A DNA stretch of 64,000 nucleotides from Pseudomonadota bacterium (GTDB taxonomy: Bacteria; Desulfobacterota; Desulfobulbia; Desulfobulbales; VMSU01). Below are positions 1 to 64,000 of the stretch, one piece after another. Position 1 is the stretch's first letter, and each line of letters begins with the position of its first letter. The position numbers were made by a program, and so were the translations under genes. The notes under the pieces are model-generated. The model was not told the DNA's origin and made no database searches. It saw nothing but the letters and a program-made list of their open reading frames with translations. The stretch covers positions 1,008 to 65,007 of the forward strand of contig JANNQL010000246.1 in NCBI GenBank assembly GCA_031400755.1. Direction: 5' to 3'.

Positions 1-1584
1 TTTCCAGATCGATTTAGCATCGAAACTGGTGGTGAGGAGGAAAGTACCGCCCTCTTCCAGGTAGGACAGCATGTCGTATTTGTCGAGGAAGGAGAAATTG
101 TGGCAGGCGATAAAGTTTGCCTTGTCGATCAGATAGGGGGCCACCACTGGGTTTTTACCAAAACGCAGGTGGCTGGTGGTGATCGAGCCGGATTTCTTCG
201 AATCGTAAACAAAGTATCCTTGGGCTGAGTTGTCGGTCTCGGTGCCGATGATCTTGATGGTGTTCTTGTTGGCGCCGACGGTGCCATCGGCGCCCAGACC
301 GTAGAACATGGCGCGGTAGACGTCCTTGCCCTCAATATTAAAGGAGGGATTGTACTTGAGGCTGGTGCGGGCCACGTCGTCGTCCGGTCCGACGCAGAAG
401 TGATTTTTTGGTTTCTTGGCGACCATGTTGTCAAACACTGCCTTGACCATGGCTGGAGTAAACTCGGCAGAGCCAAGGCCGAAGCGGCCGCCAAGGAAGA
501 TCGGGGACTTTTTTAGTGTTCCGGCTTCTACTGCTTCACCTACTGCGGCGCGGACATCAAGATAAAGCGGGTCGCCAGTGCTTCCCGGCTCCTTGGTGCG
601 GTCGAGGACGGTGATCCTTTGGGTGGTCTTGGGCAGGGCCTTAACCAGGGCATTGCAGTCGAACGGGCGGAACAGGCGGACGATAACCAAGCCGACTTTC
701 TTGCCCTTCTTGATCAAGTGGTCGATGGTCGCGGCAACGGTTTCTGCGCCTGAGCCCATCATGATGACAACGTCGGTGGCATTGGGGGAGCCGTGGTAGT
801 CGAACAGATGGTATTTGCGGCCAGTGAGTTTGGCGAATTTGTCCATGGTCTTCTGGACGATGGACGGGCAGGCAGTGTAATACTTGTTCGTGGTCTCACG
901 GGCAGTAAAGTTGACATCCGGATTTTGGGCAGTGCCCCGGATCATCGGACGGTCCGGGGTCAGACCGCGCAGGCGGTGGGCAACGATCAAGTCCTCATCG
1001 ATGATGGCGCGCATGTCGTCAAAGCTGAGCTGCTCGACCTTCTGGATTTCGTGGGAGGTCCGGAAACCATCAAAGAAATGCATGAAGGGGATGCGGCTCT
1101 TCAAAGAGGCCTGGGTGGCGATCAGGGCCATGTCCTGGCATTCCTGAACATTTTGCGAGGAGAGCATGGCCCAGCCGGTCTGTCTGGCGGCCATGACGTC
1201 GCTTTGGTCACCGAAGATAGACAGACCCTGGCCGGCGATGGCCCGGGCCGTGATATGGAAGACAGTTGGGGTCAGTTCGCCGGCGATTTTATACATGTTG
1301 GGGATCATCAGCAACAGCCCCTGCGAGGCGGTGAAGGTGGTGCACAAGGCGCCGGTGGTGAGCGATCCATGCAGGGCGCCGGCCACGCCTCCTTCGGACT
1401 GCATCTGGGTGACAACCGGCACCGAGCCCCAGATGTTTTCCTGGTGGGCGGCGGCCTTGGTGTCTGATTCCGCTGCCATCGGCGTCGATGGGGTGATGGG
1501 GTAGATGGTGATGACCTCACTGGTCGCATAGGCCACATGGGTGCAGGCCTGATTTCCATCAATGGTTACCATTTTTCGGGACAT
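1..1584 (-). CDS. nifJ: Pyruvate:ferredoxin (flavodoxin) oxidoreductase, single-polypeptide PFOR/NifJ type; N-terminal 528 codons, 3' end lies beyond the window start
   Basis: Absent from the ORF track because it runs off the edge. My minus-strand translation from ATG at 1582..1584 (AGGAGG-type RBS just upstream) gives [38 protein letters not shown]...[20 protein letters not shown]...[19 protein letters not shown]. These are the typical PFOR N-terminal domains. Confidence 0.85.
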   Translation of the reverse strand, partial: [528 protein letters not shown]

Positions 1585-1970
1585 AGTTTCCTCCTGTGCT
1601 TTAGTAATTTTGAATATGATTAATAACGATAACTTAAATTGTCATTTTAGAGGTGGGTGACGGCAACCTGCCGATTATTTCCTGAAGGCCAGGAGGATGT
1701 CGCACCCTGTGCTTGAATGGGCCGTGCTGACGACGATGTATTTCCTTTGAAAGTATGGAAGGACGGCACGGTACGCGATACAATTTTGTCTCATTAAAAT
1801 AAGGTGACCTGCAAATAGAATAAAAAAATTATTAAAAGTAAATGATTGTTTTTAATAATATCTAGTTTTTTTGTGTCGTTGTCATCCTATCGCTTAGTTT
1901 TGACTTTTATAACCCTTCGCCAGGGAGCTGAGTCGGCCACACAGGGAGCGCTCGTTTCCTGTGAATTGTT

Positions 1971-2927
1971 CTAGATCTGTTGATCAGTGACTGATTGTTC
2001 TGCGCCAAGGGTTTGAACTAGGTCTACCAATGCTTCAAAGGAGGGGAGGGCAAAGATCTGATTGCGGATGGCAGCCCCACCATGGGCGCCTTTGAAATAG
2101 CGGCAGGCGGTACTCTTGATGTGGCCGAGCAGGCGCTCGGTCGGCAGGAATTGGGCAATCAGGGCCAGGTGGCGGCTGAGGGCTGAGGTGCGCAAGGCCA
2201 TGGTGACCAGCGGTGGCTCCGGGGCAAAAACCCAAGGGGCGCCGAGGGCGGCGCGACCGATCATTACCCCGTCGCAGCCGGTTGTGGCCATCATCTTTTG
2301 GCCATCCTCGTAACTGCCGAGGTCGCCGTTGCCGATGACCGGGATGCCGACCGATCTCTTGACAGCGGCGATGACCTCCCAGTCCACCGTGCCTCCGAAG
2401 CCGTCCGACCAGGTCCGGGCATGGACGGTGACGGCTTGGGCCCCGGCCTCTTCGGCCATTTGGGCAAACTCGGGGGCGTTGATGCGGTCATGGCTCCAGC
2501 CGGAGCGGATCTTGACGGTCACCGGCTTGTCGGTGTTGGCCACCACCTGGCGGATGATCTCACGGGCCAGGCCAGGGGCCTTCATCAAGGCCGAGCCCGC
2601 CCCCTTCTTAATCACTTTTTTGACCGGGCAGCCCATATTGATGTCGATGATGTCGATGGGATGACTCGATACCATGGCCGCAGCCCGGCCCATGACCGAG
2701 GGCTCGGCGCCGAAGAGTTGGATGGCCACTGGCCGTTCCGCAGGGCAGGTGGACAGCATGGCATAAGTCTTGTCCTGCTCGTAGGTGAGGCCATGGCAGC
2801 TGATCATTTCGGAAAAGCAGCAGCCTGCCCCGTATTGCCGGCAGAGCAGGCGAAAGGGCAGGTCTGTGTAGCCGGCCAGCGGGGCCAGGATAAAGGGGTT
2901 GTCGAGCTGGACTGGGCCGATGCGCAT
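1971..2927 (-). CDS. dus: tRNA-dihydrouridine synthase
   Basis: 318 aa; MRIGPVQLDNPFILAPLAGYTDLPFRLLCR..., DINMGCP and VKIR motifs of the Dus TIM-barrel family. Confidence 0.85.
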   Translation of the reverse strand: MRIGPVQLDNPFILAPLAGYTDLPFRLLCRQYGAGCCFSEMISCHGLTYEQDKTYAMLSTCPAERPVAIQLFGAEPSVMGRAAAMVSSHPIDIIDINMGCPVKKVIKKGAGSALMKAPGLAREIIRQVVANTDKPVTVKIRSGWSHDRINAPEFAQMAEEAGAQAVTVHARTWSDGFGGTVDWEVIAAVKRSVGIPVIGNGDLGSYEDGQKMMATTGCDGVMIGRAALGAPWVFAPEPPLVTMALRTSALSRHLALIAQFLPTERLLGHIKSTACRYFKGAHGGAAIRNQIFALPSFEALVDLVQTLGAEQSVTDQQI

Positions 2928-3004
2928 GGGAAAGGGTGGGGAGGGTGCAGGTGGAAGGGTGATGGTGGTGGTGCCTTGAACTTTTATTTAAATTTTTGGA
3001 ATTT

Positions 3005-3041
3005 GCCCTTTCCCTTCTCCCGGGGGGAGAAGGGAAAGGGC
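3005..3041 (-). terminator. Terminator-like hairpin just downstream of tkt
   Basis: Perfect 16-bp stem GCCCTTTCCCTTCTCC / GGAGAAGGGAAAGGGC with a 5-nt loop, 11 nt after the tkt stop. There is no clean U-tract on the minus strand, so confidence is moderate. Confidence 0.4.
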
Positions 3042-3051
3042 TACCTGCGCG

Positions 3052-5049
3052 CTACTTTTTTGCCACTGCCTGGACCGCCTTGACCACATTGTCCTTGGTG
3101 ATGCCTAAATACTCGAACAGGACCTCGGCGGGGGCGGATTCGCCGAAGCGGTCGATACCGATGACGCGGCCTTCGAGACCAACGTACTTGCGCCAATAGT
3201 CGGTGACGCCGGCCTCGACAGCGACCCTTGGGGTGCCGGGCGGCAGGACGGATTCCTTGTACATTTCGTCCTGGGCGTCGAAGCGATTCGGGCAGGGCAT
3301 GGACACCACCCGCACCTGGCCGCCGTTGGCGTTCAGTTCGGCGGCGGCGGCGACCGCAAGCTCGATCTCGGAACCGCAGGCGATGATCACCGCCTGCGGG
3401 GCGCCTTGCGGACAATCGGCAAGGACATAGGCCCCGCGTGTGATGTCGTTGATCTGGGCATTGGTGCGGGCCTGATGGGGCAGATTCTGGCGAGAGAAGA
3501 GCAGCGAACTGGGGCCGGTCTTATGTTCAAGCGCCGTCTTCCAGGCCACTGCGGATTCGACGCCGTCACAGGGCCGCCAGACCTGCATGTTGGGGATCAT
3601 TCTGAGCGTTGCCGCTTGCTCCACCGCCTGGTGGGTGGGGCCGTCTTCGCCGAGGCCGATGGAGTCGTGGGTAAAGACGAAGATGCCTTGGATTTTCATC
3701 AGGGCCGCCATGCGCAGGGCATTTCTGGCGTATTCGGAGAACATCAAAAAAGTGGCGCCATAGGGGATGAAGCCGCCGTGCAGGACGATGCCGTTCATTA
3801 TGGCGGCCATGCCAAATTCGCGGACGCCAAAAAAGATGGTGTTGCCACCGGCCTCATCCATGATATTCTTGCTGCCCTTCCAGAGGGTCAGATTGGAGCA
3901 GGCCAAGTCGGCGGAACCGCCGATCAGTTCAGGGAGCAGTGGGCTGAAACCGTTTAGGGCATTCTGCGAGGCCTTGCGGGTCGCCACCTTTTCGGCCTTG
4001 TCGTTGACGGCCTGGACAAAGGCCGTGGCCCCTTCCTGCCAGCTGGCGGGCAGTTCGCCGTTTAAGCGGCGGCCCAGTTCCCGGGCCAGGTCCGGGTGCT
4101 CTTTGCTATAGCTCTCAAAAAGTCTTTGCCAGTCGGCCTCAAGCTTCTGGCCCTTGTCCTTGGCGTTCCAGCCTTGGTAGACCTCGGACGGGATCTCGAA
4201 AGGGGCATGGGGCCAGCCGATGGCATGGCGGACGAGAGCGATTTCTTCAGCGCCAAGCGGCGAGCCATGGGACTCTTCCTTGCCTTGTTTGTTGGGTGAG
4301 CCCCAGCCGATGATGGTCTGGCAGCAGATCAAAGACGGCTTGTCGCTTACCGCCTTGGCTTGGAGAATGGCCTGGTGTACAGCCTCCGGGTCATGACCGT
4401 CAACCACGGGGATGACATGCCAGCCATAGGCCTCAAAGCGCTTGGGGGTGTTGTCGGCGAACCAGCCGGAGACCTCGCCGTCGATGCTGATGCCGTTGTC
4501 GTCGTAGACGGCGATCAATTTGCCGAGTCCCAAGGTGCCGGCCAGGGAGCAGACCTCGTGGGAGATGCCCTCCATCATGCAGCCGTCGCCTAAAAAGCAA
4601 TAGGTGTAATGGTCGATGATGGTGTGCCCCGGCCGGTTGAATTGGCCGGCCATGGTTCGTTCGGCGATAGCCATGCCGACGGCGTTGGCAATGCCCTGGC
4701 CCAAGGGCCCGGTGGTGGTCTCCACCCCTGGGGCGTAGCCGTATTCCGGATGCCCTGGGGTCTTGGCATGCAGCTGCCGGAAATTTTTGATCTCGTTGAT
4801 ATCGAGGTCATAGCCGCTCAGGTGCAAGAGCGAGTAAAGCAGCATGGAGCCATGGCCGTTGGACAGCACGAAACGGTCGCGGTTGGCCCATTTGGGGTTG
4901 GTGGGGTTATGGTGCAAAAAATCGTTCCACAGGACTTCGGCAATGTCCGCCATGCCCATCGGCGCACCGGGATGACCGGACTTGGCTTTCTGGATGGCGT
5001 CCATGCTCAGGGCGCGGATGGCGTTGGCGAGGTGGCGGCGGGATGTCAT
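3052..5049 (-). CDS. tkt: Transketolase
   Basis: 665 aa; [28 protein letters not shown] (ThDP motif), full-length collinear with bacterial Tkt. Confidence 0.95.
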
Positions 5050-5076
5050 GGAATTTCCTCCAAAAGAGTAAAAAAA

Positions 5077-5625
5077 TTATTTGCTGACCGGCGTGGGGCT
5101 CGGTCGCATCATAGTATTAATCAGATACAGATAGATTTCTTCGGCGAAATCATCGGCAATTATTTTTAATGCGTCATTTCGCTTGGCCTGGAGCTGCATT
5201 GGGTCTTGGCTCATATAAAAGGTCTGTTGGCGGGTGGCCCCCTTTTTTTGCCAGACGATCTGACCGCTTTTCCTGTCTTCGATGGCGTAACTGACCGTAA
5301 GTTCGGCCCGGCCCTCGGTCCCTTCCCGGTACGTGCCAAATGAAATTTCCGGGTAGGTGACCCGGTCGATGCTCCCGGTCAATTTGTAGTCAGCCAACGC
5401 TGTCGAATCAGTCAAAGAGATGAGCGGGCTCTTCCTCAGCCAATCGGACTGGGCCTGGAACAGGGTGTTGCCGAGGCCCATTTCATTCGTTTTGTTCGAC
5501 CACATGGACCGGTGCAGGGAAATTGGTTGATTGCCTTTGACCATGTAGGGGTTGTAATAGCCACACCCTGACATGACCAAGACGATGAAGGCCAGGAGCA
5601 GTTTGCTGAGTTTGTGGATGACCAT
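5077..5625 (-). CDS. lptE: LptE (RlpB)-like outer-membrane LPS-assembly lipoprotein
   Basis: 182 aa; lipobox LVMSGC. Sits immediately downstream of leuS, the conserved leuS-lptE synteny. The sequence itself is weakly diagnostic. Confidence 0.55.
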   Translation of the reverse strand: MVIHKLSKLLLAFIVLVMSGCGYYNPYMVKGNQPISLHRSMWSNKTNEMGLGNTLFQAQSDWLRKSPLISLTDSTALADYKLTGSIDRVTYPEISFGTYREGTEGRAELTVSYAIEDRKSGQIVWQKKGATRQQTFYMSQDPMQLQAKRNDALKIIADDFAEEIYLYLINTMMRPSPTPVSK

Positions 5626-5660
5626 AAAAAGTATGCCTTTTTTGTAACTACTCAGGTTGT

Positions 5661-5777
5661 TTAGGTTGAAGGCTGAAGACTGTTAGCAAAAGAGAACTTA
5701 AGAAAGGCAAGGGCAGTAATCTCCATACATTGTAAAAGTACCGCCAGCCCTTCAGCCTAATAGCCTTCAGTCTATCG
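5661..5777. repeat. Inverted pair of heptamer-phased GGCTGAAG repeats between leuS and lptE
   Basis: 5661..5692 TTAGGTTGAAGGCTGAAGACTGTTAGCAAAAG; inverted partner 5747..5777 GCCCTTCAGCCTAATAGCCTTCAGTCTATCG. Confidence 0.6.
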
Positions 5778-5798
5778 ACCTGAGCAGTTACCCTTTTG

Positions 5799-8264
5799 TC
5801 AGACGACAATATTGACGAGCTTGTCCTTGACCACGATAATCTTACGGATTGGGCCTTGGCCAAGGTATTTTTCGACCCGTTCATCGGCCAGGGCCATTTC
5901 TTTCAGCTGTTCCTCGCTGGTGCCGACTGGGACCTGTAAGCGGCTGCGGACCTTGCCGCAGATCTGGATGACAATGGTAAGTTCGTCCTCTTTGGCCGCC
6001 TCGGGGTCAAAGGCAGGCCAGGCCATCGTGTCCAAGGACTCGCTGTGGCCGGTCATGCGCCAGAGTTCGGCGCAGATATGGGGGACCATAGGGTAGAGCA
6101 GTTTGATGACGGTGTCGATGGCGAAGCGGACCACGGACGGATGGGCTTGGTCCTGGGTGGTCAGGACATTCATCAGCTCCATGACCGAGCTGATGCAGGT
6201 GTTGAAATGGAAATTATTTTCAATGTCGGTCGAAAACTTCTGGATGGTCTGGTGGGTCTTGCGTTGCAAGAGGCGGCTTTCGCCATCCAGGGTCGTCTCT
6301 GGCGTGGCCTCGGTCTGTTTATTGCTGCTGTTGGCGGCCACGAAGCGGTAGAGTTTGCTCAAAAATCGGGAGGAACCCTCCACCCCCTGGTCGTTCCATT
6401 CCAGGTCCCGTTCCGGCGGCGCGGCAAACAGGCCAAACAGCCGGACGGTGTCGGCCCCGTACTGCTTGACCAGGGTGTCCGGGTCAACGACGTTGCCTTT
6501 CGATTTGCTCATCTTGGTGCCGTCTTTGATGACCATGCCCTGGGTCAGGAGGTTGGTAAAGGGCTCGTCAATCGTCAGGTAGCCCACGTCGCGCATGGCC
6601 TTGGTGAAGAAGCGGGAGTAGAGGAGGTGAAGGATGGCGTGCTCAACCCCGCCGATATACTGGTCCACCGGCAGCCAGTAGTTGGCCGCGGCCATGTCCA
6701 CCATGCCGCCTTGGAAGCGGGGCGAGGTGTAACGGGCGTAGTACCATGATGACTCGACAAAGGTGTCCATGGTGTCGGTCTCGCGGCGGGCCCGGCCACC
6801 GCAACGCGGGCAGGTGGTGCTAAAGAAGCTCTCCATGGTATGCAGCGGCGATTTGCCGGACTGGTCAAACTGGACATCGGTGGGCAGGAGGACAGGCAGG
6901 TCAGCCGAGGCCACCGGCTGGATGCCGCAGGCCTCGCAGGTCAGCATCGGGATTGGCGCCCCCCAGTAACGCTGCCTGGAGATCCCCCAGTCGCGCAGCC
7001 GGAAGGTGGTCTGGGCTTTGCCGAACCCCTTGGCCGCAGCCTTGGCGGTGATGGCCTTTTTGGCCGCCTCATTGTCTATGCCGGAGAATTCAGCGGAATC
7101 AATCAAGGCGCCAGGACCTTCATAGGCGGCGTTGCTCGGCAGCTCACCCGATTCGGGCTGAATGACCGGTTTGATCGCTAAGCCGTATTTACAGGCGAAC
7201 TCATAGTCCCGCTGGTCATGGGCCGGCACCGCCATGACGGCGCCGGTGCCATACTCCATCAGCACGAAGTTGGCGGCATAGATCGGTAGACGTTCATTGG
7301 TAAAGGGATTTAAACAGTAACTGCCGGTGAAGACCCCGGCCTTGTCGAGGACGTCCTCGTAGTTGGCCCGTTGCTTGGCGTTTCTGGTCTCTTCGACAAA
7401 GGTCCGCACCTGCTCTTCCTGGGCCGTGCCCCGGCACAGTTCGTCAAGCAGTGGGTGCTCCGGGGCGATGGACATGAAGGTGGCCCCGAAGATGGTGTCT
7501 GGCCGGGTGGTGAAGATGGGCAGGCGTTTGCTCGAGTTCTCAATGGCGAAATCAATAGAGGCGCCGACGCTCTTGCCGATCCAATGGCGTTGCATGGTCA
7601 GGACCTTATCCGGCCAGCCTGGCATGTTGTCAAGTTCGGCCAGCAGTTCGTCTGCGTAGTCGGTGATCTTGAAGAACCAGCCATTCATCTCGCGCGGCAT
7701 GACCTTGTGATCACAGCGCCAGCAGGCGCCCTCAATGACCTGTTCGTTGGCCAGCACCGTCTGGCAGGGTTCGCACCAGTTGACAGTGGTCATTTTGCGG
7801 TAGACCAGCCCCTTATTATAAAGGTCGATGAAGAATTGCTGTTCCCAGCGGTAGTAGTCGCTGTTGCAGGTCGCCACTTCCCGGTCCCAGTCATAGCTGA
7901 AGCCCATGCGGCGTAACTGGTTCTTCATATAGGCGATATTTTCAAGGGTCCACTTGGCGGGATGGGTATTATGCTTGATGGCGGCATTTTCAGCCGGCAG
8001 ACCAAAGGCGTCCCAACCCATCGGGTGCAGGACGTTAAAGCCCTTCATCCGCTTGTAGCGGGCGATGACATCGCCGATCGTGTAATTTCTGACGTGTCCC
8101 ATGTGAATCCGACCGGAGGGGTAGGGGAACATCTCGAGCAGATAGTATTTCGGCAGGCTCTGGTCTTCGCTGACTTTGAAGGTGGCTTTATTCTGCCATT
8201 CACTTTGCCATTTGGTCTCAATGGCGGCAAAATCGTAAGTAAGGGTTTCGTCGATGGTCATGGG
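5799..8264 (-). CDS. leuS: Leucyl-tRNA synthetase
   Basis: HMGH ([10 protein letters not shown]) and KMSKS (TKMSKSKGN) class-I signatures. I place the start at [11 protein letters not shown] (8264). The 26 upstream codons of the track ORF are translated repeat DNA ([10 protein letters not shown]). Confidence 0.93.
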
Positions 8265-8266
8265 TA

Positions 8267-8386
8267 TTTTAGGCTGTAGACTATTAGGCTGTAGACTGTA
8301 GGGTTTGTTATCGCAACGAAAAGAATAGCAGATAAAGGCCATTTTTTGGTGTTTTTGCTAACAGTCTAAACACCTACAGCCTATCC
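8267..8386. repeat. Inverted pair of heptamer-phased GGCTGTAG repeats between dnaB and leuS
   Basis: 8267..8306 TTTTAGGCTGTAGACTATTAGGCTGTAGACTGTAGGG; inverted partner 8357..8386 GCTAACAGTCTAAACACCTACAGCCTATCC. Confidence 0.6.
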
Positions 8387-8394
8387 ACCTTTTG

Positions 8395-9765
8395 TTAATG
8401 TTCTCCTGCCTGATACTTCTGCTGGACCAGATTCTCAAAGGTGGTGATGGTATTAAGAAAGGCCAGGTCAAGCGTGCCGGTGGGGCCATTACGCTGTTTG
8501 CCGATGATGACCTCGGCAATGCCCCGCCGTGGATTGTCCGGCGACTTGTTATATACCTCATCGCGATAGATGAAGCAAATGACATCGGCGTCCTGCTCAA
8601 TGGCCCCGGATTCGCGCAGGTCAGAGAGCATCGGACGTTTATCGGTCCGGCTTTCCAGGCTGCGGTTGAGCTGGGAGAGGGCAATCACCGGGATGTGCAG
8701 TTCCTTGGCCATGGCCTTCAGCGAACGGGAGATTTCGCTGATTTCCTGTTCGCGGCTGTCGGTGTTACGACCGCGCATCAACTGGAGATAGTCCACCACC
8801 ACCAGGCCGATATCGAACTCTGATTTCAGCCTGCGGGTCTTGGCCCGCATCTCAAGGACCGAGATGGCCGGGGTATCGTCGATAAAGATCGGGGCCTTGG
8901 CCAGCATACCGGTGGCCCGCACCAGTTTTGGCCAGTCGTGGTCGTTTAGGTGCCCGGTGCGCAGACGGCTCGAATCAACCCGGCTGATAGAACAGAGCAT
9001 CCTCATCGCCAGTTGTTCCTTGGCCATTTCCAGGCTGAAGACGGCGGCCGGCACCTTGCCGAGCATGGCGGCGTTTTGGACTATGTTCATGGCAAAGGCG
9101 GTCTTGCCCATGCTGGGCCGGCCGGCGATGATGATCAGGTCGGACGATTGCAGTCCGGCGGTAATTCTGTCAAATTCGTCATAGCCGCTGGGGACACCGG
9201 TGATCATCTCGCGCCGCTCAGACAGCTTTTCGACGTTTTCAAAGGTCTTTTTGATGATTTCGCTCATCGGCGAAAAGGCCTGATTGCTCTTGGCGCTGGA
9301 GATGTCGAAGACGGTCTGTTCGACGCTGTCGAGGAGGAGCTCGATGTCTTCCTGCTCTTCGTAACAGCGGCCGGCGATCTCGCTGGAGGTCTGGATCAGC
9401 TGGCGGAGGATGCTCTTGTCGCGAACAATCTTGGCGTAATAGGCGATGTTGGCAGAGACCGGGACAATATCAGTCAGGCCGGAGAGATAGGCCGGGCCGC
9501 CGACTTCATCGAGCTTGTGCCCGTCTTTTAAGCAATTGGTGATGGTGATGATGTCAAGCGGTTCGGACTTTTGAAAGAGGGAGAGCATCGCCCCATAGAT
9601 CGACTGATGGGTGGGCTTGTAGAAATCGTCAGGCTTGAGCAGGTCGGCAATTTTATCGATGGCACCTTGGCGGAGCAGGATTGAGCCGAGAACGCATTGC
9701 TCGGCTTCGATATTTTGCGGCGGCAACCGATGCATTGAAGCAGAAACAGGCATAGCTGGTCCCAT
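8395..9765 (-). CDS. dnaB: Replicative DNA helicase DnaB
   Basis: 456 aa; PPQNIEAEQCVLGSILL N-terminal motif, Walker A GRPSMGKTAF, VVVDYLQLM. No intein. Confidence 0.95.
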   Translation of the reverse strand: MGPAMPVSASMHRLPPQNIEAEQCVLGSILLRQGAIDKIADLLKPDDFYKPTHQSIYGAMLSLFQKSEPLDIITITNCLKDGHKLDEVGGPAYLSGLTDIVPVSANIAYYAKIVRDKSILRQLIQTSSEIAGRCYEEQEDIELLLDSVEQTVFDISSAKSNQAFSPMSEIIKKTFENVEKLSERREMITGVPSGYDEFDRITAGLQSSDLIIIAGRPSMGKTAFAMNIVQNAAMLGKVPAAVFSLEMAKEQLAMRMLCSISRVDSSRLRTGHLNDHDWPKLVRATGMLAKAPIFIDDTPAISVLEMRAKTRRLKSEFDIGLVVVDYLQLMRGRNTDSREQEISEISRSLKAMAKELHIPVIALSQLNRSLESRTDKRPMLSDLRESGAIEQDADVICFIYRDEVYNKSPDNPRRGIAEVIIGKQRNGPTGTLDLAFLNTITTFENLVQQKYQAGEH

Positions 9766-9880
9766 GGCGCAATCCTATTGGCTAAGCCATATTGCCTAAA
9801 AAAAGATGAGGGGCAGGGTAAAATTAAATACTGGCCCCCCCCACGGTTGTGGGAGGGAGCCAGGGCAGGGCGGACAAGAA

Positions 9881-10330
9881 TTACACCGCCTGCGGAATGA
9901 TATTGACTTTAACTTTAGCAGAGACCTGGTAGCCAACCTTGACAATGAACGAGGTCTCGCCAATCGTCTTGATCGGTTCATCAAGGACGATTTTGCGACG
10001 GTCAATGACCAGTCCTTGCTCGGCCAGTTTGTCAGCCAAGTCACTGGAGGTGACAGAACCGTACAATTTATTTTCATCACCGACCCGTTTTTCGATGGTG
10101 ATGACGCATGCCTCGAGTTTTTTGGCCAAGGCCTCAGCCTCGTCACGTTGCTGTTTCCGGCGGGCGTCGATGGCCACTTTTTCGATGGCCAACTGGGCCA
10201 GGTTTCCCTTGCTGGCGGTAATGGCCATGCCCTGCGGCAGGAGGAAATTACGGCCGTATCCTGGCTTTACTTTGACGACATCGCCTTCCTCGCCTAAGTT
10301 GTCAACGGTTTGTTTTAGAATTAATTGCAT
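9881..10330 (-). CDS. rplI: 50S ribosomal protein L9
   Basis: 149 aa; MQLILKQTVDNLGEEGDVVKVKPGYGRNFLLPQGMA. Confidence 0.92.
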   Translation of the reverse strand: MQLILKQTVDNLGEEGDVVKVKPGYGRNFLLPQGMAITASKGNLAQLAIEKVAIDARRKQQRDEAEALAKKLEACVITIEKRVGDENKLYGSVTSSDLADKLAEQGLVIDRRKIVLDEPIKTIGETSFIVKVGYQVSAKVKVNIIPQAV

Positions 10331-10349
10331 TGTAGTGCCTCTTCTATGT

Positions 10350-11282
10350 TTAAGTTTCTATCGTGTGTGGTTTACGAAAATCGGCCCAAATATCGGCCAA
10401 GCCAAGCAGGGCCAAGAGGATGAAGCCATAGGCCTGGATGACCAGGAAAAATATAATCAGTACCCGAATTGCGTTCGGGATGGCCCATCTCAGGCACAAA
10501 TGGTTAAAGACTTCAAACCCCTGCATGAAATAGAGGGTCACCATGATCATCATCAGGTTCAGCCCCAGAGTGTTCAAGGCCCCCGGAAGAAACAATAAAA
10601 TCCCGGCAACGATAAACACCCACACCAAGGGGTATGGCAAGCGCCATTGCTTTAAATCACCCCAGGCTGCCTTTCCTGTTTTCTTCAGTAACCAATTAGC
10701 CAGCATGATGTTGAGCCAAATGGTGCTGAGGGTAGTGGTGGCCAGCACCCCGGGAAATATTTTGGGTGTGACCTCCCTGATTCTGGCAAAGGCTGCTTGA
10801 AACTCGACCTGGGCCTCTAAGGGAATCTCCGGGGCCTTGCTGTAGGTCTCATAGGCGCCAACCAGTCCGGCGTCAATTTGTTTTAACACTTCCTGGTAGA
10901 TATTGACCTGATTAATCGTGCCAATCAATAATCCGGCCAATATCCAAGTCAGGCCTAAGGCAATCGAGCCCTTACTAAAGGCATCGTAAATCGGTTGCTG
11001 ACTGTTTAGGCTCCGGGCTATCATGAAACCTGCCGGCAGCAGGCTCAATGAAAATAACAGGACCGGTATGGTGCCGGTCAATAAGGCGATGCCGGTTGAG
11101 ATAAGCGTCGCATGAATAATGATTTTAAAACCTTTGTCAAAACCTTGGGCAATGGGAAAGTAGATGAGAGGCAGCGGCGACAGAAAAAAAAGCCAGGCCA
11201 TGCCCACCGATAATAAGGGCAGGGTCAGCATGGCGGTGCTCAGGGCGACACCTCTCAGATAATCACGATCATAAGGACCCAT
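10350..11282 (-). CDS. Polytopic membrane protein, DUF2232/YybS-like
   Basis: 310 aa with many hydrophobic helices. Located between rpsR and rplI, as yybS is in Firmicutes. Confidence 0.5.
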   Translation of the reverse strand: MGPYDRDYLRGVALSTAMLTLPLLSVGMAWLFFLSPLPLIYFPIAQGFDKGFKIIIHATLISTGIALLTGTIPVLLFSLSLLPAGFMIARSLNSQQPIYDAFSKGSIALGLTWILAGLLIGTINQVNIYQEVLKQIDAGLVGAYETYSKAPEIPLEAQVEFQAAFARIREVTPKIFPGVLATTTLSTIWLNIMLANWLLKKTGKAAWGDLKQWRLPYPLVWVFIVAGILLFLPGALNTLGLNLMMIMVTLYFMQGFEVFNHLCLRWAIPNAIRVLIIFFLVIQAYGFILLALLGLADIWADFRKPHTIET

Positions 11283-11296
11283 CCGGCATTGACTGA

Positions 11297-11623
11297 TTAG
11301 CGCGAATCAAAACGGGAATCAGGACGTCCCTCGTTTGAATTTGTGCGGGCGGTCGGGACGCGAGTGACGACGCCGGTATAGGGCAACATGGCGATCTGTC
11401 GGGCCCGCTTGATGGCCTCGCATAACTGCCGCTGATGCTTGGCGCAATTACCATAGATGCGCATGGGGATGATCTTGCCTCGTTCCGTCAAGAAATTGGA
11501 CAGGGTCTTGATGTCCTTGTAATCAATCTCAGTGGCCTTTTCGGCGCAGAAACGACATACGCGTTTGCGGTCAAAAGTCTTCCGTGCCGGTCTTTTTTTC
11601 TGGGTGGTCTTCGGTTTCTTCAT
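11297..11623 (-). CDS. rpsR: 30S ribosomal protein S18 (with C-terminal extension)
   Basis: [47 protein letters not shown]. Confidence 0.9.
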
Positions 11624-11653
11624 AGGTATCTCCTGATCAACAAAAAAGTTGAT

Positions 11654-12025
11654 TTAGTCATCATCATTGTCATCATCACTGGCAATCGGCGTTTCAGGAT
11701 CGATTACCTTGACTGTCTTTTCGGCCTTGGGGCCATAGACTTCCTGGGTCTTGACGGTCATGTATCTCAAGATCTTGTCGTCGATCCTGAACAGACGCTC
11801 GATTTCATTGACCGCTTCAGGCATACCGGCATATTCGCTAAAAATATAATAGCCCTGGGTCTCTTTGTTGATGGTGTAGGCAAGTTTGCGGATGCCCCAT
11901 CGGTCAAGTTGATCGATCTTGCCGTTGAATTTTTCGATGACGCCATTGGTGCGATCGATAATGGCGGTTATATCATCTTCACTGGCCCCGGGCCTGATGA
12001 TATAGATGGTTTCGTACCTGCGCAT
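11654..12025 (-). CDS. rpsF: 30S ribosomal protein S6 (acidic C-terminal tail)
   Basis: MRRYETIYIIRPG... start at 12025, preceded by AAAGGAGG. The track ORF start at 12079 reads through this RBS. Confidence 0.9.
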   Translation of the reverse strand: MRRYETIYIIRPGASEDDITAIIDRTNGVIEKFNGKIDQLDRWGIRKLAYTINKETQGYYIFSEYAGMPEAVNEIERLFRIDDKILRYMTVKTQEVYGPKAEKTVKVIDPETPIASDDDNDDD

Positions 12026-12046
12026 TTGTTCCTCCTTTTGGACATT

Positions 12047-12069
12047 AGCGAACGATCCATTCGTTAGCT
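12047..12069 (-). promoter_or_regulatory. Hairpin in the rpsF 5' leader (possible S6:S18 autoregulatory structure)
   Basis: mRNA AGCUAACGA-AUGGA-UCGUUCGCU (9 positions, 1 mismatch), about 20 nt upstream of the rpsF start. Family membership not verified. Confidence 0.2.
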
Positions 12070-12149
12070 GGGCCCTCATTTGTTTCCTGCGGAGAGCAAG
12101 AAGGTTAATAAAAAATGTACCTAAAAATTAATCTGTCTAGTTACCATAC

Positions 12150-12980
12150 TCATGGATTTTCTGTCAAATCATTTTTGACCTCATCCCAGAGGGCGAGTTG
12201 CTCGGCAAAGGGCAGGTCGGCGACAGTGTGGCCTTTATCTTTAGCTTTTTGCTCAAGGAGTGAAAAACGGCGGATAAATTTATCGGTAGTGCCTTGCAGG
12301 GCGTCTTCGCTATTGGTCTTGGTAAGGCGGCCCAGGTTGACCAGCATGAACAGAGCGTCGCCCAGTTCATCGACGATCTGTTCAGGGGAGCCGTGGTCTA
12401 CGGCCTCATGTAATTCGGCAACTTCTTCATGCAGCTTGGTAAAGGCCTGCTTGATGTCCTGCCACTCAAAGCCGTTGTGGGCGGCCCGCTCCGAGACCCG
12501 TTGGGCCCGGCGTAGACCCGGCAGGCTCCTGGGTACGTTACCAAGGAGATCGGTGACCGACTTTGGTTCTGTTTTTTCCTGGGCCTTGATCTGGTTCCAG
12601 CGCCGCTTCTGTTCGGCTTCCGAGTTGACTACCTCATCGCCAAAGACATGGGGGTGACGCTCGATCATCTTGTGGGTGATGGCGCCGATGACCTCGGAGA
12701 GGGTGAAATGGCCCTGCTCTTCAAAGAGCTGGCTGATAAAAACAAGCTGGAACAGGAGGTCGCCCAGTTCCTCCTTGACCAGGGCCGGGTCGTTGCGGTC
12801 AATGGCCTCCAGCAGTTCATGGGTCTCTTCGATGAGATATGATTTGAAGCTCTCCGGGGTCTGCTTCATGTCCCAGGGGCAGCCCCCGGGCTGTCGCAGG
12901 GTGACGATGATCTGGCGTAATGCTTCGAATTTTTTTCCAGGTGAGGGCATGGGCGGTAAGGTCAAATGGTTTAGGTGCAA
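12150..12980 (-). CDS. mazG: Nucleoside triphosphate pyrophosphohydrolase MazG
   Basis: Tandem MazG domains; LRQPGGCPWDMKQT, EExxE motifs. Start uncertain (TTG at 12980 or ATG at 12950). Confidence 0.85.
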   Translation of the reverse strand: MHLNHLTLPPMPSPGKKFEALRQIIVTLRQPGGCPWDMKQTPESFKSYLIEETHELLEAIDRNDPALVKEELGDLLFQLVFISQLFEEQGHFTLSEVIGAITHKMIERHPHVFGDEVVNSEAEQKRRWNQIKAQEKTEPKSVTDLLGNVPRSLPGLRRAQRVSERAAHNGFEWQDIKQAFTKLHEEVAELHEAVDHGSPEQIVDELGDALFMLVNLGRLTKTNSEDALQGTTDKFIRRFSLLEQKAKDKGHTVADLPFAEQLALWDEVKNDLTENP

Positions 12981-12992
12981 GGTTGTTTGAAT

Positions 12993-13658
12993 TTAAATCA
13001 GTTTCAGCAGGTCGAGGGGGTGGTGAAGAATGGCCTTGGCGCCTGATTCTTCCAGTTCCGTCCTGGTGCGAAATCCCCAGAGGGCGCCGACCGGGTACAT
13101 GCCGGCCGCAGTTGCGGTTTGCATATCGGTATTGGTATCGCCCAGGTAGAGGAATTGCTGCGGGGCCAGATTGAGTTGCCCGGCAATGGCCAGTGCTCCG
13201 CTTGGGTCTGGTTTTTTTGGGGTCTGGGGCCGCGCCCCTCGCACTTGGCTCCACTGCCAGTCGGGCAGAAAATGGTTTACCATCAACTTGGTGGAATCGT
13301 CCGGTTTGTTGGACAAAATGGTCAGCCTGAGGCCACGGTCGGACAGGGAGTCCAGAAGTTCGGCAATCCCCTCGTATGGCTGTGTCTTATCTGCCCACCG
13401 TCTTTGGTATTCGGTACGCATCTCCTCGGCGCAGCGCTGGATCATGGGTTGGTGGCAATCGGCCTCCGGCAGGACCCGTTTGGCCAGGATTTCAAGACCA
13501 TCGCCCACAAAATAGCGGTAGGCATCACGGGGATGGGTGGGGTGCCCGAGGCGCGCCAACACTGCATTCATCGAGTCGGCCAGGTCAGTCAGGGTGTCCA
13601 GCAGGGTGCCATCTAAATCAAAGAGGACAGCCTTGACGTCGGTAATCGTATTGCTCAT
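12993..13658 (-). CDS. HAD-superfamily hydrolase, phosphoglycolate phosphatase-like
   Basis: 221 aa; FDLDGTLLDT motif I, ILSNK motif II, YLGDTNTD motif IV. Confidence 0.75.
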   Translation of the reverse strand: MSNTITDVKAVLFDLDGTLLDTLTDLADSMNAVLARLGHPTHPRDAYRYFVGDGLEILAKRVLPEADCHQPMIQRCAEEMRTEYQRRWADKTQPYEGIAELLDSLSDRGLRLTILSNKPDDSTKLMVNHFLPDWQWSQVRGARPQTPKKPDPSGALAIAGQLNLAPQQFLYLGDTNTDMQTATAAGMYPVGALWGFRTRTELEESGAKAILHHPLDLLKLI

Positions 13659-13899
13659 CGCAGAGAAACCAAAGGTTTGACCAGAAAGTTTTCCAGACTT
13701 TTTCTGACCGAGGGGCTTTCTTCAGTTAGCAGGATTTTTTGTCTGGTCTGGGTGATGGTCGTGTTTGACATGAGCAGGCATAAGGCTGGGGGACAAAAAA
13801 ATGTTGTAAGCTGAGTTTATGGACAATGACTTGAATTTAATACCATACAATTGTGTCGATTGACAATTAATAGAGTCCTGCTGAAAACAAAATTTGTAC

Positions 13900-13928
13900 T
13901 TGACTGGATTTTTGATTAGCACTATGTT
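13900..13928 (+). promoter_or_regulatory. Candidate sigma70-type promoter for ppaC
   Basis: TTGACT-N17-TATGTT, about 80 nt upstream of the ppaC start. Confidence 0.3.
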
Positions 13929-14010
13929 CAAACGGTTTCTGTCCGTCAGGAGGATAGAGGGGGTGTTGATCGATTCATTTTTATTCATTTAAAAGGATGG
14001 AGGAGTAAGT

Positions 14011-14925
14011 ATGTCAGTTTACGTTATTGGGCACAAGAGCCCGGATACCGATTCCGTTGCCTCAGCAATTGCCTACGCCGCCTTGAAAAAGGCGCAGGGC
14101 GTTGACGCGGTCCCGGCCATGCAGGGCGAATTGAATCCTGAGACCAAATTGGTTCTCGACAAATTTGGCTTTGCCGCCCCGGAGATTGTCACCGATGCCG
14201 CCGGCAAGCAGCTCATGCTGGTTGACTTCAGCGATATCGCTCAAGGTCCGGCGAATATGAGTGATGTAGTTGAGGTGGTTGATCATCACAAGATTGGCGA
14301 TGTTACCACCAACAATCCGATCTTCTTCTACGCCCAGCCGGTAGGTTGCACCTGCACGGTTATCCACGAGATTTTTAAGACTAACAATATTACGATTGCC
14401 AAGGGCATAGCCGGCATTATGGCTGCTGCTATCCTGAGCGATACCGTTAATTTTAAGTCACCGACCTGTACGCCTGCCGATAAAGAAGCGGTCAAGGCCC
14501 TGGCCGCGATTGCCGGTATCACCGACACCAGCGCATTGTTTATGGACATGCTGAAGGCCAAGTCCGCCATTGATGGCTTGCCGATCAAGGAACTGCTCAA
14601 TCGGGACTACAAGGATTTCGATATGAATGGTAAAAAGGTTGGTATCGGTCAGCTCGAACTTGCCACCCTTGACCAGGCAGCCGGTTGCCGTGCCGGCCTC
14701 GTCAAGGCCATCGACGACTTGCGTAAGGAAGGTCGTCACTCCGTACTCTTCATGCTCACCGATGTCGTTAAGGAAGGCACCGAACTGCTGGTGGCCTCTG
14801 AGGACAATGCCTTGATCGAAAAGGCCTTCAACGCCAAGTTGACCAATGGCGCCATGTATGTCCCCGGTATGATGAGCCGTAAGAAGCAGACTGTACCGCC
14901 CCTGCAGAAGGCCTTTGGCTGTTAA
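14011..14925 (+). CDS. ppaC: Family II (Mn-dependent) inorganic pyrophosphatase, DHH/DHHA2
   Basis: 304 aa; GHKSPDTDSVASAIAYA, VVDHHKIG, good GGAGG RBS. Confidence 0.9.
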   Translation: MSVYVIGHKSPDTDSVASAIAYAALKKAQGVDAVPAMQGELNPETKLVLDKFGFAAPEIVTDAAGKQLMLVDFSDIAQGPANMSDVVEVVDHHKIGDVTTNNPIFFYAQPVGCTCTVIHEIFKTNNITIAKGIAGIMAAAILSDTVNFKSPTCTPADKEAVKALAAIAGITDTSALFMDMLKAKSAIDGLPIKELLNRDYKDFDMNGKKVGIGQLELATLDQAAGCRAGLVKAIDDLRKEGRHSVLFMLTDVVKEGTELLVASEDNALIEKAFNAKLTNGAMYVPGMMSRKKQTVPPLQKAFGC

Positions 14926-15013
14926 TAACAGGCGAAGAGATTGAAGGCGGAAGGCGGTTAAACAAATTTTAGGTAGTGCCGTTAGCCTTCAGTCTGAAAC
15001 ATCTGCGTATTTA

Positions 15014-15064
15014 CAAAAAAAAAGGTCATGCCGCCCACGATAGGGCGCATGACCTTTTTTTTAT
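15014..15064. terminator. Bidirectional rho-independent terminator after ppaC
   Basis: A-tract, then GGTCATGCCGCCC / GGGCGCATGACC stem, then T-tract. Confidence 0.7.
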
Positions 15065-15108
15065 CTCTATCGTTGATGAACTCGCAATAAGTCGAGAGAT
15101 GGCTAGGT

Positions 15109-15237
15109 AAAAGGGCCGACATACAAGGCGCGCGGTGCTTTCGGAGTCTCGCAAGCTCGCTTACCTGTGAGTGAGGACATACATAGGGTATGCCGAACGA
15201 ACAAAAATGCCACGCAACGCAGTAGATCGGCCTTTTT
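15109..15237. repeat. 129-nt imperfect-palindrome intergenic element (copy R1)
   Basis: Termini AAAAGGGCCGA / TCGGCCTTTTT. Internal segments match R3 (AGTCTC..GCTCGCTTA.CTGT) and R2 (CAACGCAG). Confidence 0.35.
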
Positions 15238-15278
15238 GCGACACCATCATCGTTTGACCTGCCGCGAATTATTCTTCT

Positions 15279-15322
15279 AGGGCTGAAGTTGAGCCCTCCC
15301 TGACCTTTCCCGCCTTCAGGCC
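15279..15322. repeat. GGCTGAAG / CTTCAGGCC inverted repeat next to the cytochrome gene 3' end
   Basis: AGGGCTGAAG (15279..15288) and GCCTTCAGGCC (15312..15322). Confidence 0.4.
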
Positions 15323-15333
15323 CCCTATCTTTT

Positions 15334-16887
15334 TTAGTGGTGGTCTACCATCTTGATCCGTTCATCATAATTAAAGTTATCGTCGTGTGACCCGCTGTGG
15401 CAGGTCTGGCAGACGCCAGGGCCTGGTTTCAGGGCCATCGGGTTGGCCTTGGGGTTGCCGATGTGGAGGCGACCGGGGCCATGGCAGGTCTCGCAGCCGA
15501 CCTCGCGCCTGGCTTCGGTAATAGAGAGGGACTCGGACGCTTGGTCCATGCTTACGCCGGTAACATGGCAGGGCAGGCAGCTCAGGTTGTATTGCTGTTT
15601 GTCCTTCGCCAAGGTCGCGTAGGCGGCGGCGTGTCTGGTCTTTTGCCATGAAGCCAGCTGGGCGGCATGGCATGAGCCGCAGCTGCGAGAACCAAGATAG
15701 GGCGAATCGGTCTTGGTGGCGGTCTCGGCCTGGCGTTGGCCAAGTTTATTGACCGCTGAGTTAAGCGCGTCGACCAGACGGACTATCTCTGGTTGGTCAG
15801 GGAGCGCGGTTTCCATGGCCATGAAGCGGTTTGTGTAGGCAGACGGTTCGCCGGTGCTTGGCCCCTGTTGGTCGAGGGTTTTGCTCAGTTGGTCGATTTC
15901 GCCCCGCAGTTCTTGCTCTTGCGCTTGGAGGGCATGATAGATATTGAGTTGGTCCGGTTGATTGCGGAGGGCGGTTTCCGGGTCTTTGTCTTGCTGGTAC
16001 TTGCTGAGTTGCCAGAGCAGGCGGTCGAGGGCGCCTTTCTTTTTGGCGAGGACTTCGGTCTTCTGGTCTCCCCAACGCTTGCTGGGTTGCCAGTTTATTT
16101 CCATGATACCGATCTGTTTGCCTTGGGGGCCAGTGCTGACCAGGACCGTGTTGTTGATCGGTTCAGGCGAGATGGCATTGGTATTTGCCCCGGACTGGAT
16201 GATCAGGTGGATGCTTGGATAGCTTAGAGCGATCCGTTGGCTGTCGGCGGCAGGTAGGTTGGAGAGGAGGACGACCAGATCATGGGTCTTGTCCACCTTG
16301 GCCAGCAGATCGGGCAACACTTGGTCCCAGGGAAGAATCGTAGCCTCATCGGCTGGGGGTAAAGCGGCAGGTCCGGTCAGGCCGATCACCCCGACCTTGA
16401 CGCCCTCGACATTTACGGTTGTACTGGCCTTAAAGAATGTTTTTTTCGTGGATTTATTAACCAGATTGGCGCTTAACCAGGTGAACTTGGCGTCCTTACT
16501 CAGCATTTGTAAAAAAGCTGAACCTGCGATCAGATCTTGACTGCCAACGCAGACCGCGTTGTAGCCGATCAGGCTGTAGGCCTCAACAATGGCGGCTGCG
16601 GCCATCTTTTCTTGCTCTTCCTGGCGGGGATTGATAGCATCATGCTTAAACAGCAAGGCCCCGGCGTCCAAGGTGAGGTGGGGTCGATTTGCCTCTTTGG
16701 CGATTTTGTTGAATTGAAATGCTTTTTTGGACAGACCGCCCAATTGATGGCTGTGTCAGCCGCAGGGTGCGGTCTCGCCATGTACGTCATTGGAATAGAA
16801 GAGCAGGAGATTTTGGCCTGATTCAGCGGCAAAAATTGGTTGGGCCAAGGAAAACATGGCAACAATAATGAGGGTGGATAATTTCAT
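15334..16887 (-). CDS. Periplasmic degenerate 5'-nucleotidase/metallophosphoesterase-like domain fused to tetrahaem cytochrome c. Contains one in-frame TGA (16756..16758), proposed as selenocysteine at codon 44.
   Basis: Track ORFs 16756..17031 and 15334..16743 share one frame and are separated only by the TGA. ATG at 16887 has a GGAG RBS and a signal peptide MKLSTLIIVAMFSLAQPIFA. NDVHG motif present. C-terminus has CGSCH, CLPCH, CETCH, CQTCH. Confidence 0.7.
16727..16743 (-). promoter_or_regulatory. Candidate bacterial SECIS apical hairpin
   Basis: mRNA UUGGGC-GGUCU-GUCCAA (6 bp including one G.U) starts 12 nt after the UGA. The loop begins GGUC as in the E. coli fdhF SECIS. Confidence 0.5.
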
Positions 16888-17140
16888 GATGACTCCGGTT
16901 TTGTGACCAAAACGCATAAAAAAGGGGAATTGCTCAGGCGAATAGACTTTTAGCCTGTAAGGCTGAAGGCAATGACGTTTGGAATATAATGACTTATATA
17001 AAAAAAGTCCATAGCGCTGCCGGCCCTCCATACTTCCTGCTCAAATGCACCTCTCAAAGATGAGGACAATTGCCTTCGGACAATTTTTAGAACAGCAAGT
17101 CATCACTATCTTTATTTTGTAATTTAGGGAGAAACAGAAA

Positions 17141-17929
17141 TTGGACAAAAAAATCAGGATCGGCGTCAGTTCATGCCTGTTGGGCAACCCGGTCCGTTAC
17201 GATGGCGGCCACCAATATGATCCATTTATCAGCGAGACCCTCGGCCACTTCTTTGAGTTCGTTCCAGTCTGTCCGGAAGCGGAATGCGGACTCGGGGTAC
17301 CACGGGAAACAATGCGTCTGGTCGGCGATCCGCAAAAACCCCGCTTGCTGACGACTGAAACCAATCTCGACCATACCGACAGGATGCTGTCCTGGGCCCG
17401 GCAACGGCTCAAGGAACTGGAGGAAGAAAGAATATACGGGTTCATCTTCAAGAGTAAGTCGCCAAGCAGCGGCATGGAACGGGTCAAGGTCTATCCAAGG
17501 CAGGGTGGTGCGCCGAAAATGGTCGGTGTCGGCCTGTTTGCCAGGGCCTTCATGGAGGCATTCCCAATCCTGCCGGTGGAAGACGAGGGCCGCTTGCAGG
17601 ACATCGGTCTGCGCGAGAATTTTATCGAGCGGCTATTTGTCTGTTGGCGCTGGAGCATCGTCAAAAATGATGCGATGACCGCAAATGCCCTGATTACTTT
17701 TCATAGCAAGCACAAATTGCAAATCATGGCGCGCAGCCAAAGACATTATCAAGTTATGGGCAGTCTGGTGGCCCAGGCTAAAATGAGGTCCCTCAACAGC
17801 CTCTTTGATGAATATCAAACCTTGCTGCTGGATGCCTTGCGTATACTACTGCCAACTGTCAAAAAACAGGAGAACGTCCTGCTGCACACCCAGGGACACT
17901 TCAAAAAACAGCTTCTCCCCCGGACATAA
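17141..17929 (+). CDS. DUF523 + DUF1722 (YbbK/YbgA-like) protein
   Basis: 262 aa, TTG start; IGVSSCLLGNPVRYDGGH and PVCPE motifs of DUF523, helical C-terminal half. Confidence 0.65.
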   Translation: MDKKIRIGVSSCLLGNPVRYDGGHQYDPFISETLGHFFEFVPVCPEAECGLGVPRETMRLVGDPQKPRLLTTETNLDHTDRMLSWARQRLKELEEERIYGFIFKSKSPSSGMERVKVYPRQGGAPKMVGVGLFARAFMEAFPILPVEDEGRLQDIGLRENFIERLFVCWRWSIVKNDAMTANALITFHSKHKLQIMARSQRHYQVMGSLVAQAKMRSLNSLFDEYQTLLLDALRILLPTVKKQENVLLHTQGHFKKQLLPRT

Positions 17930-18002
17930 AAAACGTACCTGTTTTTTTTTGTGCTTGCCATGGTACGAATTTGCTGCGTAAAATAAATTCAATATTACTG
18001 CT

Positions 18003-18161
18003 GAGCCTCTTGCAAAATTCCCTGCCACCAACCTTTTTGTCATTCCCGCGCAGGTGGGAATCCAGTCATTTTGGGAGCTACCGACAAACATGGATCCCCG
18101 TTTTCACGGGGACTCAGTTCAGTCCCCCCTTGAGGGGGATGACTAATTTTGCAAGAGCCTC
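18003..18161. repeat. MITE-like composite element: 17-bp terminal inverted repeats enclosing three GC hairpins
   Basis: GAGCCTCTTGCAAAATT (18003..18019) versus AATTTTGCAAGAGCCTC (18145..18161), 16/17 complementary. Hairpins at 18039..18065, 18091..18115 and 18121..18144. Confidence 0.55.
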
Positions 18162-18261
18162 TGCTGATGGGAGAATGCTTACACCTCAAGTTGTCCCAGG
18201 CACCATTATTTCTGGTGGCGTTAACGATTTTAAGGACACATAAAAACGGACTCTATAACTT

Positions 18262-20397
18262 ATGGACAACTCCTCGCTTAAAGATGATCGGTCTTATCTA
18301 ATTCAGATTGTTGATGACGATAAAATCCTCAGGCAGGTTCTCAGTATGGGGATGTCAAAGGCCGGATTTTTTACTTCGGAATCGCAAAACGGTGAGGACG
18401 CTGTCAATGATTTCCAGGAATTGATGCCGGACGCCATCCTCCTAGATGTCATGATGCCTGACATGGATGGGTTTGAAGTCTGCACCAGGATCAGGCGCTT
18501 GCCGGGTGGAGAGCGGGTGCCGATCATCATGCTCACCGGTGAGGATGATTATCAGTCGATCAATCAGGCCTTCAATTGCGGGGCCACTGATTTTGTAGTC
18601 AAACCGATTAATCCGTTGTTGCTCAGTTACAAAATTCGCTACATTATCCGGGCGAACCAGGCGATTAGCGATTTGACCATCAGAGATGTCATGCTGGCCT
18701 CGGCCCATGAAATTGCCCATTTGACCAATTGGGAATGGCGACTGTCCGACAACAGCCTCAGTTGGGGTGAGGGTATGTGCAGGTTGATGGGAATTAAGGG
18801 AGATGATGCCCCCAGGACCTACGAGGATTTTCTCAATCTGATCTATCCGGAGGACCGTACGGCAGTGTCCCATGTCATTTTGCAGGCCCTGGAAAGAAAA
18901 TCAGGCATCTTTTTTGAGCATCGTCTGCTGACTGCTGATGGCATTGAGCTTTCTTTCCGGCAGGACGGGACTATTTTGACGGATGCAGACGGGGAGGCGA
19001 CCAAGATTATCTTCACTTGTCAGGATGTTACCCAGTCAAAGCTCAATGAACAGAAAATAAAATTTCTGGCATACTATGACCGTTTGACCGGACTGCCGAA
19101 CCGCTTTCTCTTTAAGGAGCATCTGGCCAAGGCCCTGGCCAATTGTAAACGTAATTGTCAGTTTCTGTCGGTCATCTTTGTTGATATTGATAGTTTTCGC
19201 AGTATTAATGACACCTTTGGTCGCGAGGTGGGAGACAAGGTCCTGAAGTTGATTTCCTCCCGTTTGCGTGAATGTCTTCGCCGCTCGGACACTGCGGGCA
19301 GTGTCAGCGAAAATGAGATCACCGCCCGTTTCGGCGCCGACGAGTTCGGCATCATCCTTGAGGGACTGAGAGACATGGCGGATGCGGCGATTGTCGCACG
19401 CCGGGTCATTGATTCCCTGACCAAGATGGTCACCTTGGACGATAATGAGATTTTTCTTAATTGCCGCGTCGGGGTGTCAGTCTATCCCGATAATGGCGAG
19501 ACTGTTGATGAGTTGATGAAGAGCGCCGACTCTGCATTGTCAAGCGCCAAGGAACTGGAACGCAACAGCTATCAATTTTATACCGCAGAATTAAACACCA
19601 AGGCCTTTGCCCGATTCGCCTTGGAAAGAAGCTTGCGGAGGGCGGTGGAAAAGCAGGAATTTATCTTGGCCTACCAGCCTCAGGTGAAGTTGTCCACCGG
19701 CAAGGTGACAGGGGTCGAGGCCCTGATTCGTTGGGTCCATCCCGAGTTAGGGATTGTCTCGCCCATGGATTTTATCCCCTTGGCCGAGGATACCGGGCTG
19801 ATTGTGCCTATTGGCGAGTGGGTCCTGCGGACAGCCTGCGCCCAGAGCAAGGCCTGGTCTGATGCTGGACATTTCATAAAGGTGGCAGTCAATCTGTCCG
19901 CCGGTCAGTTCAGGGATGATAAGCTGCTCAGCATGATTAGCGGGGTATTGGCCGAAACTAAGGTAAGGCCGGAGTTGATCGAGCTTGAGATTACTGAATC
20001 CATGCTGATGGACAATATCGAGGGCAGCATTCATCGGCTTGACCAGCTCAGTCAATTTGGATGCCGATTATCCATTGACGATTTTGGCACCGGCTACTCA
20101 TCGCTCAATTATTTGAAGCGATTCCCGGTGGATGTGCTGAAGATTGACCGCTCTTTTGTCAGTGATCTGGCCCATAGTGAAGATGACGCCATGATCGTCA
20201 AGGCCATTGTCACCCTGGCCCATAACCTCAACCTTGAGGTGGTGGCAGAAGGAGTGGAAAGCCGAGAACATCTGACCTATCTTTCATACCTGGGATGTGA
20301 CCTTATTCAGGGCTATCTGGTCAGCAAGCCGGTAGCAGTGGACAAGGTGGAGCACTTCTTCGGGGATTGGACGCTCAACGACCTGGCTACGTCATAG
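18262..20397 (+). CDS. Response-regulator receiver - PAS - GGDEF (degenerate GADEF) - EAL protein; probable c-di-GMP phosphodiesterase
   Basis: 711 aa; LLDVMMPDMDG receiver, RFGADEFGIIL, EALIRW, DDFGTGYSSL. Confidence 0.9.
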   Translation: MDNSSLKDDRSYLIQIVDDDKILRQVLSMGMSKAGFFTSESQNGEDAVNDFQELMPDAILLDVMMPDMDGFEVCTRIRRLPGGERVPIIMLTGEDDYQSINQAFNCGATDFVVKPINPLLLSYKIRYIIRANQAISDLTIRDVMLASAHEIAHLTNWEWRLSDNSLSWGEGMCRLMGIKGDDAPRTYEDFLNLIYPEDRTAVSHVILQALERKSGIFFEHRLLTADGIELSFRQDGTILTDADGEATKIIFTCQDVTQSKLNEQKIKFLAYYDRLTGLPNRFLFKEHLAKALANCKRNCQFLSVIFVDIDSFRSINDTFGREVGDKVLKLISSRLRECLRRSDTAGSVSENEITARFGADEFGIILEGLRDMADAAIVARRVIDSLTKMVTLDDNEIFLNCRVGVSVYPDNGETVDELMKSADSALSSAKELERNSYQFYTAELNTKAFARFALERSLRRAVEKQEFILAYQPQVKLSTGKVTGVEALIRWVHPELGIVSPMDFIPLAEDTGLIVPIGEWVLRTACAQSKAWSDAGHFIKVAVNLSAGQFRDDKLLSMISGVLAETKVRPELIELEITESMLMDNIEGSIHRLDQLSQFGCRLSIDDFGTGYSSLNYLKRFPVDVLKIDRSFVSDLAHSEDDAMIVKAIVTLAHNLNLEVVAEGVESREHLTYLSYLGCDLIQGYLVSKPVAVDKVEHFFGDWTLNDLATS

Positions 20398-20504
20398 GCC
20401 GACCCAACTGCTTATAAGACCCGCCTCGGGCCGGTCTCCCACTTTTCCCCGCCAGCACCAAACCCATCTATACTGCACTCAGTCCTGATTAACTACACAG
20501 GGTT

Positions 20505-20816
20505 TCATTCTTTCTTGGATTTCTTTTCCGGCACTTCAAAGACAAGTTCGTTCTTCTTTAACATGCCTAATTTTTGGCGGGCAATCTTTTCGACGTAGTT
20601 TGAGTCGTTTTTAAGCAGGGTTATTTCTTCTTCTAGTTCTTGGTTTTTTGCCTTCAACTCACTGATTTCACTGTTGACCTGGTTGAGGTTTTCGCGCAGC
20701 ACCAGATAGTTGTGGTAGCCATAGGGCGAGTAGTGCAGCAGCATAAAAAAAAGGAACATGACCACACCGATAATGATGATGAAAGTCCTGTGTCTTTGGA
20801 TGGTTGAAGGCGGCAT
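20505..20816 (-). CDS. ftsB: Septum formation initiator FtsB/DivIC family
   Basis: One TM helix plus a leucine-zipper coiled coil, then YVEKIARQKLGMLKKNE. Start placed at MPPSTIQ. Confidence 0.6.
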   Translation of the reverse strand: MPPSTIQRHRTFIIIIGVVMFLFFMLLHYSPYGYHNYLVLRENLNQVNSEISELKAKNQELEEEITLLKNDSNYVEKIARQKLGMLKKNELVFEVPEKKSKKE

Positions 20817-20835
20817 GTTTTTGAGCTGGACGAAG

Positions 20836-21426
20836 TTATGGAGTCTGTTCTGTTGTCTGCGGTGAGGGTGGGGTGTACAAGAATTTGACCCGTTCACCGA
20901 CCCGCAGGTAACCGCTCTCGTGGTTGTACATAAACGAGGTGCCGTTAATGTTGAAACCCTTACCCGTCAATTCGACTTCAGCCGCGCCCTTGAAGGTCGC
21001 GAACCTGGTCAGGTAACGCATGGCCGGGGTCTTGACCACCAGGTCCGCAGTTTGCACCACCACATCATCCAGCATAGTGAGGATATCTTGATTGGGATCA
21101 TAGTGGGCGCTGCCGCCGGTGATGCGGAAAGGGCTTGGCCCCAGTCGTTTCGCATCGGCTTGTTCCAGATCGAACCCCTGGCTGTCATCTGCGCCGTACA
21201 GACGTTTGGCGTGCAGGAGTAAATCATCGACCCCTTGTTTGACCTGGAGAAATACGACATCTTCCATCATGAAGCTGGAATCCTGATGAGCAGGGGCCTT
21301 CATTGATAATCTTTGTTCCAGGCTCAGGAATTTTGATGCCGCGCCATGCCAAAGGGGGGAGGTCAACAGGATGATTATGGGCAGCTGCCAGAAAAGTTGT
21401 CTTGCCTTCATTTGATGGCGGCTCAC
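20836..21426 (-). CDS. lptC: LptC-like LPS export protein
   Basis: 196 aa, N-terminal TM anchor, beta-rich. Sits directly downstream of kdsC with a 4-nt overlap (kdsC-lptC synteny). Confidence 0.55.
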   Translation of the reverse strand: MSRHQMKARQLFWQLPIIILLTSPLWHGAASKFLSLEQRLSMKAPAHQDSSFMMEDVVFLQVKQGVDDLLLHAKRLYGADDSQGFDLEQADAKRLGPSPFRITGGSAHYDPNQDILTMLDDVVVQTADLVVKTPAMRYLTRFATFKGAAEVELTGKGFNINGTSFMYNHESGYLRVGERVKFLYTPPSPQTTEQTP

Positions 21427-22079
21427 GTCCTCGTCAGGTATTCGGTGAGTAAGTCCTGTCGGCGACCTTTGGCTTCAATGATCAGATCGCAGAGCTCGCG
21501 TACCGCGCCACGGCCGCCTGGGTTCTGGGCCACAAAATGGACCAAAGGCCTGAGTTCCGGCATGCCATCGGCCACAGTGGCGGCCAGGCCCACCTGACTC
21601 AACACCGGCAGGTCCAGCCAGTCATCGCCCATGAAGGCGACTTCCTGCGGGCTGAGCTTCAAGTCGTTGACCAGGGAATTGAAAACTTCCAGCTTATGGC
21701 GCGTCCCCTGGAAGACATGGGTCAGCTTGAGGTCGTGGGCGCGGCGCTTGACGGCCTCGGATTGGCGGGCGGTAATCAGGCCAATTTCAACCCCGATTTT
21801 TTGGAGCATGCTCATGCCGAAACCATCACGGCAATGAAAGGTCTTAATCTCATCGCCGCTATGGGTGTATGTGATGGAGCCATCGGTCAATACGCCATCG
21901 ACATCAAGGAGCAGCAGTTTGATGGGTTTGGCCCGCTTGAGGCAGGCTTGTCGGCTTAATGGGCCGCTCTTGCCGCCATGGCGGGCAAAGGCCCGCTCCC
22001 GCAGAAATTCGGTGAATTGGCAATCGCCCGGATAGGGATTCTCAGGAGTGCCGTTGCCACAACTTTCATGTTCGTTCAT
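21423..22079 (-). CDS. kdsC: KDO 8-phosphate phosphatase KdsC (HAD), with a longer N-terminal extension than I expect for KdsC
   Basis: LLLLDVDGVLTDG, GDDWLDLPV; overlaps the kdsA stop. Confidence 0.8.
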   Translation of the reverse strand: MNEHESCGNGTPENPYPGDCQFTEFLRERAFARHGGKSGPLSRQACLKRAKPIKLLLLDVDGVLTDGSITYTHSGDEIKTFHCRDGFGMSMLQKIGVEIGLITARQSEAVKRRAHDLKLTHVFQGTRHKLEVFNSLVNDLKLSPQEVAFMGDDWLDLPVLSQVGLAATVADGMPELRPLVHFVAQNPGGRGAVRELCDLIIEAKGRRQDLLTEYLTRT

Positions 22080-22894
22080 GGTTGCACCACTTGGTGGATT
22101 GCCAGTAATTGGGCCAGCAGAGGCTCCACCTGGTCTAAGGGCATGGAGTTGGGGCCATCACAGAGGGCCTGGTCAGGGTCAGGGTGGACCTCCATAAAAA
22201 TGCCGTCAATGCCGCAGGCCACTGCGGCCCGGGCCAGGGGCGGGATAAACTGGCGTTGGCCGTCGGAACTTCCTCCGGCCCCGCCTGGCAGTTGTACACT
22301 GTGGGTGGCGTCATAGATGACCGGGCAACCGAGACTCCTGAGCACAGGAAAAGACCGCATGTCCACCACCAGATTATTATAGCCGAAGCTCGCGCCTCTT
22401 TCCAGCAGGAGCAAATTGGCATTGCCGGACTCCTTGATCTTTTTGACGGCGTACTCCATGTCCCAGGGCGACATGAATTGCCCCTTTTTTAAGGAAATAG
22501 CCTTGCCGGTCCGGGCTGCGGCCACCAGCAGATCAGTCTGTCGGCAGAGGAAGGCGGGGATTTGGATGAGGTCTAAGGTGTCGCTGACATCATTCACCTG
22601 TGCGACATCATGGACATCGGACACCACCGGGATGCCCATGGCCTTGATCTTCTGAAATATTTCCATTCCCCTCAGCAGCCCTGGCCCGCGAAAGGCGTTA
22701 AGCGAGGTGCGGTTGGCCTTGTCAAATGATGCCTTAAAGACGTAGGAGAGGCCGAGGCGGGCACTGACCTCGGCCAGGGTCGTGGCCACCAGGACCGCCA
22801 TTTCTTCCGATTCCAGGACGCAGGGGCCGGCGATCAACAAAAAAGGCCGGCCTGGGCCGACCTCAATCGTGTCATGAATTCTAACGACATCCAT
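22076..22894 (-). CDS. kdsA: 2-dehydro-3-deoxyphosphooctonate aldolase (KDO8P synthase)
   Basis: 272 aa; LIAGPCVLES, FKASFDKANR, IYDATHSVQLPGG. Confidence 0.92.
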   Translation of the reverse strand: MDVVRIHDTIEVGPGRPFLLIAGPCVLESEEMAVLVATTLAEVSARLGLSYVFKASFDKANRTSLNAFRGPGLLRGMEIFQKIKAMGIPVVSDVHDVAQVNDVSDTLDLIQIPAFLCRQTDLLVAAARTGKAISLKKGQFMSPWDMEYAVKKIKESGNANLLLLERGASFGYNNLVVDMRSFPVLRSLGCPVIYDATHSVQLPGGAGGSSDGQRQFIPPLARAAVACGIDGIFMEVHPDPDQALCDGPNSMPLDQVEPLLAQLLAIHQVVQP

Positions 22895-22896
22895 GC

Positions 22897-24549
22897 TCAG
22901 GCCCGGTTAGCCATGGCGGCTTTGATGAAATCCTTGAACAAGGGATGCGGCTTCATGGGCGACGACTTGAACTCAGGGTGAAACTGGCAGCCCAAAAACC
23001 AGGGGTGATCGTTGATCTCGACAATTTCGACCAAGGTGTTGTCCGGCGAGGTGCCGCTGATGATCAGGCCGTTTTCCAGCAACTGCTCCCGGAAGTCGTT
23101 GTTAAATTCATAGCGGTGGCGATGACGTTCGCTGATGTTCTCCTCGCCATAGGCCAGCCTGGCAAAGGAGCCTTCCGTCATCCGGCAGGGGTAGGCCCCC
23201 AGGCGCAGCGAGCCACCCATGTCGGTCTTTTCATCGCGGACCTGAATCGTGTCCGTACGGTAATCGTACCATTCCTTCATCAGGTAAATCACCGGATGCG
23301 AGGTCTCTTGAGTGAACTCGTGGCTGGTGGCGTCGGGCATGCCGGCGATATTTCTGGCAAATTCAATCACGGCCAGTTGCATACCTAGGCAGATGCCGAA
23401 AAAAGGCACCTTTTTGGTCCTGGCATAGGTGATGGCGTTGATCTTGCCCTCCACGCCCCGATAGCCAAAGCCGCCTGGGACCAGGATGCCATCAATGCCG
23501 TTTAGTAAGTCGCCTGCCTTCTGCTGTTCAAGGTCTTCAGCGCTGACATAGCGCAGATTGACTTTGGCATCGTTCGCCACCCCGCCATGGACCAGGGCCT
23601 CGTGCAGGCTCTTATACGATTCGGTCAAATCGACGTATTTGCCGATAATGCCGATGGTCACCTGGTGCGTCGGGTTTTTGATCTTGTCGATCAGTTGTTC
23701 CCAGTTATCGAGACGCGGGGCGCCGGTCCAGATATTTAAGTGCTTAAGTATTTTATCATCAAGGCCCTCGCGGTGGAAGTAAAGGGGCACCTCGTAGATG
23801 CTGGCCACGTCCTGGGCGGTGATGACATCGCTGGCGTCAACATTACAAAACAGCGCGATCTTGGCCTTGATTTCCTTGGAGAGCTGGGTCTCGGTCCGGC
23901 AGAGCAGGATGTCCGGTTGGATGCCGATGGCCCGCAATTCCTTGACGCTGTGCTGGGTCGGTTTGGTCTTGACCTCGCCGGCCGTCTTGATATAGGGGAC
24001 CCAGGTGACATGAATGAACAGGGCGTTTTCGCGGCCATGATCGATCCTGAACTGGCGGATGGCTTCCAGAAATGGCTGGCCTTCGATATCGCCGATGGTG
24101 CCGCCGATCTCAATGATGGCGACATCTACCGAGCCGTCCAGTTGGAGGATTGCTTCCTTGATCTCGTCGGTGATGTGGGGGATGACCTGGACGGTGCCGC
24201 CCTGGTACTGCCCACGCCGTTCCTTGGTGATGACTGAATAATAGATCCGGCCCGAGGTGTAGTTGTTGACCTGGCCCAGGACCGCAGAGGAGAAGCGCTC
24301 GTAATGGCCGAGATCGAGATCGGTCTCAGCGCCGTCATCGGTGACATAGACCTCGCCGTGCTGGAAGGGGTTCATGGTGCCGGGATCGACGTTGATATAG
24401 GGGTCGAGTTTCTGGAAGGTTATCTTTAGGCCACGGCTTTCCAGCAGGGCGCCGATGGAGGCGGCGGCCAGGCCTTTGCCGAGGGAGGACAGGACGCCGC
24501 CGGTGATAAAGATAAACTTGGTCGTGGATTTATGTTTGGATGTTTTCAT
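22897..24549 (-). CDS. pyrG: CTP synthase
   Basis: 550 aa; [20 protein letters not shown] glutaminase Cys, QFHPEF. Confidence 0.95.
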
Positions 24550-24847
24550 GGGCGCACATTATAATTTCTGGTGAGGTTTTGTCATTAAAAAAAAGGAATA
24601 TTTCGTTGAGTTGAAGATTCCATCAGTCTTGGGGGCTGGAATGCCATGTCCTGAGGTTTACCGCTTCAAGAGTAAACCAGTCTCCGCTAAAATCATAGCA
24701 ATTTTACCCAGGAGTAATCGTCAAGGCTTTTCCCCTTGACCATGAACTTGCCACAGTTTACATCGTTTGTTTGATGTGACTACTCAGCGATTCACGCTGC
24801 AAGCGGCGATTTATCATAAAGTAACTTGGTTGAACTCGCAAAACGCC

Positions 24848-24924
24848 GTCACCCCGGCGAAAGCCGGGGTCCAGATTGGTTGCCAGCCACCGAAACACTG
24901 GATTCCGGCCTTCGCCGGAATGAC
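24848..24924. repeat. Two GTCA...TCCAG GC-hairpin repeats
   Basis: GTCACCCCGGCGAAAGCCGGGGTCCAG (24848..24874) and, inverted, CTGGATTCCGGCCTTCGCCGGAATGAC (24898..24924). Confidence 0.6.
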
Positions 24925-24950
24925 GGATAAAAATGAAGTTACTTGGAAGG

Positions 24951-24989
24951 TTGTTTAGGCTATAGGCTGAAGGCTGTTAGGCAAAAAGC
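24951..24989. repeat. Heptamer-phased GGCTGAAG repeat copy
   Basis: TTGTTTAGGCTATAGGCTGAAGGCTGTTAGGCAAAAAGC. Confidence 0.5.
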
Positions 24990-25043
24990 AGACCAAATGA
25001 AAACATTAAACTTCTAAGATTTCGACCACAACTCAATGGCTCC

Positions 25044-26525
25044 GTGCTGAAACATATTATCCTGCCTATCCTCGCTGTCATGTCCTTGGTTGCCGGCTGC
25101 TCAAATAATAGCGGCACATCTAATGATGCCACGACCAGGAGCGACGTCTCCGGCGATAAGGTCAAACCTCAACCTGTTCATGGCTGTCGTGGCTGTCATC
25201 CATTGACAATGGGTCGGAACCACGATTTTTCTTGTGACGATTGCCACGATGGCGATGTCAAGGCCAGCGCCAAGGATGCCGCCCATGCCGGTCTGGTCGG
25301 GCAACCGGCCCACCCGGACCGCATGACTGCCATCTGTGGCCGATGTCATGGGGCAATTGTTAGGCAAGCGGCAAGTGCCCTCCATTTCACAGTTGCCAAC
25401 GAAATCAATCTGATACGCCAAGCCTTTGGGGCAAAGGAAGGCGTGGCCTCGCTCACCGCCATTCCGCAGCACATTTTGCCGACGTCTCCGTTACAATTGG
25501 CCGATGATCTCCTTAGGCGTCGATGTCTGCGCTGCCATCTTTACGCAGCAGGGGACAGCTATCCCGCCACCCGGCATGGGACCGGCTGCGCCGCCTGTCA
25601 TCTTGCCTTTGTGGGCGGCAGGCTCAGCGATCATCAATTTCTGTCCCGACCCACAGATCAGCAATGTTTGAGCTGTCATTACGGTAACCGGGTTGGCGCT
25701 GATTATTACGGACGCTTTGAGCATGATTTAAATTGGGACTACCGCACTCCATTTCAGGCCGCGAAAGGAGAGGCGATCCAACCCTATGGGGTCGGCTATC
25801 ATCAACTGAGCCCTGACCTTCATCAACAAGCCGGTATGACATGTGTAGATTGCCATAATGGTCAGGAGTTGATGGCGGGCGGTCCTCGCCTGACCTGTCG
25901 TGACTGTCATGATGCCCACCTTGCTCAAAGTGCGCCGTCATCTTTGACTGAGACCGATGGCCGCCGTCTGTTGACGACTGTATCAACCGGCAAGCGCTTG
26001 GAGGTCCCGCTGATGAAAGACCTGGCCCATGGCCGTTATGGGGCAAAGGTGGCATGCCAGGTCTGCCACGGCCAATGGAGTTTTGCCGATCATGGCAATC
26101 ATCTCCTGCGTCAGGACGACCCTGACTACGAACCGTGGCAGGCCCTGACCCGACAGGGCAATGCTGAAATCGAGACAAAACTTGAGGCGGTGCTGTTTCA
26201 AGACGGGGCCGCCAGCGAGGCGACCATGACCGATGGCATTACCGGCAGCCCTTCGCCTGGAATCTGGTTGCAGGCTTATGAACTAAGGCGTTGGGAGGAG
26301 ATTAATACCTGCCTCGACGGTCAAGGTGTTCTCCAGGTCTGCCGCCCTATCCTTGACTTGCACCTCTCTTATGTCAATCAGGATGGCGAGGTGGTCTTCG
26401 ACGGAGTGCGTCCCCTTGCCGGCACCCAGATCATGCTGCCTTACACGCCGCACACCACCGGTCGGGCCGGGGCATTCTACCAACAACGACTTATTCCCTC
26501 GCTCGGGGTATCCTTAGTAAGATGA
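25044..26525 (+). CDS. Nine-haem c-type cytochrome lipoprotein
   Basis: GTG start; lipobox LVAGC. Nine CxxCH motifs: CRGCH, CDDCH, CGRCH, CLRCH, CAACH, CLSCH, CVDCH, CRDCH, CQVCH. The last ~150 aa are haem-free. Confidence 0.85.
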   Translation: MLKHIILPILAVMSLVAGCSNNSGTSNDATTRSDVSGDKVKPQPVHGCRGCHPLTMGRNHDFSCDDCHDGDVKASAKDAAHAGLVGQPAHPDRMTAICGRCHGAIVRQAASALHFTVANEINLIRQAFGAKEGVASLTAIPQHILPTSPLQLADDLLRRRCLRCHLYAAGDSYPATRHGTGCAACHLAFVGGRLSDHQFLSRPTDQQCLSCHYGNRVGADYYGRFEHDLNWDYRTPFQAAKGEAIQPYGVGYHQLSPDLHQQAGMTCVDCHNGQELMAGGPRLTCRDCHDAHLAQSAPSSLTETDGRRLLTTVSTGKRLEVPLMKDLAHGRYGAKVACQVCHGQWSFADHGNHLLRQDDPDYEPWQALTRQGNAEIETKLEAVLFQDGAASEATMTDGITGSPSPGIWLQAYELRRWEEINTCLDGQGVLQVCRPILDLHLSYVNQDGEVVFDGVRPLAGTQIMLPYTPHTTGRAGAFYQQRLIPSLGVSLVR

Positions 26526-27331
26526 AAATAATAAAGATTTTAGCCCTGTTAATGGTTGTGCTGCCGGTCTTGTTGATTCAGGGCTGCGGCAATAAGGTGA
26601 TTCGGGGCTATCCGCCAAAAGAACCGGTCCCTGCCAAGCAAATTCCGGCCAAACAGGGACAGGATCGAACTCGGATTCCTCCCACCCAGAGACCCTATGT
26701 CATCGACGGCAAGACCTATTATCCAATCCCCACCGCTTATGGCTATGAGGAGAAAGGCATTGCTTCCTGGTACGGCCCCCAATTCCATGGCAAGAAGACC
26801 TCCAATGGCGAAACCTACGATATGCACGGCCTGACTGCGGCCCACAAGGTCTTGCCGATGAATACCCATGTCCTGGTCAATAATCTGGAGAGCGGCAAGG
26901 AGATGGTCTTGCGGGTCAACGACCGGGGGCCATTTGTCAAAGACCGGATCATTGATTTGAGCTTTGGCGCCGCCAAGATCCTGGGCTTGGACGGTCCGGG
27001 TACCGCCATGGTAAGGGTCACCGCCCTGGGCGAGGCCGAGCGGACAACAGTTGGCGGCCAAAGTCGGGAGCGTTTTGTGCCGTATCAGAACTTTAACGAG
27101 GGGGAATTTTTTGTGCAGATCGGGGCCTTTGCCAATAAGGATAACGCCGACCGTTTAAAGGAAGTAATACTTGGGCAGGGCAGCAAGGCAGAATCCCAGG
27201 TCTATGATCGGGAAGACGGCAGCCGCTATTATCGGGTACAGGTGTGGGCAGGGAGTGCCCTTGATGAGGCCCGGAAAGCTGAGCAGGGCTTGGGAGTTCG
27301 CTATCCGGGGGCCTTTGTTGTCGCCAGGTAA
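26522..27331 (+). CDS. rlpA: Septal ring lytic transglycosylase RlpA (DPBB + SPOR)
   Basis: Lipobox IQGC; ASWYGPQFHGKKTSNGETYD, VNDRGPF. C-terminal SPOR domain (FVQIGAFANKDNA...YRVQV). Confidence 0.85.
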   Translation: MKIIKILALLMVVLPVLLIQGCGNKVIRGYPPKEPVPAKQIPAKQGQDRTRIPPTQRPYVIDGKTYYPIPTAYGYEEKGIASWYGPQFHGKKTSNGETYDMHGLTAAHKVLPMNTHVLVNNLESGKEMVLRVNDRGPFVKDRIIDLSFGAAKILGLDGPGTAMVRVTALGEAERTTVGGQSRERFVPYQNFNEGEFFVQIGAFANKDNADRLKEVILGQGSKAESQVYDREDGSRYYRVQVWAGSALDEARKAEQGLGVRYPGAFVVAR

Positions 27332-27346
27332 TCAGCTCGAAGCCGA

Positions 27347-28750
27347 TCAGTCCAGGATATATCGGTTTTTGCCAGACTCTTTGGCTTGGTAAAGATTTTT
27401 ATCGGCCCGTTTGAGGAAAGAATCAGGCGTGTCATCAGGCCTGAATTGGGTCAGGCCGAGGCTGACGGTCTTGTTGACCTTTTCGCCGTTATTGGGACAA
27501 AAATCATGGACTGCGAAATTGAGTCGGATTCGCTCCGCCACCGTGATGGCGTTCTTGCTGATGGTGGCTGGCAGGATTACGGTAAATTCCTCGCCGCCAT
27601 AGCGGTGGCCGCAGTCAAGGGAGCGGATACTCATGCGAATGATTTGCCCCATGGCTTCCAGGACGCGGTCACCTTCAGCATGGCCGTAGGTGTCATTGAA
27701 ATGCTTGAAATTATCGATGTCCATGATGATCATGGACAAGGGGTGACTATAGCGCTTGGCCCGGTCACTCTCGTGGCGCAGGATCTCGTTGAAATGACGT
27801 TTATTGAAGAGACCAGTCAACTCATCGACAATGCTGAGTTCCTTGTAGCGGCCCTCGCTCTCCTTCAGCGCCGCCTCGGCTTGGACCTGGGTGGTGATGT
27901 CGGTGACATGTTCGACCATGCCCAGCAGTTCCCCGACCAGCCCCCGGAATGGAGTGGAAACGACACTGTAAAAGATTTTTTCGCCGGTTATGGTCTCCTT
28001 TTGCACCAGACTTTCCACCCGTTTTTCACCATTTTTAATTTTGGTCAACGGGCAGTCCGTGGTGTGGCACATTGTGGAGTGAAAGACCTCATAGCATTTT
28101 TTGCTTTTGATATCGGTATCAACGGTAGCGTTGGCCATTGCCATGAAGGTGTCATTGTGCCGGATGATTTTGCAATCATTGTTGATTAGGGCAATTCCGC
28201 CGGCCACGGTCTTGAAGATCTGATTGATCTCGACATAGGCCTGTTCCGCCTCCATCGCCAATTGATTGGCCCGTTCGATGGACTCCTCCAATTGGTGGTT
28301 GACGTTTTCAAGGTCATTTTTGTATTGATCAATTATGGTAACGGCTTGTTCAATGGCCAAGAGATCGACCATGCCCTGCTTGGCGATGCCCAGCCAATCC
28401 GCGATGCTGGAGTCCTGAATTGGCTGACTCATGCAAAAGCTGGCCCCGGCCTTCAAGGCCTTTTTTGGGTCCATGGTCGGGGCCTGATTGGCCACCATGA
28501 GTATGGTGCAGTAATTGCCCATGGCGGAGGCTCTGATCTGTTGGCACAGGGTCAGCGCGGCCCCATCCGGCAAGTGCGATTCAACGATGACTAAGCGGGG
28601 TGATTCCTTTTGGAAGGCAGACCAGCCGGCCTTTACTGAAGAGCATGACTGGACGCGAAAGCCAAAGGCCAGGGCGCTTTCTTCCAGTTCCTTTCTTACC
28701 TCAGGATGGTCTTCAATAATCAGTACTTTTGGTCCCTTATCTTCTATCAT
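27347..28750 (-). CDS. Response-regulator receiver - PAS - GGDEF diguanylate cyclase
   Basis: 467 aa; VLIIEDHPE receiver, RYGGEEFTVILP. Confidence 0.9.
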   Translation of the reverse strand: MIEDKGPKVLIIEDHPEVRKELEESALAFGFRVQSCSSVKAGWSAFQKESPRLVIVESHLPDGAALTLCQQIRASAMGNYCTILMVANQAPTMDPKKALKAGASFCMSQPIQDSSIADWLGIAKQGMVDLLAIEQAVTIIDQYKNDLENVNHQLEESIERANQLAMEAEQAYVEINQIFKTVAGGIALINNDCKIIRHNDTFMAMANATVDTDIKSKKCYEVFHSTMCHTTDCPLTKIKNGEKRVESLVQKETITGEKIFYSVVSTPFRGLVGELLGMVEHVTDITTQVQAEAALKESEGRYKELSIVDELTGLFNKRHFNEILRHESDRAKRYSHPLSMIIMDIDNFKHFNDTYGHAEGDRVLEAMGQIIRMSIRSLDCGHRYGGEEFTVILPATISKNAITVAERIRLNFAVHDFCPNNGEKVNKTVSLGLTQFRPDDTPDSFLKRADKNLYQAKESGKNRYILD

Positions 28751-28982
28751 TATGATAATTGGGTTGTTGTCTAGTGAAATGAGCCAATTAAATAAAGGTG
28801 TTAGCGGGTTGCGCCCATAAAATTTTAGCCATTTTCAAAAGTATAGCATAACCGAAAATAAAATTTCTAATATATTTCTAATAAATTGTTTAACGCTATC
28901 ATTTTTTCCTTGGGTTACCGACGACGCTCAAATTGGATTTTTTTTCCTTTTTGCCGCAGCGATTTTTTATGTTCACCACCAG

Positions 28983-29753
28983 TCAATGACCAGCAGTGAC
29001 TTCTTCTATCTCTGCCTGGAGGGAGGTGATGACCTTGTCAGGATCATCAGCCTTGGTGATTGGTCGGCCGACCACGACATAATCGGCGCCTGAGGCGATG
29101 GCCTGGCCGGCGCTCATCACCCGTTTTTGGTCGTCATTTTCAGCGATATTGGCCCCTGGTCTGATGCCAGGGGTGACGATCAGGAGCTTTTCGCCCAATT
29201 GATTCCGCAGGCGAGCGGCCTCCAGGCCGGAGGAGACGATGCCGTCGCAACCGAGTTCGAGGGCCCGCTTGGCCCGGTAATAGACGAGGTCCTCAATGCT
29301 CCCGGTCATGCCCATGGCCCGTAAATCCTCTTCTCCGAAGCTGGTCAACACCGTCACCGCCAGAATCTTCAGGCTCTCGTCAGCGGACTTGTCTTGGGTC
29401 GCGGCCAAGGCTGCCTTGACAATGGCGTCATTGCCATGCACCGTGGCCAGGGTGACCTGGCGGGCCATGAGTTGCTTGACCGCCAGGTGGACGGTCTCCG
29501 GGATATCAAAAAATTTAAGATCGACCATGACCTTGTGGCCTCGCCCGACAATCCAATCGACGGTGTGAAACCAATCCGCCATAAACAGCTGTAGGCCGAC
29601 CTTGTAAAAGCCGAGCCTCGATTCGGTGGCCAGGACCAGTTGTTTCGCCGTCTCGGCATTGGGAACATCAAGGGCCAGGATGATCCTGTCTCGTAAGGGG
29701 ATGTTTTTCATTCTAGCGGCCTCAGCAGGAGAAAAAGTTGTGGCGTTCGGCAC
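28983..29753 (-). CDS. pyrF: Orotidine 5'-phosphate decarboxylase
   Basis: ILALDV, DLKFFDIP, VVVGRPI. Start may instead be the internal MKNIPL (29711). Confidence 0.88.
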   Translation of the reverse strand: MPNATTFSPAEAARMKNIPLRDRIILALDVPNAETAKQLVLATESRLGFYKVGLQLFMADWFHTVDWIVGRGHKVMVDLKFFDIPETVHLAVKQLMARQVTLATVHGNDAIVKAALAATQDKSADESLKILAVTVLTSFGEEDLRAMGMTGSIEDLVYYRAKRALELGCDGIVSSGLEAARLRNQLGEKLLIVTPGIRPGANIAENDDQKRVMSAGQAIASGADYVVVGRPITKADDPDKVITSLQAEIEEVTAGH

Positions 29754-29891
29754 ATGGGGTGGCGGAACTCAATTTGAGCAGATGCTTACCAGAACATCGG
29801 GAAAATTGCCATAGGCATGACGGTGTTTACTGATGTCCGGGAAGCTATTTGCCTTTATACTACAAGCGGGCATGATTTGTGTAGTGGATCA

Positions 29892-29940
29892 GGACTACGG
29901 ACTGAGGACTAAGGACTGAGGACTAAGGACTGAGGGACGG
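29892..29940. repeat. Tandem heptanucleotide array (GGACTRM) x6 plus one degenerate unit
   Basis: GGACTAC GGACTGA GGACTAA GGACTGA GGACTAA GGACTGA GGGACGG; inverted partial copy CTCAGTCCT at 29952..29960. Confidence 0.85.
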
Positions 29941-30095
29941 TATGATCTTCACTCAGTCCTCTTTGGATATATGTACTATCCGCCTTGACATGGGCATGTT
30001 GACTCCCGTACAGTAATTGAGGGTCGTTTGCTCGTCCCCTTTGCGGTATTGAGCTTGGCGTATGTAACTCATAAATCTCAGGAAACCGTTTTGTC

Positions 30096-31046
30096 ATGTC
30101 GCGTCCATTCGTCATCATTGACCATTCCTGCTACCTGGAGCATGACACCGGCGGTGGTCTGCACCCGGAGGTGCCGGGCCGGGTCGCCGCCATCCGTCAG
30201 CGGTTGCTGACAAGCCGCTTGGCCTCGCTGATGACCCGGCACGAGCCCAAGCCCCTCGGTCGTGCCGATCTGCTGGCCGTGCATGACGAGGCCTATCTGT
30301 TCAGGTTGGAGGAGGCCTGCCTGGCAGGGCAGACCAGTATAGATCATTCCGATAACCAGATCAGTTATGAATCATTCGATGTCGCACTGCTGTCAGCAGC
30401 AGCTGGTACAACCGGTATTGATTTTCAGGAAAACGGTCAGGCCGGGACGGTGTTCTGTTCGGTCCGACCGCCTGGCCACCATGCCGAGCGGTCTACGGCC
30501 TTGGGCTTTTGTTTTCTGAATAATGTGGCCATTGCCGTCCGTTACTGGCAAAAGGCCTATGGTCGCAAAAAGATCTTTATCATCGACTGGGACGCCCACC
30601 ACGGCAACGGTATCCAGAGCGCCTTTGAAAACGATCCTAATGTCTTTTATGCCAGCATCCACGAACACCCGACTTTTAGTTTCCCAGGGACAGGTTATGC
30701 CGATGAACGCGGCCTTGGTGATGGCCTCGGCACTACCCTGAATGTGCCGCTACCGCCGGGAGCTGGTGACGAAATGCTGATGGAGGCCATCCAAGGCAAA
30801 ATTGCCGAGGCCTTTTTGACCTTTAAACCCGAGGCCCTGATTGTGGCGGCGGGTTTTGACGGGCACTTAGACGATGACATGTCAGGGCTCTCCTATTCCA
30901 CCAGCGTCTACGAAAAGTTAGGCGCGATCATGCAGCAATGGGGCCAGCACTGCCAGGGCAGGGTGGTGTCGATCCTGGAAGGCGGTTATCATCTTGAATC
31001 ACTTTCGGCAAGCGTCGAGGCCTATCTGGCCGGGCTCACCGGCTAA
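30096..31046 (+). CDS. Histone deacetylase-family (AcuC/HDAH-like) Zn-dependent deacetylase
   Basis: 316 aa; VRPPGHHAE, DWDAHHGNG, AAGFDGH, EGGYH. Confidence 0.85.
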   Translation: MSRPFVIIDHSCYLEHDTGGGLHPEVPGRVAAIRQRLLTSRLASLMTRHEPKPLGRADLLAVHDEAYLFRLEEACLAGQTSIDHSDNQISYESFDVALLSAAAGTTGIDFQENGQAGTVFCSVRPPGHHAERSTALGFCFLNNVAIAVRYWQKAYGRKKIFIIDWDAHHGNGIQSAFENDPNVFYASIHEHPTFSFPGTGYADERGLGDGLGTTLNVPLPPGAGDEMLMEAIQGKIAEAFLTFKPEALIVAAGFDGHLDDDMSGLSYSTSVYEKLGAIMQQWGQHCQGRVVSILEGGYHLESLSASVEAYLAGLTG

Positions 31047-31091
31047 GCCGTTGTATGAAAATAACCTAGTCAGTCTGGTTAGCCAAAACGG

Positions 31092-31113
31092 CATCCCCCT
31101 CAAGGGGGGACTG
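31092..31113. repeat. GC-hairpin repeat copy (same as the reverse complement of 18121..18144)
   Basis: CATCCCCC-TCAA-GGGGGGACTG. Confidence 0.5.
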
Positions 31114-31197
31114 AACAGAGTAAGGAGCCGTAATGGAACGGTCAGAATTGTACAAGTTATTTCGTAACGGCTCCTAAAAGGCAGAGGAGGGGAATTC

Positions 31198-31863
31198 ATG
31201 TATGTCACAAACTATATGAAAAGAGCACCGGTGACGGTGAGGCCTGAGACCAGTATCGCTGAAGTAAAATCAATCCTGGAGACCAAGCACTTCCGGCACT
31301 TGCCGGTGGTGGATGATAAAGGCCGCCTGCTTGGCATGGTGACGGACCGAGACGTCCGTTCGGCCTATCCATCGTCGGTTGTGAGCGATAAGCAAAACAA
31401 GGATGAGATGCTGAAGGTCAGCCAGTCACCGGTCTGTGAGATCATGACTTGGGATGTGGTCTTTCTTGCTCCCTACGCCACCTTGGATGATGCCCTCATC
31501 CTGCTCGACCGGCAAAAGGTCGGGGCCTTGCCGGTAGTGGATGAGGACCGGACGGTGATTGGCATCTTCTCAATCAGTGATTTGATCCAGGCCTATACCA
31601 AACTTTTTGGCTTGGGCGAACGGGGGTCGGCCCTGGTCGGCGTCAAGGCCGATGGTAAGCCCCGGCCGCTGACCAGAATTGTCCATGTCCTGGAAGAGCA
31701 CGGCATTCATTTTAACCGGGTGGTGCGCAAGAAGGATGACACCCCCGGTGCGAGCTTCGAAACGATCACCATTCGGGTGAACACCATGAATATACGTGCC
31801 GTGCACCGGGCCCTGGAAGAGGCAGGTTTTGTCATCGACCCCATGCAGCCCGATCGATCATAG
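31198..31863 (+). CDS. CBS-pair + ACT-like domain protein (AcuB-like)
   Basis: 221 aa; two CBS repeats (HLPVVDDKGRLLGMVTDRD, ALPVVDEDRTVIGIFSISD) and a C-terminal ACT-like fold. Confidence 0.75.
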   Translation: MYVTNYMKRAPVTVRPETSIAEVKSILETKHFRHLPVVDDKGRLLGMVTDRDVRSAYPSSVVSDKQNKDEMLKVSQSPVCEIMTWDVVFLAPYATLDDALILLDRQKVGALPVVDEDRTVIGIFSISDLIQAYTKLFGLGERGSALVGVKADGKPRPLTRIVHVLEEHGIHFNRVVRKKDDTPGASFETITIRVNTMNIRAVHRALEEAGFVIDPMQPDRS

Positions 31864-31876
31864 GATTTATTTATTT

Positions 31877-33967
31877 ATGCTGGAAGCCTTATTTCAACCC
31901 AAGACTATCGCTATCATCGGCGCCTCTCGAACCGCTGGCACCTTTGGTAATCGCCTCCTGGCCAATATCATCCAGGGCGGCTTTGCTGGCACTATCGTGC
32001 CGGTCAATCCGAAAGCCGATTCTATCCTGGGGCTACCCTGCTATCACAAACTAGTTGAATTTTCTGGCCGTATAGATTTAGGGATCATCGTGGTCCCGGC
32101 CTCACAATGCAAGGAGGCGGTGCGGGAGGCCATGGATGCCGGGGCCCGGGCCGTGGTCTGCCTGGCAGTGGGATTTAAGGAATCTGGCGAGGCAGGGGCT
32201 GAACTGGAAACGGAGATTGCCGAGATCTGCGCTCTGCGTGATGTGCGGCTCCTGGGGCCCAACTGCCTGGGCCTGATAAATACCGACCACCACCTCTTCG
32301 CCTTTGACTCCGAACAACGACCGAGGCTGGGCGGCATTTCGATGCTTTCCCAGTCCAGCTCAATCTGTTCGTTGTTTCTGGACAGGCTGGTCAACGCTCA
32401 GTTGGGTCTGGCCAAGATGATCAGCATCGGCAACAAGGCCGATCTCTCTGAAATCGATCTCTTGCGGGAGTTGGCGGTTGACCCGCAAACCTCAGTCATT
32501 ATCGGCTATCTGGAGAGTATCAATGCCGGCGATGGTTTTGTAAAAGCTGCTGAGTACGCCACCTCCCGCAAACCGGTGATCATCTTGAAGGCCGCCACTA
32601 CTTTGGCCGGTCGCAAGGCGGTGGCGGCCCATTCGGGCGAGATGATCGGCCAGGATTCGGCCTATGGCGCGGCCTTCAGGCGTTCCGGGGTGATTCGGGC
32701 CGATACCATGGGCGCCCTGTTTGATTTGACTGCGGCCTTTACCCTGCAACCCTTGCCCAAGGGCAATCGGGTCCTGGTGTTGACCAATGCCGGTGGCCCT
32801 GGAATTATGGCGGTGGACGCCATTGAACGGGCCGGGCTGGTTGCCGCTTATCTGGAGGCGTCGGCCTCGCTTGCCCTCCGTGCGGAACTGCCGGACGCCT
32901 CGACAATTTATAACCCCATCGACCTGTTGGCTGACGCCAGCCCAGAACGGTATCGATTAGCGATTAGCCTCATCTTGGCCGACCGCAATGTCGATGCCTT
33001 GGTGGTGGTCTTTGCGGACCGGGGGCCCAACAGGCAGGCGTCGGAGATTGCCCGCCTGATTGTGGACTGCAATCATCGCCAGAAACCGATGGTGGCTTGT
33101 TTTATGGGTGGCGGGGCAACGGCCCGTGACATTTTGATTCATGGCGGCGTACCGGCCTACGACTCACCGGAGCGGGCCGTTGCCGTACTTAAGGCCATGA
33201 GCGAGTATGTGGCCTGGCGCCATCGTCCACCCCGGGTGGTGACCCGATTCAAGGTGCACCGGCGACCGGTCGAAAGGATCATTTTCCGCCACCTGCGCAG
33301 CAATCGACTCCATATTGCCGAGGTCAAGGCCAAGGACATCCTCAAGGCCTATGATTTCCAGGTACCTGAAGGTCATCTGGCGGTTTCGGTGGAGGAGGCC
33401 ATTGAACAGGCCGAGCGCATCGGCTATCCGGTGGCCATGAAAATTGTCTCACCAGATATTGTTCACAAGAGTGATATGGGCGGGGTCAAGCTCAACATTG
33501 TCAACCGCCAAGGGGTCTGCGATGGTTTTGACCTGATGATGCTGCGGGTCAACCAGTTAGCTCCAGGGGCCTTGATTGATGGGATTTACATAGAGAAGAT
33601 GCTTGACCGTGGTCTGGAAGTCATCTTGGGTATGCACCGTGATCCGCACTTCGGGCCGATGCTGATGTTCGGTCTGGGCGGCATATATGTCGAGGTCATG
33701 AAGGACGTGGCCTTCAACCTGGCCCCCATAACTTTTGACGAGGCCATGACCATGCTGACCAGCACCAAATCCTATCAGATGCTGGTCGGGGCGCGTGGTG
33801 AGGGTGGGGTGGACATGAAGGCCATCGCCCACTGCCTGCAGAAGATAAGTCAACTTGCTACCGACTTCCCACAGATTGCCGAACTGGAGATCAATCCCTT
33901 GATAGTCGGTGAGATCGGCACCGAACCAGTGGTGGCGGACGCCAAGATCAATCTGCGTGGGAATTAA
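31877..33967 (+). CDS. NDP-forming acyl-CoA synthetase-like protein (CoA-binding + CoA-ligase + ATP-grasp), Pat N-terminal-domain-like, no GNAT
   Basis: Start at MLEALFQPKTIAIIGAS (ATG 31877); GPNCLG, AAHSGEM loop; ATP-grasp segment YPVAMKIVSPDIVHKSDMGGVKLNI. Confidence 0.8.
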   Translation: MLEALFQPKTIAIIGASRTAGTFGNRLLANIIQGGFAGTIVPVNPKADSILGLPCYHKLVEFSGRIDLGIIVVPASQCKEAVREAMDAGARAVVCLAVGFKESGEAGAELETEIAEICALRDVRLLGPNCLGLINTDHHLFAFDSEQRPRLGGISMLSQSSSICSLFLDRLVNAQLGLAKMISIGNKADLSEIDLLRELAVDPQTSVIIGYLESINAGDGFVKAAEYATSRKPVIILKAATTLAGRKAVAAHSGEMIGQDSAYGAAFRRSGVIRADTMGALFDLTAAFTLQPLPKGNRVLVLTNAGGPGIMAVDAIERAGLVAAYLEASASLALRAELPDASTIYNPIDLLADASPERYRLAISLILADRNVDALVVVFADRGPNRQASEIARLIVDCNHRQKPMVACFMGGGATARDILIHGGVPAYDSPERAVAVLKAMSEYVAWRHRPPRVVTRFKVHRRPVERIIFRHLRSNRLHIAEVKAKDILKAYDFQVPEGHLAVSVEEAIEQAERIGYPVAMKIVSPDIVHKSDMGGVKLNIVNRQGVCDGFDLMMLRVNQLAPGALIDGIYIEKMLDRGLEVILGMHRDPHFGPMLMFGLGGIYVEVMKDVAFNLAPITFDEAMTMLTSTKSYQMLVGARGEGGVDMKAIAHCLQKISQLATDFPQIAELEINPLIVGEIGTEPVVADAKINLRGN

Positions 33968-33970
33968 ACT

Positions 33971-35866
33971 ATGACAGACGCCCCAGCTCCATTCTATGAT
34001 CCCAACTGGCAGGAACGGTATCGTTCCATGATCACCACGGCCAAGGATGCCTTGCGTTCTTTGCGTCCCGGTCAGCGGGTCTTTATCGGTACCGGTTGCG
34101 CAGAACCCCAGGAACTGGTGCAGGCCTTGACTGACCGGGCCCATGAACTTCAAGACATCGAGATCATCCATCTCCTGACCAAAGGGGACGCCCTTTACGC
34201 CGCAAAAGAATACGCCGATTGCTTCCGGGTGAACAGTTTTTTTATCGGTCATAATGTTCGCGATCAGATCCAGGAGGGCTTGGGCGATTATACCCCGGTC
34301 CTGTTGTCCGACATCCCCCGGCTCTTCAACTCAGGCCAGGTCCCCATCGACGTCGCCCTGATTCAGGTTACGCCGCCGGACCTTCGCGGCAGGGTAAGCC
34401 TTGGCATCTCGGTGGATATCGTCAAGAGCGCCGCTGCCAACGCCTCGCAAGTCATTGCCCTGGTCAATGAGCAGATGCCGTTTACCTTTGGCGACAGTCT
34501 GCTGGATATTAATGACCTTGATGTCCTGGTGCCTGCCAACACCCCTCTTCTGGAACGGGCCTCCAAGCCGCCGCATCCGGCGACCGATACCATTGCCCAG
34601 CATATAGCCGCCCTGATTCAGGATGGAGACTGCCTGCAGTTCGGTATGGGCCGGATTCCAGGCATTGGCCGCATACCGCCGGCGGTGATGAATTACCTGC
34701 TGGACAAGCGCGACCTTGGTCTCCATACCGAGATGATCACCGACAGCATCATTAAACTGGTTGAGGCCGGGGTGTTGACCGGCAAGAAAAAGACACTCGA
34801 TCGCGGCAAGCTCGTGGCCTCATTCTGTATGGGGACGCGGCGGCTCTATGATTTGATCCACCTTAATCCGCTTTTTGCCTTCAAGCCGTCTGAGTATGTC
34901 AATGATCCAATGATCATCAGCCGGCAGGAGCGCATGGTCTCGATCAACATGGCCATGGAGATTGACCTGAGCGGCCAGGTTTGCACCGACTCAATCGGCG
35001 AAAAGTTTTATTCAGGTATCGGCGGTCAGATCGATTTTAACCGGGGAGCGGCCCGCTCTCCTGGTGGCAAGGCCATTCTGGTCATCGCCGCAGTGGATGA
35101 GGAGAACCACAAATCACGGATTGTGTTGCGGCTTAGTCCTGGGGCCGGGGTCAGTATCACCCGGGGCGATGTGCATTATGTGGTCAGTGAGTATGGGGTG
35201 GCCTATCTGCACGGCAAGACGGTCCAAGAGCGGGCCCTGGCCCTGATCTCCATCGCCCATCCCGATTACCGGGCGAAATTGTTTCAGGAGGCCATAGATT
35301 GTAAATTGATCCGCAGCGAACATGCCAATGTCCTGGCTGGCTTTGTGGTGGCGGTCGGTGGACGTAAAAAGAAGGTGGTGCTGGCCGATGGCCTGGAGGC
35401 CTGCCTGCGCCCGATTCAACCGACAGACGAACAGGGAATCAAAAATCTGGTCTACTCCTTGTCGCAAGAGAGCCTCTATTATCGTTTTATGACCCGGACC
35501 AAGCATTTCGGCGCCAAGCAGATCTTTGATTTTATCTATGTCGATCACCGCAGTAATGTCGCCCTGGTTGTCACTATCCCCGAGGCCCATGGCGAGGACA
35601 TCATCGCGGTGGGCCGTTATTTCCTAGACAAAAAAACTAACCGCGCCGAGGTCGCCTTTGTGGTCCGTGACGAGTGGCAGGGCCGGGGCATTGGCAAGTT
35701 GTTGTTTGAGGCGCTGGTGGTGATCGCCAAACAGAACGGGATCGTAGGGTTTACCGCCGAAGTCCTTCGTGAAAACCGTAAGATGCAGGCCGTGCTCAAT
35801 TGTTGCGGACTTACGGTTACCAGTCATCTGGAAGATGATGTCTACAGTTTTAATATGGATTTTTAG
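33971..35866 (+). CDS. Acetyl-CoA hydrolase/CoA-transferase family domain fused to a C-terminal Pat-type GNAT acetyltransferase domain
   Basis: 631 aa; SGIGGQIDFNRGA (CoA-transferase). C-terminal LRPIQPTDEQG...YYRFM...VAFVVRDEWQGRGIGKLL (GNAT Q/RxxGxG). Confidence 0.8.
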   Translation: MTDAPAPFYDPNWQERYRSMITTAKDALRSLRPGQRVFIGTGCAEPQELVQALTDRAHELQDIEIIHLLTKGDALYAAKEYADCFRVNSFFIGHNVRDQIQEGLGDYTPVLLSDIPRLFNSGQVPIDVALIQVTPPDLRGRVSLGISVDIVKSAAANASQVIALVNEQMPFTFGDSLLDINDLDVLVPANTPLLERASKPPHPATDTIAQHIAALIQDGDCLQFGMGRIPGIGRIPPAVMNYLLDKRDLGLHTEMITDSIIKLVEAGVLTGKKKTLDRGKLVASFCMGTRRLYDLIHLNPLFAFKPSEYVNDPMIISRQERMVSINMAMEIDLSGQVCTDSIGEKFYSGIGGQIDFNRGAARSPGGKAILVIAAVDEENHKSRIVLRLSPGAGVSITRGDVHYVVSEYGVAYLHGKTVQERALALISIAHPDYRAKLFQEAIDCKLIRSEHANVLAGFVVAVGGRKKKVVLADGLEACLRPIQPTDEQGIKNLVYSLSQESLYYRFMTRTKHFGAKQIFDFIYVDHRSNVALVVTIPEAHGEDIIAVGRYFLDKKTNRAEVAFVVRDEWQGRGIGKLLFEALVVIAKQNGIVGFTAEVLRENRKMQAVLNCCGLTVTSHLEDDVYSFNMDF

Positions 35867-35907
35867 TCTGGGGCCAGGATAATGTGACATTACGGCATTA
35901 GAAAATT

Positions 35908-35935
35908 TTGACTTAGACTGTTTTTCTGATATTCT
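35908..35935 (+). promoter_or_regulatory. Candidate sigma70-type promoter for fba
   Basis: TTGACT-N16-TATTCT, about 70 nt upstream of the start. Confidence 0.25.
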
Positions 35936-36006
35936 AACCAAATCGTTGAGTTTCCTGGGCCTGGCTATTTTTGTTGTGACAACCTAATTAACATCTATGA
36001 AGGAGA

Positions 36007-37284
36007 ATGATGATGGCTGATTTTCAAAAGGCGCTCGAAGTTGGCAGGCCGCCTAATATTGTTAAACTGTTCCCGAACTCCAAGGCCTTGATCGTCAGCG
36101 GCAAGGTCATTGACCGGGCACTGATCAGTAAGGGACGGGCCATGACCATTGCTGCCAATGGCCGCAATAATTTTGTCATTCGTGGGGTCCTGCGGGCCGC
36201 CCAACGGGCCAATGCCTGCGTCATAATCGAAATCGCCCGCTCGGAAGGCGGGGCCAAGGCCTATTGCCCAACTAATTATTGGAATATGGCGCTCCAGGTT
36301 GACGCGGCCTGTAATGAGTTGGGGATTACGGTGCCGGTGGCGGTCCATGCCGATCATTATGGCATCAAGAAGCCGGCTGATCTGGCCTTTGCCAAGGTGG
36401 AGATCCCGACCCTTTTTGAGGCAGGCATCACCTCAATCGCCATTGATGCATCTCACATGGCGGATGACGAAAACCTGATGGCCAATATCGCCTTGAGTCC
36501 CTTTATCCCAGCCTGGGCTGGACTGGAGACCGAGGTCGGCGAGATTAAGGGCGACCAAGGGCTGTCCACGGTCGATGATGCCAAATTCCTGATCCAGGGC
36601 ATGAACGCCCATGGTATCTTTGCCGATTGGATTGCCTTGAATAACGGCACGACCCACGGCCTTGAATCAAGCGGCCAGGGCATTCAGGTCGATTTGACGG
36701 CGGAAATTCACCACCAGCTTGAGCCATACAAGGTCTCTGGCGCCCAACACGGCACCTCTGGTAATTCATCGGAACGACTGCGGGCGATTGCCGCCCAGAC
36801 CAGGACCACAAAGGCCAATGTCGCAACCGCCCTGCAAATGGTTTCTTGGGGAGTCGAGGTCAATGACTATGGCAACGCTATTTTGGACGGCAGCGGCAAT
36901 TTCATTAAGGTCAAGGGCGAGGGCATGAGCGAAGAGATGTGGGCCGAGATGGTCGCCTATGCCAATGACAAGGGCTGGAAAGCCGGCGATTACAAAAGCC
37001 TGAATCTGCCTTTTGAGCCCAAGTTCATGGGACAGCCGAAGGAAATTCGGGAGAGGATGGTCCGGCGGGTAGAGGATTTTGTCTACTCAATGCTGGTCAA
37101 TGTCTTTAACGCCCAAGATACCGCCCCGCTTGCCATTTCTACGATATTGCAGGCTGGCTCCTACAATGTCGGTCCGAAAGCGACGCGCATTGAAGACCCG
37201 GGTGCTTGGACTGAGGAGAAGATAAGGCAAAAGGCCGCCGCCCTGACCACGGATAAGGGGCCAGGTGGCAATTTTGACGATTGA
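36007..37284 (+). CDS. fba: Class II fructose/ketose-bisphosphate aldolase (long form)
   Basis: 425 aa; VAVHADHYG, GAQHGTSG metal/phosphate motifs. Confidence 0.8.
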   Translation: MMMADFQKALEVGRPPNIVKLFPNSKALIVSGKVIDRALISKGRAMTIAANGRNNFVIRGVLRAAQRANACVIIEIARSEGGAKAYCPTNYWNMALQVDAACNELGITVPVAVHADHYGIKKPADLAFAKVEIPTLFEAGITSIAIDASHMADDENLMANIALSPFIPAWAGLETEVGEIKGDQGLSTVDDAKFLIQGMNAHGIFADWIALNNGTTHGLESSGQGIQVDLTAEIHHQLEPYKVSGAQHGTSGNSSERLRAIAAQTRTTKANVATALQMVSWGVEVNDYGNAILDGSGNFIKVKGEGMSEEMWAEMVAYANDKGWKAGDYKSLNLPFEPKFMGQPKEIRERMVRRVEDFVYSMLVNVFNAQDTAPLAISTILQAGSYNVGPKATRIEDPGAWTEEKIRQKAAALTTDKGPGGNFDD

Positions 37285-37402
37285 TAGCGAATTGTTTGGT
37301 GCAAAGTTGCTAATTGTCTGGCATTATGTCCGTGCTTTGATTTGAAGGTAAAGAGCGACTGCAGGAGTCTGTTCTGCGTGAAATTAAGAGGAAATATTAT
37401 TC

Positions 37403-37774
37403 ATGACAAGAAAAATCCTTATCGTCGATGATTCGCCTATTTCCAGGAGAATGCTGAAGAGCTGTTTCCCCAAGGAACAACCCTATGAGTTTTATGAGGC
37501 AGGCGATGGCTTGGCCGGTTTTGAACTTTATAAGGAGGTTCGTCCGGAGATAACCTTTATGGATCTGACCATGCCGGTTATGGATGGCGCGACTTCCATT
37601 GATGAGATTCGAAAGTTTGACCCCAAGGCCTTGGTTATTGTGTCAACCGCCGATGTTCAGATCAAATCGCTCACCCGGGTCATGGAGTTGGGGGCGTTTA
37701 TGGTGTTGAAGAAACCGCCTTCAAAAGAAAGTGTTCTGGACGCCTTGACCCAGAGCGAAGAATTGTTGGGGTGA
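37403..37774 (+). CDS. CheY-like single-domain response regulator
   Basis: 123 aa; ILIVDDS, FMDLTMPVMDG, VSTA, VLKKP. Confidence 0.85.
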   Translation: MTRKILIVDDSPISRRMLKSCFPKEQPYEFYEAGDGLAGFELYKEVRPEITFMDLTMPVMDGATSIDEIRKFDPKALVIVSTADVQIKSLTRVMELGAFMVLKKPPSKESVLDALTQSEELLG

Positions 37775-37781
37775 AATAGCG

Positions 37782-38426
37782 ATGGAACAGGAGCAGACTC
37801 TGCTGAGCGAAGAGGAAAGGGACATTCTGCAAGAGATAATGAACATTGCCTTTGGTCAGGCTACCGCTGATCTGACGGAAATCATTAATGTTCATGTAGT
37901 GTTGAATGTCCCTTATATTAAGGTGCTAAAGGCAATTGACATGCCTGGCTATCTCAAGAATGAGCTTGCCGGGCATGAGGCCATCAGTATGGTCGAGCAG
38001 CACTTCTGGGGGGAGTTTAAAGGGAGTGCCTATCTGATTTTTCCGGCTGGGGCCGGCAAAGAGCTGGTTACGATCATGGGCGAGGGGGGCGGCGAGAATG
38101 AGTTTGAATCGTTTATGTCCGATGTTATGGAAAAAGAGACCCTGATGGAAGTCGGCAATATCCTGATTGGCGCCTGTGTCGGCAAAGTGGCGGAACTGCT
38201 TGGCGACAGGGTTACTTATTCTCCTCCCCGGGTGGCTATCGAGAATTACGCAACTGATTCTCTCCCGGCCGAGATCTTCGATCTCCAGGCATCCGCCATT
38301 GTCCTCAGGACGGTGTTTAACTTTAATGAGCGCGATGTCAGTGGGTTTCTTTTTTTACTCACCAAGTATGATTCAATTAGCTGGTTGAAAAAATCGTTGG
38401 TTACCTTTATGGAGAAGTATGAGTGA
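37782..38426 (+). CDS. CheC-family CheY-P phosphatase (two active-site repeats)
   Basis: Exact D-x3-E-x2-N-x22-P match at DILQEIMN-22aa-P. Second near-exact repeat ETLMEVGN-22aa-P. Confidence 0.8.
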   Translation: MEQEQTLLSEEERDILQEIMNIAFGQATADLTEIINVHVVLNVPYIKVLKAIDMPGYLKNELAGHEAISMVEQHFWGEFKGSAYLIFPAGAGKELVTIMGEGGGENEFESFMSDVMEKETLMEVGNILIGACVGKVAELLGDRVTYSPPRVAIENYATDSLPAEIFDLQASAIVLRTVFNFNERDVSGFLFLLTKYDSISWLKKSLVTFMEKYE

Positions 38427-39321
38427 GTTGTTGACCCAGATATTTGATACAGTGAATATCGGAGTGCTTACCCTTGATCTTGAATTACAGGTCCAGTATT
38501 GGAATCGTTGGATGGAGTTGCACAGCGGAATACCTGCCGAAAAAATAATCGGCACACCAATTGTTGATTTCTATCCAAACCTGAACAATCCCCGGTTTGC
38601 CAAGAACTGCAAATCTGTGTTATCGTTTGGTAATTTTTCGTTTTTCTCTCAAAAACTCCACAAGTATCTCTTTCCCTTCAGGCCGGACAGCTCTTTCGGC
38701 AGCAGCTTTGAGTTTATGCAGCAGAGTTGTACGATGGGGCCACTCCGTGATCAGGACCACTCGATTACGAGCCTGTTTCTCATTGTCCAGGATGTCACCG
38801 AACTTGCCGCCTCTGAACAGCGTTTGATTGAGTTGAACACTAAAGACGCGCTGACCGGGATTTATAATCGGCGGTATCTGGAAGTACACCTGAAGGACGA
38901 ATGCGAACGGCATTTGCGGTATGGTCGGCAGATGAGCCTGATCATGTTTGACATCGATTTCTTCAAGAAGGTGAATGACAACTATGGCCACCAGTGCGGC
39001 GACCTCGTTCTGAAGACGATTGCCACCGGAATCTCCCAATTGGCGAGGCGCACGGACTATTTTGTCCGTTATGGCGGCGAGGAGTTCTGTTGTATATTAC
39101 CTGAGACCTCGGCCGAGGAGGCAGTGAATCAAGCGGAGCGTTTTCGTTGTTATATTGCCGGCTTGGTCATGAGGTGCAAGGAGGTCAAGGTCCAGGTGAC
39201 CATCAGTCTGGGGATTGCCGAGTTGCGCGTTGGGGACGAACCGGACCAGTTGCTGAAGCGGGCCGATGACGCCCTGTATGAAGCAAAAAAAGCGGGAAGG
39301 AACCGGGTGGTATTGGGGTAG
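38419..39321 (+). CDS. PAS - GGDEF diguanylate cyclase with an intact I-site
   Basis: 300 aa; RRTD I-site five residues before GGEEF. Overlaps the cheC-like stop by 8 nt. Confidence 0.9.
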   Translation: MSELLTQIFDTVNIGVLTLDLELQVQYWNRWMELHSGIPAEKIIGTPIVDFYPNLNNPRFAKNCKSVLSFGNFSFFSQKLHKYLFPFRPDSSFGSSFEFMQQSCTMGPLRDQDHSITSLFLIVQDVTELAASEQRLIELNTKDALTGIYNRRYLEVHLKDECERHLRYGRQMSLIMFDIDFFKKVNDNYGHQCGDLVLKTIATGISQLARRTDYFVRYGGEEFCCILPETSAEEAVNQAERFRCYIAGLVMRCKEVKVQVTISLGIAELRVGDEPDQLLKRADDALYEAKKAGRNRVVLG

Positions 39322-39342
39322 GGAAGATCCTTGAGAGATGAT

Positions 39343-39391
39343 GAAACAAAAAAAAGCCGGGGCGCACGATGCCCGGCTTTTTTTTTGTTTC
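39343..39391. terminator. Bidirectional rho-independent terminator
   Basis: GAAACAAAAAAAAGCCGGGGC-GCACGAT-GCCCGGCTTTTTTTTTGTTTC. Confidence 0.8.
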
Positions 39392-39425
39392 ATCGAAAGG
39401 CTGACTAAGGCAAGGTGAATATCTT

Positions 39426-39677
39426 TCAGCCTTTGGCGGAAGTGATATTGTTTTGCACCTCTTTGGCCTCCTGTTTCAAGGCATTGACTTCTTTGAGGCC
39501 GGGCACGTTGTCTTCCAGCATGGTCTTGCCAGTATCCTCGACATCTTTCAGGCCAGTTTTGAAGGCTTTTATGCCTTTGCCAAGGCCGGCGCCGAGTTCT
39601 GGAAGTTTCTTGCCGCCAAAGACCAGAAAGGCGATTCCCATGATCACAACCATTTCAGGCATTCCTAATCCAAACAT
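39426..39677 (-). CDS. tatA: Twin-arginine translocase TatA/E-family protein (83 aa)
   Basis: [40 protein letters not shown]. Confidence 0.85.
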   Translation of the reverse strand: MFGLGMPEMVVIMGIAFLVFGGKKLPELGAGLGKGIKAFKTGLKDVEDTGKTMLEDNVPGLKEVNALKQEAKEVQNNITSAKG

Positions 39678-39701
39678 ATGAGCCTCCTTTGTTTTGTAAT
39701 G

Positions 39702-39899
39702 TTAAGCCTTGGGGGGTGAGTCTGAGTCGTTATGGTCTTCAAGTTTTTTGTCCGGGTCAGACTTGGTGGATTCTTTAAAATTCTTGATGCCCTTACCAAT
39801 ACCTGCGCCGATTTCAGGCAGTTTGCCAGCCCCGAAGACGATAACGATGATCACCAGAATAATCAGTAATTCAGGCATTCCCAATCCAAACATGATCAA
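39702..39899 (-). CDS. tatA: Twin-arginine translocase TatA/E-family protein (65 aa), tandem paralogue
   Basis: [40 protein letters not shown]. Confidence 0.85.
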
Positions 39900-40114
39900 C
39901 CTCTTTAGGTTTAATTTGGCTACTATTTTTACTTAAAGTAAGCTACTTATAGCCACAAAAGCTGGCCAAGGCAATTTAATTCTACAAGTAGCAGGCGTAA
40001 CGCTTTTGATGGTGGTTAGTTTCAGCTTGACAGCCCAAGGATGGCTGGGTAAATCCTGCATGACAGGTGGATAAGGTCCACTCAAAGCAGCTTATTTCAT
40101 AACAGGAAGAGATT

Positions 40115-40879
40115 ATGATTAAAATTGGCATTATCGGTGGCTCCGGGCTTGATGATCCGAAAATTTTAGCAGAAGCGCAAGAGATTGCCGTAAATACGCC
40201 TTACGGTGCCCCTTCATCAGCACTTACCTGCGGGACGATTGCCGGTGTATCGGTGGCGATCTTGGCCCGGCATGGCAAGGACCATTCGATCTATCCCAGC
40301 GGGGTTAATTTCAAAGCCAATATCTGGGCCTTGAAGGAGCTGGGATGCACCCATATTCTGGCGGCCACCGCCGTTGGTTCCCTGCGTCGGGAAATCGAGC
40401 CTGGCCATTTGGTCTTTCCTGATCAGTTTATCGATTTCACCAAGCACAGGGCGATCACATTTTTTGATCAGGGCGCGGTTGTCCACACCCCGATGGCCGA
40501 ACCCTTCTGTCCTCATCTTCGTCAATTACTGGCGGAGAATGCCGCGAGACTTAGTATCCCGGCCCATGCCAACAAGACTGTGATTACCATTGAGGGGCCC
40601 CGTTTTTCAACCAAGGCGGAAAGTCATATGTTTCGGAGTTGGAATGCCGATGTCATCAATATGAGCACTGTGCCTGAGGTCAATCTGGCGCGTGAGCAAA
40701 AGATCCATTACGCAACGGTTGCCATGTCCACCGACTATGACTGCTGGCATGAGGATGAAGAGTCGGTGACCTGGGAGATGATCCTCTCCACCATGCGCAA
40801 GAACGCCCATAATGTCATCAAATTGTTTGTCGAGACCATCCCGCAGATCGCAGTCTATGATGACGTTTGTCTGCGATAA
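40115..40879 (+). CDS. mtnP: S-methyl-5'-thioadenosine phosphorylase
   Basis: 254 aa; IGIIGGSGL, ARHG, VINMSTVPE (PNP/MTAP family). Confidence 0.85.
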   Translation: MIKIGIIGGSGLDDPKILAEAQEIAVNTPYGAPSSALTCGTIAGVSVAILARHGKDHSIYPSGVNFKANIWALKELGCTHILAATAVGSLRREIEPGHLVFPDQFIDFTKHRAITFFDQGAVVHTPMAEPFCPHLRQLLAENAARLSIPAHANKTVITIEGPRFSTKAESHMFRSWNADVINMSTVPEVNLAREQKIHYATVAMSTDYDCWHEDEESVTWEMILSTMRKNAHNVIKLFVETIPQIAVYDDVCLR

Positions 40880-40941
40880 CATAACTTAAAGTTCAAGGAC
40901 CAGACAAACCCAAGGATGTTGAGACCTAAAGGAGAACAGCC

Positions 40942-41475
40942 ATGCCGATCAAATCAAAGATTCGCACAATTCCGGATTATCCAAAAAAAGGGATCATGTT
41001 TAGGGACATCACCACCTTAATTAAGGATCCAGTTGGCTTCCGCTTGATGATCGATAACTTAACGCAGCGTTATATCAGTAAGGAGGTTGATTATGATATC
41101 ATCGCCGGGATTGAGGCCCGTGGTTTTATCATGGGCGGCGCTCTTTCGTATACCCTGGGTAAGGGGTTTACTCCGATCCGTAAGTCCGGTAAATTGCCGG
41201 CCGAGGTTGTCAGTCAGGAGTATAGCCTGGAGTACGGCGTCGATACGATTGAAATCCACAAGGACGCCTTTCCGCCCGGCACCCGGGTCCTGATTGTCGA
41301 TGACCTGCTGGCCACCGGCGGTACTGCCCTGGCGGCTGCGGCCCTGGTGGAAAAACTGGGTGGTGTGGTGGCGGAGTTGGCCTTCATCGTCAACCTGCCC
41401 GATGTCGGCGGTGAAAAGAAGTTACAGGACAAAGGTTACAATGTCTTCTCGTTGACAGAATTTGAAGGGGATTAA
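40942..41475 (+). CDS. apt: Adenine phosphoribosyltransferase
   Basis: 177 aa; IRTIPDYPKKGIMFRDIT, VLIVDDLLATGGT PRPP motif. Confidence 0.92.
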   Translation: MPIKSKIRTIPDYPKKGIMFRDITTLIKDPVGFRLMIDNLTQRYISKEVDYDIIAGIEARGFIMGGALSYTLGKGFTPIRKSGKLPAEVVSQEYSLEYGVDTIEIHKDAFPPGTRVLIVDDLLATGGTALAAAALVEKLGGVVAELAFIVNLPDVGGEKKLQDKGYNVFSLTEFEGD

Positions 41476-41515
41476 GGCCACATCAAAAAAGTATTTTGAA
41501 ATATTTGTGCAGTAT

Positions 41516-41556
41516 CAAAGAGGCCAGCTGATCAAGATGAAAAGCTGGCCTCTTTG
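41516..41556. terminator. Rho-independent terminator between apt and the VanZ-like gene
   Basis: CAAAGAGGCCAGCT-loop-AGCTGGCCTCTTTG followed by TTTG. Confidence 0.7.
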
Positions 41557-41598
41557 TTTGGGAGGATCGCAATAACTTGAACATTTTGCCCCCCCCAT

Positions 41599-41982
41599 TC
41601 AGCGTCTTGTCATGTCCCTCCACCACCAGACCCCAGCAACAATAGCTGCTCCCAAGGTGTCGGCAATGATATCGGCAAGGCAGGCGGTCCTGAGCGGCAC
41701 AAAGGACTGATGGAATTCATCGCTTGCGCCGTAGAAGGCAGCAAAACAGACCACCCCAAGGGCGATTGATTTCTTGGCCTGATTGGGAACAGGATGCAGG
41801 GCAAAAAAACAGGTGGCGGCCAAGATGCCGTATTCCAGCATGTGCCAGGCCTTGTCGTAATTCAATAATTTTGGCAGGTGAAGTTGGTCGCCTGGCAGGG
41901 AGGAAACCACAAAGATGGCGGTCATCACCACAATGACCGGGATGAACCGGCTTGGGGCGATGATCACGGGACTTCCTTTCAT
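41599..41982 (-). CDS. VanZ-like membrane protein
   Basis: Four TM helices; DKAWHMLEYGIL and SDEFHQSFVPLR motifs. Start placed at MKGSPVII. Confidence 0.6.
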   Translation of the reverse strand: MKGSPVIIAPSRFIPVIVVMTAIFVVSSLPGDQLHLPKLLNYDKAWHMLEYGILAATCFFALHPVPNQAKKSIALGVVCFAAFYGASDEFHQSFVPLRTACLADIIADTLGAAIVAGVWWWRDMTRR

Positions 41983-41989
41983 CTTATAA

Positions 41990-42490
41990 CTATTTTGAAT
42001 CGACGTGGATTTGATTGAGGAGTTCGCTTGGGAAACGGCTCTGGAGTTTTTTGATGGAGGCGGTGATCGAGGCAGTTGGATAGTCAGCATGTTTTTCTAC
42101 TGCCTTGTCGGCATAAGCGGTGGTGCTGAACACTTTGCCTTTGACGGTAAACTGGTGTGACCAGTTTACTTCGATGGTCTCGGCTGATTCGTTAATCTCG
42201 ACTTCGATCTTTTCTCCGGCCTTGGCCACCCGGACAGCATCCATTTCAGTCAACTCCAGCAGCCAGGCGTCGCCGTCTTTGGTGGAGAAGAGGACAAAGA
42301 CGCCGATGACCTTCATGGTCTCTTCATGATTGGCTGCTGCTGCTTGCAGCGTTGCAACCTCTTCAGTAATGGAGACCTTTTTTTGTTGCAACAGGGCTAA
42401 GTCATTGGCCTGATTTTTCTGCAAACAACATCTCTTATATTTGCGCCCGCTACCACAGGGGCATTGGTCGTTTCTGCTGATTTTAGACAT
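41990..42490 (-). CDS. SEC-C motif (CPCGSGxKYKxCC) domain protein
   Basis: N-terminal NDQCPCGSGRKYKRCC; the rest is uncharacterised. Confidence 0.6.
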   Translation of the reverse strand: MSKISRNDQCPCGSGRKYKRCCLQKNQANDLALLQQKKVSITEEVATLQAAAANHEETMKVIGVFVLFSTKDGDAWLLELTEMDAVRVAKAGEKIEVEINESAETIEVNWSHQFTVKGKVFSTTAYADKAVEKHADYPTASITASIKKLQSRFPSELLNQIHVDSK

Positions 42491-42630
42491 TATTGGTCTC
42501 CATCATAAGGAATGATTTCATTGCCTGAATGTATCAGGCAAATATAGTCTACCCAGGATAAATTGCAAGGACTGTCAACCGGCCTCATGAAAAATATGGG
42601 GTGACTTGTTGCCTCAGTCTTGGCTGTGCT

Positions 42631-43677
42631 TCAGGTCTGCGAGGCCAATTGACCGCAGGCGGCCGAGATGTCGGCGCCACGGCTGTTGCGGACCAGGGTG
42701 GTGAAGCCGGCCTGACGGAGAATATGCGAAAAAGTTCTAATCGTTTGTTGATCAGGGCAACGGTAGGGCAGTGTGTCTGACTCATTGAACGGCATAAGGT
42801 TGATCCGGCAGGGAATGCCGCGCAGTCGCATCGCTAAAAGTCGGGCGGCGGCGGCAGAATCATTGAGGCCCTGGAAGAGGACATATTCGATCAGAATGAC
42901 CTTGCCGGGGGGCAGAGGATAGTCGCGGCAGGCCTTCAGCAGCGTATCGATGGGGTAGGTGCGGTTTACCGGCATCAAAAGGTTTCGGGTTTCGTCATCA
43001 GCGGCGTGCAGGGAAATGGCCAGATTGACCTGGACTGCTAGGCCAAGGTCCTTAATCCTCGGCACGATCCCGCAGGTCGAAACGGTGATCCGCCGTTCGG
43101 TGAATTCAAGCCCCTTCACGTCCATCAGGATGTCTAGCGAGGTCAACAGATGATCAAAATTGGCCAGCGGCTCGCCCATCCCCATGAAGACCAGATTGTT
43201 GATCAACTCTCTGGGCGTCGCGCGGCGCACCCCGGCCTGCACCAGGTACTGCATGGCGGCGACGACCTGACCAACGATCTCGGCGGGCTGCAGGTTGCGG
43301 ACAAGCCCCATACGGCCAGTAAGGCAGAATTGACAGCCCATGGCGCAGCCGGCCTGGGATGAGACGCAGAGGGTATGGCGGCGGGGGCCTGGGATCAAGA
43401 CGCTCTCGATGCGGGCGTCATCATGCAGTTGGAACCCGAACTTTACCGTCCCGTCTTGGGAGGTTTCAATCTGATAGGAGTTGAGCTGGCTGATGAAGGC
43501 GTTGGCCAGCAGGACCTCACGGATCTGCCGTTTGACGATGGTTAGGTCGGCAAGATCAGTATTTTCTGGTCGAAACAGCCAGGCGAAGACATGGCCGGCC
43601 CGCTCCGGCGGCAGGCCGAGTCCGGCAAAAAAATCGGCCATCTGTTTGACGGTAAAGTTCCTGAGGTCAGTCTTCAT
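42631..43677 (-). CDS. rlmN: 23S rRNA/tRNA adenine-C2 methyltransferase RlmN (radical SAM)
   Basis: Start at MKTDLRNFTVKQ (ATG 43677); SSQAGCAMGCQFCLTG, MGMGEPL, C-terminal GADISAACGQL. The 119 upstream track codons cross repeat DNA. Confidence 0.9.
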   Translation of the reverse strand: MKTDLRNFTVKQMADFFAGLGLPPERAGHVFAWLFRPENTDLADLTIVKRQIREVLLANAFISQLNSYQIETSQDGTVKFGFQLHDDARIESVLIPGPRRHTLCVSSQAGCAMGCQFCLTGRMGLVRNLQPAEIVGQVVAAMQYLVQAGVRRATPRELINNLVFMGMGEPLANFDHLLTSLDILMDVKGLEFTERRITVSTCGIVPRIKDLGLAVQVNLAISLHAADDETRNLLMPVNRTYPIDTLLKACRDYPLPPGKVILIEYVLFQGLNDSAAAARLLAMRLRGIPCRINLMPFNESDTLPYRCPDQQTIRTFSHILRQAGFTTLVRNSRGADISAACGQLASQT

Positions 43678-43783
43678 GGATTGCGAATGTACATGGGAAT
43701 GGCTGGTCTCACAAGTCCTGTTCGAGACAAATTTTCTTTGCCTAATTGACCAAAGGGTTGTAAAAATGGCCCTTTGCCGTTTC

Positions 43784-43827
43784 AGCCAATGGCCATTGGC
43801 TACCGAATCAGTATGCCAATGGCCATT
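43784..43827. promoter_or_regulatory. 18-nt perfect palindrome plus a second half-copy in the rlmN/purL divergent region (candidate operator)
   Basis: AGCCAATGGCCATTGGCT (43784..43801) and GCCAATGGCCATT (43815..43827). Confidence 0.3.
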
Positions 43828-43853
43828 TTTTTCATAACCCGTAAGGGCCTGGG

Positions 43854-43995
43854 CAAGAAATAAGCGTCCAAAGATTGCGCCGGATTCCGGTTCGACTTCA
43901 AGGCGTAGCAAGGGGCGCATAGCAGCGCTATGTAACCCTTGCTGCAACGCAGAAGCCGGGCCGAAAGACAAGCAAGACTGGATGATTATTTCTTG
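43854..43995. repeat. 142-nt imperfect-palindrome intergenic element (copy R2)
   Basis: Termini CAAGAAATAA / TTATTTCTTG. Centre is CATAGCAGCGCTATG, flanked by AGCAAGGG / CCCTTGCT. Confidence 0.45.
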
Positions 43996-44026
43996 ACGAG
44001 GCCCTAGCAAGCCATCAGGTGAGATC

Positions 44027-47000
44027 ATGCCCAAAACTGTCCTGCAACTGTATCGTCAATTTAACGAGCAGATGGAGTTTTGTTTCAATATCGAGAGTTC
44101 TGAGCCTTTGACAACAGACGAACAGGGCCAGATTTGTCTGCTCTTGGCTGACGGCTTTATCAAGGAGACAGTCAGCCCCACCCCCCACTTTGTCGGCCCA
44201 CGGGTGATCGAGGTCGGTCCCCGCTTGAATTTTGCCACCGCCTGGTCCTCGAATATGGTCTCTATCTGTCAGGCCACCGGGCTCACGACCATTCAGCGAG
44301 TGGAACGCTCCCGGCGCTATCTGGTAGTGGAGGGACAAGACATTAATGATTTTATCCAAACCCATCACGATCGGATGACCGAGTGTCCCTATCCTGCCCC
44401 TCTGACCAGCTTTGAGACCGGCATTGTCCCGGAACAGGTCTATGAGGTGCCGATGAAAGAACAGGGGCCGGATGCCCTGCTGGCCATCCCCGGCATCTCC
44501 ATGGACGAGTGGGACCGCAATTTTTATTACGACTATTTTGTGGGCAAGCATCAGCGTAATCCCACCATTGTCGAGATCATGGACCTAAATAACGCCAACA
44601 GCGAGCACTCCCGGCACGGTTTTTTCCGGGGCAAGCAGATTATTGATGGCGAGACTCAGCCGGAAAACTTGATGGAGGTGGTCAAATCGACCCTGGAGGC
44701 CAACCCGGGAAACAGCGTCATCGCCTTTAAGGACAACTCCAGCGCCATTATTGGCAGCAAGGTTTGGGCCATGGTGCCGACCTTTCCTGGTCAGCCCTCG
44801 GCCCTTACCATTAAAGAGGCGACATATCATATCCTGCTCACCGCTGAGACCCATAATTTCCCCACCGGCGTCGCCCCCTTTCCCGGGGCGGAGACCGGCA
44901 CCGGCGGTCGGATTCGTGACGTGCAGGGCACTGGCCGTGGTGGTTTTATCGGGGCCGGTACTGCCGCCTATTGCGTGGCCAACCTCCACATCCCCGGCTA
45001 CGACCTGCCCTGGGAAGAGCGCTATCCATGTCCCGGCAATCTGGCCAGCGCTCTTGAGATCGAGATTGAGGCCAGTAACGGCGCCTCGGATTATGGCAAT
45101 AAATTCGGTGAGCCCCTGATTCAGGGCTTCACTCGCTCTTTTGATCTGCGCTTGAATGATGGCGAGCGCTGGGGCTTTTTGAAGCCGATCATGTTTACTG
45201 CCGGCATCGGCCAGATCGATGATCGCCACATCGAAAAAAATGAGGCAAAGTCAGGCATGCACATCATCCAGGTCGGCGGCCCGGCCTATCGGGTGGGCTT
45301 TGGCGGTGGTGCTGCCTCCAGCATGTTGCAGGGCGATAACGTGGCTGATCTCGACTTCAACGCCGTGCAGCGCGGCGATGCCGAGATGGAACAAAAGATG
45401 AATAGGGTGATCCGGGCCTGTAACGAGATGGGCGATCAGACCCTGGTCGAGGTCATCCACGACCAGGGGGCTGGCGGTCCGGGCAATGTCTTAAAGGAGT
45501 TGGTAGAGAAATCAGGCGGTCGGATCGGCATTAGAAAGATCAAGGCCGGCGACCCTACCATGTCGGTCCTTGAGATCTATGTGGCCGAATACCAGGAGCG
45601 CAATGGTTTTTTGATCAGCCCGCATAATTTAGAAAAATTTCAGTCCATCTGCGAGCGCGAGAAGGTCAACTGCGAGGTCTTGGGGCAGGTGACCGGCGAT
45701 CTGCGTTTTGTGGTCGAGGACGAGGCCGATGGTTCGACCCCGGTAGATCTGGAGCTGAACGAGGTCTTGGGCAATATCCCCACCAAGACCTTTACTGATG
45801 AACGGCGTCAAGACACTCTGCCGCCAGTCGTCCTGCCTGTCGATTTGACGGTCATGGGGGCCTTGACCAATGTCTTGCGCCTCCTTTCCGTAGGCTCCAA
45901 ACGTTTTTTGACCAACAAGGTTGATCGTTCAGTGACCGGCTTGATTGCCCAGCAGCCCTGTTGCGGCCCCTTGCAGGCCACGGTCAGTGACGTAGCGGTG
46001 GTGGCCCAGACTCATTTTGGGCTGACTGGCGGGGCCTGCGCCATCGGTGAGCAGCCCATCAAGATGATCGCCGACCCCAGGGCCGGGGCCCGTATGGCAG
46101 TGGGCGAGGCGGTGACCAATCTGCTCTGGGCCAGGATTGAGGGCCTGAACCGGGTCAAGTGTTCGGCCAACTGGATGTGGGCACCGAAACTTGCCGGCGA
46201 AGGAGCGGCCCTCTATGATGCGGCCTGCGCCATGCGGGAGACGATGATCAAACTGGGGGTAGCGGTGGATGGCGGCAAGGACAGCCTGTCCATGGCGACC
46301 CGGGTCGGAGACGAGACGGTCAAGTCGCCTCGTGAGTTAGTGGTCTCGGTGTATGCCGCCATGAGTGATATCACTAAGAAGGCGACCCCTGATTTGAAGC
46401 GACCTGGACACTCTGTCCTCTTTTATATTGATTTAGGGGGCGGGCGCAGTCGCTTGGGCGGCTCGGCCCTGGCCCAGACCTTAAAGCAGATCGGCGCCGA
46501 ACCGGCCGATCTTGACGATCCGGCCTTGCTGGGCCGGGCCTTTACCGCTGTCCAGACCTTGCTCGGTCAAGACCTGGTCCTGGCGGGCCATGATCGCAGC
46601 GATGGCGGCCTGATTACGACGCTTCTGGAGATGGCCTTTGCCGGCAATTGCGGGCTGGAGGTTGATCTGCACGGTCAGAGACAGGCCTTGCCGCATCTCT
46701 TCAGCGAGGAATTGGGGTTGGTTTTCGAAGTCGATAACGCTAAACAGGCATTCATCTCCAAGACCCTTGAAGAGGCCGGCGTCCCGGCCACGGTCATCGC
46801 TAACACCACGAAAGATAAGGTCATTCGGGTGCGCTACAATCAAGAGGTGGTGCTTGATGAAGACATGCGGGTCCTGCGGGGCCTGTGGGAAGAGACCAGC
46901 TTCCGGCTCGAAAGTCGTCAGATGGACCCGGCCTGCGCCGTGGCCGAGAAAGAGAATATCTATGACCGGCAGGGGCCGCGCTACACCGTGCCTTTTACGC

Positions 47001-47833
47001 CCCGCCCAACCTCCGCAGCCATCCTGGCCAAGCCCAATAAGCCGAAGGTCGCCATTTTGCGGGACGAGGGCAGCAACTCGGACCGCGAGATGAGCGCCGC
47101 TTTTTATGCCGCAGGTTTTGAACCATGGGACATCACCATGACTGACCTCCTTGCTGGCAAAATCACACTCGATGCCTTCCGGGGTCTGGCGGCGGTAGGG
47201 GGCTTCTCCTATGCCGATGTCCCGGAAAGCGCCAAGGGCTGGGCCGCCACCATCAAATTCAATCAGAAGCTGGCCGATATGTTCCTGGCATTTTATGATC
47301 GACCAGATACTTTTTCGCTGGGGATTTGTAACGGCTGCCAGTTATTCGCCCTCCTCGGCTGGGTGCCGTGGCCGGGGATCGAAGCGGCCCAGCAACCGCG
47401 TTTCATCCGCAATACCTCGGGCCGCTTTGAGTCTCGTTGGTCAACCGTAAAAGTCCTGCCCAGCCCGGCGATTATGCTCAAAGGCATGGAGGGCCTGGTC
47501 TTCGGTATTCATGTCGCCCATGGCGAAGGCTTGCTGGATTTCCCGAACAAGGCAATCCAGCGCCAGGTGCTGGAGCAAGGCCTGGCCACGCTCTGTTTCG
47601 TCGATGACCATGGCCAACCGACCATGGCCTATCCCTTCAACCCCAATGGTTCGCCGGACGCCCTGACCGGGCTCTGCACCCCGGATGGCCGCCATCTGGC
47701 CATGATGCCTCACCCGGAACGGACCTTTTTGAAATGGCAGGCCCATTGGCTGCCGGAAGGGATGAAAAGAGAGCTGGCCGCCTCGCCCTGGCTGACGATG
47801 TTTCAGAACGCCTATGCTTGGTGTGTCGGCTGA
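44027..47833 (+). CDS. purL: Phosphoribosylformylglycinamidine synthase, large single-chain form
   Basis: 1268 aa, collinear with E. coli-type PurL; C-terminal glutaminase GICNGCQ, HPER. Confidence 0.95.
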   Translation: MPKTVLQLYRQFNEQMEFCFNIESSEPLTTDEQGQICLLLADGFIKETVSPTPHFVGPRVIEVGPRLNFATAWSSNMVSICQATGLTTIQRVERSRRYLVVEGQDINDFIQTHHDRMTECPYPAPLTSFETGIVPEQVYEVPMKEQGPDALLAIPGISMDEWDRNFYYDYFVGKHQRNPTIVEIMDLNNANSEHSRHGFFRGKQIIDGETQPENLMEVVKSTLEANPGNSVIAFKDNSSAIIGSKVWAMVPTFPGQPSALTIKEATYHILLTAETHNFPTGVAPFPGAETGTGGRIRDVQGTGRGGFIGAGTAAYCVANLHIPGYDLPWEERYPCPGNLASALEIEIEASNGASDYGNKFGEPLIQGFTRSFDLRLNDGERWGFLKPIMFTAGIGQIDDRHIEKNEAKSGMHIIQVGGPAYRVGFGGGAASSMLQGDNVADLDFNAVQRGDAEMEQKMNRVIRACNEMGDQTLVEVIHDQGAGGPGNVLKELVEKSGGRIGIRKIKAGDPTMSVLEIYVAEYQERNGFLISPHNLEKFQSICEREKVNCEVLGQVTGDLRFVVEDEADGSTPVDLELNEVLGNIPTKTFTDERRQDTLPPVVLPVDLTVMGALTNVLRLLSVGSKRFLTNKVDRSVTGLIAQQPCCGPLQATVSDVAVVAQTHFGLTGGACAIGEQPIKMIADPRAGARMAVGEAVTNLLWARIEGLNRVKCSANWMWAPKLAGEGAALYDAACAMRETMIKLGVAVDGGKDSLSMATRVGDETVKSPRELVVSVYAAMSDITKKATPDLKRPGHSVLFYIDLGGGRSRLGGSALAQTLKQIGAEPADLDDPALLGRAFTAVQTLLGQDLVLAGHDRSDGGLITTLLEMAFAGNCGLEVDLHGQRQALPHLFSEELGLVFEVDNAKQAFISKTLEEAGVPATVIANTTKDKVIRVRYNQEVVLDEDMRVLRGLWEETSFRLESRQMDPACAVAEKENIYDRQGPRYTVPFTPRPTSAAILAKPNKPKVAILRDEGSNSDREMSAAFYAAGFEPWDITMTDLLAGKITLDAFRGLAAVGGFSYADVPESAKGWAATIKFNQKLADMFLAFYDRPDTFSLGICNGCQLFALLGWVPWPGIEAAQQPRFIRNTSGRFESRWSTVKVLPSPAIMLKGMEGLVFGIHVAHGEGLLDFPNKAIQRQVLEQGLATLCFVDDHGQPTMAYPFNPNGSPDALTGLCTPDGRHLAMMPHPERTFLKWQAHWLPEGMKRELAASPWLTMFQNAYAWCVG

Positions 47834-47841
47834 CAGAATAA

Positions 47842-47886
47842 GGTAACCTTGAAAAATCGGCAGGAAGGCGATTTTTTAAGGTTACC
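47842..47886. terminator. Long hairpin terminator between convergent purL and the kinase gene
   Basis: GGTAACCTTGAAAAATCG / CGATTTTTTAAGGTTACC: 18-bp stem including one G.U, 9-nt loop. Confidence 0.7.
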
Positions 47887-47908
47887 ATAAGATATGAAAA
47901 GAAGCCGT

Positions 47909-49336
47909 TCAGGCAATTGGTTGGTCAAAGCCCCATTTTGCATCAAGCACCTGCCGGATGACTCCGCAGAGTTTAGTCCCACCTACCGGCTTCGTCAAAT
48001 AGGCTCTGATCCCTGCGCTGACGGCGCATTCTCTGGAGACTTGGTCGTTGTAGCCGGTGTAAAGGATCACCGGCAGCTCCGGCCTTAGTGTCAGGCACTG
48101 GCGGGTCAGTTCCATTCCGGACATCTTGGGCATGGTCATGTCGGTCAGTACTAGATCAAAGGCGTTGGGGTTTTCTTGAAAGAGGGTTAATGCCTCCAAT
48201 CCATTCGTGGCAATGGTCACCCTATAGCCTGCCATCGCCAGCATTTCCTTAGAAAATTGCAGAATCAGCTCCTCGTCATCGGCCAACAGGATATGTTCCG
48301 TGCCCGAGGCCAAGGCGCCTTCCTCTGTTGTTTCCTCTTGCAGGACCTCTTCTTTGACCTGTGGTAGCCAGATGCTAAAAGTGGCGCCGCCTCCTACCTC
48401 ACTTTCCAGATCAATAGCCCCATGATGGCCCTGGACGATGCCATGGGTCAGGGCTAGGCCGAGGCCGGTACCCACCCCCTTATCCTTGGTGGTGAAGTAA
48501 GGCTCGAATATCCTCTCTCTGATCTCAGGGGCGATGCCATGACCGTTATCGCTAACCTTAAGCCGATAGAATAGACCGGATTTTAATCTGTGCCGAGCTG
48601 CCTCTTCGTCATGAAGTTCGGTTGGTTCAAGGCTGATGGTCAATAGGCCGCCGTTGACCGCCATGGCCTGATAGGCGTTGGTGCAGAGGTTCATGATAAT
48701 CTGGTGCATTTGACTGGGCACAGCCATGACCCGGCAGTTGTCGGCAATCGTCAGGTGAAACTCAATGCTGCTGGGGATGGAGGCCCGCAAAAGTTTCATG
48801 GCCTCGCGACAGATACTGGAAAGATCAACAGTTTTTTTCTCTTCATCGCTGTGGCGGCTGAAGGTAAGGATCTGCTGGACCAGTTCCTTGGCCCGGTGGC
48901 TTGCCTGCAAGACCTTGTCTATTTTTCGCCTGGTTTCAGGTAACTCGCCCAGCTCTTTTCTGGCCATTTCCGAATAGCCGATTATGCCGGTCAGGATATT
49001 ATTAAAATCATGCGCAATGCCGCCGGACATTGTGCCAATGGCCTCTATTTTCTGAGAGTGGCGCAAGCGTTCTTCCAGCAGGAGTCTTTCTGCCTCGTTC
49101 TGTAGACGCTCAAGCTCTGAAGCGGCCCGATCTGCGGCCAGTTCGATGATCAGGTTGAATCGATCCGGAGGGTTAAAAGGACGTCGTGACATAAATGCCA
49201 AGATACCGATGACTTTCTGGTCTTTGTCTTTCAGGGGTAGGCCAAGATAGCTCTCAGCCTCCAGCACAGCCAGATGGCGGGGAGTGGAATAAAAATCACT
49301 GAGACGCCCAGTGATCAGGGTGACCCCTTTTTGCAA
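47909..49336 (-). CDS. Hybrid histidine kinase (partial GAF - HisKA - HATPase - receiver), 5'-truncated by an upstream lesion
   Basis: H-box IAHDFNNILTGI, G-boxes DNGHGI and GTGLGL, C-terminal receiver LLADDEE...DMTMPKMSG. The track start is a TTG inside a GAF domain. Confidence 0.75.
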   Translation of the reverse strand: MQKGVTLITGRLSDFYSTPRHLAVLEAESYLGLPLKDKDQKVIGILAFMSRRPFNPPDRFNLIIELAADRAASELERLQNEAERLLLEERLRHSQKIEAIGTMSGGIAHDFNNILTGIIGYSEMARKELGELPETRRKIDKVLQASHRAKELVQQILTFSRHSDEEKKTVDLSSICREAMKLLRASIPSSIEFHLTIADNCRVMAVPSQMHQIIMNLCTNAYQAMAVNGGLLTISLEPTELHDEEAARHRLKSGLFYRLKVSDNGHGIAPEIRERIFEPYFTTKDKGVGTGLGLALTHGIVQGHHGAIDLESEVGGGATFSIWLPQVKEEVLQEETTEEGALASGTEHILLADDEELILQFSKEMLAMAGYRVTIATNGLEALTLFQENPNAFDLVLTDMTMPKMSGMELTRQCLTLRPELPVILYTGYNDQVSRECAVSAGIRAYLTKPVGGTKLCGVIRQVLDAKWGFDQPIA

Positions 49337-49602
49337 GGCCTCGGCGCAGGGGGTGCCAGCCAGATCGTAGCTGATATTGGCGGAGGAATGGTAAGGGCTG
49401 CGATCCCATCAAAATAGGGCATGGCGTAGTCGGAGAGGACGATGTCCCAAGGTTGTTCATTCAGGGCCTTCTCCAGTTCCAGGGCAGTGTCTATGCGGCG
49501 GGCCTCAACCTGATAGCCAAATTTTTGTAAAATACGTTGAATGAGGATGGCATCATCGACGTTGTCCTCAATCTGCAATAAGTTAAGTTTGTCCATTGTC
49601 AT
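49315..49602 (-). pseudogene. Receiver-domain fragment, out of frame with the downstream GAF-kinase (remnant of a REC-GAF-HK-REC gene)
   Basis: MTMDKLNLLQIEDNVDDAILIQ...DIVLSDYAMPYFDGIAAL, then nonsense (TIPPPISATIW...stop). The +2 frame continues as HSSANISYDLAGTPCAEALQKGVTLITG, which is mid-GAF. Confidence 0.6.
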
Positions 49603-49626
49603 TTTTTGAGGTAGGTCAACCATGCC

Positions 49627-52272
49627 TTATTCAATTGCATCCTGATTACCCAAAGTAAAATAAAAAGTCGCGCCGACTCCCACTTGGCTTTCGGCCCAGA
49701 CCTTGCCGCCATGGCGGTGCAGAATGCGTTGCACAGTTGCCAGGCCGATGCCGTTGCCGGCAAATTCTTTGGCTGAATGCAGACGTTGAAAGGCCTTGAA
49801 GAGCTTGTCGCTATAGCGCATATCAAAACCTGCGCCATTGTCCTTGACAAAGAAGGTGGCCTCACTGCCCTCATGGCGCAGCGCCCCGAACTCAATTCTG
49901 GCCTTGGCGGTATTGGCGCTATATTTCCAAGCGTTGCCGAGGAGGTTGGTCAGCACTATCCGCAGCATGGCCGGATCTGCCGTTGCTGTAAGATCAGCAG
50001 CGACGCAGTACTCTACCACACGTTGGGGAGCTTCCGCCCGTATTTCTTCTATAATTTCATCCGCAATTTTTGATAGATCAATGGGCTGCCAGTCGAGTTC
50101 GGTACGGGTCAGACGGGAGAGGCGCAAGATTCCATCAATTAGTGCTGACATCCGTTCGCATCCTGACCTGATCCGGGCAAGATAACCTCGGGCTTCGGGA
50201 GCAAGTCGGGGTCCAAAATCTTCATCCAAGGCCAGGCTGAAACCATCAATGGCCCGCAGAGGGGCGCGGAGGTCATGGGAGACTGTATAGGCAAAGGAAT
50301 CAAGTTCCTGATTGGTGGCAGTCAATTGGGCTGTACGCGACTCGATCTGTCGTTCCAAGTTCTGATTCAGGTCTCTGAGGCTATCTTCTGCCTGACGCCG
50401 GCGGATGATGGAACCGATTATGGTGGTGGCGCTGACTAATACTGTTTCATCCTGACCATCCCACTGACTGCCGGGATTGAGATAGAGGCCCACTACCCCG
50501 ATGATTTCTCCGGCCACCGTATGGACCGGCAGGCAATAATGGCAGTGGGCGGCCATGCCATGGTAACTCATCTCGTGGCGATTATCGTCCGAACTGGCGA
50601 AGATTACTTTGCCTGTCTGGGCGGCACGTCCACAGAGGCAGGTACCTAAGGGCAGGACACGGCATGATTTTTGGACATAGCTGTCTATGCCCCGGTGGGC
50701 AGTCATGACCAGCGAATTACTGGACTTGTCGATCATAAAAAAAACGGCCTTGGGCTGGGTGTTGATCCAGGAGCAACCTGCCATCAATCCGAGGAAACGG
50801 CCCATGATCGTTGGTAAATCGACATCAAGCAGGGCAAGCTCCAGGATCTGGTTCAAAAAGAAATTGGCCCGGGACGCTCTGGCCAACTCTACCTCAACTT
50901 GCAATCGGTCACTGACGTCCTTGCTGATCAAGGTAAAGCCTTGAAACTGTCCGGTGCTGTCTGCAAGCGGCCGGCCACTGGTTTCAAGAAACACTGTCCT
51001 GTCATCACCGGTGTGCACGGGGTGCAGTTTGTGGAGCAGATTAGCAAAGGGTTCCTGCTTGGCCCAAGCCACCTCGAATGCCGGGTTGGCTAGTTTGCCA
51101 CCGCCGCTTGTCAGTACCTCCAAGAGTGACCGGCCGATGATGGTATGGACCTCAAGGCCGATAATATTTTTGACCAGCGGGCTTGAATAGGTGCAGGTGC
51201 CATGCTGGTCAATGACCCATATCCAATCCGAAATATTTTCGACCAGGTTTCGGAACCGCTGTTCCGAGTCGGTCAGGGCTGTCAGATTTTGTTTAAGAGT
51301 AGTCGCGACTTCTTTGATGAAGAATACTTGCTCTCCCAGTTCGTCCTGGGGACTGGACGGTGTCTTGTAGTCAAAGCGGCCTGCACGAATTGCCTGCATT
51401 GATTGGTTTAAGCCTTGTATGAAGGTGTTAAGGTAACGTTTACTGAGGAGAAAGGACAGGGCAAGGGCCCCTAGCATAACGCTGACGAGGGCAAGCACAA
51501 TCGCCTTGAGTCGAGCATGCACCTGTACTATATCGTTAGAAATTTCTTGAGTCGCCGCCTCGGTCGCCTTGGTGAACGAGGCGGACATCTGGCCAAGAAC
51601 CTGCACCAGGTCGTTAATGGCCTCTTTGTTTTGGACATCAAAATCTGACAGCTCCATGGTTCGATTCATGGTCTCGATCATCATGGCATCGGGAATCAGG
51701 GCAACGATTGTCTTGTGCAGTGACTGCATCGGCACCAGGTACTTGTTGTCTTGCTCATAATGGATTTTTGCATACAGTAGGCTAAACGACGCAAGCTTTG
51801 GTTTGACCTGGGACTTTATGTCATCAGACAAATAGGCCAAACGCAGATTGATCATTTCAAGCAATTCATGATGGATCTGTTCATTTTTCAGGCGATCATT
51901 ATGGAGTTTGACGAGTTCAAGGTAGGCCTCACGAAAAGATTCGAGCTGGCTTGTCAGCTTGGCGTACATTTGTCCGTGCCGAGAGTCAAGCCGTGTGCCC
52001 TGGATTTCGATGGCCTTGGCCAGGGCCTGGCTTTCAGTGAATTGTTTGGCCAGATCTTCCTTTGACGTATTTTTTTCGGACTCCTGCATCCGGCTGCGCA
52101 GCAATTGTAAATCCTTGACGTGCAGATGAAAGGCTGAAATCAAGGCCATTTTCTGGTTCAGCTTCGCTGTCCGTCTGGTGCCGTCGATAACAACAAGCCC
52201 GATACTTGTGGCAATGGTGCTCAGGACGACGAAGATGGTGAGTAGCTTGCGGTGGACAGATCCCTTTATCAT
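49627..52272 (-). CDS. Sensor histidine kinase: ~230-aa periplasmic region between 2 TM helices, then HAMP - PAS - GAF - HisKA - HATPase
   Basis: 881 aa; H-box VSHDLRAPLRAIDGF, DNGAGFD, GNGIGLA. Confidence 0.9.
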   Translation of the reverse strand: MIKGSVHRKLLTIFVVLSTIATSIGLVVIDGTRRTAKLNQKMALISAFHLHVKDLQLLRSRMQESEKNTSKEDLAKQFTESQALAKAIEIQGTRLDSRHGQMYAKLTSQLESFREAYLELVKLHNDRLKNEQIHHELLEMINLRLAYLSDDIKSQVKPKLASFSLLYAKIHYEQDNKYLVPMQSLHKTIVALIPDAMMIETMNRTMELSDFDVQNKEAINDLVQVLGQMSASFTKATEAATQEISNDIVQVHARLKAIVLALVSVMLGALALSFLLSKRYLNTFIQGLNQSMQAIRAGRFDYKTPSSPQDELGEQVFFIKEVATTLKQNLTALTDSEQRFRNLVENISDWIWVIDQHGTCTYSSPLVKNIIGLEVHTIIGRSLLEVLTSGGGKLANPAFEVAWAKQEPFANLLHKLHPVHTGDDRTVFLETSGRPLADSTGQFQGFTLISKDVSDRLQVEVELARASRANFFLNQILELALLDVDLPTIMGRFLGLMAGCSWINTQPKAVFFMIDKSSNSLVMTAHRGIDSYVQKSCRVLPLGTCLCGRAAQTGKVIFASSDDNRHEMSYHGMAAHCHYCLPVHTVAGEIIGVVGLYLNPGSQWDGQDETVLVSATTIIGSIIRRRQAEDSLRDLNQNLERQIESRTAQLTATNQELDSFAYTVSHDLRAPLRAIDGFSLALDEDFGPRLAPEARGYLARIRSGCERMSALIDGILRLSRLTRTELDWQPIDLSKIADEIIEEIRAEAPQRVVEYCVAADLTATADPAMLRIVLTNLLGNAWKYSANTAKARIEFGALRHEGSEATFFVKDNGAGFDMRYSDKLFKAFQRLHSAKEFAGNGIGLATVQRILHRHGGKVWAESQVGVGATFYFTLGNQDAIE

Positions 52273-53393
52273 GTTCTGACCTCAGGAGTGGTAAGACTAA
52301 AAGAGAAGATGGCGCCCTGGCCTTCGTGACCCTCGGCCCATATCTCACCGTGATAGCGTTTGACAACGCGCTGGGCAAGGGCCAGACCAATGCCGAGGCC
52401 TGAAAATTGGTCCGGCGAATGGAGGCGTTGGAAGGGTTGGAAGAGCTTGTTAGCATAGGCCATATTGAATCCGGCGCCATTGTCCTTGATCATGAAGGTA
52501 CGCCGGCCATTCTCTAGGAGACTGTTAAACTCGATGAGGGCTTGGTCCTTGTGTTGGGTGAACTTCCAGGCGTTGGCCAGCAGGGATTCCATTAGGGCCC
52601 GCAGCAGCATGGGGTCAGCCAGGATCTTGGGCGTTGAGGCTATGGCCGTGCTGACTTTTCGACCTGGTTCGTTACGTTTCAACTCGGCGAGCACTGATTC
52701 GGCAATGGCGCTCAAATCAACCGCCACAACCGTCAGGGTGCAGCGGGAAAAGCGGGAAAGCTCTAAGATGCTGTCGATGGTGGTCCCGATCCGCAGGCAA
52801 GCTTCCTGCACCCGGTCAAGATAGGCGCGGCCCTGTAAGTCAAGCCTATCTCCATAGTCTTCCTGCAGGGCGTGAGAAAATCCGGCAATGCCTCGCAGAG
52901 GGGTGCGAAGGTCATGGGACATGGCGGCAACGAAGGCCTCCAGTTCATCGTTGGCCATGGCAAGCTCCACGGTCCGCTTACTGATGATCATGTCGAGGTT
53001 TTCATTGAGTTGACGGACCTCTGTCTCAGCCCGAGTCCGTCCAATGATCTCCTTGTCCAGTTGGGCGATCTGTTCATGCAGGGCGCTTCTGGCTTCCTCG
53101 GCCGCCTTGGCTGAGTAGGCCAGTTGGCGGCCAATGACATGGACCAGGACGCCACCTATGACACTTACCAAGAGGACCATGCCAGCCACTGTATAGATGG
53201 CCTTGCCAATTGTGAAGCTTTTAGCAGCTATTTTTGCCTTCTGGCTGACTTCGACCTGAAAGAGTTGGCGCAGACTGGTGACGGTCCGCAGCACCACAAC
53301 AAAAGTAATGATCAGCGCCATCAACGTAATCAGGTTGATGAAAACGAGTCGCGCCAAGTTGGAACGCAGGATATTTACGGGAAGATTCAACAC
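52269..53393 (-). CDS. Sensor histidine kinase with 2 TM helices and only a ~29-aa external loop
   Basis: 374 aa; MSHDLRTPLRGIAGF, DNGAGFN, GLGIGLA. 4-nt overlap with the next kinase. Confidence 0.9.
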   Translation of the reverse strand: MLNLPVNILRSNLARLVFINLITLMALIITFVVVLRTVTSLRQLFQVEVSQKAKIAAKSFTIGKAIYTVAGMVLLVSVIGGVLVHVIGRQLAYSAKAAEEARSALHEQIAQLDKEIIGRTRAETEVRQLNENLDMIISKRTVELAMANDELEAFVAAMSHDLRTPLRGIAGFSHALQEDYGDRLDLQGRAYLDRVQEACLRIGTTIDSILELSRFSRCTLTVVAVDLSAIAESVLAELKRNEPGRKVSTAIASTPKILADPMLLRALMESLLANAWKFTQHKDQALIEFNSLLENGRRTFMIKDNGAGFNMAYANKLFQPFQRLHSPDQFSGLGIGLALAQRVVKRYHGEIWAEGHEGQGAIFSFSLTTPEVRT

Positions 53394-53437
53394 GAGGCAG
53401 CGAGGATAGGGGACACGTTGAAAGGAGTGCGGCTGTC

Positions 53438-54280
53438 TTACTGGTTGGCCTGGTTCACGGTCTCGGTGATCTGCCGCAGGGAGTCATAGTCGGCATCTTT
53501 TACTGGGGACATGCCGGTGATGGTTGGTTGAATGGTGGTCAGTATCTGCGGATCATGCAGGTTGAGAAGGGAGTCGCGCAGTTTGCTGATAAGGGGCTCG
53601 GACAACTTTGAGCTGGTGACGAAAAGATGCTGCTGAATGGGCGGCGTTTTGGCCAGTATCTTCAGACCACGCCCCTGGTATGCTTCAAAGGTCTCGTCCT
53701 TGACCGCCCCGGCCGCGTAGAAACCGTTCAGCACTGCCAGGGCGACGTTGGTATGTGACCCCAGAAAATCGCTCTGGGCCAATTGCGCCTTGCCAATTCC
53801 AGCCTCTTGCAGCATGAAGCTCGGCACGACATAGCCCATGGTGGACTCATGATCAACAAAGGCGAAGCGTTGGCCGGCCAGTTCCGCCAAGGTCTTGATG
53901 GGAGAATCGGCCTTGACGATAATCGCCCCGTAGAAGGATGGTTTACCGCGGATCTCCAGACAGGCCAGGAGCGGTTTCTTGCCATAAACTCTTGTCATGT
54001 CCACGTAGGTATTAGGCCCCATATAGGCAAAGTCCATCTCGTCTTTGCCGACCGAGTCGATATGATGTTGAAAACTGCTAGAGATCCTGACCTCGACTGA
54101 TTGCCCGGTTTCTTTACTCAGATACTGGGTAAGGGGGGTGAATTTCTTGTGGAGTTCCGGGGCGGGCAAAAAGGGATGGACCAGCATGGTGAGTTTTTGG
54201 GCGGCTTGCCCTGGCAGGGGACAGGACAGAGGCCACAGCACAATGAGTGCAAGCAGCAGCGAGGCGGGGGGTGCTTTCAT
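53438..54280 (-). CDS. PhnD-like (phosphate/phosphonate ABC-type) periplasmic substrate-binding protein, no transporter partner
   Basis: 280 aa, signal peptide; DFAYMGPNTYV, HESTMGYVVP. Confidence 0.75.
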   Translation of the reverse strand: MKAPPASLLLALIVLWPLSCPLPGQAAQKLTMLVHPFLPAPELHKKFTPLTQYLSKETGQSVEVRISSSFQHHIDSVGKDEMDFAYMGPNTYVDMTRVYGKKPLLACLEIRGKPSFYGAIIVKADSPIKTLAELAGQRFAFVDHESTMGYVVPSFMLQEAGIGKAQLAQSDFLGSHTNVALAVLNGFYAAGAVKDETFEAYQGRGLKILAKTPPIQQHLFVTSSKLSEPLISKLRDSLLNLHDPQILTTIQPTITGMSPVKDADYDSLRQITETVNQANQ

Positions 54281-54375
54281 AAAAAAAACTCCTTGGAAGG
54301 GCTATGGTTAGCCGGGGTTGGTTTCAGCTTTGTGCCGATCAGCAGGTGGCGGACTTGACTGTGTTTGATGGCGCC

Positions 54376-55215
54376 TCATTTATCGGCTTGGTTGATAGTC
54401 TGCATGACTTGGCGCAGGGTGTTGTAATCCGCATCCTTGACCGGGACAAAACCAGTGAGGGTTGACTGGATGGCGGTCAGGATCGGCTTGTCTTTGAGCT
54501 TAAGCAGGGACTCTCGCAGTGTAGCCACCAGGGACTCCGGCATTTGGGGGTTGGCCACGATGATGTGTTCTTGTATCGGCGGGCTCTTGGCCAGCATCTT
54601 CAGGCCGCGCTCCTTATAGGCGTCATAGGTCTCGTCCTTGACCGCCCCGGCCTCATAGAAGCCGTTCAGTACGCCGAGGGCGACGTTGGTATGAGATTTC
54701 AAAAAATCACCCTGGGCCAATTGATTTTCTTTTACCCCGGCCTCTTGCAGCATGAAGATCGGCAGGACATAGCCCATGGTGGACTCACGATCAACAAAGG
54801 CTAAGCGTTTGCCGGCCAGTTCCGCCAAGGTATTGATAGAGGAATCGGCCTTGACGATAATCATGCCGTGCAAAAACGTTTTGCCATTGACCTCTTGGCA
54901 GGCCAAGGCAGGTTTATCCCCATATTTCTTGGTCATCTCTACATAGGCGACCGGCCCCATATAGGCCAGGTCCATCTGGTCTTTGCCGACTGAATCGATA
55001 TGTTGCTGGTAATTTTGGGAAATTTTTATGTCGATCCTCTTGCCGGTCTCCTTGCTCAGATAATCGACCAGCGGGGTGAATTTTTTGTAAAGTTCCGGGG
55101 GCGGCAGAAAGGGATGGATCAGCAGGGTAAGTTGTTGTTGGCTGGCCAAGGCCTGGAGAGGACAGAGGCAACAGAGGGTAACGATCGTCAGCAGAAGGGA
55201 GGCGTTTTTTTTCAT
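54376..55215 (-). CDS. PhnD-like periplasmic substrate-binding protein, tandem paralogue
   Basis: 279 aa, collinear with and by eye roughly two-thirds identical to 53438..54280. Confidence 0.75.
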   Translation of the reverse strand: MKKNASLLLTIVTLCCLCPLQALASQQQLTLLIHPFLPPPELYKKFTPLVDYLSKETGKRIDIKISQNYQQHIDSVGKDQMDLAYMGPVAYVEMTKKYGDKPALACQEVNGKTFLHGMIIVKADSSINTLAELAGKRLAFVDRESTMGYVLPIFMLQEAGVKENQLAQGDFLKSHTNVALGVLNGFYEAGAVKDETYDAYKERGLKMLAKSPPIQEHIIVANPQMPESLVATLRESLLKLKDKPILTAIQSTLTGFVPVKDADYNTLRQVMQTINQADK

Positions 55216-55262
55216 GGGGAATTCCTCGAAAAGATTTTTAGCGATGGGTATTTGCCATTATT

Positions 55263-55703
55263 TCAGTGTGAACGCTGCACTTCATTCAAAAGCAACCAGT
55301 ACATGCCCAGCTGGCCTATGGCCTCGGTGAACTGCTCAAACGACACTGGTTTACGGACATAGCTGTTGGCGCCATTCCTATAGGATTTGATTTTGTCCTC
55401 GTCTTCATTGGAGGTGGTAAGCACGATGACCGGCAGGAGTCTGGTTCGTTCATTTTGGCGAATCTGCTTTAGGACCTCATGGCCGTTAATTTTAGGCAGA
55501 TTCAGGTCGAGGAGGATGATGTACGGAAGATTGATTTCTTGTTGCCCGGCACAACTGCCGGTGCCAAGCAGATAGTCCAGGGCCTCGACGCCATCCCGTG
55601 CCACCACCACCGTATTCAGGATGTTGTTTTTCTTGAGGGCCCGCCTGGTCAAGGCCTCGTCATCGGCATTGTCTTCAATGAGTAGAATCGTTTTATTGTC
55701 CAT
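55263..55703 (-). CDS. Single-domain response regulator (Rcp1-like family)
   Basis: Start at MDNKTILLIEDNADD (ATG 55703); LLDLNLPKING, YVRKP, YWLLLN tail. Confidence 0.85.
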   Translation of the reverse strand: MDNKTILLIEDNADDEALTRRALKKNNILNTVVVARDGVEALDYLLGTGSCAGQQEINLPYIILLDLNLPKINGHEVLKQIRQNERTRLLPVIVLTTSNEDEDKIKSYRNGANSYVRKPVSFEQFTEAIGQLGMYWLLLNEVQRSH

Positions 55704-55716
55704 GCTGTACCACTTT

Positions 55717-56418
55717 TTATTTTCGAGGTTGTTTGAGCCACTGTCCGTTTTGTAACAAAAAATGGGGTTTAAAATGGGCCTTGTAACGCATGGCGTCAAT
55801 CTCACTAATAAAGTAGCCAAGATACACGTGATCGATATGCTGTGAAAGGGCGTAGTCAATCAGGGTGAGAATATTGTAGGTGCCAGGACTGCGCCAGGCC
55901 TCATCCGGGTCAAAATAAAAATAGACACAGTTGATCGCCTTTTGCGAGAGGTCGATGATTGACACCCCGATCAAGTGATCTTCGTGCCAGAATTCCAGTT
56001 CAAAGGTGGTCCCCATGCTGTTGATGAAAAAACCGGCGTAATAATCAAGGGCCGAGCTGCCCTTGTCGGGAAAGCGTCGTTGCAGAAACTTGTCGCAGAG
56101 GGACAACTTCTGGCTGTTGATCTGAATCGGCGCCAATTTGGTGGTGAGGTCCTGGTTGCGAACCATGGCCCTTTTTTGGCTGCGATTCGCGACAAATTGC
56201 TCAGGCTGTAGACGAATGGGGACGCATGAATGGCAATCAGAGCAGGCCATGGTGTAGAGGTAATTGCCGTTACGCCGGAACCCTGCCGCCAGAAACAGGT
56301 CTATGGTCCTGTCCGGTAGAGTCCCAAAATGGGCCTGTCGATACACGGCCTGGAACGGTCGACCGTAGGGGCAGTCGAGCTGGACATCATAAAAATATTT
56401 GGCCAAGGTGTTGCTCAT
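55717..56418 (-). CDS. bpt: Arginyl/leucyl-tRNA--protein transferase of the Ate1/Bpt family (N-degron pathway)
   Basis: 233 aa; GFRRNGNYLYTMACSDCHSCVPIRL; C-terminal half ending YLGYFI. Confidence 0.85.
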   Translation of the reverse strand: MSNTLAKYFYDVQLDCPYGRPFQAVYRQAHFGTLPDRTIDLFLAAGFRRNGNYLYTMACSDCHSCVPIRLQPEQFVANRSQKRAMVRNQDLTTKLAPIQINSQKLSLCDKFLQRRFPDKGSSALDYYAGFFINSMGTTFELEFWHEDHLIGVSIIDLSQKAINCVYFYFDPDEAWRSPGTYNILTLIDYALSQHIDHVYLGYFISEIDAMRYKAHFKPHFLLQNGQWLKQPRK

Positions 56419-56798
56419 TAAAGCATCAGATGGTTGATTAAATCTTCTAACTCATTGGGCGCACCTTTCTGATAGTCTATAGGGTCGAGGAGGACGGACA
56501 TATAAAAGACGCTGTCCAGTCTGAGTGCCCTGTCCGCATCAAAGGAAAACCCGCCGACGCGTTCCAGTACCAAGGCGTTGAGGTGGGGAGGAAGCTCATT
56601 AGGCGGACGCACCTTTTCTGGCAATTCGCTCAACAGAATGGCCTTCTGCCGGAGTTGATCATAATAGCCCTGCTGATCGCCGTTTTCGTACAGGAGCGAA
56701 TGGGCAGTCATTTCTAAATTGCGGATTTTTGCGGCTGCGGCACTCAAAATGGCGATAATTTTTTTGGTAGCGATTTGATGATAATCGGTTGATTCCAT
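56418..56798 (-). CDS. Hypothetical protein; its stop overlaps the bpt start (TAATG)
   Basis: 126 aa ORF with no motif I recognise. Coding status is supported only by length, strand and the translational-coupling geometry. Confidence 0.45.
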   Translation of the reverse strand: MESTDYHQIATKKIIAILSAAAAKIRNLEMTAHSLLYENGDQQGYYDQLRQKAILLSELPEKVRPPNELPPHLNALVLERVGGFSFDADRALRLDSVFYMSVLLDPIDYQKGAPNELEDLINHLML

Positions 56799-57045
56799 GG
56801 GCAGGCGGTGTGTTAATATTTGTTATAAGTATCACGCTGTGGTGGATTTTTTGTATGCTACCATATCAGGTATAAAGCTACTAATTTTTTTTTTAAAAAA
56901 AAGTTGACATGATTCAGTTGATTGACCGATACTAAATTAGCAAAATATGTTTTTTCAGTTGAAGTCTAAGCGCCGTTTTGCCGATCAGGTCACTTAATGT
57001 GCGGGATTATTATAACTATGCTGCGCGTTACCCCGAAATGAAAAA

Positions 57046-57552
57046 TTGTACACACTAATTGAGAAAATGTTCCAGGCCAGTTGTAGTTGTATTGACATTG
57101 AAAAACATCAAGGCCATCCCCTTGGTCTACCCTGGAGACGGATTCTTATGGATGCCGAAACAGATCTTGCGGAGCAGAGGAAAAGCACACGTTATCGGGT
57201 AGGAGATAATGCCTATGCCCTTTTAAAGCAACCGCAATACAAGGAGTTGGGCAAGATTATTGATATCAGTCGTAGTGGTATTTCATTCCACTGTATTAAT
57301 CAAGGGGATTGGGACGTCGATTCTTTTGAGATTGATATATTCATCGGTCACGAGCAGAACAATTGCCTGTCCGAACAAATCATCCTAAAAAATATCCCCT
57401 TGAAGCCGATTGCTTATTGTCATGATAACGATAGTGAACCTAAACCATCGACCATGATGCTGCGCTGCGGGGTAGAGTTCGGCAGACTGGATTCGGACCA
57501 GCGGGCAATACTTGATCTCTTTATTCTGCGGCATGGTTTTGTTGACGTCTGA
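57046..57552 (+). CDS. PilZ-domain c-di-GMP-binding protein
   Basis: QRKSTRYRV (RxxxR) and DISRSGISF (D/NxSxxG). Start uncertain (TTG 57046, ATG 57067 or ATG 57148). Confidence 0.65.
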   Translation: MYTLIEKMFQASCSCIDIEKHQGHPLGLPWRRILMDAETDLAEQRKSTRYRVGDNAYALLKQPQYKELGKIIDISRSGISFHCINQGDWDVDSFEIDIFIGHEQNNCLSEQIILKNIPLKPIAYCHDNDSEPKPSTMMLRCGVEFGRLDSDQRAILDLFILRHGFVDV

Positions 57553-57615
57553 TTAACAATGTATTTTTTTTTGCGGTGGAGTCAAAAAAACAGCGCCAGT
57601 AGGTACTTAAATATA

Positions 57616-57659
57616 CAAACAAAAAAAAACCGGCATTGCTGCCGGTTTTTTTTTGTTTT
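57616..57659. terminator. Bidirectional rho-independent terminator
   Basis: CAAACAAAAAAAAACCGGCA-TTGC-TGCCGGTTTTTTTTTGTTTTA. Confidence 0.8.
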
Positions 57660-57709
57660 AAGGTGTTATGAGTGGCCGTAAATTGCCCCTCATTTAATAA
57701 ATGATTAGC

Positions 57710-59206
57710 TCAAAAATCTTGAAAATTTGAATCGTCGTTATCCATGGGAATGATTTCTTCGGGCTTAACCGCCTTTGCTTTTTTGGGGATGGGCCCGGCA
57801 ATCTGCAATTTCCTGGCCGGGGGCGTGGGGCTTTTTCTATGCTGAGGAGTTGACGCATTTGGCCTTCTTGGCAATAGGGTGCCTTCTCTGGACGATGATG
57901 TCTGCACGCTACCAATAACATCTTCAAGTTTTTCGACAACTGCCTCCAGTTTGTCAGCCTGGGAACTCATCTCTTGACTCAAGGCGGCGGACTCCTCGGC
58001 ATTGGCCGCTGTTTGTTGTACCACATCATCCATTTGGGCGACCGCCTTGTTGATCTGCCCGATCCCCTGCGCCTGTTGGGCAGAAGCGGTGGCGATACCG
58101 CCGATCAGATCATTCATCTTGCCCACACTGTCTGCGACCTGCGAAAAGGCGGCATGGGTTTTATCCACTAACCCTGAGCCATCTTTGACTTTATTGATGG
58201 TGCCTTCGATCATCTGGGCGGTGTTCTTGGCAGCCTCGGCGGCCCGCATTGCCAGACTCCTTACTTCATCGGCCACGACGGCGAACCCAGCCCCGGCCTC
58301 ACCGGCCCGCGCTGCCTCAACGGCGGCATTTAAAGCCAACAGATTGGTCTGGAAGGCGATTTCATCAATTGTCTTGATAATCTTGGAAGTCTCCTGGCTG
58401 GACCTGGATATCTCCTGCATCGCGCCGATCACCTCGGACATGGATTGGTTCGCTTGCCCTACCACCTGTTTGGCTGTCTTGGTCAGCGATTCAACCGCCC
58501 TGGTGTTTTCAACATTTTGGGCCGTGATGGACGATATTTCCTCAAGGGAGGATGACGTTTCTTCAAGGGCCGCGGCCTGCGATGAAGTGCCGCTCGCCAA
58601 GTCCTGACTGGTAAGCGACATCTGGGCAGAACCGGAAGCAACCCGCCTTGAACTCTCGCTGATTTCTTCCATGGCGTCGTATAGAGGTTTAGTGTGACGC
58701 CGAATGACAAAAAATAAGGCCCCCGTCATCAAAAATCCGCCAAGCAAGACAGCTGCCCCGGTGGTCAGCATATCATGCTTGAGTTGAGCAGACAGGCTGA
58801 TGGTGCTGTAGCAGAACTTGAGTCGTCCGAGGGTCGCCTTGCCTTCCTGGTCCTTGATTTCTCGTTCAACCAGGACTGATTCAGGGGTTGTCGGTTTCTC
58901 TTGACTTTTGGTGGTGAGAATGGTCCCCTTTCCGTCCAAAAACACGACCCACTCGACATCCATGTCTTTGATAGCCTCCTGGACAAAGACGTCGAGGGCA
59001 GGATAATCATAGTTGCTGATGTAAGGAGCGCTGATCTTTTCAAAAAGAGAGACAAGGGCGAGCGCCTTGGATTCAAGTGCGTCATGCATGAGGAGATGAC
59101 TTCGGTTCATCATGAACGCCCCCAGACCCATTAGCAGGATCGCAGTCATCAAGACGGTTGCCATAAGAATTTTGGCACGCAAGGTCTTTGGTCTAAGGGT
59201 TGCCAT
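57710..59206 (-). CDS. Methyl-accepting chemotaxis protein
   Basis: 498 aa; 2 TM helices with a ~130-aa periplasmic domain; [38 protein letters not shown]. Pro/Lys-rich tail ends in NFQDF. Confidence 0.9.
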
Positions 59207-59284
59207 CTTACACTCCTTAATTTTATGTCAATGTTTGAGCCTTTGCCCCTGAAGGTCAGGACTTAAAGCGATGAAAGGGAAGTT

Positions 59285-60061
59285 TTATTTGACGATAAAC
59301 TGTTGGCCCTCGCCACGGATATAGTCGAGCATTTTTTTGACGCCGCCAGCCGGCTCGCCTTTGGTTATCAAGGTGATTGGTCTGCCAACTTCCGGGATCT
59401 CCGGGGCATTGATCGTTGCATCAACTTTTGACATCGGTCCCAGGCAAACTGCCCCTGAGGTAGCGACCACTTTAGTCTTCATCTCGTCGGCAGTGGTTGA
59501 TTCCACGGCATCCTTGGCATACTCGGCGCCATCCATGATTTGTTTCTGGAAGACTTTGAGGGTGCCAGGAACTTTGGTCCCGGTCACAAGAACGATCGGC
59601 AGGCTAGGACCGCCAACCTCAGACCAGTTTTTGGCCTTACCCGTAAAGATAGCGACAAGTTGTTCCTTGGAAAGACTCTTTACCGTAACATCCTTATTGG
59701 TTAATACCTTGACCACATCTTTGCCGATTACCCGATTTTTGTAGAGGCCTTTATCTGCAATGGCGTAGCCTGCTTTTTCCATCATGTCCATCCAGTCGGG
59801 AAAGGTGACCCCACCGGCCGCAGCATCAATCAGGCCGGCGTCCAGGTCTTTCAAGGCCTGTTCAGGGCCATTTGAAATAATTGTCAAGTTAACGCCAATG
59901 GCCTTGGCCATCGGCTCTTTGATTTTATTGAAAATATTTTCAGTGGGTGCGGCGCCTGCACCAACTTTTACCTCTTCAGCCCAGGCCGTTCCGGCAATGC
60001 TACCGGTAAGGACCAATGCCATAATCACTTTGCATGAACTCGAAAGCCAAGGTCTTGACAT
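59285..60061 (-). CDS. PstS-like (PBP_like_2) periplasmic binding protein, orphan
   Basis: 258 aa, signal peptide ...GTAWA. Type-2 PBP fold pattern (ISNGPEQALKDL, VTGTKVPGT). Confidence 0.7.
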   Translation of the reverse strand: MSRPWLSSSCKVIMALVLTGSIAGTAWAEEVKVGAGAAPTENIFNKIKEPMAKAIGVNLTIISNGPEQALKDLDAGLIDAAAGGVTFPDWMDMMEKAGYAIADKGLYKNRVIGKDVVKVLTNKDVTVKSLSKEQLVAIFTGKAKNWSEVGGPSLPIVLVTGTKVPGTLKVFQKQIMDGAEYAKDAVESTTADEMKTKVVATSGAVCLGPMSKVDATINAPEIPEVGRPITLITKGEPAGGVKKMLDYIRGEGQQFIVK

Positions 60062-60326
60062 AATCTACTCCTCTAGTAATGGTTAGTTGCAGTTATAATG
60101 ATAAGAGCCGCTCTCTTTTCATCTCATGAAAACTTGGAACGTCTTTAAAGAGGATTATTGCCGTACAAAATAGCATATTGTGGTAATGGCCCCCTTTCTT
60201 TGCTAATAATTAGTTTAGGGGATGGGTCTAGCAAGTGTCAATTTTTTTTTGAGGGAAGGGTGTTTTAGTGAAAATTGCCATGCTGCGCTAAAACAGTGGC
60301 CAAATTGGGTCAAATTTAGTAGATAG

Positions 60327-60356
60327 AACTCCGCACTAAAAAAATAGTGCGGAGTT
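60327..60356. other. Orphan perfect 12-bp hairpin with an A6 loop
   Basis: AACTCCGCACTA-AAAAAA-TAGTGCGGAGTT; no U-tract on either strand. Confidence 0.4.
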
Positions 60357-60371
60357 AAAAAGTTGAACTAA

Positions 60372-60472
60372 GCCGTTGTCAATAAATTACTGTAACACAC
60401 CATGCGTGGCAACGGCATAAGGGGCCGTACAGGCAAGGCCAAATCTGTAATGGTTGTTTTGTAACGGCCCCT
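60372..60472 (+). promoter_or_regulatory. Two consecutive stem-loops in the folE2 leader (candidate cis-regulatory RNA)
   Basis: GCCGTTG...CAACGGC (60372..60416) and AGGGGCCGT...ACGGCCCCT (60420..60472, 9 bp), ending 22 nt before the ATG. Confidence 0.3.
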
Positions 60473-60494
60473 AAATGCGTAATATGGTGAAAAA

Positions 60495-61310
60495 ATGAAG
60501 CTCACCAACGTCGGTATCGAGCAGGTCCGTCAGCCTGTCCAGGTCCTGGAGAAAGCAGGCGGCCATCAGCAGACCGTGGCCAGTATCCGTATGCAGGCCA
60601 ATATGCCCCGCCAGCAAAGGGGGACCTGCATGGCCACCTTCATTGCCATCTTAAACAAGTACCAAGACGACATCAGGACTGAAGTTTTTGCAAAGCTCCT
60701 GGCTGAGTTGCGCAACGAACTGCAGGCCGATTCCGCCTCCATTGAGATGACTTTTCCTTACTTTGTCGAGAAGCAGGCCCCGGTCACCAAGACCCCGTCG
60801 TTGATGGAGTACACCTGTTCTTTTGCCTGCGGGATGGATGGCAGCACCGACCTTCAGGTGTCGATTCTGGTGCCATGCACCACCCTCTGCCCTTGTTCTA
60901 AGGAGATCAGTCAGTTCGGCGCCCATAATCAACGGGCGGAAATTGACTTTACGGTGAAACTCAAGAACTTCATTTGGATCGAGGACCTGATTACCCTGGT
61001 GGAGGCTTGCACCTCCTGCGAGGTCTATAGTCTGCTGAAGCGACCGGACGAGAAGTTCGTCACCGAAAAGGCCTATGAAAACCCCATGTTTGTCGAAGAC
61101 GTGGTCCGTAAGATTGCGGTGATGGCCCAAGGGCACCCGGACATCTCCTGGTTTTCGGTGGGGGTGGAGAGCTTCGAGTCCATCCACAAGCACAGTGCTT
61201 ACGCCTATACCGACAGTCAGACAATTGCCGAACCGAAACTGTTCAGCAGCACCACATCTGCTTCGCAGTCTCACTGCGCTCGCTTAGCTGTCATAGGCCT
61301 GCTCGCATAG
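60495..61310 (+). CDS. folE2: GTP cyclohydrolase FolE2/MptA family (type IB)
   Basis: LCPCSKEISQFGAHNQR, YSLLKRPDEKFVTEKAYENPMFVEDVVR, ESIHKHSAYAY. The last ~24 codons lie in repeat R3. Confidence 0.85.
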   Translation: MKLTNVGIEQVRQPVQVLEKAGGHQQTVASIRMQANMPRQQRGTCMATFIAILNKYQDDIRTEVFAKLLAELRNELQADSASIEMTFPYFVEKQAPVTKTPSLMEYTCSFACGMDGSTDLQVSILVPCTTLCPCSKEISQFGAHNQRAEIDFTVKLKNFIWIEDLITLVEACTSCEVYSLLKRPDEKFVTEKAYENPMFVEDVVRKIAVMAQGHPDISWFSVGVESFESIHKHSAYAYTDSQTIAEPKLFSSTTSASQSHCARLAVIGLLA

Positions 61311-61364
61311 CGCTGCTATAGCTCGCAGACCTATTCCGCGCATCTGCGGCGCGGCTGAACAGTT
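61237..61364. repeat. 128-nt imperfect-palindrome element (copy R3) with perfect 11-bp termini
   Basis: AACTGTTCAGC (61237..61247) / GCTGAACAGTT (61354..61364). Core CATAGCGCTGCTATA is the reverse complement of the R2 core (14 nt shared). Confidence 0.55.
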
Positions 61365-61430
61365 ACAGTTCCGGGGATATGCTCTTTTTGTGGCTTAAGC
61401 TGGATAGTTCGTCTAACCAAGCCCAACCTG

Positions 61431-62072
61431 CTAGAAGTTGTCCCCGCCAAACACCCTGTCATAGACTGTCTTGATGGCCGCAGCATTCAGCTCCGGCAGG
61501 AACGGGACTTGGGCCAGCACCCTGACCTTGCCGTAAAATTCGATGGCTTGGCGGCCCACTGCATCACTCTCGCCGTTCATCACCACCCCCAGCACCTTGA
61601 GCCCATAGCTGCGAAGCGCTGCCAGAGACAGCAGGGTATGGTTGATCGTGCCTAAGCGGCAGCTCGCCACCAGCAGGACCGGCAGGCCCCAATCACAGAT
61701 AACATCAATCAGCAGGGTCTGGTCATTGATCGGCACCAGCAGACCGCCAGCCCCTTCGACAATCAGTCGGCCATTCACCTGCGGCAGGCGGAGTTTGCTG
61801 CGCTCAATGACAATATTGTCCAAGGCGGCGGCAGCATGGGGCGAGATAGGTGTATTGAGCCGATAGGCCTCAGGCCAAAAAGAGTCGCTCGGACGACCGC
61901 TCATTGTCCGCACGGTCTCGGTGTCGGTCATTTCCGTAAGGCCGCTCTGGATAGGCTTCCAATAGGATGCTTGCAGCCCTGCCGTAAGCAGCGCCGCTAC
62001 CATAGTCTTACCGACTCCGGTATCAGTGCCGGCCACCACGAATTGCCGGGGGAGGTATTCGTCAATCTTCAT
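61431..62072 (-). CDS. bioD: Dethiobiotin synthase
   Basis: 213 aa; FVVAGTDTGVGKT P-loop, EGAGG. Confidence 0.9.
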   Translation of the reverse strand: MKIDEYLPRQFVVAGTDTGVGKTMVAALLTAGLQASYWKPIQSGLTEMTDTETVRTMSGRPSDSFWPEAYRLNTPISPHAAAALDNIVIERSKLRLPQVNGRLIVEGAGGLLVPINDQTLLIDVICDWGLPVLLVASCRLGTINHTLLSLAALRSYGLKVLGVVMNGESDAVGRQAIEFYGKVRVLAQVPFLPELNAAAIKTVYDRVFGGDNF

Positions 62073-62854
62073 GCCCGCACCAGGATGGTGTTGATCTGGT
62101 AGGTGATTGTCATTGCCCCATCGGCCTGCCCAGGCCAGGAAGAGATCAGTTGTGCCATCTGGGACCAGGTCAGCCCGTTGTCAAGCGAGCGGGTGTTGGT
62201 CCCGGTTTTTTTGACCGATCTGAAAAAATCCTGGATCGTGGGGTAGGTCAATTGAATCATTTCATCCCAAGCCGACGCCTCATAGCCTGTGGCGCGCATC
62301 ATGCACAGGATTTCGTGATTGTTTGGCAAGGGGTTCATGGTGCACGGCAGACCCAAGGTCAGGCAGGCCTGGCGCCACTCAGGGAACGAGCCGTCCCCCA
62401 GGTAGGAGCAGAGCAAGAACCCACCCGGAATGAGGGCCTCGCACAATCTGGACAAAGTGTCAGACAGGTTTTGAAACCACTGCAGGGTAAGGCTGGAGGT
62501 GATTAAAGCGTAGTGCTTGCGGATGTCAATGGTCTCGGCATCGCGCACCTGCCAGTCGATATGGTGGGCTGTCGAGAGGTGGGGGGCGAGGGCCTGACGG
62601 TTTATGTCAATCATGCCGGGGGCAAAATCAACCAGTGTCAATTTGCGGTCAGGGAAGATATTGACCAGTTCTTTCGAAACGGCGCCGGTGCCGCAGCCCA
62701 CTTCAAGGATTGGACCGGATGTCACTTGTGGACTGAGTTCTACCAGCCGTCTCACCAAAGAAAGGGCCGCCTGTTGCTGCATGACGGCGTATTGATCGTA
62801 GCAGGCAGCGGCTGCAGAAAAGTTGGCGGCGATTTTGTCTTTGCTCGGATTCAT
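62069..62854 (-). CDS. bioC: Malonyl-ACP O-methyltransferase BioC (class I SAM methyltransferase)
   Basis: FSAAAACYDQYAVMQQ, ILEVGCGTG; 4-nt overlap with bioD. Confidence 0.8.
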   Translation of the reverse strand: MNPSKDKIAANFSAAAACYDQYAVMQQQAALSLVRRLVELSPQVTSGPILEVGCGTGAVSKELVNIFPDRKLTLVDFAPGMIDINRQALAPHLSTAHHIDWQVRDAETIDIRKHYALITSSLTLQWFQNLSDTLSRLCEALIPGGFLLCSYLGDGSFPEWRQACLTLGLPCTMNPLPNNHEILCMMRATGYEASAWDEMIQLTYPTIQDFFRSVKKTGTNTRSLDNGLTWSQMAQLISSWPGQADGAMTITYQINTILVRA

Positions 62855-62857
62855 CGC

Positions 62858-64000
62858 CTAACCTTTAAGCCCATAGCGATAGCGCAGGTCCTGGCTGAGC
62901 ATGGACGGGATGGCCTGTTCAAAAAAGTCATGCTGACAGTCGACCCCGGCCATGGAGCCGGTGCGCTGATAGGTCATGAAGCGGCAGCCGCCGTAGCACA
63001 GCGGCAGATAGTCGCAATCCGGGCAGCGCTTATCCTCTTGCCAATTATCAAGGTGATGGCTGCCGTCATCCGCCTTTACTCCCTCCCAGACATCGCCGAT
63101 CTTGAATTGTTCCCGGCCTCCCAGAGGCAGGCATTTATAAAGGCTGCCATCGTAATGGACAGAGAAGTTGTCATCAATCATCACCGCGCAGACCTCAGGC
63201 CGCAAGGCCGCTACCTGGTAACCGCGGGCCATGACTTCACCTCGCACATGAAGCGCCGCCTCGATGAACCAGGGTTCGTTGACCGAGCCGCAGCCGCCAT
63301 TAAATTCCGGCGAGGCAAACTGGTCCTTGATCGCCATCACCATGTTGAAACTGACTTTTGAGATCTGCTGAGGCCCCAGGCCCAGCGCTTGCAGCTCGTC
63401 TAAGAGTTTGGGAAACTGCTGATAGTTGTCCTTGGTGAAATTGCCGCCCAAGGTGATTTCTACCAGCCCGCTCACCGCCTGTAGATTCTTGACAATGGCC
63501 GCGAAGCTAGGCCTGCCGTTCTTGAAGGGTCGAAATGAATTGTGGTTCGCGGCCGGGCCGTCGATGGTGACCTTGATCCCGGCCAGGCCATATCTTTTTA
63601 GTTCCTCAACCAGCTTTCTCGTCAGCAGGGAGCCATTGGTGACCAGGTTAAAATCAAAGGTACTGCCACGCGCCTCGGCAAAGGCCTTGAGGTCGCCGGC
63701 CAGGTGGCGAAGGCGCTGGGGATAAAGCAGGGGTTCGCCGCCATAAAAATCAAGGTGAATTTTGTCTTTGCCGCCCCGAAACCGTTCCTTGATAAAGATG
63801 AGCGTCTGCTCGGCAGTGGCGTCGTCCATGACATGGCGGCCCTTGAGTGTCCCCTCGTAGCAGTAGCGGCAGGCGAAATTACACTCCATGCCCAGGACCA
63901 CGGCGGCGGTGACGTTGGGGTTTATGCGGTTCAGCTCGGCGTAGAAGCCCTTTACCTCCTGAAGCTCCTCTTTGCGGTCCGGGACCAGCATGCCGAGGGC
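62858..64000 (-). CDS. Radical SAM / SPASM-domain enzyme (peptide-maturase-like). The 5' end may lie beyond the window.
   Basis: CNFACRYC (CxxxCxxC), FYGGEPLL, DGSLYKC, CPDCDYLPLCYGGC (SPASM). The frame stays open to position 64000. Confidence 0.8.
   Translation of the reverse strand, partial: ALGMLVPDRKEELQEVKGFYAELNRINPNVTAAVVLGMECNFACRYCYEGTLKGRHVMDDATAEQTLIFIKERFRGGKDKIHLDFYGGEPLLYPQRLRHLAGDLKAFAEARGSTFDFNLVTNGSLLTRKLVEELKRYGLAGIKVTIDGPAANHNSFRPFKNGRPSFAAIVKNLQAVSGLVEITLGGNFTKDNYQQFPKLLDELQALGLGPQQISKVSFNMVMAIKDQFASPEFNGGCGSVNEPWFIEAALHVRGEVMARGYQVAALRPEVCAVMIDDNFSVHYDGSLYKCLPLGGREQFKIGDVWEGVKADDGSHHLDNWQEDKRCPDCDYLPLCYGGCRFMTYQRTGSMAGVDCQHDFFEQAIPSMLSQDLRYRYGLKG

Follow-up and report, generated by a model that had tools for sequence, protein, structure and literature searches.

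The in-frame TGA at codon 44 of an UshA-like gene in the window (the whole 64-kb stretch of DNA analysed in this work) almost certainly encodes selenocysteine (Sec) in one 517-residue periplasmic heme protein, as judged from the sequence and its homologues. We put at roughly 90% the probability that this is a single gene of the NCBIfam family NF041198, in which the UGA of codon 44 is read as Sec and a conserved stem-loop would serve as the decoding signal. It adds one more ordinary member to a family that was already known, and is neither a new selenoprotein nor a new kind of system. The practical outcome is a correction of the annotation: the public gene call for the contig is a 469-aa product (P0001) that is cut at the Sec codon and lacks both the signal peptide and the active-site motif, whereas the true product would be a 517-aa selenoprotein.

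Structure of the gene

The elements of the coding region are as follows.

15334..16887, minus strand: complete coding sequence of the UshA-like selenoprotein, 517 codons plus a TAA stop, with Sec as codon 44
16893..16896, minus strand: Shine-Dalgarno-like GGAG, 5 nt upstream of the ATG at 16885..16887, read from the sequence
16828..16887, minus strand: start codon and putative Sec-type signal peptide MKLSTLIIVAMFSLAQPIFA, judged on sequence features
16756..16758, minus strand: in-frame TGA, the predicted selenocysteine codon, residue 44 in P-C-G-U

A frame check of the sequence shows that the ORFs 16756..17031 and 15334..16743, both on the minus strand, lie in one frame, and that only the TGA at 16756..16758 and the sense codons CAC AGC CAT CAA stand between them, followed by the TTG at 16743. 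The joined product has 517 amino acids and reads ...YSNDVHGETAPCG-U-HSHQLGGLSKK around the site, or, from the N-terminus and with the putative signal peptide set apart, MKLSTLIIVAMFSLAQPIFA|AESGQNLLLFYSNDVHGETAPCG-U-HSHQLGGLSKK; its redox-type motif is thus C42-G43-U44. The layout described in the original prediction, namely two same-frame ORFs parted by a single TGA, of which the upstream one supplies the ribosome binding site, the ATG and the signal peptide and the downstream one has neither ribosome binding site nor signal peptide of its own, is borne out. The signal peptide was called from sequence features and by comparison with homologues: a similar hydrophobic N-terminus with an A-x-A-like end is found in all full-length homologues.

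Family membership and homologues

In an HMM search, for which Cys was written in place of Sec, the joined protein matched NF041198 ("UshA_like_PCGU, UshA-like (seleno)protein") with 600 bits (E 3.6e-180) against a curated cutoff of 275 bits. The match runs end to end, from residue 6 to 507 and from profile position 3 to 518 of 519, and the window protein carries all the features of the family: a score above the cutoff, P-C-G-[U/C] after D-x-x-G, and four CxxCH motifs in the C-terminus. No substantive difference from the known members was found: like them, the window protein combines a signal peptide with an UshA-fold domain, the P-C-G-U motif and a C-terminus with four hemes, and the gene shares a Desulfobulbales-type lineage with the named members. 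This lineage is deduced from its relatives, which come from Desulfobulbaceae/Desulfobulbia MAGs. "UshA-like (seleno)protein" is the NCBI name of several of them, including one from the cultured Thiovibrio frasassiensis. A second family of UshA-fold selenoproteins, NF049981 ("UshA-like (seleno)protein family 2"), matched the window protein weakly (43.5 bits, cutoff 140) with a profile of only 262 positions, and its motif is CxxU as opposed to the CxU of the window family.

The homologue set comprised 120 clusters from a large protein collection. Full-length proteins make up 28 of them, and the site corresponding to codon 44 reads P-C-G-C in 27 and P-C-G-S in one. In a further 63 clusters the protein begins precisely with M/LGGLSKK, at the first codon past the stop that can serve as a start, a pattern typical of gene callers that end a gene at the TGA; the truncation seen in P0001 therefore affects more than half of the clusters of the family. 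A metagenome scan keyed on the cytochrome motifs gave mostly distant Cys homologues, and a scan of genome contigs with one protein as query gave 2 loci. PCGC is kept in all distant homologues (22-28% identity, many metagenomes). The suggested comparison of codon 44 among homologues came out in favour of one joined gene with a C-x-U pair: the aligned site is Cys in the 27 full-length homologues, ten other assemblies have TGA there, and the NF041198 match of the 517-aa product points the same way.

The claim that this selenoprotein was previously unlisted was wrong. Besides the curated NF041198 model, the selenoprotein table of Zhang & Gladyshev (2008) has 'COG0737, UshA-like, CxU', for which it counts 76 Sec sequences in GOS next to 92 Cys homologues (PMC2398784), a 2022 review has the entry 'UshA-like protein, COG0737, CxU, WP_013162925.1' (PMC9312934), and COG0737, UshA-like, CxU also appears in a 2026 review (PMC13188914). 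The family is not mentioned in the 2005 Sargasso Sea paper, and 2008 is the earliest listing documented here.

The UGA and its downstream hairpin

The bacterial decoding signal used for comparison is that of E. coli fdhF, whose experimentally defined minimal element is a 17-nt upper stem-loop located 11 nt after the UGA. The window contains a hairpin at almost the same place.

16727..16743, minus strand: candidate bacterial SECIS upper stem-loop UUGGGC-GGUCU-GUCCAA, 6 bp, with a 5-nt loop starting GG

This hairpin begins 12 nt past the UGA, as had been predicted, with 18 nt from the UGA to the loop, and it is the minimum free energy structure in a 71-nt context (pair probabilities 0.71-0.98). 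The proposed likeness to fdhF holds in most respects: both elements are 17 nt long, carry GGUC in the apical loop, lie inside the coding sequence directly downstream of the UGA, and differ in spacing by 1 nt. It does not hold for the next codon, CAC, which had been counted as a further parallel and is not conserved in the family, where CAC, AAA, AAG or AGC is found. Unlike the fdhF element, the stem in the window lacks a bulged U, and the 5-nt GGUCU loop is closed by C-G.

Hairpins of this type, defined as 6 bp with a 5-nt loop starting G[G/U] at 9-15 nt after a TGA, occurred in the window in 10 of 18,011 TGA x spacing trials (7 spacings for each TGA), i.e. at about 0.4% per TGA, so the one found here is more than chance would give. 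The loop (GGUCU, 5 nt), the 6-bp stem and the 18-nt spacing agree with the published bSECIS model, whose energy threshold is -7.5 kcal/mol or lower (PMC13188914); the hairpin alone, at -5.7 to -6.6 kcal/mol, falls short of this threshold. By the same method the fdhF minimal element has -4.2 kcal/mol, and orthologous elements with a lower stem of 2-4 bp have -8.1 to -12.9 kcal/mol. Rfam gave no matches at gathering thresholds in the whole window.

When at least 45 nt of upstream sequence are included, the hairpin is displaced in silico by pairing of AGACCGC (16769..16775) with GCGGUCU (16733..16739). A ribosome paused at the UGA would cover this upstream complement. The 7-bp complement was also considered as a conserved feature and rejected, as other Sec loci have only 4-5 bp there, varying synonymously.

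Comparison of Sec-form and Cys-form loci

DNA was available for 11 independent Sec-form loci (the window, L001, L004, L005, L006, L083, L085, L086, L087, L089 and L090) and five Cys-form loci (L002, L088, L091, L092 and L093). The proteins of the ten other Sec-form assemblies are 37-81% identical to that of the window. The TGA is at the identical codon in all 11, preceded by a conserved in-frame FYSNDxxGExxPCG, and YTG GGC GGT CTG YCC AR (YUGGGCGGUCUGYCCAR in the RNA) follows exactly 12 nt past it in every case. The constraint extends to wobble positions. At the four wobble positions of GGC GGT CTG TCC, compared between the 11 Sec-form loci and four Cys-form loci, changes were seen at 0 of 44 sites in the Sec forms as opposed to 7 of 16 in the Cys forms (Fisher p=3e-5).

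The sole stem changes among the Sec forms keep or improve the pairing. In L005 the closing pair shows a compensatory change of U-A to C-G, and in L086 a G.U pair becomes G-C at the price of a Ser to Pro substitution. A covariation test of the hairpin, in which 97% of cells are paired, did not give a significant result (the observed score was matched or exceeded by 135 of 500 shuffles), because the element is nearly invariant and shows no variation at all in four of its six pairs. What carries the argument is therefore the Sec-specific nucleotide constraint and not compensatory change. We also observed that a SECIS-shaped hairpin is retained in one Cys-form locus, L093. Taken on these sequence comparisons, the reading of the element as an fdhF-like SECIS hairpin is strongly supported.

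ALTERNATIVES

Four other explanations deserve to be weighed against a Sec codon with a SECIS-type hairpin. The one that survives best accepts that the UGA is recoded and supposes that the 17-nt hairpin is not the SECIS element, or only a part of it, either because its invariance has another cause or because the true signal is a larger or different structure. It is true that with four of six pairs never varying the base-pairing itself is not demonstrated, that the energy is marginal, that several loci permit a lower stem of 2-4 bp (AGCC...GGCU), which hints at a bigger element, and that the Cys-form L093 keeps a similar hairpin. However, the invariance is specific to the Sec forms down to the wobble positions, both observed changes preserve or strengthen the pairing, and the position, the GGUCU loop and the size fit the fdhF minimal element. 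They fit the published bSECIS model as well (PMC13188914). All things considered, we find this explanation unlikely.

A second possibility is that the TGA is a genuine stop, so that the locus is a pseudogene, or encodes a leader peptide of 43 aa together with a cytoplasmic protein of 469 aa that is initiated at the TTG at 16743. Exactly this 469-aa product is given by the automated public gene calls, and Sec machinery was not seen in the 64-kb window. Against it, ten further assemblies, with identities as low as 37%, are split at this very codon and keep the upstream piece conserved as protein, and 27 homologues have Cys at the site. Moreover, the downstream piece would have neither ribosome binding site nor signal peptide, yet it contains four heme c sites that need periplasmic maturation, and a stop codon would leave the Sec-specific wobble constraint unexplained. 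A genuine stop thus seems very unlikely.

One could also suppose that an original TGC or TGT was misread as TGA in sequencing or assembly, and that the true protein is a Cys form. A single base separates these codons, and the source is probably metagenome-assembled, a single NCBI contig of 65,681 bp. The downstream sequence speaks against this: the next 15 nt show the Sec-form wobble pattern GGC GGT CTG TCC, which is found in none of the five Cys-form loci, and the closest relatives (L085 with 81% identity, L089 and L001) also have TGA followed by HSHQ, whereas the Cys forms read C-Q/E/R-x-N/K-Q. We regard such an error as very unlikely. Finally, a genome-wide reassignment of TGA to Trp or Gly, for which nothing speaks beyond the in-frame TGA itself, can practically be dismissed, because TGA is the commonest terminator in the window (18 of 44 long family-verified ORFs), and a scan for same-frame ORF pairs split by TGA found no other convincing TGA-interrupted gene there.

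Architecture of the protein and loss of the phosphoesterase site

The joined protein that results from reading the UGA as Sec has two recognizable domains.

16063..16824, minus strand: UshA/5'-nucleotidase-fold N-terminal domain with degenerate metal/catalytic motifs, about residues 22-275
15337..15690, minus strand: C-terminal tetraheme cytochrome c554-like domain (PF13435, E 7.9e-14)
15667..15681, 15565..15579, 15481..15495 and 15397..15411, minus strand: the four CxxCH motifs

Pfam recognises the C-terminal domain only; there was no match to Metallophos (PF00149) or 5_nucleotid_C in the joined protein. The heme domain gave profile matches to cytochrome c554 (1bvb) and to 6i5b, and none of the four CxxCH motifs varies within the family. 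The N-terminal fold was recognized from the AlphaFold model of a Cys homologue, P0007, which is 62% identical to the window protein (pLDDT 85, pTM 0.80). Its N-terminal domain resembles 1ush, CD73 and SoxB (Foldseek E about 1e-16 to 1e-13), and from about residue 277 the model consists of long helices followed by the heme domain. The loop carrying P-C-G-C (residues 37-49) is the one low-confidence segment of this model, with pLDDT<50.

In an alignment to E. coli UshA, the motif I residues D41/H43 are paired with D33/H35, and the P-C-G-U follows immediately, within an insertion of 3 residues. Opposite the catalytic G-N116-H117-E of UshA stands G-S-Q-D. Among 46 family members the His position of motif I is occupied by Q, H, R or L, the N-H positions of motif III are variable, the His of motif IV is N or S, and motif V reads Q-S/A-G; C-G-C/U, Q48, GGL and D74 are invariant. 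The first metallophosphoesterase motif that had been noted at the outset is present in the window protein, but the domain as a whole is without conserved catalytic residues. Because the motif residues vary in this way across the 46 members, the family would appear to have kept the UshA scaffold and not the phosphoesterase chemistry.

It is instructive to compare these proteins with E. coli UshA, human CD73 and Thermus SoxB. The N-terminal fold is the same, and the Asp residues of motif I and motif II are conserved. In contrast, conservation within the family does not extend to the catalytic Asn-His of GNHE or to the His of motifs IV and V, the His of motif I varies, and an extra C-G-U/C insertion is present. 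Furthermore, a helical linker and the tetraheme domain replace the C-terminal nucleotide-binding domain.

Genomic context

Next to the gene, in convergent orientation, is a gene whose presence is shared by several other loci.

14011..14925, plus strand: Mn-dependent inorganic pyrophosphatase (DHH/DHHA2), convergent downstream neighbour (NF003877, 397 bits)

The convergent arrangement is also found in L001, L087, L089 and L090, and a pyrophosphatase gene is nearby in L086. The pyrophosphatase accompanies the Sec-form genes in conserved synteny, by which we do not claim a functional link. RarA is often found upstream of Sec-form loci.

In two Cys-form loci, L088 and L091, the UshA-like gene lies directly downstream, on the same strand, of selD (TIGR00476, 376-378 bits) and of yedF, a 'selenium metabolism protein' (TIGR03527, 196-206 bits). 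The SelD proteins of the two loci are 78% identical, and they therefore represent related lineages and not independent events. The selD-yedF cluster is absent from the other three Cys-form loci and from the Sec-form loci.

In the 64-kb window itself, selA, selB and selD were not found when 20 ORFs, among them every one with a size fitting SelA, SelB or SelD, were scanned against NCBIfam; these proved to be DnaB, transketolase, RlmN, kinases and similar proteins. Searches of the window with SelD and YedF by tblastn gave nothing, and ARAGORN found no tRNA in it. Competence of the organism for Sec incorporation is thus inferred.

Proposed decoding and function

By analogy to E. coli fdhF, the conserved stem-loop would recruit SelB loaded with Sec-tRNA(Sec) during a pause of the ribosome at the UGA. 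The resulting protein would be built of three parts, i.e. a decayed 5'-nucleotidase-fold domain, the C-G-U/C insertion, and the helical linker with the tetraheme c554-like domain. The C-x-U pair may pass through a selenenylsulfide in its redox cycle, with electrons moving between it and the hemes. Because of this architecture, in which a decayed catalytic site, an invariant C-G-U/C motif and a tetraheme domain are combined, the protein most likely acts not as a phosphoesterase but as a thiol/selenol redox enzyme of the periplasm that is wired to its hemes. As to the substrate, our guess is that it would be a sulfur or selenium species.

One may go a step further and speculate that these proteins are not nucleotidases but periplasmic heme-wired chalcogen (sulfur or selenium) redox enzymes in which C-G-Sec replaces the dimetal site of the SoxB/UshA scaffold and which are tied to selenium trafficking. 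The hint of a tie to selenium comes from L088 and L091, where selD, yedF and the Cys-form ushA-like gene form one block. We consider this extended proposal rather doubtful, and offer it tentatively. In the searchable literature we met no mention of a lost catalytic site or of the adjacency to selD-yedF, and no experimental or biochemical work on any member of the family. Such novelty as is left lies only in the uncharacterised biochemistry of the family. For whoever sets out to characterise it, it should be useful that the phosphoesterase residues are unconserved, that C-G-U/C is invariant, and that some of the Cys forms are encoded beside selD-yedF.

Conserved residues of the UshA-fold domain

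The UshA-fold domain of the family (NCBIfam NF041198), which occupies 16063..16824 (-) in the window, is probably not a phosphoesterase, judging from the residues that the family has kept and lost. Alignment A2 shows that the motifs for metallophosphoesterase catalysis and metal binding have not been conserved across the UshA-like family: the His position of motif I is occupied by Q, H, R or L, the GNHE motif corresponds to G[S/G/R][R/Q/L]D, and the His residues of motifs IV and V are missing. The C-G-C/U motif shows no variation in the same alignment.

RNA pairings around the site

The Cys-form gene of locus L093 (P0013) retains a SECIS-shaped hairpin, UUGGGC-GGCUU-GCCCAA (around 6130-6180, pair probability of about 0.8), which lies 12 nt 3' of the TGC in PCGC and may be a remnant of a recent Sec-to-Cys conversion. 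In the window, on the minus strand, a perfect 7-nt complement spans the UGA (AGACCGC at 16769..16775 with GCGGUCU at 16733..16739), and in free-RNA folds with at least 45 nt of upstream sequence this pairing eliminates the SECIS hairpin. The 7-nt complement is not conserved among the other Sec-form loci.

Public gene calls

In the public protein collection, 63 of the 120 homologue clusters (P0001, P0072 and 61 others) begin precisely at M/LGGLSKK, so gene callers systematically shorten the Sec forms. The record of the window's own contig carries such a shortened product (469 aa), and the Thiovibrio frasassiensis protein MDG4476477.1 is likewise shortened, to 483 aa, despite its name "(seleno)protein".

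Genomic context

The following features are discussed here:

17141..17929 (+), DUF1722-containing protein, divergent upstream neighbour of the UshA-like gene
18262..20397, response-regulator GGDEF/EAL protein, next after the DUF1722 protein
62858..63991 (-), geopeptide radical SAM/SPASM maturase (444 bits to TIGR04280, whose cutoff is 400)
Cys-form locus L088, 4129-7554, single strand, selD-yedF-UshA-like (Cys) block (TIGR00476, TIGR03527)
Cys-form locus L091, 2326-5575, single strand, selD-yedF-UshA-like (Cys) block (TIGR00476, TIGR03527)

The DUF1722 neighbour also adjoins the closest Sec-form orthologue (L085), where its counterpart (1293-2246) combines PF04463 (2-thiouracil desulfurase family) with PF08349 (DUF1722). 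The GGDEF/EAL protein adjoins the homologous gene in Sec-form loci L001 and L089 as well. Since the TIGR04280 match begins at profile position 58, the true N-terminus of the maturase probably lies past the window end.

In L088 and L091, selD is followed on the same strand by the selenium-metabolism gene yedF and then by the UshA-like (Cys) gene. The genes flanking this block differ between the two loci; the lineages are related, as their SelD proteins are 78% identical. The Cys-form loci L002, L092 and L093 lack the cluster, as do all Sec-form loci.

Variation at the site and age of the CGC centre

One full-length homologue (P0014, 519 aa) has Ser in place of Cys/Sec at this position (EPCGSQVNQ); it may be an inactive form, or the sequence may contain an error. 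In the distant homologues from metagenomes of many environments (L009-L074, 22-28% identity), a degenerate D-x-x-G motif is still followed by P-C-G-C, and the multiheme C-terminus is retained too, so the CGC centre is older than the Sec-using clade.

Follow-up and report, generated by a model that had tools for sequence, protein, structure and literature searches.

The window analyzed here, a 64,000-nt stretch of DNA from a Pseudomonadota bacterium (GCA_031400755.1 JANNQL010000246.1:1008-65007), contains four plus-strand ORFs between positions 30096 and 35866 that make up a module of an HDAC-family gene, an AcuB homologue, an ADP-forming acyl-CoA synthetase (ACD), and a CoA-transferase (CoAT)-GNAT fusion (Table 1). 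The four co-oriented genes proposed in the initial annotation were recovered, together with their spacers of 151, 13, and 3 nt, in that order. Pfam searches likewise returned all the domains assigned to the four proteins, with E values far beyond chance, except for ACT; the C-terminal 84 aa of the AcuB homologue matched no Pfam ACT model, even at E<=10.

Table 1. Features of the module and its upstream region (positions in the window)
Feature	Position	Strand	Description
Candidate sigma-70-like promoter, upstream of the HDAC gene	29985..30014	+	Best match, TTGACA-18-TACAGT
HDAC-family deacylase gene	30096..31046	+	316 aa; Pfam Hist_deacetyl, 1.6e-87
AcuB homologue gene	31198..31863	+	221 aa; two Pfam CBS domains, 1.2e-32
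ACD gene	31877..33967	+	696 aa from ATG; CoA_binding_2, Succ_CoA_lig, Ligase_CoA_2, ATP-grasp_5 (3.3e-78)
CoAT-GNAT fusion gene	33971..35866	+	631 aa
CoA-transferase domain of the fusion, residues 1-447	33971..35311	+	AcetylCoA_hydro, 2.5e-25; AcetylCoA_hyd_C, 5.1e-60
Flexible linker of the fusion, residues 448-467	35312..35371	+	AlphaFold2 pLDDT <50, residues 452-464
GNAT domain of the fusion, residues 468-631 and stop codon	35372..35866	+	Acetyltransf_1, 6.2e-08; Acetyltransf_3, 1.5e-07

The module has pyrF as its divergent neighbor in the window, and tblastn identified no Acs gene within the 64 kb. The region upstream of the HDAC gene holds 11 promoter-like sites (5.0 +/- 2.4 in shuffled sequences), the best of which agrees with the consensus at 10 of 12 positions, 82 nt before the ATG at 30096; it is a weak candidate, defined by its consensus match only. 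The 151-nt spacer between the HDAC and AcuB genes contains a GC-rich hairpin and a strong RBS ahead of acuB. A GTG-extended ACD ORF starting at 31796 was disfavored, as the alignments with relatives and with PDB homologues begin at residues 1 to 5 of the 696-aa form.

A putative Pat-type acyltransferase fused to a CoA-transferase

The CoAT domain of the fusion has its best PDB match in Thermus thermophilus TtCoAT (9vag, 401 bits). With PF02550 and PF13336, a two-domain fold, and a GGQxDF motif, it is assigned on sequence grounds to the 4-hydroxybutyrate/SCFA CoA-transferase family (family I). In the alignment with C. aminobutyricum AbfT (3gk7), the catalytic glutamate of that CoA-transferase, Glu238, is matched by E254 of the fusion (nt 34730-34732). 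E254 is present in 80/80 sequences of the clade of the window's fusion, where GGQxDF is also nearly invariant. In a broader alignment of 71 sequences (70 divergent fusion representatives and the window's own protein), the catalytic position is Glu in just 41, and the GNAT motifs are retained. The CoAT domain therefore looks catalytically intact in the window's clade and degenerate in many distant members of the family. Since the GNAT motifs are kept while the CoAT glutamate is often lost, selection would be acting on the GNAT, with the CoAT probably able to serve as a noncatalytic regulatory domain.

All PDB matches of the GNAT region at E<=1e-4 are Pat-type KATs (4nxy, 4u5y, 4ava, 9isq, 9it0, and 4orf), with no AcuA chain among them; the closest solved relatives are Streptomyces lividans PatA, Mycobacterium tuberculosis Pat, and enterobacterial Pat. 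The NCBIfam mycobacterial Pat model scores 99 bits on this domain, under its cut-off of 460. E560 occurs in 78/78 sequences, and the W-Q-x-x-G-x-G motif (WQGRGIG in the window) is conserved. These features point to a Pat-type GNAT and putative lysine acyltransferase, in agreement with the earlier placement of such a domain on a CoA-transferase. The AlphaFold2 model (pTM 0.66) shows confidently folded domains flanking the disordered linker, with no confident CoAT-GNAT interface. Bacterial GNAT lysine acetyltransferases have been sorted into five types, and the CoA-transferase-plus-GNAT architecture is absent from this classification (PMC8556138). A literature search found no description of a CoA-transferase-GNAT fusion, so that the combination with a Pat-type GNAT is apparently undescribed so far, in agreement with the proposal that the writer is wired unlike described systems.

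The coupled 696-aa protein has the features of an ADP-forming synthetase

The ACD comprises five subdomains (CoA-binding, CoA-ligase, and ATP-grasp) in fused alpha-beta order. Both catalytic histidines are present, H252 in AAHSGEM (72/74 orthologues) and H530 in VHKSDMGG (68/74). The protein aligns over its full length with the ADP-forming 4-hydroxybutyrate-CoA ligase 8wzu from Nitrosopumilus, at 486 bits versus 279 bits for Pat 9isq, which is gapped opposite H252. Among the NCBIfam models, 4-hydroxybutyrate-CoA ligase scored 570 bits (cut-off, 1300) and AcCoA-syn-alpha 473 bits (cut-off, 567), and the other ACD scores were 462 (cut-off, 1300) and 447 (cut-off, 1200); the protein passes none of the equivalog cut-offs for acetate, 3-hydroxypropionate, or 4-hydroxybutyrate. 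Judged by these sequence features, it is probably an active enzyme and not a Pat-like dead domain.

The initial annotation had viewed this protein as the Pat-like large domain, a claim at odds with the retained histidine and the bit scores. The corresponding explanation is a Pat split in two, in which a noncatalytic 696-aa protein would act in trans as the regulatory large domain and sense acetyl-CoA for the GNAT. Such an arrangement would agree with a subdomain order equal to that of the Pat N-terminal region and with the tight coupling of ACD and fusion (3 nt in the window and mostly <60 nt in relatives). Seven fusions with an apparently dead CoAT were looked up: five have no ACD, P0129 has an ACD 3 nt upstream, and for P0190 the contig is too short for a call. 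The case of P0129 favors a regulatory partner, but its ACD retains both histidines, and most fusions of this kind are without an ACD neighbor. The conservation of the first histidine where Pat has a deletion, the conservation of the second, and the greater similarity to genuine ADP-forming ligases further argue against a split Pat, which we regard as improbable.

A putative eraser and its putative nucleotide-sensing regulator

The HDAC has the complete catalytic set predicted for it (H128/H129, D166/H168, D255, and Y298 of EGGY). These residues show no variation across 22 upstream-type orthologues, and the same zinc ligands, double His, and Tyr are also invariant in the downstream-type neighbor HDACs. 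The best PDB matches are the bacterial "lysine deacylase" 5zmp (195 bits) and the HDAC6 catalytic domains (~150 bits each), with only 117 bits for class I-like HDLP (1c3p). In the cluster nomenclature of PMC11532494, the protein is thus class II/HdaH-like (cluster 1) and not class I-like as AcuC (cluster 2c), and the earlier parallel with the AcuC of acuABC is in this respect overstated.

The AcuB homologue matches Geobacillus stearothermophilus AcuB (9s4w) over its full length (residues 5-213, 1.5e-24), with further structural matches to T. thermophilus 5awe and Bacillus subtilis AcuB 9qs7, consistent with its description as an AcuB-like CBS protein. The C-terminal domain of crystallized AcuB has an ACT fold (PMC13121692, PMC13039410), and from the full-length alignment we infer an ACT-like domain in the homologue. 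AcuB is an experimentally demonstrated nucleotide-dependent inhibitor of an HDAC-type deacetylase, and its conserved Arg33/His34 bind adenine nucleotides or Ap4A (PMC13121692, PMC13039410). R33, H34, D50, R51, and D128 are invariant in 20/20 AcuB-homologue sequences. In AcuB, Met188 of an ACT loop plugs the deacetylase tunnel (PMC13039410); M197 of the window's protein aligns with this plug, and orthologues vary at the position (Y in 12, M in 3, and F in 3). By analogy, the homologue is a putative nucleotide-sensing regulator of the HDAC, an interaction extrapolated to an HDAC class differing from that of AcuC.

The assignment of the HDAC and the GNAT bears on whether the substrate is a protein at all. 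The two enzymes could instead deacetylate and acetylate a small metabolite, e.g., a polyamine or an amino acid, with the CoAT and ACD managing acetyl-CoA supply. The HDAC fold does include polyamine deacetylases and xenobiotic amidohydrolases, and nonprotein amidohydrolases, e.g., dimethoate and propanil hydrolases, occur among cluster 1 HdaH enzymes (PMC11532494); GNATs are functionally promiscuous as well. However, no GNAT match other than the Pat-type protein KATs passes the above threshold, and the top HDAC matches are protein lysine deacylases (HDAC6, 5zmp, and HdaH), with acetylpolyamine amidohydrolases lower, at 117-144 bits. Moreover, bacterial polyamine deacetylases have been reported from cluster 4 alone (PMC11532494), regulation of a protein deacetylase is a known role of AcuB homologues, and genes for Acs, which carries the PX4GK lysine, are found repeatedly near the module (see below). 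A small-molecule cycle is therefore very unlikely.

Conservation and genomic neighborhood

Proteins with both CoAT and GNAT domains form at least 70 clusters at 50% identity, and the fusion is found in many anaerobic bacterial phyla. The neighborhood survey covered the best 80 genome matches to the fusion, with labels spanning >10 phyla, all of which are full-length CoAT-GNAT fusions. An ACD gene lies upstream of the fusion in 69/71 related loci with enough flank, from many phyla; in 67 of these the two genes are directly adjacent, whereas mobile R-M or defense genes interrupt the other 2. Pairwise identities of the ACD and the fusion correlate (r=0.84).

An HDAC gene is located near the fusion in 37/80 loci. 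At least three arrangements occur, with the gene placed upstream, either accompanied by AcuB or lacking it, or 21-28 nt downstream. The flanks of the remaining 43 hold no HDAC, and the eraser is thus not an obligatory partner. The HDAC-AcuB-ACD-fusion order is kept in 19 loci of Desulfobulbales-type genomes despite 42-61% protein identity; acuB directly follows the HDAC gene in 18/19, and the remaining locus ends at a contig edge. Among the surveyed loci, this full set occurs in Desulfobulbales-type genomes only, AcuB being absent elsewhere. Of the expected synteny in relatives, the ACD-fusion pair accordingly proved general and the complete four-gene set did not. Two metagenomic proteins, P0153 and P0168, are CoAT-GNAT-HDAC triple fusions, encoded as single proteins on real contigs. 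Their HDAC domains represent one each of the two neighbor-HDAC subtypes, which implies two independent fusions. Together with the recurrent adjacency in different positions, these proteins corroborate the proposed link to the HDAC. Were the ACD-fusion pair the true unit, with HDAC and AcuB serving unrelated targets, one could understand both the 151-nt gap, with its hairpin and RBS before acuB, and the loci without a nearby HDAC. Chance adjacency is nevertheless hard to credit, given an HDAC of two subtypes at independent positions in 37/80 loci, the two triple fusions, and a four-gene order maintained at such divergence.

AMP-forming Acs is encoded within 7 kb in 14/80 loci, in at least four arrangements, and all 14 proteins carry PX4GK; 66/80 loci have no nearby acs. 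Myxococcota have acs-acd-fusion operons, and a divergent acs-acd layout resembling Bacillus acsA-acuABC is found in L037 and L049 only. These genes bear on a further explanation, in which the ACD and CoAT would be a self-regulating catabolic pair, an energy-conserving or low-cost short-chain-acid couple (acyl-CoA + acetate -> acid + acetyl-CoA; acetyl-CoA + ADP + Pi -> acetate + ATP), and the GNAT and HDAC would switch only these two enzymes. The retention of both sets of catalytic residues in the window's clade fits this view, as does the distribution of the ACD, whose adjacency follows the live-CoAT clade, with 5/7 dead-CoAT fusions standing alone. In Thermus, TtCoAT is the major KAT substrate and is deacetylated by a Zn-KDAC. 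However, the main Thermus acetylation site, Lys5, corresponds to Ser19 here and is unconserved in the family. Fusions with a dead CoAT and no ACD keep an intact GNAT, some with a fused HDAC, and the GNAT should therefore have targets besides a working CoAT or ACD. The recurrence of Acs genes beside the module also points elsewhere. We consider a pair that regulates only itself rather unlikely.

A candidate reversible acylation module

The reading that we favor, with moderate confidence, is that the four genes constitute a reversible protein-lysine acylation module at the node from acetate and short-chain acids to acyl-CoA. It builds on what was observed here, namely the order, synteny, and fusion of the genes, the domain identities, and the conservation of residues for catalysis and ligand binding; we infer what the enzymes catalyze, that the AcuB homologue interacts with the HDAC, and which target and acyl group are involved. 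The Pat-type GNAT at the C terminus of the 631-aa fusion would be the writer. The N-terminal CoAT would bind acyl-CoA and tie GNAT activity to the acyl-CoA pool, as the ACD-like domain does in Pat, and in the window's clade it also retains the appearance of a functional short-chain-acid:acetyl-CoA CoA-transferase. The cotranslated upstream ACD is presumably active and, with the CoAT, would interconvert acids, acyl-CoAs, and ATP, as in the ASCT/SCS cycle. The HdaH/class II-type Zn deacylase would be the eraser, gated by the AcuB homologue, which, by analogy with Bacillus AcuB, may bind adenine nucleotides or Ap4A and inhibit the deacylase at low energy charge. AMP-forming acyl-CoA synthetases, with their catalytic PX4GK lysine, are the likeliest target, as they are for every characterized Pat-type GNAT. 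Acylation of Acs would prevent a futile cycle between Acs and ACD/CoAT at the expense of ATP; enzymes of the module itself may be targeted as well.

A bolder version, which we think doubtful, makes the fusion an acid-programmable acyl writer. The ACD would regenerate acetyl-CoA, and a live CoAT would turn the available acid (propionate, butyrate, 4-hydroxybutyrate, etc.) into acyl-CoA beside the tethered GNAT, so that the lysine mark would report the ambient acid until erased by the HDAC. If true, the fusion would be a sixth type of bacterial lysine acyltransferase that converts a free carboxylic acid into a protein mark enzymatically, and the CoAT-GNAT-HDAC proteins would be single-chain writer-erasers.

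Control by acetylation is understood in few models, Pat/CobB in enterics and AcuABC in Bacilli, and the fusion is a widespread architecture outside the five described for GNATs. This family combines a CoA-transferase with a Pat-type writer and is genetically coupled to an ACD and repeatedly to an HDAC-type eraser, which in two lineages lies inside the same polypeptide as the writer. The CoAT series from intact to degenerate lends itself well to studies of the transition from metabolic enzyme to regulatory domain and bears on the origin of the dead ACD domain of Pat. The AcuB homologue would extend AcuB-type energy-charge control of deacetylation past Firmicutes and class I-like HDACs. The energy yield of its hosts (sulfate reducers, planctomycetes, and fermenters) is determined by fluxes of acetate, propionate, and acyl-CoA, which makes the module a candidate master switch of short-chain-acid metabolism in anoxic environments.

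Relation to known systems

In the ASCT/SCS cycle of anaerobic eukaryotes, acetate:succinate CoA-transferase and succinyl-CoA synthetase together generate substrate-level ATP from acyl-CoA. The module similarly pairs a CoAT of the acetyl-CoA hydrolase/transferase family with a ligase of the SCS superfamily, but the subfamilies are others, the pairing here is known from genes alone, and a GNAT is attached. With the ADP-forming synthetases (8wzu and archaeal ACDs), the module ACD shares full-length homology, the fused alpha-beta order, and both phosphohistidines; it differs in scoring under every equivalog cut-off and in being nearly always translationally coupled to a CoAT-GNAT.

TtCoAT (TT_C1083), the closest solved CoAT, is also a short-chain-acid:acetyl-CoA transferase within a KAT/Zn-KDAC regulatory circuit of Thermus (bioRxiv 10.1101/2025.10.31.685773). 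There, the KAT TT_C1711 and the Zn-KDAC TT_C0104 are separate proteins with the CoAT as their substrate, whereas the module GNAT is fused to the CoAT. The Thermus circuit also includes an NAD+-sensing alanine-dehydrogenase-like protein, and its acetylated Lys5 is not conserved in the module.

As in B. subtilis acuABC, a writer, a CBS-CBS-ACT regulator, and an HDAC-fold eraser are encoded together, the nucleotide-binding residues of AcuB (R33, H34, R51, and the D122 equivalent) are kept, and some relatives have acs divergent beside the module, as Bacillus does acsA. However, AcuA is a stand-alone writer, whereas the module GNAT is of Pat type and fused to a CoAT; the putative eraser is class II/HdaH (cluster 1) instead of cluster 2c; and the gene order is different, with an extra ACD gene and CoAT domain and no acs in the window.

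The type I Pat of Salmonella and E. coli (PatZ/YfiQ) has a similar GNAT, with the invariant Glu and a Q/R-x-x-G-x-G/A P-loop, preceded, as in the fusion, by a large acyl-CoA-handling domain. This ACD-like domain is without the catalytic histidine (PMC8556138), much as the CoAT of distant fusion members has lost its catalytic residue. Pat is opposed by the sirtuin CobB and the putative module writer by a Zn-HDAC. Unlike that of Pat, the module ACD is a separate protein (stop at 33967, next ATG at 33971) that keeps its catalytic His. Pat fuses an ACD-like domain to the GNAT and the module a family I CoA-transferase, and a tie to acetate/acetyl-CoA metabolism and Acs is common to both.

Domain architecture of the locus

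Profile searches with Pfam and NCBIfam matched the domains that the initial annotation had listed for the four genes: Hist_deacetyl (1.6e-87) in gene 1 (HDAC); two CBS domains in gene 2 (AcuB homologue); CoA_binding_2, Succ_CoA_lig, Ligase_CoA_2, and ATP-grasp_5 in gene 3 (putative ADP-forming acyl-CoA synthetase; ACD); and AcetylCoA_hydro plus AcetylCoA_hyd_C followed by GNAT in gene 4, the CoA-transferase (CoAT)-GNAT fusion. The proposal that gene 2 combines a CBS pair with an ACT domain stood only in its first half in these searches, since Pfam ACT models did not match the C-terminal 84 aa even at an E value of ≤10; the putative ACT domain is assigned from the full-length alignment to crystallized AcuB proteins. 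Gene 3 was taken to start at its ATG (see the table) because the alignments to orthologues and to homologues of known structure begin at its first residues.

One plausible promoter was predicted 5′ of the HDAC gene, and the scan revealed no convincing terminator anywhere, the number of terminator-like structures equaling the shuffle expectation. The spacer between the HDAC and acuB genes holds a GC-rich hairpin (CCCCC-TCAA-GGGGG) with no T-run after it, which might serve in processing or attenuation. Genes for c-di-GMP signaling are densely represented in the window, and its two multihaem cytochromes fit a Desulfobulbales-type host.

Features of the four-gene locus, the fusion protein, and the rest of the window
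Feature	Position	Strand	Remarks
Four ORFs (316/221/696/631 aa)	30096-35866	+	Intergenic gaps of 151, 13, and 3 nt
Spacer hairpin	31095-31110		In the 151-nt HDAC-acuB spacer
Strong GGAGG ribosome-binding site	Between the hairpin and the ATG at 31198
Gene 3 start (ATG)	31877
Insertion in gene 4	34643-34660		Fusion residues ~225-230
CoA-transferase domain	Fusion residues 1-447		Best solved relative, TtCoAT of T. thermophilus (9vag, 401 bits)
CoAT-GNAT linker	~20 residues		Predicted disordered (AlphaFold2)
GNAT domain	Fusion residues 468-631		PDB relatives at E ≤ 1e-4
REC-PAS-GGDEF-EAL protein	18262-20397		Pfam
REC-PAS-GGDEF protein	27347-28750	-	By eye from the translation
CheY-like/CheC-like/PAS-GGDEF trio	37403-39321		Just 3′ of the aldolase gene; by eye from the translations
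Two large multihaem c-type cytochromes	15334-16743; 25044-26525	-; +	One Cytochrome_C554, the other with many CxxCH by eye

A CoA-transferase fused to a Pat-type GNAT

E254 of the fusion aligns with Glu238 of Clostridium aminobutyricum AbfT, which we take to be the catalytic glutamate of this enzyme. The only PDB relatives of the GNAT at an E value of ≤1e-4 were Pat-type protein acetyltransferases (SlPatA, MtPat, MsPat, and enterobacterial Pat), which, along with the Pfam domains, bears out the earlier description of gene 4 as a CoA-transferase joined to a Pat-type GNAT. Both domains fold in the AlphaFold2 model (mean pLDDT, 78; pTM, 0.66), with low-confidence stretches in the linker (452-464) and the GNAT α1-α2 region (506-528); a confident interface or channel between the two domains did not emerge from it. 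A six-residue insertion generates a tandem GRIPGIGRIP just N-terminal of the catalytic HTEM motif, and is found neither in any solved CoA-transferase nor in some fusion orthologues (database proteins P0096, P0108, and P0084). Transfer of the acetylation site of Thermus TtCoAT to the fusion was ruled out: the residue aligned to Lys5 is Ser19, and the lysine is not conserved.

Both domains were present in the 120 closest database proteins, except for the truncated partial sequence P0059, and the best 80 genome loci all encode full-length fusions (80/80). Full-length fusions accounted for 70 of the best 150 representatives, down to ~31% identity, in a library with clustering at 50% identity. The 593 genome matches were excluded as a fusion count because the search patterns, being located in the CoAT domain, would match CoA-transferases without a GNAT as well. 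The best 80 loci, which include phylogenetically non-independent relatives, carry labels given by MAG depositors as Desulfobulbales, Myxococcota, Planctomycetota, Chloroflexota, Actinomycetota, Lentisphaerota, Kiritimatiellota, Verrucomicrobiota, Hydrogenedentes, Fibrobacterota, Magnetococcales, and others. The window fusion is closest to proteins of Desulfobulbaceae and Desulfobacterota MAGs. Public annotations of the relatives are generic ("GNAT family N-acetyltransferase," "4-hydroxybutyrate CoA-transferase," or "acyl-CoA hydrolase/GNAT").

Partner proteins encoded at the locus

Gene 3 had been regarded as a Pat-like large domain, a view that the alignments contradict in favor of a genuine ligase. 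It matches the ADP-forming 4-hydroxybutyrate-CoA ligase 8wzu over its full length with 486 bits, versus 279 bits for Pat, and keeps the catalytic histidine H252 (AAHSGEM) where Pat has a deletion. H252 is present in 72/74 ACD orthologues and H530 in 68/74. Gene 3 therefore looks like a working ACD, with no substrate-specific equivalog assigned, as it misses every NCBIfam equivalog cutoff. It does not correspond to the ACD-type domain of Pat, a dead sensor domain (PMC8556138).

Consistently with the initial annotation, all catalytic residues of the HDAC are present (H128/H129, D166/H168, D255, and Y298). Its nearest relatives are the catalytic domains of HDAC6, a lysine deacylase from bacteria (5zmp), and enzymes of the HdaH type. 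In the scheme that distinguishes cluster 1 (class II/HdaH), cluster 2c (AcuC), and cluster 4 (polyamine deacetylases) (PMC11532494), its sequence places it in cluster 1, i.e., it is neither an AcuC nor a polyamine deacetylase. Residues 5-213 of gene 2 align with AcuB of Geobacillus stearothermophilus and Bacillus subtilis and with Thermus thermophilus TTHA0829. AcuB inhibits the deacetylase AcuC and binds adenine nucleotides/Ap4A, for which Arg33/His34 form the key pair of binding residues; in its ACT domain, Met188 plugs the active-site tunnel of AcuC (2026 papers PMC13121692 and PMC13039410). Gene 2 orthologues share R33, H34, R51, and the ribose-binding Asp without exception (20/20); at the plug position, the window has M197 and relatives have Y, M, or F.

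Conserved gene neighborhoods

The synteny of the ACD-fusion pair held: among 71 loci whose upstream flank reached 2.3 kb or more, the ACD gene lies upstream of the fusion in 69, directly and on the same strand in 67 and parted by a mobile insertion in two (L068 and L070), and is absent from the other two. Pairwise identities of ACD and fusion proteins correlate (r = 0.84). Both interrupted junctions are from Pirellulales; one (L068:2802-5373) holds a restriction-modification-like set (D12-class adenine methyltransferase, DUF6996/DUF6997 protein, and N6_N4 methylase), and the other (L070:7841-9971) an AAA_21/AAA_15 ATPase and a 231-aa protein without a Pfam match.

An HDAC gene occurs at 37/80 loci in several layouts. 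The anticipated four-gene synteny was confirmed in 19 loci (HDAC-AcuB-ACD-fusion), all in Desulfobulbales-type genomes, but the AcuB-containing order did not extend elsewhere among the 80 loci. Strains of the Desulfobulbus propionicus type also appear to have the operon. Three loci (L019, L059, and L063) show HDAC-ACD-fusion without AcuB, and Planctomycetota and one Delongbacteria MAG carry fusion-HDAC with a gap of 21 to 28 nt; this downstream HDAC is of a different subtype, with only ~30% identity to that of the window. An apparent ACD-CoAT ("ATP-grasp + CoAT") fusion, P0183, was dismissed as a frameshift/assembly artifact on a 5.9-kb MAG contig with all genes fragmented; its source locus (L082; GCA_040776025.1, JAXHBK010000136.1) has the HDAC-CBS-ACD-CoAT-GNAT order of the window.

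A gene encoding an acetyl-CoA synthetase of the AMP-forming type (Acs) lies within 7 kb in 14 of the 80 loci, in at least four arrangements, including co-directional acs-acd-fusion (Myxococcota), convergent acs with an MFS transporter (Planctomycetota), and divergent acs and acd (L037 and L049), which recalls the divergent acsA and acuABC of Bacillus. The PX4GK acetylation motif is present in 14/14 of these neighboring Acs proteins. Chance adjacency of a one- or two-copy gene would be on the order of 1% per locus, an estimate of ours rather than a computed value. In the window, a search for target genes (acs, pta, ackA, and PFOR) revealed no acs by tblastn, and the large ORFs are of housekeeping/signaling type. 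Besides ACD, HDAC, AcuB, and Acs, clustering of all flanking ORFs recovered an MFS transporter at 9 loci and otherwise only lineage-specific synteny.

Triple fusions and degeneration of the CoAT domain

Two database proteins, P0153 (955 aa) and P0168 (1013 aa), are single CoAT-GNAT-HDAC polypeptides encoded by uninterrupted ORFs on 18.8- and 22.9-kb contigs. The HDAC domain of P0153 is nearest the window type (186 versus 99 bits), and that of P0168 is nearest the downstream type of planctomycetes (263 versus 124 bits); acetyltransferase and deacetylase have therefore been fused at least twice independently. These proteins provide the strongest evidence that GNAT and HDAC would share substrates.

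In the clade of the window (80 loci, ≥47% identity), E254 is kept in 80/80 and GGQxDF is nearly invariant. Among divergent fusions (70 representatives aligned with the window protein), the CoAT glutamate is kept in only 41/71, with D, Q, A, V, S, G, P, C, or F in its place elsewhere, and GGQxDF is degenerate; the glutamate is also missing from both triple fusions. The GNAT glutamate and P-loop persist across the 70 representatives, and the GNAT is therefore the family-level constant. The CoAT can become a noncatalytic module, a course that the His-less ACD domain of Pat has also taken. Genomic context was checked for seven fusions with replaced glutamate. Five of these (P0131, P0144, P0200, and P0133, with the triple fusions P0153/P0168 counted among them) stand alone without ACD, P0129 has an ACD with both His residues 3 nt upstream, and the contig of P0190 is too short to judge. 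ACD adjacency thus tracks the clade that keeps the catalytic glutamate, which speaks more for a metabolic partnership of ACD and CoAT than for a purely regulatory role as "Pat in trans."

Some fusions, namely, P0133 (already counted above) and P0139 (L086:7001-9883), have a ~330-aa N-terminal extension with 4Fe-4S dicluster (Fer4) motifs and Q or V at the CoAT glutamate; they may be redox-sensing variants of the acetyltransferase. P0195, in which a response-regulator receiver domain is joined to a member of the same CoA-transferase family without GNAT, suggests that this family also serves as an output domain in two-component signaling.

Proposed function and comparison with known systems

From the anatomy, conservation, synteny, and fusions of the family, we infer activities, targets, and acyl group as follows. 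The Pat-type GNAT would be the writer, coupled to the acyl-CoA pool by its tethered CoA-ester-handling domain, and the HdaH-type Zn deacylase would be the eraser, gated in Desulfobulbales by an AcuB-type energy/alarmone sensor. The metabolic setting would be an ACD/CoAT couple that handles acetate and other short-chain acids reversibly and conserves ATP; the ASCT/SCS cycle is an analogy for this pairing. An AMP-forming acyl-CoA synthetase is the likely target, whose modification would stop futile cycling. Self-regulation, i.e., action of the module on its own enzymes, stays a serious rival by analogy because the CoAT of Thermus is itself a KAT/KDAC substrate.

None of the five classified GNAT KAT types has a CoA-transferase domain (PMC8556138). 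Full-text searches of literature that lacks most subscription journals revealed no description of a CoA-transferase-GNAT fusion or Pfam pair, and the AcuB and bacterial HDAC papers (PMC13121692, PMC13039410, and PMC11532494) do not mention such gene contexts. The module, with its putative writer and eraser, would work like Pat/CobB and AcuABC but belongs to neither. It lacks three of the five features of AcuABC, namely, an AcuA-type GNAT, an AcuC-class HDAC, and a divergent acsA. It also lacks the fused, His-less ACD domain that defines Pat.
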